The notes beneath the pieces are model-generated. The model was not told where the DNA came from. It made no database searches and saw nothing but the letters and a program-made list of their open reading frames with translations. A stretch of 64,000 nucleotides of DNA from Fimbriosthenelais zetlandica (taxonomy: Eukaryota), in NCBI GenBank assembly GCA_977030845.1, contig OZ365115.1:30628001-30692000 (forward strand), in the 5' to 3' direction. Shown one piece after another: positions 1-64,000 of this stretch. Every line of letters begins with the position of its first letter. Within the stretch, counting starts at the first letter, position 1. Both the position numbers and the translations under genes were made by a program.

Positions 1-205
1 GATCGACTTGTACATTTCGTATCATTCGGAATAACATCGCATTCCTACTTCTATATATATCCCCAAATGTTGATGAGTGGTGTTGACAAGCCGGTCAGTA
101 GTATAAGAGGTTGCATGTATAACACTGGTAGGGCTTTTTATGGGGTAACTCATTTATGGGTACCGTACCCGATTAGGTGTGTCTATAGAGGGAGGTGGGA
201 CTTAC

Positions 206-319
206 GTTGGCTTCTGTAGCGTGGTGTCAGGACTGGAGTCTGGGGTGGGTGGGGGACTACACGTCTTGTAGGAGGAAGAATAAGTCATGCTGGCCGTGGA
301 CTGGGTCTCGCCTCCAAGC
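206..319 (-). CDS. RAP1GAP: RAP1GAP exon, C-terminal Ser/Pro-rich region ([37 protein letters not shown])
   Basis: Acceptor ttattag| at 321-320, donor |GTAAGT at 205-204. 114 nt, phase 2 to 2. Only the frame continuing the 617-702 exon is open. Confidence 0.85.
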
Positions 320-3300
320 CTAATAAAATATTTCATTAAAATCAATCATAAAACAAAAGAAAAATCTACTGAGAAGAGATGGGTACCAAAACATGGTGAA
401 GAGTTCAATGAAAATACAAAATATGGGTTGAGTTCAATGGACAAAAGTGAACGTGTAAAGTTTATAAAGGTACGTGTCCTACAATATCTTCATAATGTTC
501 TAGGGCTATCTATGAGAGATAGGGGAATGATTAGGTTGAAGTTGCAGACGAGGTTGGGTAAAAGGGAAATTGAGAAAGTTAATAATAATGAAATAATAAT
601 GATTTGAACTACTTACCCTCCATCGGTTCGGTCGAACGTATCTCTTTTTTCTATATGTCCCGAGGAATGGTTTTTCCTCATTTTTGGTTTTGCTGGCCTT
701 GGCTGTCAGAAAAAAAACAAAGAAAACTTAAACACTTGTTTTGAGTCAAATTTAAAATGAATGCCAATTGTTTGTAAGTGGGTAAATTTATGACAATGTA
801 AGCTTTCTAAGTACTACATTGTGACTAATCACAGAAAGGATGATTGCATTCATCATAATGATAGTTGAATTCTTCATGCATGAAATTTAAATACATAAAA
901 ATCTTAAAAATAAGTATCATGCATGTCCAAAGTAATCTACATTACTATAATATCAGAACATAGGAGAACATGACCGGCATATAAAATATAAGTTGATAAT
1001 ATTGATAAACACATGCTGTTGATTAATTTTAAGGTGGGTGACAAGAAGGGAGCCTCGGGGCGTTAGCAGTGTTACTTGGTACAATTTCCTTAATGGCATC
1101 TTGTTCTATTATCTTTTTACCCATCTCCAATTGCTACTACTCATTTTCTAAACTTCAGAGGTGTCATTTAACCCAGATTTAACATAAAGTGGATTCCGTC
1201 TCGTATAAATTTGTATTGCTTTGTAATCGGGACTCCGATTTAGAAGGGTTCCAAAAACTGACTCATATAAAAATATGAATAACACATGGAATGATATTTC
1301 TAAGAATCATTCTCTTTTTTGTATCGTTTTGTACAAAAAGCAGTGTCCATTGCAAAAAATAATGTTTCATATGATGAAAAGACCAAATGGTTCAGAGCAG
1401 AAAAAGTGCATTCCATTGAAACGTGCATGAAATATAAGATTGCAAACGCTGCTGATTAAAATCTAGCCAAAAACGGAATCAAATCATGGTGAAATATAAA
1501 GTGTCATATTGAATGAGAAACTAATGAATAGAGCATCAATCAAGGATGCTATCAACTTAATAATCAGCTGGTGCGAGCTAGCAGCTATGATGGATGAAAA
1601 GAGGCTGATTGCAGCAGGCCTAGGATTAGCTAGCTTTGCCACGTGACTGATGCACCACATATAAATGTGTGTCACACTGGCCTAGTTACATACCAAGATG
1701 GGAGTAGTTGTGAGGTTCCCTTTTTCCCCAACTGATGTCAGTAGTGGGGAGGGGTTAAGAGGACTGCGTCTGAGGGCAGCAGAGGCCAGACTACTATCCA
1801 ATGAGGGACTGCGTACCTTTCCACTGATGGCTCTCCGAAAAGTGTCAAACAAACCGCTGCTCTCGGACTTGGTCTCGAGGAGCGAGAGCTGGCCGTAGAT
1901 GGCCACGTTGTTCTGGTGGAGGTCCTGATACAGAGTCTCCAATAGTTCCATCCGTGTCCGTTCCTGGGGAAAAACGATCATAAATGAAATATCAGCACAT
2001 TTAAAGATTTTAAAGGTACAATAAATGATGCACTACAACAAGATGATCTAGTAAGCTATTCACAATCCATAGATGACCAAAGTGACAGAAATCTGGATTA
2101 GGGTCATTTGGTCGAGTCTCTAACTAAAGTCAAGGTCAAAAGCTCCACTCACCTCAAGTTTAGCAAAGCGGTCAGCCTTATAACACGCATGTTCAGCATT
2201 GATGAGTTTGGTGAGAAGGAACTCCCGGAACTCTTCACCGCGTCTGAAGATTGCTGGGTTGGGTAACGTTGGGCCAAAGAAAGGGACATCATCTCTTGCT
2301 GTCACAGACACCTACAAGACCAAATCAATTTCATCAGAACATTGAACAATTGCTTTCAGTTTCACATGAAAAGGTTTTAGACCGGATATAAGTTCACGGG
2401 AAGTAAGGGAGACTTACTCTGTACATGGTGTCTGGTGATTCTGGGTCCACTGGTTGTACCACAATGTAAGTATGCAGGAAATGTGAGGCGATAGTATCCG
2501 GCACAAATGGCGTGTTACCTTCTTGGAAGATAATCGCCACAATGTCGTTTCCAATGTGTCGTTTACGTTGTAACTGAAAGAGATGAGAAAAACTCAAAAT
2601 ATAGCATTCTCCTGACAAGTCCTGTATCAGTGAACCAAAACTGTGGAAACTCTAAAATAGAATCTCAAGAATCTTAAGAAGGAAGTCATGAAATGTTATA
2701 AACTTTCTCCAATTACCTGTTGAGGGTCTTGTTCTGTGAATGGGAGTAATGTAGATACGTGGAACATGATCTCTCCATCCCTGAACGTCGTGTACAAAGA
2801 TTCAGCTCCAGTATGACAATGCTGAGTATCTAAACCACCGCGGAATCTACAAGTATCATCCATAAAACATGGTCAATATTCATAGTAAAGTTAAAGTGAA
2901 AAGATAGAAAAGATGAATGTGAAGACCATTGGATATTGTTGGGACTTGTAGAAGTAATCAAGTTCACGGGATGTCGTTAATGCATTTGTTCACGGAAAAA
3001 GATGATAATGGAAGGAAAAGGATGGAGATGTAAAAGACAGGTGTGAGAAGAGATCACCAGGAGGAACCTCTGATGATTCTTACCTTAGATCATAGATCAA
3101 AGGTAGTATTAAGGTCTGTCTAGAACGAGTGTGAGGCCATTAGACGGCACCTGGTACTTACCCTTTGAAGTCTTTAAGCTTGACACGTTCTCCCAGGAGA
3201 TTGAGGAAATTATCCATGGCAGGACTGTGACTCCTATTACTAAATAATTCCTCCTCGCATGTCTGAAAAAAGACAGTGACTTGTTAGAGCAGAAATAAAA

Positions 3301-6300
3301 GTTTTTTATGGATACATTCAACTACATGTAGTTAGACGATTCTAGTGTGGTACCAGGATTAGTTTAATTATTCTTATGTTTATCTCTACAGATAATCATG
3401 CGGTATTGTCGATTCATCTTACCTGTCCAACCTTCTGGTAGATTATACCAAATTTAAATGTGTTTGCCAAGACGTGTTCATCATAATGGAGAATGAGTTC
3501 AGAGCCTTTAGGAAAGAGAACTGGATGAAACCGGTCTGTGGTTAAGTCCTCGCAGACAAGCTGAAAAAGATAACATGATGAATGATCAGATATTTCCAGG
3601 AATTTTAGAACCAGAATGAATCTATCTGAACAAGCCTTCATTAGGAGTTTATTGAAGGACCTGAAGGTTCAGTACAGTACTGACACTTGGAAAGAGTTTT
3701 GCCCTTTAGGCTCAGATTTTTGTTCAGTTAAAAGTAAGACAAACCAGAGTGAGTGACACTAACCTTGGCTAATTTGGCAGGACTCTGAGTGTCACTGATG
3801 GTACTCGTTCTGATGATCTCGTGTGTTGTACCGGATCGCTTTCGGAGGATGATCCGCATGTGTTCCTGGGATGAGATGACCTCTGACTTCATGGACATCA
3901 CTACTGGTCCGATCACTTCATCCAGAGCATAGAAGTTGAAGTGTTCCTGAGAGAAATATAAGAAATCCCATCATTTATCTTGTCTGAAGACTTTCAGTGG
4001 CATTTAACAATGGAGGGCTTCGATTCCATCTATTGGGGGTGAAGGGCCTTTCCACATGTTCAGTTTCAGGCTGTGGGGCTGGTCCCAGGCCAATTTGCCC
4101 ATCCTAGCTTTCAATTCTGGTAGCATCACATTATTCTGAGTATGCATTTTTGTTACCAAAGCATAATAGAAAGGGGTTGAGGGGTTATGAAAATGGTGAA
4201 AGGGGTTAATTTACCTTGCCACTGAAGTGTCTCCTGTAACATTTGGCTGTGTCATCTACCTCTAGTTTATACTTGGCGGTAGAAGATGTGAGACTGGCGG
4301 GAGGTGAAGTGTCCATGGCTTCCCTCTCCACTGTAAAGCCATCCATCCAATAACCACCTGAAGGTGGCAGCACCACTAAAGGATATGGCCCAGGCTTACT
4401 CAACATCTAGAAAAGAATATAGTAACTTATTACTCAGGTAAATGCTTTTAGGAGATTGCTAAAAGAGTGTACTTGAGATAGATGTATACTTCACAGCTAT
4501 GGGTAGAGTGTCAGAGATAGAGAGAGAGAGGAGAGGGAGGAGGGAGGGAGGGAGGGAGAGACAGGCAGGGGAAAGGCGTAAAAGGGAGAAGAAAGTTTTG
4601 AATTAAACTTCAATCAGATGTGTGCATATTGAATCAAAGACAAAGGTTAGCTATGCAATTCTAATTAAGACATGGGTCTTATACATACCTCTTTCAGGAG
4701 CATCTGTCCTTTGTGGGCATTCTTATTGGAGACCTCCTTGGGGCTTTTCGTTGGGCCACAATTGCTCTAGAAAAACAGAAAGGCAATCAGGAGGTCAGAT
4801 TAGAGCCAAAGTGGATTCATGAAGAATTAATCTTGCCCAACCAGCTTAACGGGAAAAGACTTTTCCTGGCTTAGTAGAAATTAATTGGAAAATTAATCGA
4901 AACCACGTCCCTGTCATTTTTATCCATCAAAACCAAATTATTTGTCCTCAAAATTGCAAGTAAAATAATTATGACAAATTATCAAAGTCTTTATATTAGC
5001 AATTACATAATTAGATGTCCAATCCATTGAAAATTAGAGAAGTGTCCATCGATTATTTGGTAAAAATGCTAGATTCAAAATTGTATTTAAATCAGCTACA
5101 AAAGCGTGATGCACCCAGTAGTACTTTTCGCAACACGCAAAAACAGTACACAACTTTGAAAGGGAAATTAAATCATAAAAAGTGAAAAAGGAAACTTAAA
5201 CAAGAACTGGAAAGTAAAACAAATATCATCTGACAAATACAAAGCAGACATCTGAAAATACAACGCACAGGATGTAATACTATTTTGTGTATAGAAACTG
5301 AACGTGGGACATTATATTTTGATAAATTTTAAGTTTTTTTTCCTTTCAAAAGAAGCACTTTTTCATCTCAAACACCTGCTATAGGCATCTTCCATTGAGA
5401 ATAGAGAATTATTACAATGTGTCTTCATGTAACGAGGTACTGAATGGGTATAGTGGGCGGTACTAGAATACAAATGCTTCCGAAACATCACTGGGGGAAA
5501 ACATACATTACATCCAACTATTCAAACTAAAATTGGCCATTCTACCTAGACGTGATTTAAATTCTTTCACAACACCTGGCAGGGGACTCTAAACTCCAAA
5601 GGGAAATATATAATTTATAAGGATGAACTGTAAAAGTGGAACACTGAATAGATAACTGTTTACTTCCCTTAAAATAGCACTGAATACGTAAGGGAATGAC
5701 TGGTAACTCCTAAATGAATAAACTATAGACATGGATAGGGGTAAATTGAACACGTGTTGATGTACGTATAGGGAGGATGTATGGCTGGTGGCCTAGGGCT
5801 ATAACAAGCAATGCAGGCAGCAGTTCAAACGGCGCAACATCTCATCCTGATCTAATACACTCTCACAATGGTGGAGAACTCTTCATTAACGGAGGTAGCC
5901 ATATTTTCTTAGCAACCACATATAAAACTTGCCTTCATGCCTATGCATTTTGTGCTTTCCAATTATTGCCTTGTAATTAGATTCTTCCATGTATGACATT
6001 CATAAATCTTAAAGAATCTTCAAAAGAATCAATATTTTAACGACAAAAGCAAGACCTAATAAAAGCTAGATTAATGGAGTAGATCTATCCAAATTTTACC
6101 CCCGTTATTTGATAGTTCTGACTAGAGAGAGCATATTCTGAGCATAATTCAACTATTTTCTCTAACAATTCGTCTATTGAAGCACCAAACGTGGGAAGGG
6201 CAATCCACTCTTTTCTGAGCATTGACATAATATACATTATGAAGATGAACCTTTTAAGATGAAAAATGTCATGAAAATTCGTAGGCCAAAAGCATGAAAG

Positions 6301-9300
6301 ATTTAAATTAAATAAATTTAATTTAATCCATTTCACTTGTCTTTAATAGTTAAACAAATAGGGATGAACACATGGAGGACACATATGTCAATGCCCAGGA
6401 GGAATGATTAAGACGAGGGGAATAACTATTAATATCATCATTAATATAAATCTATTATCTTCCCCGGCTGTATCACCTGGAGTGAGGAACTGGTGGTGGC
6501 AGTAACAGAGGTGCCCACCTGGCCACCAGCACCACCTGGTGGGCTGGAGGTGGTGCCAGCAGTGGTGGTGGTGGCGGGCTTAGAGGAAGAAGAGGAGGAA
6601 GAGGAGCTAGTGATCTGGGGAAGAGCAGGAAGGTAACACCGCTGGTCCTCCAAGCGTCGGCTCTGGAAGCAGACCAGCGCCTCCATGAAATCTGGGCTCT
6701 GGAACCAGGGCAACGGTGACAATTATTAATATGGATATTGCAGCTTCCAGGGGACATTAATGATACGGTGGCCCAGAAGTCTTAAATAATAAAAAGGGAC
6801 CTGTGGGAGGTTTAAACATTTTACACTACAGCTTTATTATTGATGCTCTGAAACCAGAGGAGACAACTCATTATAAAATAGATATTTCATGGTCCTTTTG
6901 AACTAAAATAACGGCTGGAGATCTGGGCCATCGTATACAAAGAGAAGGCAAACCAGGTGGAACTAATTATTGTTATCCGATTTCTCAATTCACGATTTGA
7001 CCCTAAACTCAATTAAATAAATGGTCTCGTCAGTTAATCACTCAACATCAATGCAACAAACCTAATCTGATGTACATGTTATTACGATTCGAACTCCTGA
7101 ATGCCAATTTCCTTTTCAAAATCGCTCTTAAGAATAGAGTGTGAATTACTAAGCCTCACAATAGCCCTTTTAAAGTAAAGGCGGTCTTTAACTATTGGCA
7201 ACAAACCTCTTACATTAATAATTACTTGGGCTACTTTAATAAAGGAAACTAATGCCCAAATATCAGCTTCGTATAGTGTATTACGTTAGGCCTATATAAA
7301 CCCTAACAACGACATATTATACTTTAAACTGATATAGGAATAATAATACATCAATGCTTAAAAATCCCATCTTAAATGTGAGTACTAAGAATATATGCTG
7401 CATCAGTATGGGAGTTAACGTCTCAATATGAACTGTATGGGAAGAATTAGGAAGTACTAGAGGTTGATAATAGTATTACCCATTAAGGATCATAGGGAAT
7501 TACATGTGAGTATTTATAGTGATCAATGGTACTAATGTCAGGCTAGGCATATTAGGCACATGTATATATAAACCACATAATTAATGACAAACAATCCTGA
7601 GTGTGAAGCGTGGGAGGGAGCTGAGATATGAGGAGCTAAACAAACCCATAATGAACCTATCGATCTGTATTATATATACATAAGTAATCCAGTAATGCTC
7701 TGCTTCATTTACTATTGGCGCAGATAATGTATCTATGTATGAAAACCTACTGTTGTCATGGGGAATTCTTATGAGTAGATATTTTTTAGGTTCCTGGTAA
7801 ATTAATTGTCAGAATTTGCACAAAACAATGCTATTCCCATGCAACAGGAATAAAGTTTACACTGTTTTCCATACATGATCTATCCGATAGATACTCATTA
7901 ATCTTTGACAGTTCATGTAGGGATTCAGAGGAAGTATGCTGATAAGAAAGTATCTGAGTATCCATCCTATCTCTCCTCTCACCAAGATTTCCAGGTATAT
8001 ATCATCCAGGCAAGTGTTTTCCTGACCTGGACTGAACAAACACCTATAGGGCCTACCTGACATCAATACAATGTATAAAGACATGTGATTGTCTGACATA
8101 TATGATTATCATATAATGATAAACTGCCAACAATATACCCATCAGAATGAATATATATATATTAAACAGAATAAATCATGTATTTTTTTAAAATTACCTT
8201 TGGAGGAAAGTCACTGGAAGTGCTTTTCACTTTCCACGTATACCTGCGGAGGATTTTCCTGGTGTATGGCTTATAATCCGTCATGGTTGGAGAACTTAAC
8301 AAATGTGGTACATGATAGTCAGTCCGTGCCATTCTACATGCACGGCGGTATTCTGGTAGAAAGCATGGAACCTAATGATGCATGTCTCCTCCCCACCTTC
8401 TGCCTCCCACCCTACAGGGCTTGGTTACCTGCCGTGCTTCCGGTCGTATCTAAGTGTTATATCAGTCACAGGTGTGTTTCAAACGTAATTATACACCCAT
8501 TAAAAACTGGTAGACAGGTGTTTTTGGAGATGAAAATAGTTATCTGTCTTCCTCAAAAGCACTGATTGATTCTCCTTTTTGATGGAGAACTGGATGTGCA
8601 TCATCTGAAGTTATTACCACCTTCAAAGTTTTATGAAGCATGTAATCAAGGCCTCACGAGTCAGTCTTATCTGGAATGCTCTATGAAGTCGTGCATTCTC
8701 TAACATTAATGGCCTACCTTTACAATGGGCTTTATGGTTAAATCTAAAGATGAAACAAGCTATTGAGCCTTACGAATCAGTGCCTCAATGCATGGATAAG
8801 TCCAAATGCAAGGATACCAGCTAGTACAGTATAGGGTATTTAAATTGCACTGTAGAGTGTGAATTTGCTCCAGTGTGTAAAACTATTCTTCGGGGATTTG
8901 CATTACACTGGTGAGTAGCCGCTGGAGTGTATAATTCAACTTGTCCCTTGTTATTGCTGATTTAAATGAATTCCAAAGTAAATGTCAGCCACAGGCTTCT
9001 ATATCAATCCCTCTGGTATTGTAAGTTAATACTGGAATGATATCAGACGAGGGAAATAAACTTGGTCCAAGGCACTGAAATTAAAGCTGAATCCTCGGGC
9101 CAATATAACTCCAATATAGGGCAAATACCAGGAGTATCATGTACATATGTCAAGGTAAAAACCCCTTATCAATCCTGACTCACTGTTTTATTGTATATAT
9201 GTCAATAAATCCAAACAATAACTCCATGGAGATCCAGCTTTAATAGATCTCAGCGGACCATTAAATGCACTGACTGTCCCTGGTACAAGTCGTATAACAT

Positions 9301-12300
9301 TGTATTTACACAGGAAGAGCTCCTGCACTTTTTTCCTTTTGTTTGACTGTCAATTGAAATCCCTCAGTCTCTCTTTTTGTGGTTGCATTGAGCTATTTAT
9401 AATCCTTGGAAGGTACACGCGTGAGGTGGTGTAGGTGGGATCTTCCTGCTGTCAATTATGATACTACAGACTGTCTCTATAGGCCAGTCTACCTGTCTAC
9501 ATGAGACCTCTGTTGTAATGGCACGAGAAGCGTGTGTGTTATATGCTTCGTTACCTATATGGGAGATTAGGGGGAAAGGTGGGAGTTAAATGGGTGGGGG
9601 ATTCAACTGCTGGAGGTAGGGTGTGCCTCTACATATATGTAATAGGTAGAAACGCGACTGGACATTTAGTCCTTGTTTGCCTATTCCCCCAGCTTATAGA
9701 TTAAAGATCTTATAAACTTGGTGGTTGGTACCAGCAATAGATCCGATTAATCCTCTAATCTTAATGGTTAATGCTTCAGGTCAATTTGACCGTGATCATC
9801 TACATGCAGATGGTCAGTTCTCAATCCAAAGGTAACAGCAAATCATTTAAATGAATTATTAAATATTTGAATGTTTAATTTTGTGTTTGCTCTCCCCCGT
9901 ACGTTGGTTCCGTGCAGGCGTGACCCAGCATTAATCTACTCGTGATTTTAAGTGAATGTGTGGGTGAAAGAATGTCTATGTGTGTATATACCTGAGACTG
10001 GGTTGTATGTTAACTCCACATACATTAGCCTTACACACTCTATCCTCTAAGGTACAATGCATTTGGTCAGTGTATTTTAGGGTTCAGGTCCATTCTCTCA
10101 AGGGTCAGTCAATATTGATTAATATCCTCTGGGACATATGTTCTACGTTTGTTCGATAGATAGCACTTCGATAGGCATTAGGGGTTATGTAATCTCTAGA
10201 TTAAAGCAGCAAAGCCTGGTCCTTCTGATAGTTTGGATTATTTACAGAATATACTGTAGTACTATATACATGAGCTTGGAAATGAATATTTTTATTTTTG
10301 TTGAGGGGCTGAGAAAGGACGCGTGGGTCAGGGGTAAGAGGGATGTACGGGGATGTTGAGTTGAGATAAGATAGTGGGTCGAGTTTGTGGAGTGTTGATG
10401 TGGTGGTACACACAACATAGATATCAGTGAAATGCACGAGGTAATTATTTCTAAAGCTAGGTGATTCTCGCATACAGACCCCATGCAGATACCCCCTATA
10501 TAGCTTTATCATTATTCTCAACTCCTGCTTAAGACACAAGGGGCACCCTGGACAGAGAATCAAAGGGATTCAAGTGTTCTTCAGTATACATGTACATGTA
10601 TGTTCTGATAAATCGACCTATTGATAAAAAAAACTAAATTTTGAAGAGAAATTTCTCATAAAATTATGAAATTAATTATTTTTGGGTCGGTCACGAGTCA
10701 GTGCCTATAAGGCAGATGGAATAAAATGTGGGCTAAGGTATATATCCAGGGTGACGTAAAGTTGACGGTTCCAAATTGTGTCAGAAATCTCCTGAGGCTT
10801 TTGCTTTGTGTATCCACAAAACAAAAGAAAAAGCTCATGACCTCAGTATACGTAACCTTTTGTCTTCCCTCAGAGCTTTCTTCAAATCCAACTGTCTTTG
10901 TTACTTTAGTTTTTCGTCCTCAAAGGCTCAATTTCTTACACCGTGTTAAGATTTTGGATGTTAGAAGTTCTTTGAAAAGTCCTAACTCCTTAAATAGCCA
11001 TTGGAAACCATTAAATATTAAACGTTTTACATTTCTCAAGAAAATTCAAAGGATTTCTTGGTAAATCCAGAAGGAAGAAGTTCAGCAAGAAGCCAGCTTG
11101 AAAGCAACGGCCTGAGGCATCGATCTTCTCTTGTAAGACCTCTAATGGCGTCCTTATTATCTTCCACGGGAGGAATTCTCCTTAAATATTATCCAAACAT
11201 GATGACAACTCCCGGCATTGCTGGATTATTATGAATGGTTTGGCTATATTTCCCAAACCATCGATGCTTAATATACTTCCTTTTAATAACACACTCCCTG
11301 ACTCAGATTTCAGATATAAACTTGCCCTTCACCCGCATGCATATATGCTGAGTGTGCTCTGTCGACCAATCAAAATCAAAATTAAACATTTTAAACTGAT
11401 GGAGATAAAATAGATAACGGTTATAGTATACATTATCTCTCAGTATTATCACTGGTAACAGGTGCTGGGGGCGTCGTACAGGTTGAATTATATATAATGC
11501 CATGTCTGCATATCTACTGGTACATCCGTTAAAAGGGAAAATAATTAACTTAGTCAGACGAATGTCTGAGAGAGAATACCATACACCGTGAAATGTATGT
11601 TTGTATTGAGAATAAAGCTACATGTAGTCGTATGCTTAAGTATGCATGGCCATAGTGTATAGATTCATGTTAATAGCTCTGTACATTTTCAGAATCTTGT
11701 CCCTGCTACTGTATATATACTAGATCCTATTTTAAAAACAACCTTTCCATCCATTTAGATTAGGTCCTTGGTCGTTATCAGTTCTGACATTGATGTTATA
11801 TTTTTCTTATAGCGCTATCAGTGGTCAAGCTTTGATCTAATATCTCAGCCCATCTCCTTACCACATGTTATCTTGCCAACTCCTCGATTGCTCATCACTC
11901 TGGGTCGACCAGGTGATTCTGCACCAATCTTGGCATGGCCATAGATACTCTCTATCTCGTTTTTTTCTGGGTTCAGTTCACTTTCCTGTTATCCCATAAA
12001 AACAAGCAGTAAATGGCTTATCACACCAGGGTTCGTGCGGGTCCAGAGATAGCACAGGTATACGAGTATATCGTTCATATCATACTTTATGGGAGGAGTT
12101 TATTCTTGGACATGTATCGTAATTTAACAGCTAAATCTGAGATATTTACACTCACATTACCTGGAATCCTGTCCGTTTCAATTATATCAAATCCATGCTA
12201 GAATTATACATTGTATTAAACAGGATACACTCTTAAAATTACTCGTAAATACACTGATAAAATCCATGCAAATTTAGACCATAGAGACCAATGTAAAACT

Positions 12301-15300
12301 CTATTATGGCCCCCTGGAGAGGAGGCTGTGAACCTCAGGGGTCTCATGATATTTAGCTCCGTGTCTCCCCCTAGCGGATCCCCTTTCAGAACGAATAATT
12401 ATGACGTATAATATTACGGAATTACTGTATAGAATTACGAACACTTGTTGATTTTGTAACGTGCCTAAATACAATGTTTGAGAGAGAATATAGAAAATAG
12501 ACATAATTTAACCACACTGCTTCTACCACCTAATATTTATTACAACCTCGAAGATTATATGAGGACTTGAAGTTGGAGAATATTGCTTTTGTCATTGTTA
12601 TTTAACATTACCTAACGAATTCTTTGTTGGATAACAAGAAATGTTAAAGAAAAAAGGTAAATAATAATGTGCATGTAGATGCTTATATAACTGCTTGCAC
12701 ACCAATGTTACATACTGCTTTCACGCGAAATGTTCACCAAGCCCTCATCTTTAAAAGAAATATTTTCAAATCTTCTCATCCCTATGCGTCTTGATTAAGG
12801 CAGGAGGATTAGTGTTAATTAATCCTCGTTAATTTACTGATCCCTCGTTAGGGACGGCGCATGCATATCCCACTATAACATCCTTGGCTTAGGGTCTTAG
12901 TTTATCGCTTACCTATTGTTTGGGTGCGGAAGGCCGACACTTCAAAGTGGCTTTCCCGTTAAGTCGACCTAATCCCCAGTGTACATTAATAGTACCTAGT
13001 AGCTAATTGACCCAGATATGAGCCGTAATTTCTATAGATATAATATAAATATTATCACTCTGTTTTCACTGACCACCTTTGAAGCGCATTTCAGCTTAAA
13101 ATATGCTTTTTACAAAATGCTTAATTTATGACTCGTCAACAATAATAACATGAATTCTGTACACTCGAATATATATTAAAATGTCTCAACCTCGTGAATG
13201 AATATGAACACTTTTGAATTAAAAACACATATTATAGGTTAACTTACCTGGAAAAATGCGGGCATGTCGCAGCGTTGGTCATCGATTCTACTCCCTTGTA
13301 CTCTCTCAAGCATCTCAAAAAGATCAGCAGTCTGAAAAAATAATAACACAATGTTAACATATACTCTAAATATCATTAATCCTTTCGAATGGTAATGTCA
13401 TCCTGTGAATCAACAACATGGACCAGCTTCCTGTCAGTAAAACCTGTCTGTAAAAACCTATAAACTCCGGTAAGGTGCCAAAAAGAAAGTGGAAGTGTCA
13501 GGGGGAAACTTATTGAGTCTGAGACTTTCATTTTCACTAATCTAATACTGAGTGGATGGAAATAATGTTCAAGATTAACATAGAGTACTAGTATAGGACT
13601 TTTCTGTGCCTTGCCATAAAATATAAGTTATTTACATTTTCATCAGTAAGCGTGCAATACTGCGTAACAGGGGGTACTATTCGGTCCTTCATCCTGAATC
13701 TTTACCCAACAAGGGGTTCTAATAATCCAAATTATAATCCAACAACTGATGATAATAATCCTAGATGATGAGGGTAATCCTATATAAGTTAATGTCAATC
13801 CTGTCACTGATGGTACATTAGTTGTCCTTGCTGTATTGATGTGAAATGATGGTATAAATCCCTTGAGGGGTGGTTAATGGGTTACTATACATATCCTTCT
13901 CATGTCCACACTATAACCCTCCAGGTATCCCGACTAGACTGCCAGGTACAAACCCCCATGAATACACACCATGCTACCCTAGACAAGGGGTGGTCAGAAA
14001 GCTCCAAAACAATAAGCCCCCCTCCCACCTACTGTACAGCAAAGCCACCCGCTCCCACCTACACCCCCACCCGTCTACTTCGGGGAGGGTGGGTGGGAGG
14101 GTGCTTGGCTGGCTTATTGTTTTACTACCAGACCAAAATGGGGGCTGGGGGTTGATTGTTAGCATAGCTAGTTTTTACCAAGTTTTGAAACATGTTTGGA
14201 CAAGGCTAATAAAAGAGTATACATAGAGAACCGAAGAAGCGCCAGACGATTGACCTAACCCTGTCTTTAATCATGAAACCCCGTTACCAACAACTCATTA
14301 TCCCTTAGTAATTAACTACTTTTGATATACCACATGTATTGTCTATACATTAATTAACCCAAATAAACTATAACAATATTTATGTGTGTACTATATGGAC
14401 AATGCCACGGTAAAAATAAAATAATATCAAACCATAAGAGATCTTTTCCATACGAGAACAAAAATACTAGCTTCAGTTCAGGGAATTCATAAAATTTATG
14501 GGCAACATTAGCAAAGATACCCCATCCACCTTTTAACATTGACCCCCGCCCCCGCCCCCTCCCACCCACACCCCGCGGCCCTTATCCACACCTCTATACC
14601 CACACGACACCTGTGTATTGAGTGGAGGGTGTCTAACTGACCAGTACAATGCCCATCACTGACCACTCATTGTCTATGTCTGCATTCATTACGGACCGAC
14701 TCGCCTTCATGGCAGACAACACATAATGGCTTCACATAACTGAGGGTCTTCTTGAAGGAGAGAACCCGAGGTTGAAAACAATAACCAGTCTCGTGCTAGC
14801 TTCTTGTCATGTCTTTGTCCCCGAGCTTACACATTATTGTTTTGTGCAAAATATGTTTGTGCAACATGTTCCCATACGGGTCTTAGAATGAAGTGATTAA
14901 TTAAATAATGTATATTATTATTATTTGTTAGCATCAAACCATATCAAGGATAACTACATGAAAGGGCTAATTTTGAATGGTTGAAAGTACAAAGCGATAT
15001 GGGGTGGGGCAGAAAGAAGCACACTAATGGGAGATAAAAAAATAAAAGTAATATTTTCCTGGTCTTGGAACATTAGTTAACTTTGAAAAAAAAATCTAAA
15101 CTAAGGTTGAACTTATGAGTTGTCATTGCATTTTGCATTTTGCTTTATTTGATACATCTGATGTATGTGCAGACCTATATATTAGATGTCTAGGAGAAGA
15201 TCCAAGGCCAGGAGAGCCCAGCATCATAGTAATAAGAGCATTTTGTACGTTCATGTTTTCTGAACGATATTGAACCAAAATGCAAGGAAACAAGCTTCAA

Positions 15301-18300
15301 CTTAACAGTAACTCTTTTGTTGGAGGCGTTTAGAACGTCCGTTGGGTCATTACTAGACTGTTTAATTACAGGACATGCGCATTGTCTCTGATGGGAATAG
15401 GAAGCTCCTACTTGACATGCGCCGGGGAGCCTTCCGATAGCCTCGTTCCTAGAAGGAGAGGTGTCAAATACCTCTTGTCAGTATACTGACATATCCTTTA
15501 TAAGCCACCCACATTTCTTGTGACACCTCTGTGCTAACTTCCGGAGGAACATTTGCACATGCGTTCAGTGTCATGAACTGTTCTAAGCACACGAGATTCA
15601 ATAACTATTCAGATGGTTTTTGCTAGCAACCATAAGTTCCAATTACCACTAAATTACAGCTCATTTTTTGAAGTCATTGGGGATCTCATTAAAACATGTT
15701 CAGCTTGCCTCAATGCGTTTACCCTGGGGGTCGCATTAAACATTAAAACATTCTCCTATTCGCCCATCCAACTTTTTCTTTTCTGACTTTCCAACTCTTT
15801 TCTCTGACGGTGCAATGGGACTGCAGGCATTAGGTCACAAAATAATAGGGCTCCTTTTGCACTCAGGTCAGAAGAAATTTAGTTAATTTTACCCGAAGGG
15901 TTTCTGTTTTTTGTCAAATTTATTTCCATGACAACCACTTTTTGGGATACTGCCTTCCCTGATGATAGATACTTTTTTCACGGCTTATTTAATATGACAG
16001 GTTAATGGGGAATATATAAACATGTCATTTCATCGGTGTTGACAGTATATACGAGAAGCAAGCTAACCTTGAACATGTCATATTTTCACCATACAAGAGA
16101 AAAACCCTGCAAGCAAGATCATATTTCGGAGGAAATAGCTATAGCATTTCAAACCTTCAACACTTCCTCAAAACGTAAAATCATGACTCGAACTATGTTA
16201 TTTCCTTTTTTCCTTGTTTGCTTTATGGCTGGGCTGCGGTTTCTCTAACAAAAATAAAGGGTCCTTTTATCCATCACAGACTCGCTCAAAAGTAAGCAAC
16301 ATCTGAAGGGAGGATAATCCTTTGTTTTCTCGGACTACCGTTAGAAATTAAATTCCTGCCTCATTAATTATCAAAGCAGGAATATTAAGGCCTATGTATA
16401 ATTATGGGGGTCTTGGTTTTGATAAAATGGAAGACTTGTTGACCTCGTGTCCCACTGGTCAAACATTCTAAAATTAATTTACACATTAACCACGTATGTG
16501 TAGTTTCCATGGCAACGTCAGAAGCAGCAGTCACGTAGAGCCTGCAGCTAGATGCTGGAGGGGGCGCCACAGGCTGCCACGCCCCCACACGGCACGAACG
16601 GACACTATAAGGTCAGAATGTAAAGCGGGTTCGTGATCTATTTCAGCCGCCCAGTGGTGCACTCTTTTTCGACGACTCCAGACAACTCAATAAATGACAT
16701 ATTCTTCTGTATTTCTTCAATTGTATACTTTTTTGGGGCATAAGCACGCATGTACATGTATTTATATTATCTAGCTTCACCTGGATATAGATAGGTTCAC
16801 ATCCTTTCCCACCACCAGAAGACTCCATATAACAGCTGGCATCTCTGGCCAGTGGTGCAGTTTGGAATTTTAAAATACAGAAAGAATTCATTTTGCTCAC
16901 TGTCTCCCCATCGCTTACACTGGCTATAGTCACGATATTGAGAATTTCATGTATTTCTGGTATGTATTTCTAGTGAAATGTCCAAATACAGAAGTGAGTA
17001 GAGTTTGGAAGAAGGCTATTACATTTTTAGAATGTCGCTGTGATCGACATACTTTGCCATGTGGTTAAGTTTTCATGCCATCCAAATAAAATTATTGTGA
17101 TTAAATTGGGACTAGAACATGGATATGATGACCATGATATGAGATAAATCAGATAAATGTGGTCATCATATTGAATGGTTTCCATGACCACGGGCGGAAT
17201 CGTTGGTAAAGTCTCACCCACGTGACACCAGACGAGACGCCGTGAGAAGCCCCAGAATGAGGCTCCAGGCGAGGTCAACGGTGGACACCACGTGATCAAA
17301 AGAGACCAATTAAAACAATGGATGACAAAATGGAAGATTTCAATAGAGGGGAAAAGGTCTAGGCCTACAGGGCTATGGGGAACAATGATATTGGACACAC
17401 CACAAAATGGAGAATGGTTCACTGTGGAAAAAGGTCTGACAGGCGCAGTCTACAGAGATGGTTCATAGGCCTAAATTGATCTCATATCATAACCCCTCAG
17501 TCTCTAATCTCTAATCCTGGTATGCAGGCCGCCTCCATTATCAAACTTCCAAATTTCATTACATTCACCTGTAAAATACCATTTAAATTCTATTAAAACA
17601 AACCTTAGAGTAAAATGAACAAAATTAATAGATTCCAAGAATTTTTAACCGTTGTTAATTTGTTGAACAGTTATCCTCCAAAAGTTCGTAGTTTTCTGTA
17701 ATTAGAACACGTTTCACAGTATTCAGGAACAAAATGGGATGACTGCCAGGGCAATTATAGCAATTGCCAAGAAAAATGAGAAACTTCTGAAGTCGAGAAT
17801 AGATGGAAAACATTGTTCTGCCAAAGTCAAGGGCAAAGGTTACTCCATACAATATACAAAGGTTCTCATGCGGACAAAAGCTCTTGAAATGATGCATTAT
17901 GCCTATAATGTTTATATCACAATAATGAACTGATATTAGATGACTTGTGCAAGTCTAAATTAGATTAATGACCTCAGGGTTAATTAGTGATGTTCAGCCA
18001 GCAGGGTAAAGCGACCCCCTCCATTCGCCTTACCTCCCGGCCAGATTGACTTACTGATAAGGAACCAAGGAGTAAAAGACTTGGCTCGATAAGATGATAA
18101 GGTTTTGATTTACTTTGTTGATACGTTGAGGGAATGAGAGAAGGGAGGGAGGGAGGCGCGATTGCCCCAGGATTGCCCCCACCCATGCATGCAGGGACGC
18201 ATCCAGGCCAGTCTGCAATGCCTTAGGCCACCACATCCTGGAGCAATTTTTGAGAAAAAATAGTTAAAATTAACCTAAGAAAAATAAATCAAAAGAATAT

Positions 18301-21300
18301 AATTATGCATGAGGCATCATTTCCTTACAGGAGTATAAATCCATTACTTCTATAGGAATAACGTCATGACATTTGTAAATGTAAATTTTTCAAGGGTAGT
18401 GTTTCTGTTAACAGCATATAATATGGACGCCATAGACCAGAATAAACATGTTGTATAGTAGGAATATTCCTCCATGCATGATTGGTATTTATGGGGAGCC
18501 CATTGTGAAGCTGCTGTCAGGTTTCTGGCATCCTGACAGACATGATTACCTGGTCTAGAGATATACACATGATCTGTTATAAATAGGAACAGTGTCTCCC
18601 AATGTAAAAAGATTACATACTCTGAGTGAGTATTATATAACCATTCTGAAAGACATTTGCCATGGAGATAGGTCCTGATTAAAAATCTGACTGTGTGACA
18701 GATATATATCAACTAAGTATTAAAATACATAATAATACTGCTGTATGTGTCAATGCAGGTGTGAACAGATCTTATGTATAGTAGGACTGGCCATGTGTGT
18801 TTTCCTCTAGACAAAGAATGACGCTCTACAGCCACTTAATGATGAATTAATTAATGGTGATGCATTAATTATAAACAGGTGGGATGATATAATGGTTAAG
18901 ATGTCACGTTAATACATATAGGACTCTCTTTATTCCCCTTCCCATTCAAAGCATCCCTATAGCCTTTGCCCGTGTTTGGTTTACATTATTTCCCTTCGTG
19001 TTTCCCCACATTTCCTTTCCCTTCTAGCCCCCAGGACTTTGGTTTACCGATGTTTCCCCAACGTTGACATTTCTGTTAAAAATTTGACATTGCTATTTCC
19101 ATTTCAATATTAACCCTTGTTATGCTCTACCCTAACTATATAGTTATATTTTCTAACTAGTATTTTTACACTATATTTTTACACTAGTTACCTAGTTATT
19201 ATTTTATTTAAAACGATTTCGAAACATTAAATTAACTAAAGGATCCCTATGTATACTTCTATAGGTATCTGGACATTCAACACCTACCTATCAATGCTGG
19301 AGGAGGCAGTGAAGAAGACTTAAAATCCAATATTTTAAATCTCGAAAATCGAGGTTTCGCAGTAAAATTGAGGAATTTATAATCCAAGGTAAACAGTTTC
19401 CACACCTTTCTTAGACAGGTGAACTTGAGAGGGGGAAGATGTGAACTATAACTGGTCCGGCATAGTAAAGCATAGTGTGTGTAGACGTGTGTGTAGCAGG
19501 TTTTAGTTGACACAGGACGTGTGTAGATGCAGCATGTGCATGCTGTTAACTATAGGGCGGGAGGAGGTGTGAGGTGTGAGGTGGTATAGACTGGTGGGAT
19601 ATAGGTATGGGACCAACCATTAAACATCATACATGGGATGGGGATGGGCCAAGTATCCATGTAAATCTCAAGGAATTTATAAGCATGATATTTATGAATA
19701 GAAATAGAGAATCATATTTAAAAATAGTGAAAATCTGAGTTTAAAAACGAAGGAAAAAAGATTAGAGTTTGTTAATTAAAAAAAATCTATTGAATAACAT
19801 TTTATTTCGACTTTCATCCAACAGGTTCGGATAAGTGTTTTGTCTTGATAAATGGGTTAAAATATTATAAAATAAGCTCCGATTGTTTAATAAATATAAA
19901 GTCAAAACTGCATGGGCCCATTTCCCTCATCCAATGGCTCGTTTATAATGCCCTTGCCAATCATTGAAAAAAAAAATCAAGTGAAAAAAGACTAGGACAT
20001 GGGAGAAAGGTATGGAAAAAGCTTGGTGGAATTGCAGGAGAAATTGGCGTGTGGTTGGTGTAACGTCTCCCTGTTAACAAGTTCTGATTGGCCCTAATGA
20101 TGAGATGTGACAGCCAGGTCAGAACGAGGCTGACTGTTTTGGACACCTGGCACCAGGTGGCGGGAGTGACCTGGAGAGCAGGAGTAGACCGTCATATACA
20201 TGACCACTCAGGAGACGGAGGAGGAAGGGATGAGGGAAGGAGAGGAAGAGGAGATGGGAAGGAGGAAAAGAAGCATGGGAAGGCAGGAAATACAGGGAAG
20301 GAAAGGTGGGAAAGAGGAAGTTAAAGAACTATAGAATAGGGTAATTAAGGTAGTGAAAGAAAGGGGGAAAGAATACTGGCTTAGAAAATACAGAACAGAT
20401 GGTTCAAGGAGGAAAAAAGAGAGGGAAAGCTAGGTGAAAACTATCCTAAATGTCAGTGATGCAACTACTCACTGTCACCTTGAATCAGTAGGGTAATATG
20501 AACAAACTTCTGAAACAATCCCCAACCATGTTCCCAAACAAGCGATCACAAACCACTAGACGGGCGTGGTAAAGATAAATAAACCCAGACACATGACAAA
20601 ATTAAACAGAAAAAGGGTAGAAAAATAGGAGTGATTGGCAGAGAGCCATGATATTTGGCAGCCAAATGGGGTGCTGTATTCCCTATAGCTGTGGTTGGGT
20701 TTATATCACAAAATACCAAACCACTCAACACTAAATTTACCCGAAGGGCCTGGACAACAGCCTGAGCTACTCCCCCGGCATGGCTGGCCTTGGATAAAAA
20801 TAAATAAATCTAAAATAAAACAAACCATGATGGATAACATGGATCGGTCTCTTTTTATAAAACTCCACATCTCTGTCCGCGGACTGCTCTTTTTTGAGAA
20901 CAGGGACAACTCTGAGGTCTTGTGGAGGGAAGGAGAGAAAGTGAGTGGAATAATTAAAGGTAATTAGGGGTTTGAAATCAGCCATAGCTGATCTAACGAC
21001 AAGGTGCATTATGGAGGTGAATTCTGAGATCAATAGATCAGTAATACAACGCTACCAGAAAGATCACTTTATATGAAACCAATGGATTTGAGGTATTTTA
21101 GAATTTTAGAATCTTTCAATACTATTGCCTTTGTATAATGCTTGGTCTCGACCGTATGCCGATATTAAACCTGTCACTGCATGTTTAAAATCAAAGAACT
21201 GAAGACAAAACTATTTAGCATGTGAGCAAAAGCTGTTTAGTATGTGAGAGGTGGACTGTAAATTATTGTTTTTACACCGCAGCTGGGTGATTATGAGCTA

Positions 21301-24300
21301 GTTTATAGAGGGTGCTCATTACAGGTATAGTGGCTCCTGCTTTATTCGGTATTGATCTATTTCATTCAAGCACTCAGTAAACACGCATCAATGGCTAGAC
21401 GATATGGCTTTCTGCATCATTAAATTAATTCATTTCAATATAAATCCTGCCGGGGGATATCTATAAATCTAATAGACAAATAACATTTCATGGTAGTTCA
21501 AAATAACAGAGAATAAATGTTCAATGGATATTCCCTGCTGGCACAAAATTCCTTTGGCTATATGTGCAAAATTACATATTGTAGTGCAATAATCATTCCG
21601 ATAGAATAACCCACTCGGAGGCTCGGTTAGGAGAGCTCTGGCCAATAAAATCCTCATGTATTTTCCTCAGCTTTACAGCTAATATTTACGACATTTTAAT
21701 GAATATATTCATGTTGCCCATCACAGTCAATTATATTGTAGTTATTATAAATTTATATACAACACCACTCATTAATAAAGAGTAATATATTGACGATCAT
21801 GTGATACTAAACTTTCATTTAAACCGTTATATATATTCTTCAAATTATAAAAAATAAATTAAAAACCTTTAAAATTCCAATATTTTCAAAGTTTAAATTT
21901 GATGTGACATGGGTGGCGTCTCAGCTGTGAAAGCAAACGTCGCTCCGGGATCATGGACGGATATAGAATTACTGTCCCTGGTTCAAACTTTTCCATGATT
22001 TTCATGTGATTACCACCTGTGTATGCACCTCGCCCACCCACCTGACCCCAGGCGTGGTCCTGGCTTGACCAAGATAACCTCTGGAAGGTCATCACTGCAG
22101 ACAAACTGACCCCCACCCCAGCTACTGCCGCCACAGGGATCACACCTGGAGAAACACACTCCTCCAGGCTGAGTGGTAGGATAAGCACTGGAGGGGTTAA
22201 TGCCAGACTCCATAATATGAGGATCAATAGGCTGATATTTGTACAAGTGGCCTGACATCTGCTCTCCCTCGATCATTGAGTGGAGGAAAAATATATGATC
22301 TGAAATAATGATTAGCCATTACGTACTCTAAAGTACATTATTGTACCCTAGAGTCAGCACAGTCGCAAACTCTAAAATGGTCAATGACAGGAGATCAATG
22401 AAAATAGCTTTGGCCAATAATGAGGAATAGATTCCTTAAAACTGATATAATTGGCTTTGAAAGTCAATTAGGAGCTGTCATGTTTGCTTCGAAAAAACTC
22501 ATGCGTAAAATGCAGTGTCAGAGACTCAACACTGTGTGGCATTTCTTTACACTGTTGACTTGGCCCATGATCAAATATAATAATGTCTGCACTCTATTTC
22601 AGCCCAGACCTCCTTGCCTGTATCCAAGTCATTATCAAATTCAACAAACATTAGCTCTAGTCGTCTGGCGATAGAATGCTAACAACATATATACCCAGAC
22701 ATTTCTATATTATAAGGCCTCGTATCTTATGCTCAAAGAGATGTTCAAAAAATATTTATTTTAACGAGAGGGCGGACTTGGTACTTAGTCGGTTGAGTGA
22801 TGATAGAAGTAAATGCAACAAGATTTATATTCCCTCTTCTCGACGTTGGAGCTAGGGACAAGTCCATCACAAAGTGGTATTTAATTTAATAATGGCTCCA
22901 TAATAAGCTAGTGATTAAAGAGCGTGAGCATCCTGTCCAGGCCTGGCCTACTTTCTAACGTCAACAAGAATGATGTAGACAATCTATATTAACATGGTTT
23001 TTTAATCACTGATCAATTAAATACCACGTGCCGTAAAGGCTATATCTACTGTAGCTACGAAAACTCGAAACTCTGAGGAAGTTTTCAAGAATAAACTGTT
23101 ATTCCAATTTTCCCATACTGTCCGGCTGTATTAAAAAAAACAACTAAGAATGCTGCTGCAAAACAATGGTTACTTTTTAAAGTGTAACAAATGTTCTTTG
23201 TGGGTGACAGGATGAACCTGTGTTGATACCAGCCCTGTATAAAGCATGTTTAGAAAGAAACTACTCGTGCAGTTTACCTGCACACACCTGTCCACCACCT
23301 CCACTTATACTATGTATTCTTGGTATTTGTACATATGGTGCAAGTGACAGAGAAAGGTAGCCATCCACCTACCTGCCAGCCTGTCTCTACAGACCAGATA
23401 CATGTCAATCACCGAGCTTCCCTCTGTGTCAGGGCTGCAGGAAACTCATCTCAAAAAACACCCACACCAAAACTTCATCCTTCCACATTTACAAGTCTTT
23501 TTATAATTTCCTAGTACCACAATTGCACCACATTTAATGGATAAACACCCACACTAGTTCATGCTATATAAACCTAAAGGGTTTTCCAAGGGAAGTAATG
23601 GGAGGATTTGGCCTGAGAAGCAGACAGGTGTCAGTGTTAGGGTTTGGTCGGTTCATCGGCCAACCCTCCCCTTGCCAATGGCTGCACATGGAGTACCTTC
23701 ACTCTTACTGGAAATGAATCATCTATCTTTTTGCTGGGCAAATGGCCATGGCCTTGGTATTTTAACATGGTAAATGAATTCCTGGCCTGGAGTATTCGTT
23801 TATCTCAGGAGGAATGGAGGGGTAACCCTGAGAATTCAGGTGTGCCCCAAGGCTCCACCTTGGCTCCCATCCCTGCATGTTCCTGCTCCATTTTACTCAT
23901 GGCCTTTCCATACTGTCTCTATCCACTCGTTCAAATCTGTTCTTTCAAATTCTACTCCTATTCTAACCATTTTATTGCCCTCCCCATCACTTTTCTGTTC
24001 TTCCTTATTCTCAAGTACCTCAATAAACCCTGGTAAACCTTGGAGTATATCTACTTCCCCCTCCAGGTCTATAAAGCCCTAGTCTGAAGTGTCTGGCGTT
24101 TTGGTTACACCACTTAGCTTGCCTTGGTTATACGAAAGATACACACGGCACACACTCACTTACCAAGTCAAAATATTATTCCCACCTTCTCCCATTCCCT
24201 CCTCGCCTTAACATCAATGTTTTTTTCTTAATACAAACCATGTCAGGGGAAATGGGTTTATGATAAATGACCCTAACTTTCAAAGTGTTTTTCCTGTTTT

Positions 24301-27300
24301 ACACAAGTCATGTACTTTTTATTTCAATGCCACTTTGTTTTTCTTCCCTATTCCAGGGGTTTCCACAACAGGCATCCATTCTTTTACTCCATCATCCTCT
24401 CCTTCGTATACACCCTTTTGTCTTGATCACGCACATTAAGCTAGTTAATTACATATTAAAAGCTGGGTAACGCTAAAATCCTTGGCCTTTTATTCCTAGA
24501 ATTATTAAGATCTCTGAGAGGCATGCTCAAGGAAGATATGGAAGATGTTGAAAAACTAGAGCTTACCCCCTTGTTAGATGTGATCCGTCCCTGTGAGCAC
24601 CGTAAACTCCACCTTTCTCTACCCCTCTCTCAGGTTGAGCTATATCTCTCAGGTTGAGCTATATCTCTCAGGCTCACTTTGCTATCTTTCTTTGCTTCTC
24701 TTCCACTCAGACTCTTCAATTCTCGTTTACTGTTTAGGCTGGTCTCTGAACAGTTGGTGGTAACAGACAGCTAGACACTCTAGCAGTGACGATCCAACCA
24801 ATACATCCCTCCCTCCCGTTACTTACTGAGCAACACAGCACTTTACTGAAAGCTGATTACTGGGCCACAAGTTTGTTTAGGTTCATCCACAGCTGGTTGG
24901 ATAATAACACTTCCTCGATCCCACCCCCTCGATCCTATTTAATCTTCAATCGCTTTAAATAACCCCCACCCCCAACACACATGATGCTATAAACCTATAT
25001 GCTATAAAAAGGATTACATTTCATATGTTTATGAAAATACCAAAGGTATAATAGATGTAATATATTGGAGGTCATGCCAGTGGTTGGAGGTAACCACTGA
25101 GGGTTCTTTGTCACACCACACTTGCCTTCTATGTGAACCCAGGAGGACGTTACGTCTTGTTAGCTATGCTTAAACAGAGTCAGAATACCTGCGATTCTTC
25201 TTGCCCACATAGAAATTCAACTTATGCCCTTCTCTTACATATTTTAAAGCACAGTGTAAGAGTTCAGAGAATGTGGCTACTAAATCCTGTTATCATATTG
25301 TATTAAATATTTGGAGGGATATATATAATGCTATAAATACTTAAATAGGCAGAAAAAAGGATTTCCAAAATGATGAATTAAATATAATTATCTCGATTTG
25401 TATTTATTCAGTTGTTAAAAAATAAGTAATCCCATTTATACTGCAGCTCAGAAAAAGTCATATCACAACTAGTCATTGTTGTAAATCATTGTTTGCCATT
25501 ATGCTAGGAGGCAAAGAAAACATGTTTTATTGTGAAACAATAGATGGTTGACAGGTCCATGGAGAGGGGAGACATTGTTCTTGGAAATTGTAAAAGTTGA
25601 ATGGAATAAAAGGCTCGGTGTAAGCGAGATAATATGGGTTCTAATCATAAGCCAGCTCATGGTGTAATGAGAGGTGTATTGTAATGTAAGTAGGGTCATG
25701 AAAAGCAAACACACGGATACAAGTACCTGTAATGAAAAGGCCCAGGAAGTAAAGGTGAATACTGGAATACTGTAAGCGTTGTGCTCAGGTGATTGTCAGT
25801 AATATGTGAAAAGGTCCATTGTTACCAAGAATGGTGTTTCAAAATGTACACCAAGAAGTAATGTTTACTTAGTAAGCCGTACTTATATGAGCAACATTGA
25901 TAGCTTGCAATTAAAAAAATCAACTTTTGAAAATGATTTGGTTCTAAACAAACTTGTCTGAGAATAGTAGAATCGGGGCGGGGCGTGAAGAGTTGCTCAA
26001 GTTACAGGCCAGATGGCCCTGCTATCCACTCTCTTCACCTCTACTCAACCCCCACCCCTCCACCTAAACCCCCTCCCCTCAGCCCATCCTTCCAGCCTTA
26101 TCAACCCCCTCACCCATCACACCTCTCCCACCTTTATTCTCCACTCTATCTCATCACTCCAGGTCCAGCCTACCTGTCTCTGTATAAACTTCATATCAGA
26201 CACTTTTATAGGCTTACTCATAGAGCACCGGTAATACCAGACACCCAGGACCGACCCCTATATGCGTAAGATGATCCAGATTCACCCTACAAAAATGTTT
26301 TATACTTGTTGAGAAATTTCTCTCAATATTGTTCCCTAATTTCCATGAAATGTCAAAAATAGGTTGGGTAACAGTGGTATGTTTTTCCTTGGCATAATTG
26401 CAAGAAAAGGGTACTTTTATACTAAAAGCTAACATTGAAATGGGCCTGATATTGAGGAAAAGGAACATAAATAGACCTAAGTACCCACGTTAAGTGCCCC
26501 CTCTCTCCCCTAGGGATCCAAGGTGAACCGACATGGAGCAAACAGACACGTGTTTGTTAGTGACTTGACATAACACCAATCATGACATGGTCATGCATCA
26601 ATGATCACACATGGCTCGTGTTAGATATAATCAACCTGGCCTGATCCCGAATATATCGATATTACTCCAGGGTCTGGGGAGAGATATTACATTTACTCAT
26701 GTGAAGGGTTCAAAACAATTTGTGCTCAGTGTTTTTACACAAAAAAAAATTATACTCTCATGGAACATCTCATTGGGAATCTGATATTTAATATTACTTC
26801 AGTGAGTTATGAAACTATAATTAGACTTGGAAGTTTCTATTTGAACATTAGTTATCTTTTATGGTATAATGTTATTTTTTCATGATGGATACGTGCATTT
26901 AAAATTGACAGGATACTGACAAACGGATTCATCATTAGGACATTTAGCGTCACAGAATTGACAGATGATTTTGATTTACAGCGCATCCAAAGTGACAGCT
27001 AATATGAAGCGAATTGATTGAAGTGGAAATACCTTTACGTTTCGATAGTTAATTACTCAGGTTGTTTTGTCACAGACAGGCTTCAATTTAAATTGCTGAT
27101 TGAACTTTGGCAATATTAATAACGTTGCAGGTACATGTATTAGGGATTTCTCCCCCCACCTCCTCCCTCCCACCCCAGTATGACGTCAGAGCTTGACGGA
27201 GAGACCCATCCATCCGCCTACGTTGACAGATTTCAAAAAGTTTTAGATATTTTACTGGCATTTTGACGCTCACCCAATATGAGCGATTTAATGTCGACCC

Positions 27301-28497
27301 ACGCTGGCATCTTTAATCTTCGTAAACGAGTGAAAAATGATTTAACTTAAACTTGTCTGCGTGATAGCAATCCAATAAGGGAATAATGCCGACGGGGTAT
27401 ATTTTCCAATTTAAATCTTTAGTGTAAATGTCAGGGCTATAAATTGTTCATATATGAAATATATTTTTAACATATGAGATCGGAGGGGAAAATTTAATTA
27501 TAACATTCCAGTTGCCATGGAAATAGTTCGGTCAAGGTCATAAATCGGTAGGTGTCGCTTCAATGAGAGAAATATATAGTGAGACCCCTACAGGAGGTTG
27601 TCTGAACTAAGAGCAAAACTTTGACTCAGTAGTTCTATGTTTGTCCGTTGGGGGACGTGGCGGTGCATAATGGCTGAAGTCATTGTTTTCCATTCACTAT
27701 ACAATTCGGTCCCTTTTTACATGAACAACATAAACTATCAGAAATATATCATACTTGTTTTTCATAGATTACAAAAGGTTAGTTAAAAGAGAAATTAAAA
27801 GAAGAGAGATGGGGTAACGAAGCGTAGCCCAAGTCTAAGAGCTGCAATATAGTTCCATCTTTTTTTAAGCATATGGTTCTATTCAAACGACTAGGAATTA
27901 TGTTCACACTCATACGTCCTCTTGCCCATTATAAACTTTCACAAAAAGAGATAAAATAGGAGCCTCGAGGCGGCAAAAACAGGTAAAATCAAAGACTCGT
28001 CACATCACACAATGAGGATAATATTTCTTGCGTGTCTCTGCATCCTGGTTTGTTTCTAGCCAAAAAAGCAAGGCTGATGATGGAGAGAGGAGGAGGGTTG
28101 GTGGGAGAAAACATAGAAAGCAAAATAAACCACTCTCAGCAGAAGTGGCAGAAAAAAGGCACGCGTATAAACCAATTCACTGTAGGTGTATAATTCAAAA
28201 GGGACAGATATATCCCCAAGGAATATGCACATATCTAACATGAATTATTTAATTAAATGTCAATAATTTTACTTCCTAAATAGCCTAAGTGAATTCATAT
28301 CTTTCCACTCAGAAGACATCAAACTGAAAATTGTGCTCTATTTCACATAAAAATAATTAGTTCCTGAAAATCAATCTGTGAGTAGACGTACCTTAGCGCT
28401 CTCATTGGTGATGGTATCTTTCTGTAAGGCCGGGGGTGTCCCCGGGTCAGGGGGCGCATGGCCCTCACAGTAAAGCTGGCCGTCCATCGCCTGCTTC
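206..28497 (-). CDS. RAP1GAP: Rap1 GTPase-activating protein (Rap1GAP family) with two N-terminal GoLoco motifs; multi-exon, partial at the 3' end (continues beyond position 1), 5' end uncertain
   Basis: 14 exons joined with canonical GT-AG boundaries and consistent phases: 28497-28392, 13331-13248, 6698-6477, 4766-4689, 4406-4215, 3946-3764, 3560-3423, 3262-3162, 2846-2717, 2573-2418, 2311-2153, 1963-1694, 702-617, 319-206. Hallmark motifs: [42 protein letters not shown] (catalytic Asn thumb), [26 protein letters not shown]. GoLoco motifs and the lack of a visible PDZ point to RAP1GAP rather than SIPA1. Confidence 0.96.
617..702 (-). CDS. RAP1GAP: RAP1GAP exon ([28 protein letters not shown])
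   Basis: Acceptor tttttttctgacag| at 704-703, donor |GTAAGT at 616-615. 86 nt, phase 0 to 2, which exactly bridges the phases of the flanking exons. Confidence 0.85.
1694..1963 (-). CDS. RAP1GAP: RAP1GAP exon after the GAP domain ([15 protein letters not shown]...[20 protein letters not shown]...)
   Basis: Acceptor ttccccag| at 1965-1964, donor TTG|GTATGT at 1693-1692. 270 nt, phase 0-0. Resembles the ERTRAALLETLYEEL / GFFESFKR segment of vertebrate Rap1GAP. Confidence 0.9.
2153..2311 (-). CDS. RAP1GAP: RAP1GAP GAP-domain exon ([14 protein letters not shown]...ADRFAKLE)
   Basis: AG at 2313-2312, donor GAG|GTGAGT. 159 nt, phase 0-0. Near-identical to family motifs. Confidence 0.97.
2418..2573 (-). 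CDS. RAP1GAP: RAP1GAP catalytic exon ([34 protein letters not shown]...)
   Basis: Acceptor ctttcag| at 2575-2574, donor |GTAAGT at 2417-2416. 156 nt. Contains the Asn-thumb motif KRHIGND. Confidence 0.98.
2717..2846 (-). CDS. RAP1GAP: RAP1GAP GAP-domain exon ([43 protein letters not shown])
   Basis: AG at 2848-2847, donor CAG|GTAATT. 130 nt, phase 2 to 0. Confidence 0.97.
3162..3262 (-). CDS. RAP1GAP: RAP1GAP GAP-domain exon ([34 protein letters not shown])
   Basis: Acceptor tttttcag| at 3264-3263, donor |GTAAGT at 3161-3160. 101 nt, phase 0 to 2. Confidence 0.97.
3423..3560 (-). CDS. RAP1GAP: RAP1GAP exon ([46 protein letters not shown])
   Basis: Acceptor tttttcag| at 3562-3561, donor CAG|GTAAGA. 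138 nt, phase 0-0. Confidence 0.97.
3764..3946 (-). CDS. RAP1GAP: RAP1GAP dimerisation-domain exon ([35 protein letters not shown]...AKLAK)
   Basis: Acceptor tctctcag| at 3948-3947, donor AAG|GTTAGT. 183 nt, phase 0-0. Confidence 0.96.
4215..4406 (-). CDS. RAP1GAP: RAP1GAP exon ([23 protein letters not shown]...CYRRHFSGK)
   Basis: Acceptor tcttttctag| at 4408-4407, donor AAG|GTAAAT. 192 nt, phase 0-0. Confidence 0.96.
4513..4560. repeat. (GA)n/(GGGA)n purine microsatellite
   Basis: Directly visible. Reads as a CU-rich tract on the RAP1GAP pre-mRNA. Confidence 0.9.
4689..4766 (-). CDS. RAP1GAP: RAP1GAP linker exon ([26 protein letters not shown])
   Basis: Strong acceptor tttctgtttttctag| at 4768-4767, donor GAG|GTATGT at 4688-4687. 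78 nt, open, phase 0-0. Its terminal E|M junction sits where vertebrate Rap1GAP has HE|VL. Confidence 0.82.
6477..6698 (-). CDS. RAP1GAP: RAP1GAP exon: second GoLoco motif ([28 protein letters not shown]) plus Ser/Thr/Gly-rich linker
   Basis: Acceptor ggttccag| at 6700-6699, probable donor CAG|GTGATA at 6476-6475. 222 nt, phase 0-0. Q-x2-R-L-(D/E)-D-Q-R GoLoco signature. Confidence 0.85.
13248..13331 (-). CDS. RAP1GAP: RAP1GAP exon: first GoLoco motif ([28 protein letters not shown])
   Basis: Acceptor ttttttcag| at 13333-13332, donor CAG|GTAAGT at 13247-13246. 84 nt, phase 0-0. Closely resembles vertebrate Rap1GAP DLFEMIEKMQGSRMDEQRC. Confidence 0.93.
16503..16516. promoter_or_regulatory. 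RFX X-box (GTTTCCATGGCAAC)
   Basis: Exact match to GTTNCCATGGNAAC, next to an ACGTCA half-CRE and a CCACGCCC KLF/SP box (16577-16584). Confidence 0.55.
20150..20163 (+). promoter_or_regulatory. CTCF-like motif (GCACCAGGTGGCGG)
   Basis: One mismatch to CCRSYAGRKGGCRS. Confidence 0.35.
23560..23920 (+). mobile_element. Decayed non-LTR retrotransposon (LINE, CR1/L2/Jockey-type) reverse transcriptase fragment
   Basis: Translation gives FLAW...SQEEW...[11 protein letters not shown] (23779-23868), matching the LINE RT motif S-x-W-x3-SGVPQGSxLxP. Flanking sequence is frameshifted and degenerate. Confidence 0.5.
24626..24672. repeat. 19-bp tandem repeat, about 2.5 copies (TCTCTCAGGTTGAGCTATA)
   Basis: Exact unit repeats at 24626, 24645 and a partial copy at 24664. 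Confidence 0.9.
27511..27524. promoter_or_regulatory. RFX X-box-like (GTTGCCATGGAAAT)
   Basis: One mismatch to the consensus. A full CRE TGACGTCA lies at 27181-27188. Confidence 0.45.
28392..28497 (-). CDS. RAP1GAP: RAP1GAP N-terminal exon ([35 protein letters not shown])
   Basis: Strong acceptor tttgtgtctgttttcag| at 28499-28498, donor AAG|GTACGT at 28391-28390. 106 nt, GC-rich against an AT-rich background, ends in phase 0 compatible with the GoLoco1 exon. Internal GCGATGG at 28487 could be a start codon. Confidence 0.72.
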
Positions 28498-29342
28498 CTG
28501 AAAACAGACACAAACAAACACTCAATGACAATATTAGAGTCAGAATCACATATGCAAGATAATATGATAAACAGTAAACGAGTATTCAAAAGATTTAAAT
28601 TCGATAAAGTATGATATCACATTATCATTTACATATCTGATCAAGAGATCAAGATTATTTTCGAAGTTTTATTGAGGAAAATCCATATTTAGTCTATCTT
28701 AGGCCAGTATTATCAGCTGAAGCAGAGATGTTGGACGGAAGTCTAGATCGTATCTAACTACTGATAAGGATAAATCATCAAATTTAGATAGATGAACGCC
28801 CAGAACTCGTCATACGGATACCAACCAACAAAGTGATCTCATTGATTCACATGTAAATCTAAATTAAGCTACTGACCAAGCGTTTGTTTGGGATCAACGG
28901 AAACCAATAATTCCTATATTTATTTTTATAGGCTAACCATATTCTAACTTTAATTCTGCTTATATCATACATGGTTAGGAAGCCCCATAAACCGCAAAAT
29001 AATTCCTTCCTGTATTTTTTTTATGTTTTCAGGAAAGTCGATCTGTGTAAAGTAAACATACATTGTATTATGGTTTATTCATTTAAACTATATAACGATA
29101 AATTACCTTTTTGAATGAGCAACAGTTTTTCTTTCAAAACCATATTCAAAACCTATTCTAGACAGGACATTTTAATTCTGTAGATTCATATTTATCACCT
29201 GGGGGCATTCAGAACATAATTCAGAAAACTAGTCGAGTCATATTATAGATTTTTAAAATAATAGAACAATTGATAGAATCCAAATGTTATGAGGGCATTA
29301 TGTGATGGAGCCATGACATATAACATCTCACGCGAACCCACG

Positions 29343-29356
29343 CCGCTAGGGGGCCC
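29343..29356 (+). promoter_or_regulatory. CTCF-like motif (CCGCTAGGGGGCCC)
   Basis: One mismatch to CCRSYAGRKGGCRS, in a locally CpG-rich patch. Confidence 0.4.
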
Positions 29357-30529
29357 GTGAACCTATCAACTTCTCGTGACAATAAGGTCTGACCTTTGCA
29401 AGGTCATGAAATTGACCTTGATGTCAGGGGCAGAGCAAGGCCTGTCATATAGCACTGACCTATATGTAACGCCTAGCAATTATAACACCCCACTGGTCCG
29501 AGCATAATGGCAAACGGAATAAATCAGATCTGCTAAAGGGCAAGTTAAACCATATTGTCTTGATTATGTATTTCCCCCAAAGTCCCCATCAACCCTCAGA
29601 AAAAGCTGAGGATGTTTACACGTTAGGTTTCCATACATGCAGAGGAAACTGACTTCTCCGAAAAACTCATTTCATAAAAAATATTTCCTATACCGTATGT
29701 CATCACATATTAACTCATGATTTCATTGATAAAAAGGGAGATTTTGATCAGGCTATTCCATGCCTTGTGGCAATTCGGTTACTCAAGAAAATTATCCAAA
29801 AGAAACCTAATATGGAATATAAGGTTCATCCAATAGCTTGAGAGTTTATTGGAGGAAACATGTCTATTTGGGATCCTTTTTTCTATGGAAACATTTCCCC
29901 TCGTGTCTTGGTAACATAAACATGAGTGTGGAGAGGCGGCCTTATATAAGGAAGCCTGGAGGGGGAAACATGGGGCCAAATACATGTCTGCAGGGGAGGA
30001 TTCTGGGATACATCTATGTAGATCACGTGGTATTTAGCTTGGCACGATGTAAGCTGCATTCTGAGAAAAGAAGATTGAGGCTGCATGGTGTGTGCTGAAT
30101 GGGGGTATACTGGGGGCGTATATTATTATTGGGGCTCAATATTATAACCCCGGAGATTATTATCCAGGCACCCAGAAATGGATCAGTATTTTTATAAGAC
30201 CATTATATTAATTAGATTGAGAACGGCTTATAGCATGATTTGCTAGCTCTCCTTTATTGATAGGAATGTACGCGTAGTAATGTCAATCCGTTATTTGGAG
30301 AAGATTGACCCTAGGTGTGAAGCATTTCTAACGATAATATGGTATTTGATAAATGGTTGTAATGTCGGCTACCTGGATGTGATATATGCCCATGCCTTCC
30401 ATGTAAGAAGGTGGTCAAACAAGGCCTTTGGTCAGTGTGTGTTTTACCACCTAGACACTTACATCACATGATATGTGAGAGGCAGGGTGATAATGCCAAA
30501 CTCGGTACAAAAAGCTGCTCACAGAGAAG

Positions 30530-30676
30530 AGGTACGATCCGGAGGGAGATCATGGGGGGTCAGAACCCCCCTTTTAGAGATGTTTTTGTTGTTTCTCAAA
30601 TAGTTTTTTGGGAACCCCTTTTCACATGGCTGACCCAAACTCAAACCCCCTTTCCAAATACTTGGATCCACCCCTG
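30530..30676. repeat. Short (about 150 bp) interspersed element with degenerate terminal inverted repeats
   Basis: Right end TGGATCCACCCCTG, degenerate left end AGGTACGATCCGG, internal GGGGGGTCAGAACCCCCC hairpin and further AACCCC(C) motifs. Recalls the common GGGGCGGATCC...GGATCCGCCCC short repeats of invertebrate genomes (from memory; family unassigned). Confidence 0.35.
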
Positions 30677-30843
30677 GGAGGAAGGGATCAAAAAGGGCGT
30701 GTATGGATGGTTAAAGGTTATATAGGTTCCGTGATGGGTGGGAAACAGTGATAAGGGTGTGGTCACCAGATTAAGTAAAAATAGAAACAATTCATGATAA
30801 CAGTCTCCAAATCACCACCAGGAACTGTAGTATATATATACGA

Positions 30844-30858
30844 CCCCCCCCCCCCCCC
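30844..30858. repeat. Poly-C run (15 nt)
   Basis: Directly visible. A second C13 run lies at 59911-59923. Confidence 0.9.
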
Positions 30859-33800
30859 ACACTTCTCTATATATTCTATACTGACCACTCTCATCTGCCA
30901 GCCATTACATGGAGGCTCTGACCACTGTCTGGTATCTATAAATCTCCACGAGAGTGGTCTAACTGAAGTAACAAGGGGCGGGGTGTAGGCTGCTTATCCA
31001 TGTCATCATAATGACAAACATTCCCTATATTATACAAGCTTCTGTATGCCTCTTCCATTTAGGCAACTATAAGTTGGAGAAAGTTCTAATTTGTTTTTAC
31101 CTGGTAATTTCCCATCCAAGGTCAGGTGTGAAGATTACAATGTCTTTACATAGATAAGATAGGCGCAACATCCTTGACCTGATTAAACATAAGCATGACA
31201 AATATTTATTTTTTTATGGGGATTTACTTGTGTATGAATAGGTACGTCAGCCCACCCCTTTATCATATAACCTGGTAAAACACCGTCATAAGCATTAGAT
31301 ATACTATTAGCCCTCCATAAATCTAGATAAGTGTAGGCTTATGTAGAGCCCTCCTTATGTAAGGAGTATATATAATGTCTGAGAGACTAAAGGCACATCT
31401 CAGTGAGCTTGGCAGGTCCTCTTAATCCATACATTTATATAAATAATACCGGTACTTTACTAACACACATACATGTCACATCTCGGCCCTATCTTATACT
31501 GCAGCATCCTATTCAAGAGGATGCATTTATTCGACACTTACAAGGGATGAGGGGAATTATTTATGCTATTTTCCATACTATCAAAGTAACTTATATTTCC
31601 TTAGATAAGACTATAATATTCCAATTAATACATATAATATAAGACAGTATGTATACATGGAGAACACAATGTCCCAAGACTGATATCAACAGAAATTATT
31701 CAGAAAAGCCACCTGCATATCGAAACCATATCTCATATTTTACAACTCGGACATATCTCGTTTAAAGTGGCTTGTTGGTAACCACTTATCTAATCATTAT
31801 CAGTTTCTCAGTATAAAAATCATTATCAGTATAAAAAAACGCTTTCCATGGAGATCGCATGTGAGTAGGGTTTAACCTTAAGTTAACAGATCTAGACTAA
31901 TAGTGTGTGACAACGCATATAATAAACATCAAATCAAAGTCCAGTATATCAGAGAGCCACACACACCTCCCCTCAACCTGGACCCCTTTTAACTAGCGAT
32001 AACAACCCAGTGATTGATGTCTCCTGAGTAAACCAAGTCACTCAATAAAACATATCTAGTCTCTTAAGCACCCATCTTTTACCCACCACAGGAATGATCA
32101 GAGGATCAGAGATATCCATTGTTAGGTCCCTTAGTTATTCCAACGACTATACAATGGTAAACTCAAGACCATTTTTCAACTAGTATATCACATTAGTAAA
32201 GATTATCACTGTATCAATATGTTTAAAAAATTGGTCCATTCCAGAGTTAAGACTGATATTATTTAACTTATTTAACTATACTTACAGCTCGCCCATGACC
32301 ACATGCCATTTGGTAAAATGTCTTTCCATCTTTAATGATTGAATTGTCTCTAATCACAAGACCTGATCATATGACAGGGCAACAATGAGCTAATTACAAT
32401 GCATCATCCAAATATGTAAAAAGGAAATGATGTAATCCAAAATTGGCTCGTGTTGATGAAATTTATGATGGATTTTTCGTGATCATCCTCTGTTAATGTG
32501 TCCCTATTGACTCTAAATTCTTTCTAAAAATGATTTCTTGATTAATATATCAACAATCAGGTTGAGTATCCTTTATATCTTAGAGTAAAATTTATATTAT
32601 GTGAAAGCCATTACTGCTTAAATACTATCCAAATATGTATGAATTTTTTATGAAGTACACATGTATGATTTGCTCGAGTAACAGTCCATGATATGTTGGT
32701 GGTAATTTCATGTGAAATTCTGATCAATCTTTTGAGTTAATCCTTGCGTGTTTGATACTGAATTACTGGGTATATGTGGAGATATGTATGTATAGAGCCT
32801 CCTCCAGTGTCTATATGATCGACTCCTAGTGGTATCGTGCTCATGGTATACTACAGAGAGAGAGGGATATGAACTGATATGGTATCACTCACTTCTGGAA
32901 CCACCACCAACCACAACCTCCTAGTCCTGGACTTCATCCTTCTACACTCCCCCCAAAATCTGCCTCCCCTTTCCTCATCATGTTGCTCGCCCTTTCCCTT
33001 CTCTTCCTTCTTCCTAATTACTTCATCAACATTTTCTTTTTCTTTCATTCGATCCACAGCCTTTCCTTCCTCCCCACGCTGTATATCCCCATTCTTAGAA
33101 GTTCCTTTGGTCGATGCATTCAAGACGTCCATCTATAGGTCTTACTGATATAGTTTCAATACCTCTATACTTGGTATGAACGTGATAAAGGAATAGACCA
33201 TATAAAAATGTTGGCCTAGATGAGATGAATATCCCATTATTTTGTGGTTGCAGACGGAAATACGTCATATATGTGCGAAAATAGCTGAGGGGGGAGTGTT
33301 GGGGGAGTTCACGGATATGAAGTGCAACAGATGTAAACTAGTACACCGTCACTTCCGGTATTGCTACGTTCGCTTTTCTTCTATAATATTTCTGTTCAAA
33401 GATACTGCAAGATACGAGTCTGTACGACAGTAAACTCAAGGCAATCGATAATCTTCATGACTGGGAAATTGAGCTTGATTCGAGGACTTTCAATTGTCTC
33501 ATATAAATATCTCATACATTTATATGTTAGCATCGTAAGCCTATATAATATTGCTGAATGAATGGTTCCATTGCAGCTCCTCTCTCTGCATGCTATATTT
33601 TGCCTGCATGGCGTGGGCATTTGAAGTTGTCAAAGGAGAAGGTGGAGGAAGGAATGGAAGCTCTTAGCTGCCATCTTCCCCCCAAATCACAGGGATTTGT
33701 GCCAGTCACCTGAGTCTACTGAGCCAGAAGAAGATTTAGCTCGGGGCTACTCCGGAATCTATTTCTATTTTGGGATCATTTGTTCTCTCTTTTACTTGTT

Positions 33801-36800
33801 CATCAGATGCTACAATCACACGGCGATGGACAAAAGGCGGCCATATGTTGGTTATCTTTTACACTTTACATCACTTGTTCCATAAAATTGTATCTAATTG
33901 GAATCTGATTTTTAATATTTAATTGATTTGACAATATAAATTCGGGATTGGGGTTTTTGTATGGCAGTCAATTCAAGTACAAGGCATTATTTTAAGAAAA
34001 CTAAGGCTCACAGAATATAATCAAATTATAGATACTTTGCTATAAATTTGTGAAAGAAAATTTGGTATTAGATGATCAGAAGGAACAGTTATATCCATAT
34101 CCTGCTATAAAGAATCCTGGATCAGATAGGAGACTAAGCTAGGCTTCTTTACACATTTTGATCAGCAGGAGAAAATGGGATCATTAGCACTAATTGTGCT
34201 ATAGATTATATAAGCTTTTCTTATCTAATTCTACCCAAATATCTTGCTATGCATGTATGATGGAATAAGAATGAACTAACAGCAACTTGACCTTGTCCTG
34301 GGTAATGCTGACATTCTACACCAGAGTAGGCCTACAGGTACTTGCAAAATCTAAATTAATTTAAGGGTATTTATAATGACAAGTTTATTGGAACATCATG
34401 TATAATTATGGAACGAAAAACACTTTTGGTTGAATTGGAAACCCATTTTCGAAAAGAAGTAGTGAATGAGAAGGGCCATTGATGAATGTAGATTACCTTG
34501 AACCTTCAAGTTGAGATTGATGGTTTCTTAGGTCTTTATGGGATGAATTGTGGCTTGTGTCTGGTGGACTGTACCTTAACTGTCGACATCCTTTAAGAAG
34601 GCCTGATTACAAGCTGATTGCCCTCAAGGCAGCAAGTGTGGAAACAATCAGGAAGCAAGGCAGCAGTAATTATGTGGACGACAAACTCATCTCATAATTA
34701 AAACTTAAATTAGGCTGCGGCCAGCTTTTGAAATATTCACTGTCAACGCAATCGGGCAGTCTTCCACCAATGCAATCTCCCACGCTTCATTTGGTGCATG
34801 GTGTCGATGCAAACAGAATCGCGGCTTGTCGCAGGACGGCGTGGGTCTCACCACCACCACCTACAGAGGTGTGATGAACAAGGTGGGTAATGTCTAGCAG
34901 GATAATGTGCGTGGAGGAGGAAAAAGGCAGAGCGAAGCGGAAAAAGCCTCTCCAGCTCTGTAATTACTTTCTCAGCTTAATGATATAGGGAATAGGATAT
35001 TTTTTATACATTATAAGTACATTGAATTGAATTCTTCATTCACTTCCCAGTTAATTCCCATCTGGTGTTGTTAACTAAATAGGATATTCTCCAGTTGAAG
35101 TTCTTTTTATTCTTCAGGATACAATCAATTTCAACACGAGTCTGAACAAATACATGACGGGACAATCCACTAATTGCAATGAATATCATGGGCCTATCAT
35201 GCTAATGCCTTTCCTCAGCAATGAACTAGGCATTGGACCCCAGATAGAAAATAATATGGAACAAGTGGTAAGGATTATGATGCCACATCGAAACTTTTAA
35301 TGAAGAGGGAACCCACAAAGAGGGAGGCATATATATTCTGTCAGGTAGCGATATCCATTTAGTCATGAAGTCAAGGCTATGGCAAGAAAATTAGCAGGTA
35401 ATTAACACAACTCAATTAGCCTAGCTTGTCTCCACTACCCTCAGCCTCTCTAATTGGGGTCAATGAACCCTAAAAAGATAGAGTTCTGATGGATATTATT
35501 GAATTATGGAAATATGATTACATCCACACGTCCCAAACTCCGGTCTGCCGCAGAGCCGTCAGAGTTGAGAGGCAGTAGGTAGGGAGGAAAATGAAATTAT
35601 TTCCCGGGACGTAAGAGGGATTATTTTTAACACAGTGACGTCACAGGGCTGGAGAGAAAGGGAACAAGGAGCGTGCACTTTAGTGCAGTTTTCACACTTC
35701 AAACTTTTAAGGCACTTAATTCTGATTTCTTGCAGTGAGCTACCTTTCCAAAAACCACATTAATGTGGTTGAGTTAAATTATCCGTTCTCGATATTTAAT
35801 ATTAAATTTTGTTTGAATTAATGTGTTTGGGGAATGTTGGAAAGGCCATGGAATGAATTATTAAGATGCATTCAATTGTCTCAGGAGCAAATGCTGTAAG
35901 ACTACCACACGTTGGCGCTGCAACATTCAGCACTTTTGACCATCTCTAGGACAAGAAAATTCTTAATCACCTACTGTATATGCGAGCTAGAGTTTCTAAT
36001 ATTAATTTGTGAAGATTCCAAAGGGATTAGATATGAAGGGACACAAAGTATAGGGAGTTGCAAGTAGGAATGAAATTTTAGCATTTTCATCCGACTAATA
36101 TCCTGCATTATACATCATCAGCTCCCTAGGGGAAATCATTCTCTTTGCTGTCTGTAGGCCTGCAAATGAAGGGCAATCCTTCCTCTAAGGCAATCCCCAT
36201 CCAGATAGTGTCAGTCAAAGAAGCTTAGATCAGGAATGTTTTTTTTGCTGAAGAAACACCACCTCAAAGCTCTTCACGATGCCAAAAGGTTGTTTCGGAA
36301 ATCTCTGAATATTTATCATCATCAAGCCTTGAGCTGCCAACTTCTTGTCTAGACCCCCAGCACTGTGAGGTGTTTGATCTTGATCTTGCTAATCGAACAC
36401 AGCCAACGGTTCATATCTTTGAAATGAGGAGGAAGAGTTGGGGATGAGGCCTTGGGGTGCATACATGGAACATTTCTAGGTGGCATATCACACAGTCAGG
36501 GTGTAGATATTTTGATAGATGGATTAAGGGCAGGGGCGAGACTGCTGCCGTGGAAAAGCCACACTAAGAAATCCAAGGGGAGTCAATTTAGCATTGCCAT
36601 TTTTGTTTTGGGAAAAAAGTGACCAAATTATAATGTGAAATAATGGCTTGACAGTTGTTAAGAACAGGAGAGCCCAATATAGTCTAGGGACCTCCTCTTT
36701 ATCCACGTATGGATGGATCCACGCAGGAACAATGCATCTTTTCCAAATAAACTCCGAACCCACTCATCTGTCCACCCAACCACTCATTCATCTAGCTTCC

Positions 36801-39800
36801 CATAGACCCAGGTAGACCCACTCCCCTGCTCTATTATCCCAAACTCCCGATTATCGCCCAATAGCTCTGACGAGGGACTTGCTCAAGGCGTCTTGAGCAG
36901 CTCGTTAACCAGACTTAGAGGTCAAAGGTGAAGCCAATGAACATGTAGACAGGGTTTAAATTGGCCGGCTAGGTGGCATTAAGCTAAGGTATGGACCCAC
37001 TTGTCTCCGACTAGCGCCATCTCCCACAAGACGCCCTCAGGGTCCGTTGTTAGTACTTTCACTTTTACTTTTCGGCCACTAGTTAAGGGGTAGCATTTCG
37101 TTGATGGGCGAGTGGCGTTCATCAACAAGATTACCATCATTAGGCCATGCTTAAAATCCCGTCACTTTGAAAGGTACAATTTAAGGCTTATTCTCCCAAC
37201 CAAGGTTGGATCCATACTGTCAAATTATTACGGAGGCTAATTATTTCATATCATCTGTGAAACGACCTTGACATGAGGAATGTTTCTCCCCTCTCTCTCA
37301 CACCCTGTCACTGGTGTCAGTCCCATCTTAACCTCTTTTAATGGGGAAATCAAATGAAAATGAACCGATTACACCTATCATCCAAACATCAACTACAATT
37401 AGGAGTGGCTCTCCATCCCCTATCAGAAATAGAAATATTTACAGCACCAATCCCCTTCTATCTATTAAGCCCTTGCATTTCTTTGTCTGATTGAAATTTG
37501 CACAGTCAGCACTTCTGCCCCGATTCCTTAGATACACACATCAAACGTGTCGATTAGAATCACAAAGAAAAACAAAGCTTATAGGTTCTCTGGTGTTTTT
37601 AGTCCACTAAAGCTCATAGTAATGAGGAATCCCTTAGATCTATAGCCCAGCATATAGGGTCTCATATATATAGGAAATATGGTTTGTCATTGGGATGCTT
37701 TATTCATCATTGCACCATTTTTATGAAACAATCCCTGTATCTACGTATATGGGATGTAAATAATATAGGCGATAGTTGGACTAAACTTTACAACATGCTG
37801 AAATATACACAGGAGTCAGGGAAAAAAGTGGCGAGGGGAATGGAGGAAGAAAATGAAGATTCAATACCCGGGGGTACAGGTGCAGTCTCCATATATTGAC
37901 AACTGCTCACAAAATGCTCACAAAGCAAGGAGGAACTCGCAGACACACAATCAACTTTAATTAGTCTTGCTGGAGCCGTGTCCCTCAGGGAACATTGGAC
38001 ACTTGCATGTATTATTCCAACTCCCACAACCTTCGGTCCACCCCACCCCCATGGAAGTTGGAAGGTACAAAATGGACAACAACACTGAAAATAATATGAA
38101 ATTATGTGACAGTTTCTCGTCTGACAATGAAAGCTGAATGTAAAAGATGAATTGTACCAGTAACGCTACAGGAAGTGACTGTACATCTGAGACATTTTTT
38201 ATATATATTGTGATACAATATTAAAATGATCGTATATAGATATAAGCTTCATCCATAATATCACAGCTGATCCCCCCAATGTCTGAAATCAAGAGGAACA
38301 TACTAGTGTATACACTAACATAACTAACATATAGTTTATATAATTATACTACCTGGGCACAAGCAAGTTAGGGAGGGATTCATTATTTCTATCTATATGT
38401 CCAATGCTTTCTCACATCACTGGCCTGGGGTAAATAGTCTGCGATAGATCTTTGCAGATCAATAGACTAATTTTCGAGATGGCTTTCGGCTGCAGTTACA
38501 AACCATGGCAATAGCATGGGCTGTATACAGAACTGCTCGGCCAATATTCCCCCTTGATTTCCCCTATTAAGGGAATACTACACTGCAGGTTCTCTGTTTG
38601 CCTTAGGTCCTCAATTTAGGGACTCAATTTACCACTGCCTTTGATGAGAGATGACTATTTGTGTAAGGAGAAGTCCAAAAGAGTCCAATTACAAATATGT
38701 AGATAATACCTGGCAAACTGTTCTCTCTATGTCCAAATGTTGCTGTCAATTGAGACTTTTCAGCTATTAGCACCATATGGACGAGGGCCGCTAAAGGGAA
38801 AACCTGCATTGCATCCGTCGAATGAACTTTAATTATCCTTTTCTTAATTTAGCCATAAGGAGAGCATGCCTTTCCCAAGTAAACTCCTTGCAGACTTTTT
38901 AGATGTATATATAGGGCAAGGATTGAATTCATATCTTGCAATATGAACAAAGCTCATTTTGATGAGCAAGCAATTTCTCCCTAGAACAATCGCCTCTTGA
39001 CGTCTTTTTTTTTTCAAACGTGATTTTCTGCTGCCTGGTGGCTTGATGACAGAGATGATTGTGATTTATGAGATGGGGGTGGGGGTGGGAGGGGGTAGCT
39101 AGGGATATGAAGAGGAGGATCATATTGTCATGAAGAGAGGATCTATAAAACCTTACCAGTCTTCACGCCCTGAAGGATCACTACTAATTAGAGTTATTGT
39201 CAATAGATGGCAATGTGATGATGTAGGTGATGAGATGGGGTTTGAAGCTTCAGTGAAAGTGCAGGCTTCTTTAGACATGTTGAGGCAGTAACTAATGAAA
39301 GGGCTAATTAATATATGCGGTTATCAAATAACCTCGACTGATGTATCCTCGTTTTAGTTTAAACTTCTAATTAGTAATGAGTGAAATTGTGTCATGAAGC
39401 TCATAGAATTCTATCCTTATCAAACAGAGAACCTTTACAGCTGAAAGGGTCGGGACAAACATATAGAAACATATATTTATGTACACATGTCTGTATCCAC
39501 TTTGGTTCCTACTTGTGCATACTGCTTCCAGGATCGATGCCATCCTCCTTCTCCCAAACCCTTGAGACAATTCCTTAAAGAAGCCTTGTCAAGGTGCATA
39601 TATATCTTAATGTATAACCATTATGAAAAGAAGTAGGCTGCATTGAATATCATACAAAAGACATAGAAAGTGTGGTATCATCAACAGTAGCACTTACACG
39701 ATAATGGAGACAAAAAGTACAAGAGAAACGGAGTTGGAATACCCATGTATCAAATACCTTTCAAAGGCATGACTGAAGATAATATTTTATAAAATTGCTG

Positions 39801-40953
39801 TCAAACTTTTTTCCTAGCTCCCATAAGGTTTTGTAACATACATAGCTACATGCAGTTCCAGAGATTGTAAGTATGGAAAACGTGAGAGCTAGGTGGGGCT
39901 TTATTATATATAGCTTTCAGGGGGAAATATATATCATGTCATGTCTGGAGAATACCCCTATAGTCACGAGCTGCTCTTTCACCATGCATGATCTAAACTT
40001 TACAAGGTGTCATGAGCGATTGACACCGTCTGACCTCACTGCTAAATAGAGGAGGAGCCTGTAAAGGTCATACCCGTCAATCAAACATATATATGTTTTT
40101 TCTCTCACCTTTTTATAATCCAGAGAAAAATCAGGGACAAATCAGTTCCATTTAATGTAGGCACTGTATTAAAAAAATAATCTTCAAGCGGTCATCACTT
40201 GTTTTTTAATAAAGAATACGACCACCGAAATAGTCACTAGAAGTAATGATATATTATATATATATAAAGATACACGCTATAGAATGTATTTTTATCCTTT
40301 ATAATTAGGAATCATATATCTGTAAGATAATAGATCGAGGTGGTATTTATATTTGGATGAGCTATACTCGTGTAGGCCTACGTGATAATCATAGATCTAT
40401 GATTAAGCAAGATAATATTGAGAGCGCTGAGCAGAGCCGAGGAAAACTTTGAACATCTCCGTACAATATTCAGTTTTCTACATATTGGATACTTTTTTTC
40501 TTTACAGAGATGGCTACTAATTTTGTCTGGACATGAAAGTCCATGGTCACAAGCATGACCACTGCCTCTCATTCGTAACTGGCTTACTTTTAAAGTATCC
40601 TCTCTAAGCCCAGACTATATCCTCTCCAGGGCCATGCTGAACATCCACCCCCATTTCCCTATACTTCTATCAACGACCCCCGAGTAGTAGAACCCTCGTA
40701 ATTAACTTACCCTGTATTCATGAAGGAGGAACTTCCCGCAGTGGAGTAGTAGTAAAAGTAGGAGGTCTTTCACATGTATACCAATAATTCTCCTGATACT
40801 TGGAAGGGTAGAAATAGTTTGGAATGGGGGGTCTGTTATTTCCCCGCTCCCTTGTGGTGGGGATAGCTGAGTGAGGAGGCTGTAGGACCAGTACGAGGTA
40901 AGAAGAGTAGGGAACAGTGGCTAACCCCTCTATACCAAGACAACCACTGAAGC

Positions 40954-40985
40954 ACTACTACCACCACCACCACCACCCACCGCCA
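40954..40985. repeat. (CCA)n low-complexity repeat
   Basis: Directly visible. Confidence 0.85.
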
Positions 40986-41746
40986 TCCATCAGCACCACT
41001 TTACCCACTATGCACCAGCACCACCTGAAACTGAGAACTCACAGCGCCACACCCACCCCATATAATCAAACCAAGGATTCTCCCATTGTGTCCAGAACAC
41101 AATAAAAACACCTCTATAGTATTCCAGGGCCTTAAAATCTGCCTTGGAGATACCGGTCAGATAGTCCGTTCTAAATTAGGACACATAAAATGTACATATA
41201 TGTTAATTTCTGAATCGTATACCCATTAGTGATATAAATGTAGGTTTCCCAGAAAAATTATTTCATCATTGAATGTTGCTGCCATCGTAAGTAATCAAGG
41301 CAGGGAAATAAATCATTTAGCGTCAAAGGATACGAAATTCCAGTGCTAATTAGTGCTGCAATGCTAATTAGGGAACGGGAAGACAAGCACCAAAGAGAAG
41401 CCTCTTGTATCAATGATTTAATTGGCCTGCCACCACGTAATAATAGTTTCAAAGGTATAGGTAGGATCAGGCGAGTGACGACCGCCTTCACATCCCTTGT
41501 GTCCTATACTACTTACGACAGTATAAAGGACTTTACAAGAGTTTCCCCCCAAATTCTAAGATCATTATTCTGCTGGCCAGGTATATATGGAGATTTTTGT
41601 TATTCCAGGATTGGAAGTCATTTAACAGTAATGGGACCTATACAGGGTCGTTAACTTCATGATCTGTGGACATTTGGGTTGGACAAGGTACACTTTGTAT
41701 TGAGCACGGGGGAGCAAGGGGAGGACGGGTCTTGTACAGTAACAGG

Positions 41747-41760
41747 GTTTCCATGGCAAT
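41747..41760. promoter_or_regulatory. RFX X-box-like (GTTTCCATGGCAAT)
   Basis: One mismatch to the consensus. Confidence 0.45.
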
Positions 41761-43512
41761 ACTGGTAAGCATCATGAGCAATTACCGTCAACATTGGTCA
41801 GAGATGGTCTTGGCAATGTCTATGTAGCCTGAGTATTCCTAATGGATGATATGTGAGATTGGATGTAGATCTCTTGGTTATATGGTGCTGTCCAATGCTG
41901 CTCTAGCTCTACGTCGACAGTCATGAATAATATCAGAGACAGAATTTATTGCATATTACTTGCAATTTATTTGTTACTTCTACTGGAAACCATTTTGTGT
42001 CTGTAATTCACAATAACTAGTTCATTAAGTTTATTTTTCTTTAATTTGGTTTCCACATAGATTTCTTTCGGGGACTCTTACATCATTCATTGCATTTTGA
42101 ATTCCCTCTTTTGTTGGTCGCTATATTAAACAAAAGCTTTCTCCCCAAGGAAGTCTTTTTTTCAAGCACCTTCGCCTCACCATTCTTCCTCCACATTTCT
42201 GATGCCTTTTTCTATTGTCCAGCACCAGCTCATCTGTCTAAGGCCTATTGTTAAAGCATCATCAGAAACAATGTAGAAAACCTATTACCACAGGGGCATT
42301 TCTTTTAAGCAATTCAGTCTTATATCATCATTAAATTTTACACCCATTGGAAGTCTCTATAATATAAAGGCTTCATCCAAAGAGATATTTTCTATCAATA
42401 TTAATTTTGGATTAATTTTGGACACCCCTCTTTCACCCTCACAACCACCACTGGAGGGTGTTGTGCGGAGAAGGATGGCCATTGTGAATATTTCAATATT
42501 TCATCTCTGCCTACTTAGCCGAGGCGAGGTGAAGCTAAAAATAGCCCAATCTCTGACAGTGCTTCTAGGTGGCCGCCTGGAACCTTTCTCACATGGACTA
42601 GGTCTAATGCAATCAGAGGCCAAGATCCAGGTGGATTATGGGGCAGGGCCGGGTTTGATGTGTCTTCTTTATATAGATCTCATTAGTCAGGGAGCCATCA
42701 GATAAAGGTAATAAGATTTTATAGCCTCTAATTTATAAATAATTGTCAAAGAAGTTGTTTGTATCGGAAGCTGACTAACATAACTAATTAACTAGGAGGC
42801 AGAGAAGATTCATGATCACCAGATCATTGCCAATTTGCGTCTACCTATTGCCCTTGGTTTCAGGTCCATTTTTCTGTGCTACTGGGGGATTGAGTCTGTA
42901 GTATATTTAATAAGACAGGCTTGGTCTAAAACTTCATGAGAACTGACTTGAAGAGGAAAGTTGTAACTTTTGTAGCACAGATTGTTTAATAAACACTCTT
43001 CTACAAACATTGTTTCTCGTGAATGTGATCTGTGTCTGCCGCTAGCCACTGTCCTCCCCCAAGCTTTTACCGCTCCTGTTCTCGCCACTTTCCCTCTCAA
43101 TCAATCATCAGACCAAAAGTGTTTTTGACACGTTCCAAACACGCCCCTGGATTTAAACAGTGCCAAAACAGAACCCCCTCATTTCCGGTGAGTAACCTAA
43201 GCGAGGCCAGTTTCAAAAGTACTGGTCGCTGCCTGCTCCCCATTTCAGACATCTGCCTTCAGGGCTATAAGTGGTTGGGGATGTGAATTGAAATGTCGTC
43301 GCAATTGGCCTCTCCAAGAAATCCTCGCATTTTTCTGGGCTCTCAGATGACTTTTGACGCGTAAATTGGTCATGATTAGAATTAAATGACTGGATTTCCC
43401 TTCAAGAGATTTCGCCACTTTTTCTTGAGACATTCATCTAAAAACCAAGATGCAGTTTTTCTCGGAATCTTTCAGGAATGGCGGAAGACAGAAAGCTTTA
43501 AGAAATACTCAC

Positions 43513-43548
43513 TGCAGAGGGAACTCGTGTATAACTCGGTTTACATAC
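43513..43548 (-). other. Candidate 36-nt exon at a recursive-splice-type AG|GT site
   Basis: Minus strand reads ttaatttactttctcttttatttgcag|GTATGTAAACCGAGTTATACACGAGTTCCCTCTGCA|GTGAGT. Phase 2-2 reading (YVNRVIHEFPLQ) joins exon 28497 in frame. Confidence 0.5.
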
Positions 43549-44253
43549 CTGCAAATAAAAGAGAAAGTAAATTAATTTACATGTATTTTTCACATTTAAA
43601 AAGAAAGATACCGGCACTAAATATCACAAAGTTTATAATCATATCTCACCTATTGGCTTATAGAACCAAGCAATGCAATATTAATGCTTCAGGCCAATTT
43701 ATCTATCGCTATCCAGTCGAGCTTTGCTGTACTGATACCTTGTCTAATTACCATTTATATATGGGACAGCAATTCATGACTTATGATAATATCTCATGTA
43801 TCACTATCCAGGGCACCAAGTGTGACCTCAACCCACCGGGTCAAATAACTTTTGTCTAAACAAAGGAATTCATTGCAAAGATTTTCACTTTTCTCTTATA
43901 GAAGATATCTCCATAAAACATCTGGTGCTTGCTTTAGAAATTGTGGACTGGTTTCTAAAGTTCATTTCTGTTCGAATAATTTCAACAAAGTTAATTTCCC
44001 ATCACATAGGCATATATCATTTAGTTGAAGTCCAGGGGCGTCGTGGGCACCTGTTGTTTTCGATATTTTTCTCGCTTGGTTCTAGTACATTTCAAGATAA
44101 ACAAGTCTTTATCGGTTACCTGAAGATAGGGAGGGGATAAACGGATAAATAAAAGGCAATTATGTATTCCTGGAAAATATGGTCTATGATCTAGAATAAG
44201 TTGACGAGGATGATGAGAAGTTTGGCAAGTCTAGCAGACTGACACCAATAGAC

Positions 44254-44589
44254 CCGGTAGATGGCGTTTCCTGGTCATCCAGGAATCAGATATAAGCCCT
44301 ATAGTTTATTTCCATGAATGCTGGCGTAATGAAGCTGCTCTCATTCCTGCCCTATTATAGCTTCTGTACCAGGAAGTCCGAGGGCACCAACCAATCGGAA
44401 ATCCTTCTCTTTCACCCATCTATATTGTAAGATATATTTATAAGTAAGCAAATAGTTATACAAGTTTAGGTTAGTATATCACTCTTTGTATCACATTTTG
44501 TATAATCCTTTTCATGGGATGTTTGTGAGTATGACAGGAATCAGGTTCATCAGAACTGGATCAACGGGCACAGTGTCGCCACCTAGTAG
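44254..44589. promoter_or_regulatory. Convergent pair of CTCF-like motifs
   Basis: CCGGTAGATGGCGT on + at 44254-44267 (1 mismatch) and CTACTAGGTGGCGA on - at 44576-44589 (2 mismatches). Confidence 0.35.
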
Positions 44590-47500
44590 CCAAGCGGCAC
44601 ACCAGAGACAGAACTCACTGCTGCCTCACACAGGTCATCTCTAGAACTAGGTCTCACTCAACGAGTGTAGGAGCGAGGAAAGATCAGTTTTGCATTCACA
44701 TATACAGGGATAGAGCTAGCTCAGGAAGACTTTGAGCAAAATTTGATTAGCCAAATTCCCTGTTAGTCAATGAATATGAATATGTGTTTTATTTTGGGAG
44801 AAATTGGGGCATATAATTTGGGTACAGGTAGGTCTAGGGATTGAGTAGGTGGAGAGAGGTGTGGTGTGGTGTTGGGTGGTAAATTAAATAAATTCTCCCA
44901 GACCCCAAAATCTTTAAATAATAACAAGTCACTGCATTCAGTGTTTATAATCCATCTATAAAGTATTTTGAATAGCCGGCCTACAGCAGAGACGAGTGAT
45001 GGATGTGGTAGGGGGCTGGTAATTAACACAATCTCTAATTAATGGCGCCAATCAGTGATGTAGGCAGTGTCTAGCAGGTGAGAGGGAGGAGGGTGGGTTA
45101 ATTAAGAGGCTAATATTGGTGGGAATCCTATCACATGAGCTATATGATCGTATATAACAATATGGCTTCATCAAGCAGGGGCTTCTCTGAGCTTCTCCTG
45201 CCCATATGGATCATTAAGCTCCAGTGGTTAAACCACATCCCGGATTGGTAACGACAGAATACATTCCAACTTGTAATACATTCTCTATAGATATGAAATT
45301 TAAAAAATATAATTATCATATTAAAATATTTCAATACATCCAAAACTAAGAATAAGCCTACTTTTAATTAAATAAACAGAAGAAAGTGTTACCATCAGGC
45401 ATTCCAAACAATACAACGTATGGGAGAAATAAAGAATACTTTACTCTCACCACTTGCCCACAAGGAAAAAACGACAGATTTGGTAACAAGTGTAGTAAAA
45501 CAAATGCAGAAAATGGCAGGTTTAGACATTTGGAGAAAAATTTAAACAATGCAATTAGCCATTTTGAACCTGCTCTCAGTCTTTCCGTCTGATTTTTCAA
45601 TCTAGATTATAGTTCTTTCGAATAGGTCATATATCAAGTTATGTTATCTCTAAAGGACTTGAAGCAAGTCTAACCTTCACCTGGAGAATCCCCATTCCTC
45701 CAGGTAACAGGTGTCCTAGATCACGTGACCCAGTACGTTTCACAAGGCAGGTACTTCTTACATACCTTCTCCATCTTATAACAAGTCAATGGCAAGTCGT
45801 TTTTAGTTAATTTCAGTTTTTGCAAATTATCTTCAGAAGCTCAGACGGCCAACTACATAATAATTTATGGAGTTAAATGATTGAAAGTTATAAGTTTTTC
45901 TCTTCGACTCCCCATTTACCAATGGCTCCAGGGCAAAGGTTGCTTCAACTTGGCCCTCATAATCCAGAAACTATTATAAGGTCAATACATGAAAGAATAG
46001 CAGACGTGACAGTGTAACGTATACTATAGATAGATACACACCAACCCAATACATGTATACGATATTCATGTAAAAGGGGGGAAAATGCAGCTGTCACTGT
46101 CACACGTGGTGGCAATTCAAACATTGACAGCAGTTATTCGATTTATGTGACACTATACGTAATAACAATAACAATAGGTGGGATACCAACCATAATGTCC
46201 ACACATCAGATGACAAACCATTTTCACAAGATTTTATTCCGAATCAATACCACAAATCATGCTACTGTAACATGCACCCTAAACGTGGCTGTGATATTCT
46301 TGGATTTATCACCTATTGTTTGAATGCTTTACTGCAGCAATCGGTCAGTAAATTATAGGTCTACGTATGGTGCGATTCTTTGATGCTTTGGTTGAATCAT
46401 GATGATGTATGAAGTATTGCAAACAATTGGGAGAAAAAAGAAATTTAAAACAACAACATTACGTACAGAGACGCTTGTACATACATTTGATATAGATATA
46501 TGTCAACTGGCAGTGTCAGGCTGGTTATTATTTACTAATTGGGTGTGGGATTGGTAATATTATTCTGGGTAAATTTACGCAATATAGGACTATCTTCACA
46601 TCATGTAAATAGGCTGGAATTATTACGAATTATTTATACAGAATACATGGACATGTGCTCCATGAAACCCCTCAAAATACTTCCACGAGGTGGAATTTCT
46701 TTGCTTCCCATATGAAGAATATACTGGATTTTTCCACGATAATTTGAATTGACAATGACAATAACATGTAGGCAATTGGTGTCCATACCAGTAAATGTCA
46801 GAATGGAAGTATTGGAATGTGCTCCACATGGGGGAAAGGGAAGTAGGGTGAAGGGATATGGGTATGAGTTAAATGAAGGGTAACATTCTGGATTCTGGAA
46901 AGGAGTAGGGGGGAAAAGGGGCGAGGGGTGGGAAGTGCAGGAGGTAGAGGGGGAAGTCAGATGGAATAATCCTATCATGGAATCACCGGCTCCAGTCATG
47001 TGTACTGACAATGCATTGTGTCATGATAGATACATTAAAATAATGTCTGTTTCACAAAGGTAACAAACATGTCTTCTGTGCCCAATATGCAGCAGGGTGC
47101 GATAATAGTGAAACAAATCATGGAAGGAAGGAGTGACCATTTATCATAATACGCGAGTTGAGAAGTGGGCAGGTTGGGGTTGAGTGCTATGATATATCAT
47201 TGTACATTGCCCCTTTGCATGATGCATGGAGTTATGAATTATGATTTAGTGAGAAGGGTGTCAAGTGTGTGGAAGGTTTTCGGTTTAGACTTGACCGTTT
47301 GCATTGTATAGAGCTGTGGCATGCATACAATGTCACATTTAATTGAGAAGTTTTTAAAATGCAAATCACTTCCTATTAGAAAGTCCTTTTCTTTTCCAAT
47401 ATAAAAGACTGGCATTCGCACCCCCTCCCCCAGCAACCCCGACCCCGGCACCCAAACTTCTTGTGTGTTGAATTTGTGTTGGGTTGGTCCCATCATGGAC

Positions 47501-50500
47501 ATCAGTATACAAATAAAACAAAAATGCCCGACCATCGCTGTTATCCTTCCACTGCTATATATTATCCCAACATCAGATAGCTTATCTATAATATACCTAT
47601 GTATACACCATCAGTATATCTGGCAATATCTCGCTTTTAAAACAAGGTGATATCTCTATTGAAGCTCCCCCTCGTGACAGATATATAAACCAGTCTCACT
47701 CCTCGTCCCTGGCTTTCGCGAGCTACTTATGGAAATAACCGCGCGACGAGGGGAGCGGGAATCAAATAACTGCCGCCTGGCAACGACTCCTGTATTGATC
47801 TATAGATGGCGGTGAGCATTATGGGAGAGGTGTCGCTGTGGACAACTGGGCAATACTTTCCTTGTGAATCCATGTATTAGATATATAAAGGATGTCGATC
47901 CTAGCTAAAAATAGAAGTTGCATTATAAATGCTCTTTTCACCGTAAAGATAGACTTTAGTCTGTCTCCACAGAAAGGGATTAGCCCAAGTCATCTTTGAA
48001 CAGTACAAAATTCTATATGATTCAATAGGGAACCATAGACATGACTGATCATATATCCCTTTCCTTTAAGAAGGATAAACATAACCGCCATATTCAGCAC
48101 ACGATCTTCCTCATACAATATAGCCTAAATTACTGGGTCTAATATCATCACTTTACCCCCATCCAACAGTCAAATCCAAGGTCCCTGCCTGGAGATTGAG
48201 CGAGAGAGGGCAGGCACAACAAAGTGTGACCTGGACGCTAAAAAACCTCCCCAGCTCTGTTTGGCGAGGGCAGATAGGGCCACTAGGGGCAGCACTAGGC
48301 CCTGAGGGCGGCCCAGAGGGCTCTACTACTGGCTGACCCTAGGTTTAGTGCCAGCGGAAAGGCAGGAATGCAAGGCTTTATAGTAGAATAACCGTCTATC
48401 CCAGGGTATCTCCAAGGATCAGCCATGCTTTTGAATGGTAATCATTTGCTGACCATTCTTATATATTCTGAAGCAGGGGAGAGCTCAGGCGGAGTGCGAT
48501 GCGAAAACTTGTACTTTCTCACAGGTACTAATGATATTAGGTCATAGGCCTACAGTTGTACATTATTCTCCTTTTTAATCAGAGGAATAGACGCTTGATT
48601 AATGTATAGGACTGCTGATTAAAAAGCTAAAGGCGAGCCGCCCATTTGTTCAATTTATTATGGAATACATCTAATAAATCCCATAATTCCCGCCTGGGTG
48701 ATAATACAGAGATGTATTACATAAATCCATCACCTCCCGTTGTAACGGGTTGTTCTCACTGCAGGCCTGGCATGCCTCTGAACTTCCGGGGAATTCGCGT
48801 TCAGGAAAGTCATGGCAGGATTTCTGTTTGTGTTTTATTGGCAGACATGAAATATGACTTGGTGTAAATGGGCGGGCATGGAAAGGGCGCCAAATGCGGC
48901 GCTGATGTCCCGGTCAATAACGTGTCTACATGATGGATGCATATCTATACAGAGTCTTTATTGTGGGTGGCTGATATTCCTACAATCAGATATCATACAT
49001 GTCTTCACATTCACAGATAGATCAGACAGTGGAGAAACATAGAGAAAGGAAGTTTAAATAGACATAGGATGCAACTAGGGCAAGCAAGTGGTGGAAGTGA
49101 CGTCGTCACAGAAATGATGACGTAGTGCGCGCAAATCATGACGTATGGCGCGAATCAAAAGTAGGTCAGGGAACCCCAAATCTAAATTTGAAAATAAAGA
49201 TGGTCGACAATGCCTATGTTAGTATATATGTTCAAAATGTTTTAGCAATAGGAAATCTGGCTGTAGGCCTGTTCATAAAGTTTGAAAATGGTTTAGTGAA
49301 ATCTAAAATCAAACAGAACACAATGGGAGATTGTGGGCAGTAGCTTGGGCCTTTGGGGAGGACTGGTATTTTATGAGCAATATAATTTCAGGACCTAATG
49401 ATGTCCGTGCCATGGCCAGTGGAGGCATTACCAGAGGGTATTTAAATGTCACACTCCTTCATGATTTATTTCTACATTTCAAATCAACAAAGTGCTCGAT
49501 GAAATTCCCAGTATGCCCATCACGTTCTCTGTCTTGGCACAGCTATGGGTATTCTGGTAAATTCAATTTTCTGTTTTGACTTAATGAAACGACCAACCAT
49601 AATAATAAAGAAAAGGACAGTGATTCATTAAATTTTCTTTCAAATTCGGAAATAGAATGGAAATGTTTTGTAAATTGATTTGATGGATTTAGAATTATAA
49701 TGGACAAGGGTAGGCTCTCTTTAATCCTCACTTAGTGAGGTCAAATTGAATGTCCTTTAATTATATTAGAACAGGATTTAAGAGCTATTGATCGTAGATA
49801 CGGAACATTTTCAACATCAAGTGGTTGAAGGACCGGTTGAAGGATAACTCCCGGAGTTATTTGAGACAGGCCTAATTTTTGTTTCAATTAATTTCAATTA
49901 ATCTTTAGCTCTGAAAGAAATCCTAGTCTGAATATAATATTCCACTTAACATAAGATTTTATTAAATAGCATTAAATAACTCCATCCACTGCAGCTGTCC
50001 ATTCAAATACATCAATATTGAACTTAAAAAATTACCTTTAATACACTAACCAGCATTCCTCTCTATAATGTTTTCACCCACTCGGGGTCGCTCCATGCCC
50101 ACCAGCCCTTTACACAAACCCACTCCCAGGTGGCACCTCGACCAGTGCCAAAAGGTCTTTTTATCATTAATTCCATTTTGCAGCAGATGTCACTGACGTG
50201 TCCAAACATATTTATTACGCAAAAATATTTTTTTTACTAGAGAAGGTTCATTCCATTTATTCACCCTGGCAAGTGACTGGAATGTGATGCTGTAATTTTT
50301 TGTTCCAAAATTATTTTGGGGTTGGACTGATTTGATGGCTTCACAAAATCTTTCCAGTCAATTGTAAAGATTTATTCTCCATGAACTTAAAAGAGTTCCC
50401 GGAACAACTGGTCCATTTGTACGAGGGAATGGGAGAAAAGAACTCTCTTTCAGTCACCTCCCCTTTACCCATATGGGGCCATAAATATCTTTTAATACTC

Positions 50501-52274
50501 CAGCTTCGCCAGTGCCACGAATTATTCAGAATTCTATTATACTTTTGGTGCCATAGAACTGAACATACTTTCCCCATTTCCCTACCTTCTCCTCCTCGAT
50601 CTCTGCTTGTCTCGCTTCCATTTGCTACTTCGTTTTTTCCTCGCTGTTACCATTTCCAGGCAATACATATAATACCAAACTCCCATTATAAACTTCACAT
50701 GGAGACGTGGGCATAAAAACCTTGTCTGCAACCTTATAGCAGATCCCATTCATCATAAAATAAAGGTTATGCCTAAAGTACCACTATATGTAGATATATT
50801 CAGCACAGGCTTTTACCATGCCACTCAAGTCTCAAGCCCCTCTTTACCCAGAAAATAAATCATAGTTGGCATCAGAGTTAAATTTGCATGAGAAAAGGAT
50901 CTAAATCTCCCTTTAATCTAAACTCAAATATCTCATTATGTTAGACTCATATCGATGGCGTTAATTCTCAATCTACATTGAAGGTATAATGGCATTAATG
51001 CAAAGTCCCTGGCTTTATATTGGGTTAGGGATCCAGGCAATTTACAGGCGACCTGCATGATAGCAGAATACCAACAATACATTTTCCTTACCCAGAACTA
51101 AAGCAACTTAAACACGCCACTCTGTGCTTCCATTAAGAGATGCTTAATTCATAGGCATATCTCCAATAAATGCGGCAAGATGGATGAGTCCCATCCGTAA
51201 CCTTCCGGGAAGGCTGGGGGCGGGAAGGGCTGGATCCTCCAAAATTAGGTCAAAGAAGGGAAAGGACCAGGGGCGAAGTGGATTTAAGGATGGATCCACT
51301 TAATTAGGCCTGTCAGAATGTGTTACAAATTCGTATCTAATTTCATAACATTGACTCTCTTTCCACTCTGCAAAGGGTGCATGACGCAGAGCAGAAAAGT
51401 GTAATTTTGACATTGCAATGATCAGAATATATGTAAAGTTTATTTATTCAAGGTAATATTGACATTGAGATAGGGGAGCAGTTGCCCTCAGACCTCCCCC
51501 AGTTAGAGTGCCTGGTCCCCACCTACTCCATCATCCTCCATGATTACAAGTGTCCATACAGAGATTGCTCTGCCAGCATTATTGGAGGCAATGGAGGGCG
51601 TCATGGGTAGAAATATATGACTATGTGCCCAGTCATATCTCAAGTAGGAAATGGTTTCATGGTCACTGATAGTAATTAATTTTCTGATTTGATTTTAAAT
51701 GAATGGCCTGTGAGTGGATGGACAAATGCATGGGTGGCTGAAATGAAAGGCGAAGAGAGAAGCCAGACAAAAGACCCAAGATTGAGGATCTCCATTGGGA
51801 AATTTATTTTGAATTATTGAAGTTCATCCATTTTCCTTAATCCAAATAGTTCTTATATCCAGATATCGATATCAGGAAGGGTGATTACACCCTTCCAACA
51901 CCATCCCATTCGTGAGAACTTGTACTGGAAAAATGAGGCGTGAGGATTGGACAGTCAAAGCCCTAGTACCAACATTCAATATTTTGCCGGATCGATCAAA
52001 TCTAATAGAGCAGGAGATTAGGAAACACTCCAGAAACCAGCAGGAGGGGAATACCTCCACCTCCTTCCACCAGCAAAGCGTTGCTGAGGGTAGGATCAGG
52101 GAGTGGAGGGTCGATATAAGAGCTCTCCTGGTGTAATGCCAATCTTCATATACTACTTACACTTCGACATAGAGACCACATACTTTCATGATCACAAGAC
52201 CTTTCCCCGAACATTCCTCAAGTGTGTACGATAGCAGGCATGTGTGGTTTGCCCTCTTCCAGAATATTCATTAG

Positions 52275-52550
52275 GACAGCTGGGAAATTGTCTTAAAGGC
52301 TTTTCAATCCCCAAAGTATAAAATATCTAAGGGAACCAGCTGCTAAAGAATTTTGGTGGATACAAATCGTTATCCCTTATTGCTGTTTGCAGATTATGAA
52401 AACTGCTAAATGGATTATCAGATTATGCGTGTATTGAGTGGAAGTGCTTGGGATTAAGGGTAATGATTGGTAGTATAATTAGTTGAATAATCAGGAGAAA
52501 TGGTTGGAAGGAAGTCTGGATACTATTCCAAGGAATTCAAGTCTTAAAAA
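52275..52550 (+). mobile_element. Possible very old LINE RT remnant
   Basis: Short peptide echoes in the expected order across frames: DSWEIV (52275), YKSLSLIAVC (52361, like YRPISLLSVC), LGIKGNDW (52447, like LGIRGxLLxW). Spacing is too short for an intact RT, so weak. Confidence 0.25.
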
Positions 52551-52576
52551 TGTGGATGGAGACACCCAATAACAAC

Positions 52577-52629
52577 GAGAGAGCAAGGGAGAGGGAGAGC
52601 TAGAGAGAGAGAGAGAGAGGGGGGGGGGG
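52577..52629. repeat. (GA)n microsatellite ending in a G run
   Basis: Directly visible. Confidence 0.9.
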
Positions 52630-53891
52630 TAAGCTGTATTATTGGCTAGGATTGTAGGAGCTAATTAAGACAATGAAAGGACACTAATTAGAGATTATAA
52701 ATGTGTTCAGTGGCAATGAAGAGATTGACCATGATAGTCCCAATAATATCTTCAAACTCATTATACTCATTGCCTCGGTTGGAAACTTGTGAATTACAAA
52801 ACTTGATCAGTTCTTTTAGGGTTTCACGTGAAATGTGTTGGCATTATACCTCGGTGTATACACACTCTGATTCCATCTACACAAGTATTATTGACCCTCG
52901 TAATATCAGATGCCACTAATTAGGCCTGTATTGACTGCCTCTGATTACCCATGTCCTCCACACTTGTCTGGGTGTTACAAGACATCAGAGCTGGATGAAG
53001 CTTGTTTGTTACACCATTTTACTCCGTGTGGGGGCAGACCTTCAATAAGAGGTAATCGATAGGTGGCGTGTAATCCATGGGTCCAGCCATAATCGATCTG
53101 AGGGCAAGCCACTGGCTTGACTGGCCCTATCAGCGGAGTGGCCTTGTATATAGGCGGGGGTGGATATGACTTAGTAAGAGGGCCTCATCCCCTTCATATC
53201 ACTGGGTGATTTCTTAACATGATCCGGACACCCACATAGGACATGCTGTCAGATTATTAAAAGAACATTTAAATGTTTGAATGACATTCTCAAACACATA
53301 TCACGATGAAATGCACTTGGAATGGGTAGATTCTTTCCTCACTTAATTCAAAGCAGTATCTTTGTTACGACAGTACCTGGATTTTTTTTTATAAATAGAA
53401 AATGTTTGCTAAGCAGAGCAGTGATGTAATCAGGTAAATGTCAGTAACTTATCAGCTTTTTAAATCGCCTAAGCCTGCCTTCACCTCGGTGAGAGGAACT
53501 GCCACTAGCTGCGCCAGTACTTGGCCACATTGAGCAGACTTGGCATTGCTGCATGCCGTTTCGCAGTCCCAGATCTCATTACAGACTACATGTGATTAAA
53601 GCTTGTCAGGACTGACTATAGTGAGGAGGGAGGGTGCTCTACTCCCTTAATCATTTTCTTCCTTCTCTACCCTCTCACTCACGCTAACACACTTACTTCT
53701 CCTTGGAAGGCTCAATATCTTCTCATATTTTATATATTGATTTGATGTGTTCTCAGCTCTGTCTCTCCACATGATTGACAAAGATATATAGGCAGGGTTG
53801 TTGGACAAATGCAGTACAAAGCAACATGGTGAACGCATTAATATACAACAGAATGAATGCATTTTAACATAATGGTTAAAGCTGCCCATCA

Positions 53892-53913
53892 ATATATATA
53901 TATATATATATAT
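53892..53913. repeat. (AT)n microsatellite
   Basis: Directly visible. Confidence 0.9.
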
Positions 53914-56900
53914 GTATACCAGCTATATTAAGTACGTATTGATCCCCTGAAAAATGTACAGCACTCTATATTTAAGCATCAACACATCTGTGTCTGCACA
54001 GAATGTACAGAGGATAGATTTGTGCACATAGATCTATGCCACCACGTTCATTCCAGTGCATAATATGTGGGACCATGCATGGTATAATTCTTGTCAGATA
54101 TGGCACTGAGTCAATACTGCTAACATAATACTGATAATACTAATACGCTTCAAAAGTCAGCTAGAAATCAGATTAAGCGTATAAAGCAGATTCATCAATG
54201 AGTATTATATTGTACCAGCCTACCTGAATGATTAGGTTATATATTCCAGTAATGGGAAGTAATTATTATGATTCGTTATATTTGGAATACCAGCATGGCA
54301 AGCACAGACAGGTGTGATCCTGAACTGACCAGAAGTATAGTTCTACTTCTAGTAGTTATACAGGTAAAGTAAATTGATATTTCATTGATGCTTCAATTAT
54401 AAACATAACTATCTGAGAATATTATGTAGGTGGTGGATTCAAATATCTGACACCTCGTGAACAATGTTCGTATGAATTAGTACTAAACATCACATTTTTC
54501 AATTAAAAGTAGAGTAATGTTATGCCATGGGTATATTGTGTATAGAAATGGCCTGGTATTTCCTAGAAAATTCTATACGTATAAAAGATTAAGTGCACGT
54601 TTCCCTTATCAAAGGATTGACATAACACACTTATGGCCAAACAAAACATGCTGAAAAGGCATTATCCATACAGAAAATACAGATATTCAAGCCTCTGTTC
54701 CTATGACAATCGACCCCCATCCCATATCCATTAATATGTCATAGATATATCCCATCTCATATAATCTATGGCACATCTGTTTTTTCTCTGATCATGGATC
54801 AGTTCAAAGCTGCCCTTATGTACTCAACTGGAAAATTGCAAGGACATGGAGTGGAATAAAATAATTAAAACTTCCTATATAATGAGATGAATTTCCAACC
54901 TAAAATGTATGTATATCAATAACGTCAATGACATAAATGCAAAGGGAGACATGTTTATGATTGTACTGTATGGTATAAATACCAGCGTGTGACCAGTTCC
55001 TATATACTGGCAGGCTTGCTTGTGGACATACATAATTAAGAGATGGCTAATTGATTATTGGTGTAGGAACAATAGGACGCCCCTGTTCTGTCAGTCTTGC
55101 TTAACCATGGGGTCAGAGGTGGAAGGGCCCTCTAGGGTATCCCAAAGCAACATGAACTATGTTTCCAATTTGAGGGAATCTTCCACAGTTCATATGCTAT
55201 GATATTTTAGGACAAAAGTTTAATTTTTAAAACTTATCTGTACCTTCTCCCGATTGTGGCCGATTTGCGAAATGACACCAAGGACTTCCATCTCTTAGGC
55301 CTTCTGGGTACGGTGTGACTCTTTACCTCGTTAAAAGTTTTCATACTTTGTGATGAAGACATTTTCTGGTACGGTACATGCGAGTCTCCCATGATTAATC
55401 CACTAACTATAGGTAATCAAGTCACTTCCTCAAGTTAATAAATCCATCACTATGTTAACTCGTAATGGTCTCATTCCAACCGATGGCCAAATGAAATGCA
55501 GTAGGCATGGGAACAACTATCAGATGAGTAGAACCTATTTGGTCCAGATATATTCACATTTGACTATTTTTATGTAAGTCTGCTGCAGACAATCACTATG
55601 TAATTCACCTTTGTGACATATCCTTGTCTAATATATTTGATATATTCTGCCCTTGTTGATCAATATCTTGCTCCGAAAAGATTCGTTTGAATCAATCCAT
55701 CAAAGGGTAAGCCTTTCTACATTAGGAATGGTTTCAAAATAGCGGCAAGACATAGAACAAAAGCCAGTGTAGCCGATCAAGGGCAACCAGGTCCGATATC
55801 ACATCATCCTTTGTGGTGTAAAAATGAATAATATATATCTGTTCTGCAGTCGATCCTAGAAAGCACTTTGTTGGTCAATCACCAACCACATCAGGGTGTT
55901 TTGGTCACAAACTGTGGGTGATATTGAAGGATGCCCATAGGACAAGTATTGGATCTTTTGTCCAGGTCCAGAATCACCATCCATCCGAGATAACATGCAC
56001 CAGTGTAATCCTGGCGTTGTATGTCTGGATGATGATAGTATATCAGCTATCTTTCCTAAAGCTGTTTTGTATGTACATCAGATGTGATCACCACTTAATA
56101 CGTCCACTGTGTTGTACATGTATATCCATTATTGATATTATTGCACTGTTTCGGGAACTAATACACTCCTCTATATACCCATCCCTTGTCATGAAAATGC
56201 AATAATCACCGACACCACTCCTCTCCTCTCCAGTGTTATTGAATCGGTGAGCAATAATTTCAATCAGTAATGCAAATATCCACGATACATTAATGTTGCA
56301 CTATAATTCGCAGATATTTCATGAGCCATAAATGGTCCACAAAGTCTCTGCAAATACTGTAGATTTGATCATCAAAACAATGAGTGTATTCCATGGACAC
56401 ACATTGAGTTAGAGTTATAGAGCATTGAATGTCAGCCAGTCAGTTAGTGATCGACCATATAGCCAGAAACTATAGACCAGCTGGTATATTGGTCTATACA
56501 TACAGCCTCCGAGGAGCCTGCATCATCTGGTGTTTGGTGGACTTAAACAATATGCTTGACCATAGGTATGTGCGCTGTGGTGGTCACTTCAATACCCAGC
56601 ATTCTCCTATTATAACGGTCAGTCTTTCTCTCCTCCGACAACAGCACAGAATCATATTCCTATAGTCTTCAATATGCCAGATGGTCTCTCCCAGTTGGAA
56701 GCTGTTGTTTGTGATTCAGGCTCTATTATTGTTAATAATTCATCAATCTCTGCTCCCGACAGATCCAGCTTTAATCCTAATGCAGCAAGAGACGACATGC
56801 AGATTTCCAGTTTAATGTTAATCATTTAATTCAGCGGAGCTTAATTTAGTGAAGTTCAAACGACATGGATGGCAGTCGTAATCAAGCTGCCATTGTTCAA

Positions 56901-57322
56901 CGCCCACGGATTAATTGGACTCAGTCGAAACAGAGCAAAAACAACCTTCACATGCTATTGTTGAAAAGACTTTCATTCTTTGAGGCGATTAACATTTTAG
57001 AGTAACCTAATAAATATAAGTCGTTTTCACTAATTAGATTTACATCGATAGCATTATCAAAAGTTTCTATATTAAAAGTTTTCTGCTTCTTGGATATTCC
57101 AGTAAGTTTTCGGGAAATAACGGTAATTTGGCTTGGTGCTTTCCCCTTCCAGAAGAATCGCCTCACATTTGTATGTTTTTTGGTTTGTTATCTACATGAA
57201 GTATCTTCTTGGAGCCTGTATATATTTCCTCTCACTCCTCCAGCATGTCCGGGTCAAGGTGTGGCAATTCCTTCCAAGGTCATCCGGGTCACCCCAGGAG
57301 GCGAAAGGCAATTAGTAAGCTG

Positions 57323-57332
57323 GCGCATGCGC
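57323..57332. promoter_or_regulatory. NRF1-type palindrome GCGCATGCGC
   Basis: Exact palindrome inside a GC-rich patch (about 57240-57420). Confidence 0.35.
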
Positions 57333-59699
57333 CTTAGACCCCCTCCTCTCAGGTCAATGTGATAGCCGTGTGGTATAGGTGGCGTTTCCTGCAGACGTTT
57401 CCCCAGGCTTTCTGAACTGAGCACTTCAGAGAAACTTATCTCAACCTTAATGACAGGTGCTTAATGGCCGGTATAGCTACAAGTAGGCTACATTCAATGA
57501 TACATTTCTCAGCAAACACCCCTCGTCCAATTACAGATTGAAAAATATCCACAGGATTTGACTTTTAAAAATTAATTTTACTCGTTCAACACACGTGATA
57601 CTCTGATGTCAAACTTGTTTAGATAGTCTTGGTGCGATTGTCAGCATCCAATGCCAAAACATGACAAGATTTAACTCACGAAATGATACAATTTACCATG
57701 ACAATCAGTTAGGAAAAACTGGCAAGCACTCACTGCCAATACTTCTTTTTTACACTATTTTTATGGGACAAAAAAAACTGTGAAAGGCGAGATGAGTGTT
57801 CCATGGAGTGATGTTTTTTTGACCATTGATAGTATAAAACAGTTGTTCCTTTAGAGTTTCAGGGGGACTGGCCAAGTGTCATTGGATCTTGATTTCGGAG
57901 CGTGCTGATTGTCTTGACAACACCCTGGAGGTGAGAGATCCACTCGGTACAAGGCACAGGAGGAGAATTAAACTGGTTTACAGGTATACAAATAAACCAC
58001 TCATCAACACGGGTGTGACCAGCCTACACAATGTACTCTCCATATAATCCAGTACGCTTATAATCGTAGGCTGGATGGTGGAAGGTCGTAAGGTCGACTA
58101 CTGGAATGTACTAATTGGTTAATGTCTTTGACCAGCATCCTCGGAGCATATTAGTACGGGATGGGTATTCATGAGTAACATGAATGCAAACTACATGAAC
58201 ATCAGCTTGTATTAATTACTAGAGACTGTTTATGGTAGAAATACCAATGGTTAGTGTTTCCGTAATTAGAAAACACATTGATATTGAATATTGTTACAGT
58301 GAAACAATAGTTTCTATAGGGGCAACAATCCTTTTTCCAGGCTCCAGTGCTTCTTTTTCAACTGATCTTCGCAGTTGGATAGCTTCCACCAAGTTGACAG
58401 TAATGCATCAACTTTTTCGCAGGCATAACACATGCTTTAGTTATGACATATCACTTGTTTGCCACTAATGCTCGGGTCGAGTCAGGCTTTAGCTTTTTTA
58501 CAGTTGGGGGAGAAAGTAGTACAAATATCACTGGGTTGGAGTTTTTCCTAAGTTCAGTTTAACACAAACTTGGATCGTCTTCAACAAGTGATCCAAAAAG
58601 CTGAAGAGTCAGATTTGCAAATCCTACCATGAAAGGCACCTTCCAGTGGAGCTATATGCGAAAAAATAACAGTATTCATAGAGAGTATCGGACTGTTATC
58701 TATTGTGAAAGTATTCCTTTTGAATCCATCCAAGAAGAAATTTTCCTTTCATCTTCGAAATAAAGCCTTGAATAGATGGGCGGGATGGAGTACTTGCAGA
58801 GAGGTGTTTCTTTCCTTCTATAGGACAGCTCCATTGCTTGTATAATTGCCTGGCCTGCTGGTTTATGTGTACGTGGGTCTGTGTGGTTAAGGGGGCGATG
58901 CTGTTGTTTCCTTTGGTTTCCTCCTGTGTTCCTCCTCCTATTACTAATACTCCTCCAGTGTTTTCCTCCGGTGAATGACCTCAACAGACGATGTGTCTCC
59001 TTCCTGCACGATCTCCCACTCTCACCTCCTACATGGGACAGCTCCTGATGACGGGAGAGGGGGGACTGGCTGCAATGCCCGCAATAGGCCAAGTACTGCT
59101 GTTTACAAGGTAAACGCTTGGCTATAACAACCAAGCAAAGAAATTGATCCTAAAGTAGTACTACTTCTTCCTTCTCCTATCCATCTCTAATGTAAACATC
59201 CAATACAAACACCATCAACAATTAATCGTCTTAGCATCTAATCTGAGCTGTGGATCTTTTTCTCTGTAGTTTCTGTAGGAAGTTTATGATCTGTCTATTA
59301 ATCCTGTGTGATTCACTCCTCCTGGTTATTGTCTACTCCAGCAGGTTCTCCTCCTTCTATATCTCCTTTCATTTCCCCAGTACACAGATGATCCCTGGAC
59401 TAGGCCTTGGTATTCCATTCATTGAAGGATCCGGAAAAGACAAGATGCTTTCTTCGAAGCATTCCCCTCATCCCGGAACTACAGCATCTGCATGCCTCCC
59501 TCAAATGCTCTGACATCCCTCTCTCCTCTAGCATCCAGGCGTGACTGTCTTGCCACTCGCCTGTCACAGTCTATACTGTATCCTCTCCCTCGCCATACCC
59601 CCCATTTACTATAGTTCTCTCTTTCTAGGTCTCTCACACTCAAGAGCCTCTTCGCAGTGCATCCCCGAGAAGGCAGTAGTTAGGACTGTTTCTAGTTGA

Positions 59700-59960
59700 T
59701 CAATACTCTCCGCTGCAGTGCTGGCTGACTGTCAGTCAGTGGTAGCTGAGAGGGAGACGGGGAGAATGAGAGAGATCCACCACTGAGCGTTTCAAGACTA
59801 TAGGCGCCACACAACACCCAGCTAGCCACTGACGCTTATAACTACTATAAGCGTCTCCCTCCTCAGCTCGATGCTACTCCTTCCCCCTATACAGCTCCTC
59901 CTATCCCTCGCCCCCCCCCCCCCTCCTGAGCTGCTCGCAAGTGCCTTCAGTCCTTCCACC
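59700..59960 (-). promoter_or_regulatory. Candidate distal promoter / first-exon region of RAP1GAP
   Basis: GC/CpG-enriched, palindromic TATAAG pair at 59831-59855, several TCAGT initiator-like words, and a long purine-rich UTR-like sequence downstream on the minus strand. Not confirmable from sequence alone. Confidence 0.3.
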
Positions 59961-60723
59961 ATTGGATCTCACATGCTCCCATCAAGGAGGCGCAAACCGA
60001 AGCTAAATCACTTCTACTTTGTGGGCTTCATATATCAATCTGTGGTTTACCAAACTCAATAAGCCAAAAGCCCTCAATGATTGGTATATATCCTCAGGAC
60101 CAATCCATCAAGATATCCATCATTTTAAAGGGAACTGCCATTTATGAAATGGGATGCCTTTACTGAAAGAAATCCAGATGGTCACATGAAGAGTGCATTA
60201 TTTTAAAAGCCCTTCCATGTATATACATTGCGCATCTGTTTCACATCTTCGTAAGTCAGATTTTACATGACTCGATTTTACTTCTCCCTTCTCTGGGATC
60301 TAAGGCTGACCTTAGACATTTCAGGCTTCTTCCCCCAAAATATAACCGACTGCCAACCAAAATAGATCCGACCATGGAAGTCAAAGGTTTGTTCACTGAT
60401 TGGCCAAATAACGTTTTGTGGTTTTCCCAGTGACGGCTAGCCTTTCTTTAGTCTGGTCTTTGTGTGGTCCACTTACCCATAACCCGTGCTAATGTTACTA
60501 TAATAGCTCTCATAAAGGATATTGCATTCTCAAGTTAGCACAATTAAAATACCGTGCCAGACTTTCTTCCTTATACCTTGCAGTCCATACTTCCTGATTC
60601 AACACTTCCTTGTTTGCTTCCCAAAATTCATTTTCCCCAGATACTGTATTTTAATGTTTAGCAGCGGGAGATAGACCCATCTCCCACGTGTCATCTCTAT
60701 AGTGTCCAGTGGCTAGTGGCCTG

Positions 60724-60737
60724 GTACCCATGGTAAC
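60724..60737. promoter_or_regulatory. RFX X-box-like (GTACCCATGGTAAC)
   Basis: One mismatch to the consensus. Confidence 0.4.
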
Positions 60738-63525
60738 TCAATCCCTCCATCTTCCTTTGTTCCCCTCATTGTCTGGGGTCTAGGTCCAGTAACAACAGCC
60801 ACCCAACGGCAGCGTGTCCGGAAATGTCACATTAAATCAATTTTGCCCACACTAATGCACCATTATGCAAATGTGACCGTCCAATTTGTCAGGTGACTGT
60901 CTCTAGGGGAAGGGGCTGATTCAATCTTTGACACTTTTCAAAGGTCATTAATTTGTATTAGCATTCATAAATTTCGAGGAAAACCTGGGTGAAATCAGGG
61001 GAAAGTTTCATTAAAAGAAATCCAATCTACAGTAAGGTTCTGTGAGCATTAAAGCTCTAAAGTTTCTAAAGTAATCTGCTCTTGTATCAGTACATAGAAT
61101 AAAAGAACAATATTTTACTTTGCTCTGGAATTCTTTTTATACATGTGAGGCATCATGAGGCATTGCTCATACGATAGTAAGGGACATTTATGAGCGGCAG
61201 TATGGCGTGTTTCGCTGTGTGGGCGGCTTTCGTGAGCTGTAGTAATGAATATATATTATTGTAGTGAATCTTTTTTTCTCAAAGCATGATCATGGAGATG
61301 AGAGTTTTTGTTCCACGAGCTATCATTCCACTACTGTGTGGTGCATGTACTGCCTAACGAGTCACGATTTACACCCCTGGTGGAGTGAAGGGCGGAGGAA
61401 GTGTTTTTTCTTTTTCTGTCTTTTTTCGTTTACAATTTCTTTGGTGAATGGAGGAAATGGTATAAGGTCATTTCAAAGAGCAAATTTGAAGTACACTAAA
61501 CTGAGCGAAACAAATTGAGAATTTGGATGCTATTTGTACAGCATTTTCAGTATAATTCTTTACATATTGCCTATTTTAAATATTTATCGTTTTAAGAAGA
61601 TTATACGGGAAAAGTTAGCCTCTAAGCACCAACAGCCGCATGTAGATATGTTTACTCTGACGTCATGCTCTATGCCTGAGACGACATGCTAAAATACAAA
61701 ATGCCCACACAGTGTGATCTCTTCCGGAAGGGAAGAGTGAGCAGGCCGTAGACAGACAACCAGTTAGGCTCTTCCCCCAGGCAAGTACCCGCCCCCTGCC
61801 ACATTTAGGGTACCCAAAGTAAAGACTAATAGATTAGGGTGAAGAAGGTAAAGAGTGATTGACCTTCACGAGGGGTGCAGTCAATAAAAATAATAGCTTA
61901 TGCTGGGACTGAAGAGACCTCTTATTTGTCCTGCCTTGTCTGGGTAAATAGTTTTTCGTGCACTATGGATTAATACAAACCCATTTCTACCGCTTTAGGG
62001 TAGTAGTCATATTGCCTGGAGGTAATATCAAGATTCTCCATTGTCATATAACCCCTCACCCAAACAGTCAATTAGCATTATAAAGGACAATGCACTGGCT
62101 TTAAACATTGGCATTATTAAACACTTTTTATGGAAATTATCACAGTCGGCGAAGTGAGGTGATAGAGAGATCGATATGCATGTGTAATAGTCGTATTTTG
62201 CTGAGTCATTGTTTAGAGCCGCCATTTTTAATGATACTTCGGCATATCACGTGTAATCTCGTGTTGGGATAAGGTTACCTTTGATAATTAGAAAACGAGA
62301 GTGGATATTCAATACTCGTATACAACTGATAAACCACTATATCATTGTCATATAATGTCTTTAAAGTTATATATTCTTATATAATAAAGTTCATTGTGAT
62401 GTTTTATAAAATGATGAGATAACTTTGAGGTTGAGGGAATGGGCCATTGAAGCCACCCATCTGGAATAAACATTGTTCCATTGTAAGAACAACTCCTTTT
62501 CATCCCTATAGTAACTAATTCCTGGAGACCTCTCAACTCTCCCCCATATTAAACAGAAAAACAATGTGTATTTTCCACCTCCTTGCATCCAGATGCCCTG
62601 ACCCGTTTCATTGTGCATGGAAAGCTACCCCCTCTGTAGATCCCACTGTTTACTATCCCAGCATTTAAAATAGATGTTTATTTTAGTCTGCTCAACTTTT
62701 TATTTCAGGCATTTCCCAGCTCGAAATTGTACAATAAAATCTCTTCTATTATGAAGCAGTTCTTATTTTTTTTAAATGATGAGGCATGAGTGGCAAAATG
62801 AAAGAATAGATCTATCTATTATCATAATACTTCTTAGTTTCATCAGACATTCAGATCTGGTATTATGCTAATTTTAAAATTAAATACATTTAATTTCTTC
62901 ATTTAAACATTATACAAACTCCTAAGTGTAAGATTTTACACAAAGACTATATCTAAAGTTAATCAGGACACTAAAATCACTCAAGAACAACTAAAATAAA
63001 TCAGTAAGGTCTAAAAGTTGATATAATTCTGCTTAACTCAGATGCACGACTCTCAATACTCGGTAGGTGCAGATATATCAAATAAAATAATGAAAGTAAC
63101 TATTACGCAGTATTAGGGACAAAACTTACCGAGCATAAATAGTCCTAAATCGTCTCTTTGGATAGGTCATTATGAAGTCAAATGGGAGATAATAATGAAA
63201 ATCCAAGGAAACTGGGGGTTACTGGAGGCATAGGGTAAAATCCGTCCAGAGAATGTATGGCGAGGAACCACCAGTTGAAGAAGATCATGTACATGGAGTG
63301 GTATCTATGTGGAGGTGGTATACACCTGGGGGGTACAGTGGTAGAAAGCTGCTGCTGACTTCCCTACACATTCCAGGCTTTGGAAAAGCAAATCTTGGCA
63401 GGGTCGACAACAGGCATACACATTGCTAGAGTAGTCCAAGCTTCCACTTGTACATCATAGAAGTCTGTCGTCACTGGTACAGAGAAGATGTGCAAAAAGT
63501 GTCCAGTTTCCAGTTGCTTTGTGAA

Positions 63526-63590
63526 GAGAGATAGCTATAGTGGTTAGAGATCTAACTTCCCAACTCAAGGGTACCAGATTTAAAACTGGA
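63526..63590 (+). mobile_element. Degenerate tRNA-derived SINE head
   Basis: TAGCTATAGTGGTTAGAG resembles a tRNA A-box/D-arm, followed about 30 nt later by a decayed B-box (cagatttaaaactgg) and a CT-rich tract. It cannot fold into a full cloverleaf, so it is not a tRNA gene. Confidence 0.33.
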
Positions 63591-64000
63591 TCCTTTCATT
63601 GGACAGCTCATTTCTTCCTATCTTAGCTCTTCATTGCCTTTCTGTCTCCTCTCTTTGTCCTTCCACTTTATTTACTTTTTATATGCTTTCTATATTCATC
63701 ACGAGCCCATTATAGTCCGCCAATGCCAATGTCATTCAAGAGTACTCCCTCCCATATACTTTTCACCACCCTATTAGTTTCTTATGTCGACAGTCCCTTC
63801 TCACCTGCCGCGTCTTTTTTGCATTGTTAAGTTTCTCCTATATGCCTCAATTGCTCCCTATAAGATCACATTTTTTTTATTTCAGCCCATCCTATACGTG
63901 AATTCCATGGTAGAGTTCACTTGTAAAAGCAAGAATAAAAGCAACTCTCGTCACATAAAAGCCATTTTGTTATTTAACAAAACATACCAGGACAGCTCAT

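What the first reader, a model, noticed from the sequence alone, without database searches (positions are those of the whole stretch)
6590..6720. Dual-coded alternative acceptor that could switch GoLoco2 on or off (0/1/1/2-GoLoco isoforms)
Seen: the codons for L-P-A-L-P-Q at the end of GoLoco2 read CTTCCTGCTCTTCCCCAG|ATC. This is a 15-nt, mostly pyrimidine tract plus CAG, and it looks stronger than the acceptor in front of the motif (gttgccctggttccag). Splicing to 6614 removes exactly the 84-nt GoLoco2 in frame. The GoLoco1 exon is an independent phase 0-0 cassette. Inference: two binary choices could give no GoLoco, GoLoco1 only, GoLoco2 only or both, tuning G-protein coupling of Rap inactivation. 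The same bases would serve as protein code and splice signal.
Basis: partly seen in the sequence, partly recalled or inferred. Interest (0 to 1): 0.75.

Follow-up and report, generated by a model that had tools for sequence, protein, structure and literature searches.

The report
Old exon end inside GoLoco2 exon
The acceptor-like CAG inside this Rap1GAP exon sits exactly where related animals end a separate 84-base GoLoco2 exon, and those relatives switch GoLoco2 off by skipping the whole exon, so the proposed dual-coded internal splice site is unsupported.

Summary
On the minus strand, exon 6698-6477 begins with an 84-nt GoLoco2 unit that ends CTTCCTGCTCTTCCCCAG|ATC. Splicing to 6614 would remove that unit in frame.

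A second GoLoco that splicing switches on or off is real and old. RefSeq isoforms with and without a 27-31 aa GoLoco2 block exist in seven mollusc genera and a brachiopod. In every genomic locus I read, GoLoco2 is its own exon followed by GT. In the annelid Paralvinella it is an 84-nt, 28-codon exon whose end falls exactly at window 6615|6614.

So the CAG is best read as the old exon end. The 138-nt Ser/Thr tail (6614-6477) has no counterpart in the other species compared and is unique in this genome.

The nearest relative's mRNA joins GoLoco1 directly to a 78-nt exon (4766-4689). It therefore lacks the whole 222-nt exon, not just GoLoco2.

Acceptors in this gene are T-rich. On a matrix built from them, 6698 is the weakest real site and 6614 is unremarkable.

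No RNA run could be listed, so use of 6614 is untested, and I rate it unlikely (about 0.1).

The parts
28392..28497 (-). Upstream coding exon (…[35 protein letters not shown]). It ends in phase 0 at AAG|gtacgt.
   Evidence: It matches the relative's mRNA L008 at 86% nt identity.
13248..13331 (-). GoLoco1 exon, 84 nt, phase 0-0 ([28 protein letters not shown]), bounded by cag| and CAG|gtaagt.
   Evidence: Pfam GoLoco E 2e-11. It is present in the relative's mRNA.
6699..6720 (-). Acceptor region of the GoLoco2 exon (gtcaccgttgccctggttccag). It is C-rich and the weakest acceptor of the gene on the gene-trained matrix.
   Evidence: Its leave-one-out score is -3.7, against 0.1 to 14.6 for the other 13 acceptors.
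6477..6698 (-). 222-nt phase 0-0 exon made of the GoLoco2 unit plus the Ser/Thr-rich tail. It is probably a cassette exon skipped as a whole.
   Evidence: The whole exon is absent from the closest relative's mRNA.
6615..6698 (-). GoLoco2 unit, 84 nt or 28 codons ([28 protein letters not shown]). It is colinear with the separate 84-nt GoLoco2 exons of Paralvinella and of contig L012.
6615..6632 (-). The flagged tract CTTCCTGCTCTTCCC plus CAG. It is read here as the relic of the ancestral exon end (the exon side of a lost 5' splice site). It is an untested candidate internal acceptor.
6477..6614 (-). 138-nt Ser/Thr/Gly/Pro-rich exon tail ([18 protein letters not shown]…SSSLQ). It has no counterpart in the other species compared and occurs once in this genome.
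6475..6476 (-). GT of the donor CAG|gtgata that now closes the extended exon. It departs from the gtaagt that most of the gene's donors carry.
4689..4766 (-). 78-nt phase 0-0 exon ([26 protein letters not shown]). It is the exon that follows GoLoco2 in relatives, and it is joined directly to GoLoco1 in the relative's mRNA.
4215..4406 (-). Next constitutive exon ([20 protein letters not shown]…).

Best explanation
The gene is a minus-strand Rap1GAP of an annelid-like animal. It carries the two tandem GoLoco motifs found across molluscs, annelids, brachiopods and nemerteans. GoLoco2 was ancestrally an 84-nt phase 0-0 cassette exon. In this lineage its donor GT is gone (CAG|AT), and the exon now runs 138 nt further, through a Ser/Thr-rich stretch, to CAG|gtgata at 6477. 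The flagged pyrimidine tract plus CAG is therefore the old exon end. Its pyrimidines come mostly from the Leu-Pro-Ala-Leu-Pro codons. GoLoco2 is most likely switched on or off by including or skipping the whole 222-nt exon, helped by its weak C-rich acceptor and weak donor, and not by the internal AG at 6616-6615. Shown here: the anatomy, the exon boundaries in relatives, the isoforms in relatives, and one relative mRNA that lacks the exon. Inferred: that this species itself skips the exon, and that 6614 is not used.
For: The gene is identified by Pfam hits to GoLoco (twice), Rap-GAP_dimer and Rap_GAP, and it is the only copy in the 447-Mb genome.

GoLoco2 is a separate exon followed by GT in Littorina (87 nt), Batillaria (93 nt), Paralvinella (84 nt) and marine contig L012 (84 nt). 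The Paralvinella and L012 exons have 28 codons and end at the position equal to window 6615|6614.

The exon after GoLoco2 in Paralvinella (…ICQLKE) is the homologue of window 4766-4689 (…QMLLKE), so the Ser/Thr tail is an addition. It is unique in this genome.

RefSeq isoforms with and without a 27-31 aa GoLoco2 block exist in Littorina, Biomphalaria, Haliotis, Patella, Liolophura, Saccostrea, Gigantopelta and Lingula.

The closest relative's mRNA (L008, run ERR14707600) is 93% identical in protein in the tree alignment and 77-90% identical in exon DNA. It joins GoLoco1 straight to the 78-nt exon. A second related transcript, P0217, also has GoLoco1 only.

The 6698 acceptor is the weakest of 14 in the gene, which fits a regulated exon. 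The Rap1GAP tree places the window with annelids (98/92 support).
Against: There is no RNA evidence from this species, because no run was listed. It is not shown that the relative's genome holds the 222-nt exon, so its mRNA may reflect absence of the exon and not skipping. The window's tract is more pyrimidine-rich (14 of 15) than any orthologous exon end (9-12), and all five third positions are pyrimidines (p about 0.046). That leaves room for some selection on the tract. The acceptor matrix rests on only 13-14 sites. The origin of the tail (donor loss with read-through, expansion of a low-complexity run, or intron loss) is not resolved.
Confidence: 0.68

Rival explanations
1. The AG at 6616-6615 is a regulated alternative acceptor, so the same bases code for L-P-A-L-P-Q and also serve as a splice signal. 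Its use gives an isoform that keeps the Ser/Thr tail but lacks GoLoco2.
For: The tract has 14 of 15 pyrimidines plus CAG, which is rarer than 99% of AGs on this strand. The deletion would be in frame at 84 nt. The tract is richer in pyrimidines than orthologous exon ends (14 against 9-12). All five third positions are pyrimidines (p about 0.046). The competing acceptor at 6698 is weak. A possible branch site (GTTAC) lies about 19 nt upstream, with no AG between it and the CAG (read).
Against: No transcript, in this lineage or any relative, shows this junction. Relatives omit GoLoco2 by skipping a separate exon, and the nearest relative's mRNA drops the tail as well. This gene's real acceptors are T-rich, and 6614 scores -1.9 to 0.85 against a median near 7. 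In the gene span, 534 of 1880 AGs score as high. The CAG is accounted for by the ancestral exon end.
Confidence: 0.12
2. In this species the 222-nt exon is constitutive. GoLoco2 is always present, and neither skipping nor the internal acceptor is used. Extension of the exon went along with loss of the ancestral regulation.
For: The exon keeps an open frame and an intact GoLoco core, with 18 of 28 residues identical to Paralvinella. The nemerteans Lineus and Tubulanus show no GoLoco2-less model among 12-13 isoforms each.
Against: The exon has the weakest acceptor in the gene and a weak donor. Two related transcripts lack GoLoco2. Skipping is modelled in eight other genera.
Confidence: 0.12
3. 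The exon is a decaying or unused relic. GoLoco2 is no longer expressed in this lineage, and the open frame has persisted by chance in low-complexity sequence.
For: Both related transcripts lack it. Its acceptor is poor. The region is also open in another frame. The Pfam score is just under the gathering cut-off.
Against: All GoLoco core residues (F, L, Q, R, E-D-Q-R) are kept, and the unit is 63% identical to the annelid orthologue, about the same as the catalytic domain. The AG and GT boundaries and phase 0-0 are intact.
Confidence: 0.06

Closest known systems
Cassette-encoded second GoLoco of lophotrochozoan Rap1GAP (RefSeq models, e.g. Littorina saxatilis XP_070207589.1 with it and XP_070207591.1 without; also Biomphalaria, Haliotis, Patella, Liolophura, Saccostrea, Gigantopelta, Lingula)
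   Same: The order is the same: GoLoco1 exon, then GoLoco2 unit, then linker exon, then the PGPYP exon. The GoLoco2 core is the same ([16 protein letters not shown]). The unit is in frame in phase 0-0, and the window's 84-nt length matches Paralvinella and L012.
   Different: In those species GoLoco2 is a free-standing 81-93 nt exon with its own donor. Here the donor is missing and the exon carries an extra 138-nt Ser/Thr-rich tail.
Mammalian Rap1GAP1 splice variants (Rap1GAP1a with a truncated GoLoco, Rap1GAP1b/Rap1GAPII with a full one)
   Same: Alternative splicing at the N-terminus changes the GoLoco content of a Rap GTPase-activating protein. In mammals this changes which nucleotide state of Gαo is bound (PMC12329598).
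   Different: Mammals vary a single motif (full or truncated) through N-terminal extensions. Here a whole second motif is added or omitted as an internal exon. No binding data exist for the second motif.
Multi-GoLoco proteins (GPSM1/AGS3, GPSM2/LGN/Pins, PCP2, GPSM3)
   Same: They carry tandem GoLoco motifs in one polypeptide, separated by short linkers. Proteins of this kind turned up in the metagenome scan.
   Different: Those are scaffold proteins without a Rap-GAP domain, and their repeats are not known to me as single-exon cassettes (from my own knowledge).
Alternative 3' splice sites inside coding exons (dual-use sequence)
   Same: The site has an AG preceded by a pyrimidine run inside an open frame, and the distance is in frame.
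   Different: No junction evidence exists, the site is not conserved as an acceptor in relatives, and its composition is unlike this gene's own acceptors.

Membership tests
Rap1GAP family (Rap_GAP PF02145 plus Rap-GAP_dimer PF21022) | A Rap/Ran-GAP catalytic domain preceded by the dimerisation domain | tested here: met
   Pfam hits: PF21022 at E 6.5e-23 on 3731-3970, and PF02145 at E 6.4e-15 and 1e-8 on 2699-2872 and 2123-2311. The protein is 93% identical to a related full-length transcript product.
GoLoco/GPR motif (PF02188) | A motif of about 19 residues with F..L….Q..R and the acidic-acidic-Gln-Arg end | tested here: met
   GoLoco1 scores 43.5 bits. GoLoco2 scores 24.9 bits against a gathering score of 25.1, so it falls just short by score, but all invariant columns D, F, L, Q, R, E, D, Q, R are present.
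GoLoco/GPR motif (PF02188) | Binds Gαi/o-GDP and slows nucleotide release | not testable with these tools
   This needs a binding or GDI assay. No complex prediction was run.
Cassette (skipped) exon | Length divisible by 3 with matching phases, so that skipping keeps the frame | tested here: met
   The exon 6698-6477 is 222 nt and the flanking exons are in phase 0. The relative's mRNA reads …AFFQ|TNCGPAK… in frame.
Cassette (skipped) exon | Transcripts both with and without the exon in the same species | tested here: inconclusive
   This is shown for eight other genera through RefSeq isoforms. For this lineage there is only a transcript without the exon, and it comes from a relative. No run of the species was listed.
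Cassette (skipped) exon | Splice sites weaker than those of constitutive neighbours | tested here: met
   The acceptor has a leave-one-out score of -3.7, the lowest of 14, and the donor is gtgata where most others are gtaagt. The training set is small.
   The look-up of sequencing runs listed no run, so read laying could not be used. No database protein shows the predicted product.
   Real acceptors hold 8-13 T and 0-4 C in positions -20 to -4. The 6614 site holds 6 T and 9 C, and scores -1.9 to 0.85, within the lower part of all AGs.
   In four orthologues this position is an exon end followed by GT. Their tracts have 9-12 of 15 pyrimidines and mixed third positions. No orthologue with the extended exon was available, so the strict form of this test remains open.

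The most novel reading that the evidence does not exclude
After the GoLoco2 cassette lost its donor and fused with a new Ser/Thr-rich extension, the former exon end (Leu/Pro codons plus CAG) was taken over as an internal acceptor. One exon would then give three outputs: GoLoco2 plus tail, tail only, or neither. That would be a 5' splice-site remnant turned into a 3' splice site while still coding for protein.
Probability: 0.1. Interest if true: 0.55.

Novelty: new variant of a known kind. Interest (0 to 1): 0.27.

Why it matters
The dual-coded acceptor itself has no support and should not be carried forward without RNA data.

What the follow-up did show is modestly useful. Rap1GAP of molluscs, annelids, brachiopods and nemerteans carries a second GoLoco motif on a small in-frame exon. 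Many species' gene models include or omit that exon. I found no paper in the held library describing this.

In mammals, splicing that alters the single GoLoco of Rap1GAP1 changes which state of Gαo it binds (PMC12329598). A switchable second motif would therefore be a natural system for asking how the number of G-protein binding sites tunes Rap inactivation.

The window adds a derived case in which the cassette lost its donor and gained a Ser/Thr-rich tail.

Tried and rejected
RNA evidence. Two run searches (window:6300-6900 as rna, window:1600-6900 as any) listed no run. Read laying therefore had no valid run id and was not used. I did not pass it ERR14707600, because that id came from another tool and not from the look-up of sequencing runs.

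Own-genome paralogues. Neither the GoLoco2 exon nor the Rap-GAP dimer exon has a second copy. The Ser/Thr tail is single-copy, so it is not an exonised repeat. Tandem Repeats Finder sees only a short 9-12 nt Ser-codon repeat at 6582-6606.

Searches for a closer relative that holds the exon. A representative search with the conserved exon gave nothing above about 50% identity except short fragments. A word search with the relative's N-terminus found no other isoform of that lineage. A metagenome scan with the 74-aa exon found nothing. A scan with a GoLoco2 alignment found one mollusc-like genomic exon (L012), and the other hits were unrelated tandem-GoLoco proteins of the AGS3/LGN kind. Lineus DNA was not on record.

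Rejected ideas. A U12-type AT-AC intron starting at 6614 does not fit, because ATCACT does not resemble ATATCC. LIM-domain exons were not detected in the window.

Literature. No paper on a two-GoLoco Rap1GAP turned up.

Full report
**Observation**

Read on the minus strand, the intron ends …gtcaccgttgccctggttccag at 6699. The exon begins at 6698 and codes [28 protein letters not shown], ending CTT CCT GCT CTT CCC CAG at 6615. The sequence continues ATC ACT AGC TCC…, a Ser/Thr/Gly/Pro-rich run, up to CTC CAG|gtgata, with the last exon base at 6477. So 6698-6615 is 84 nt and the whole exon is 222 nt.

Pfam finds a GoLoco motif in this exon (E 1.4e-5; 24.9 bits, just under the 25.1 gathering score). 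It finds a stronger one in the 84-nt exon 13331-13248 (E 2e-11). It also finds Rap-GAP_dimer and Rap_GAP in the downstream exons.

**Is the tract more than chance?**

By pyrimidine count, yes. The tract has 14 of 15 pyrimidines before a CAG, which only 12 of 3818 AGs on this strand reach.

By the gene's own standard, no. I defined 14 introns by aligning a related mRNA. Their acceptors are T-rich, with 8-13 T and 0-4 C in positions -20 to -4. The 6698 site has 5 T and 7 C, and the 6614 site has 6 T and 9 C.

On a position matrix built from these sites:
- Leave-one-out scores of the real acceptors run from 0.1 to 14.6.
- The 6698 site scores -3.7, the weakest of all.
- The 6614 site scores -1.9, or 0.85 when 6698 is included in the training set.
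- In the gene span, 534 of 1880 AGs score at least as high as 6614.

The matrix rests on few sites and is only a rough guide. All five third-codon positions of the tract are pyrimidines. With 54% pyrimidines at four-fold sites elsewhere in the gene, that has a chance of about 0.046, uncorrected for choosing the site after seeing it.

**What the gene is**

The genome is 447 Mb and has a single Rap1GAP. A maximum-likelihood tree of Rap1GAP proteins places the window with annelids (Paralvinella and Ridgeia; support 98/92). Its nearest rows are an unnamed transcript (P0213, contig L008, run ERR14707600; 93% protein identity) and a marine metatranscriptome sequence, P0217.

**The two-GoLoco architecture is old**

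Tandem GoLoco1 and GoLoco2 occur in:
- gastropods (Littorina, Batillaria, Biomphalaria, Haliotis, Patella, Gigantopelta);
- a chiton (Liolophura);
- oysters (Saccostrea and others);
- Octopus;
- a brachiopod (Lingula);
- nemerteans (Lineus, Tubulanus);
- the annelid Paralvinella.

The arthropods, echinoderms and lamprey in the same hit lists show one motif.

**How relatives switch GoLoco2**

RefSeq isoform sets contain forms with and without a block of 27-31 residues that is exactly GoLoco2. This holds in Littorina, Biomphalaria, Haliotis, Patella, Liolophura, Saccostrea, Gigantopelta and Lingula, and further oysters show the same pattern.

I read the DNA at four loci. In each, GoLoco2 is its own exon with AG in front and GT behind:

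| Locus | Exon length | Exon end |
|---|---|---|
| Littorina | 87 nt | …GTC AAG\|gtgccc |
| Batillaria | 93 nt | …TCA CAG\|gtgctt |
| Paralvinella | 84 nt | …ACA AAG\|gtagtt |
| Marine metagenome contig L012 | 84 nt | …TTA CAG\|gttcga |

The Paralvinella and L012 exons have 28 codons and align without gaps to the window's 28 codons. Their exon end therefore corresponds exactly to window 6615|6614.

It follows that the 138 nt from 6614 to 6477 are an addition in this lineage. The old donor is gone (CAG|AT), and the exon now closes at a weak donor further on. The tail is unique in the genome, so it is not an exonised repeat. I cannot tell whether it arose by read-through into the intron, by growth of a low-complexity run, or by intron loss.

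**Evidence from the nearest relative**

The mRNA L008 matches the window exon by exon at 77-90% nucleotide identity. It joins the GoLoco1 exon directly to the 78-nt exon (…AFFQ|TNCGPAKSPKEV…). It therefore lacks the whole 222-nt exon, GoLoco2 and tail together, and not only the 84 nt. P0217, also a transcript, likewise has GoLoco1 only.

I could not show that the relative's genome holds the exon, so reading this as skipping is an inference. That inference is supported by the deep conservation of the cassette and by the window exon's intact frame and motif (18 of 28 residues identical to Paralvinella).

**Reading**

The pyrimidine tract plus CAG is best explained as the former end of an 84-nt cassette exon. 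Exon ends are commonly CAG or AAG (from my own knowledge), and the preceding residues here are Leu-Pro-Ala-Leu-Pro, whose codons begin with pyrimidines.

Orthologous exon ends are also fairly pyrimidine-rich (9-12 of 15), and so is the GoLoco1 exon end of the window itself (11 of 15, CCCGCATTTTTCCAG|gt). The window's 14 of 15 is the highest seen.

The most likely switch in this species is inclusion or skipping of the whole 222-nt exon, which has the gene's weakest acceptor and a weak donor. Inclusion would add a second Gαi/o-binding motif and a Ser/Thr-rich spacer. In mammals, splice variants that change the GoLoco of Rap1GAP1 change its preference for Gαo-GDP or Gαo-GTP (PMC12329598). A functional effect is therefore plausible but untested.

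**The 0/1/1/2 scheme**

Forms with both motifs and forms with GoLoco1 only are well supported in relatives. A GoLoco2-only form appears only in Octopus, through a different first exon. No model skips the GoLoco1 exon alone, and I saw no GoLoco-free form made by splicing these two exons out. The oyster isoforms whose precomputed Pfam list shows no GoLoco do carry GoLoco1.

**What could not be done**

No sequencing run was listed for this DNA, so junction reads could not be counted and read laying was not used. No closer genome with the extended exon was found, so synonymous constraint on the tract in the relevant lineage is untested.

**Verdict**

I give about 0.68 to the relic-exon-end and whole-exon-cassette reading, and about 0.12 to real use of 6614.

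My results agree with that note and show that the duplication predates the split of annelids, molluscs, brachiopods and nemerteans.

Noticed in passing
window 4689-4766 (-): This 78-nt phase 0-0 exon ([26 protein letters not shown]) lies between the GoLoco2 exon and the PGPYP exon. The true downstream partner of donor 6477, and of a skip from 13248, is 4766.
   Followed up: yes
window 32286-32333 (-): A short exon coding MERHFTKWHVVMGEL| matches the 5' end of the relative's mRNA (73% aa identity). It is probably an alternative first coding exon. The ATG in exon 28497-28392 is then internal. No LIM-domain exons, which the long isoforms of relatives carry, were detected in the window.
   Followed up: partly
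window 6517-6521 (-): Inside the Ser/Thr tail there is an in-frame donor-like site, GGC CAG|GTGGGC, after 6519. It would give a 180-nt exon. A second site, CCACCAG|GTGGTG, is out of frame. Neither was tested.
   Followed up: no
window, all 14 acceptors of the gene (319 to 28497, -): Acceptor tracts in this gene are strongly T-rich, with 8-13 T and 0-4 C in positions -20 to -4. A generic pyrimidine count therefore overrates C-rich sites in this genome.
   Followed up: partly
window 4500-4570 (-): There is a CT-rich and CCCT-rich low-complexity run (ctccctccctccctcc…ctctctctct) in the intron just upstream of exon 4406.
   Followed up: no
P0370, P0194, P0380 against their sister isoforms (Lineus, Tubulanus); P0175 (Magallana); P0209 (Octopus): Other alternative pieces surround the two motifs in relatives. 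Nemerteans have an 8-aa or 22-aa linker between GoLoco1 and GoLoco2. One Magallana gigas isoform has a 13-aa extension after GoLoco2. Octopus has a Ser/Asn-rich spacer of about 90 aa between the motifs.
   Followed up: partly
whole window / G000: The Rap1GAP tree places the window's organism with annelids. The genome is 447 Mb in 79 contigs, and the window lies at C25:30628001-30692000.
   Followed up: partly
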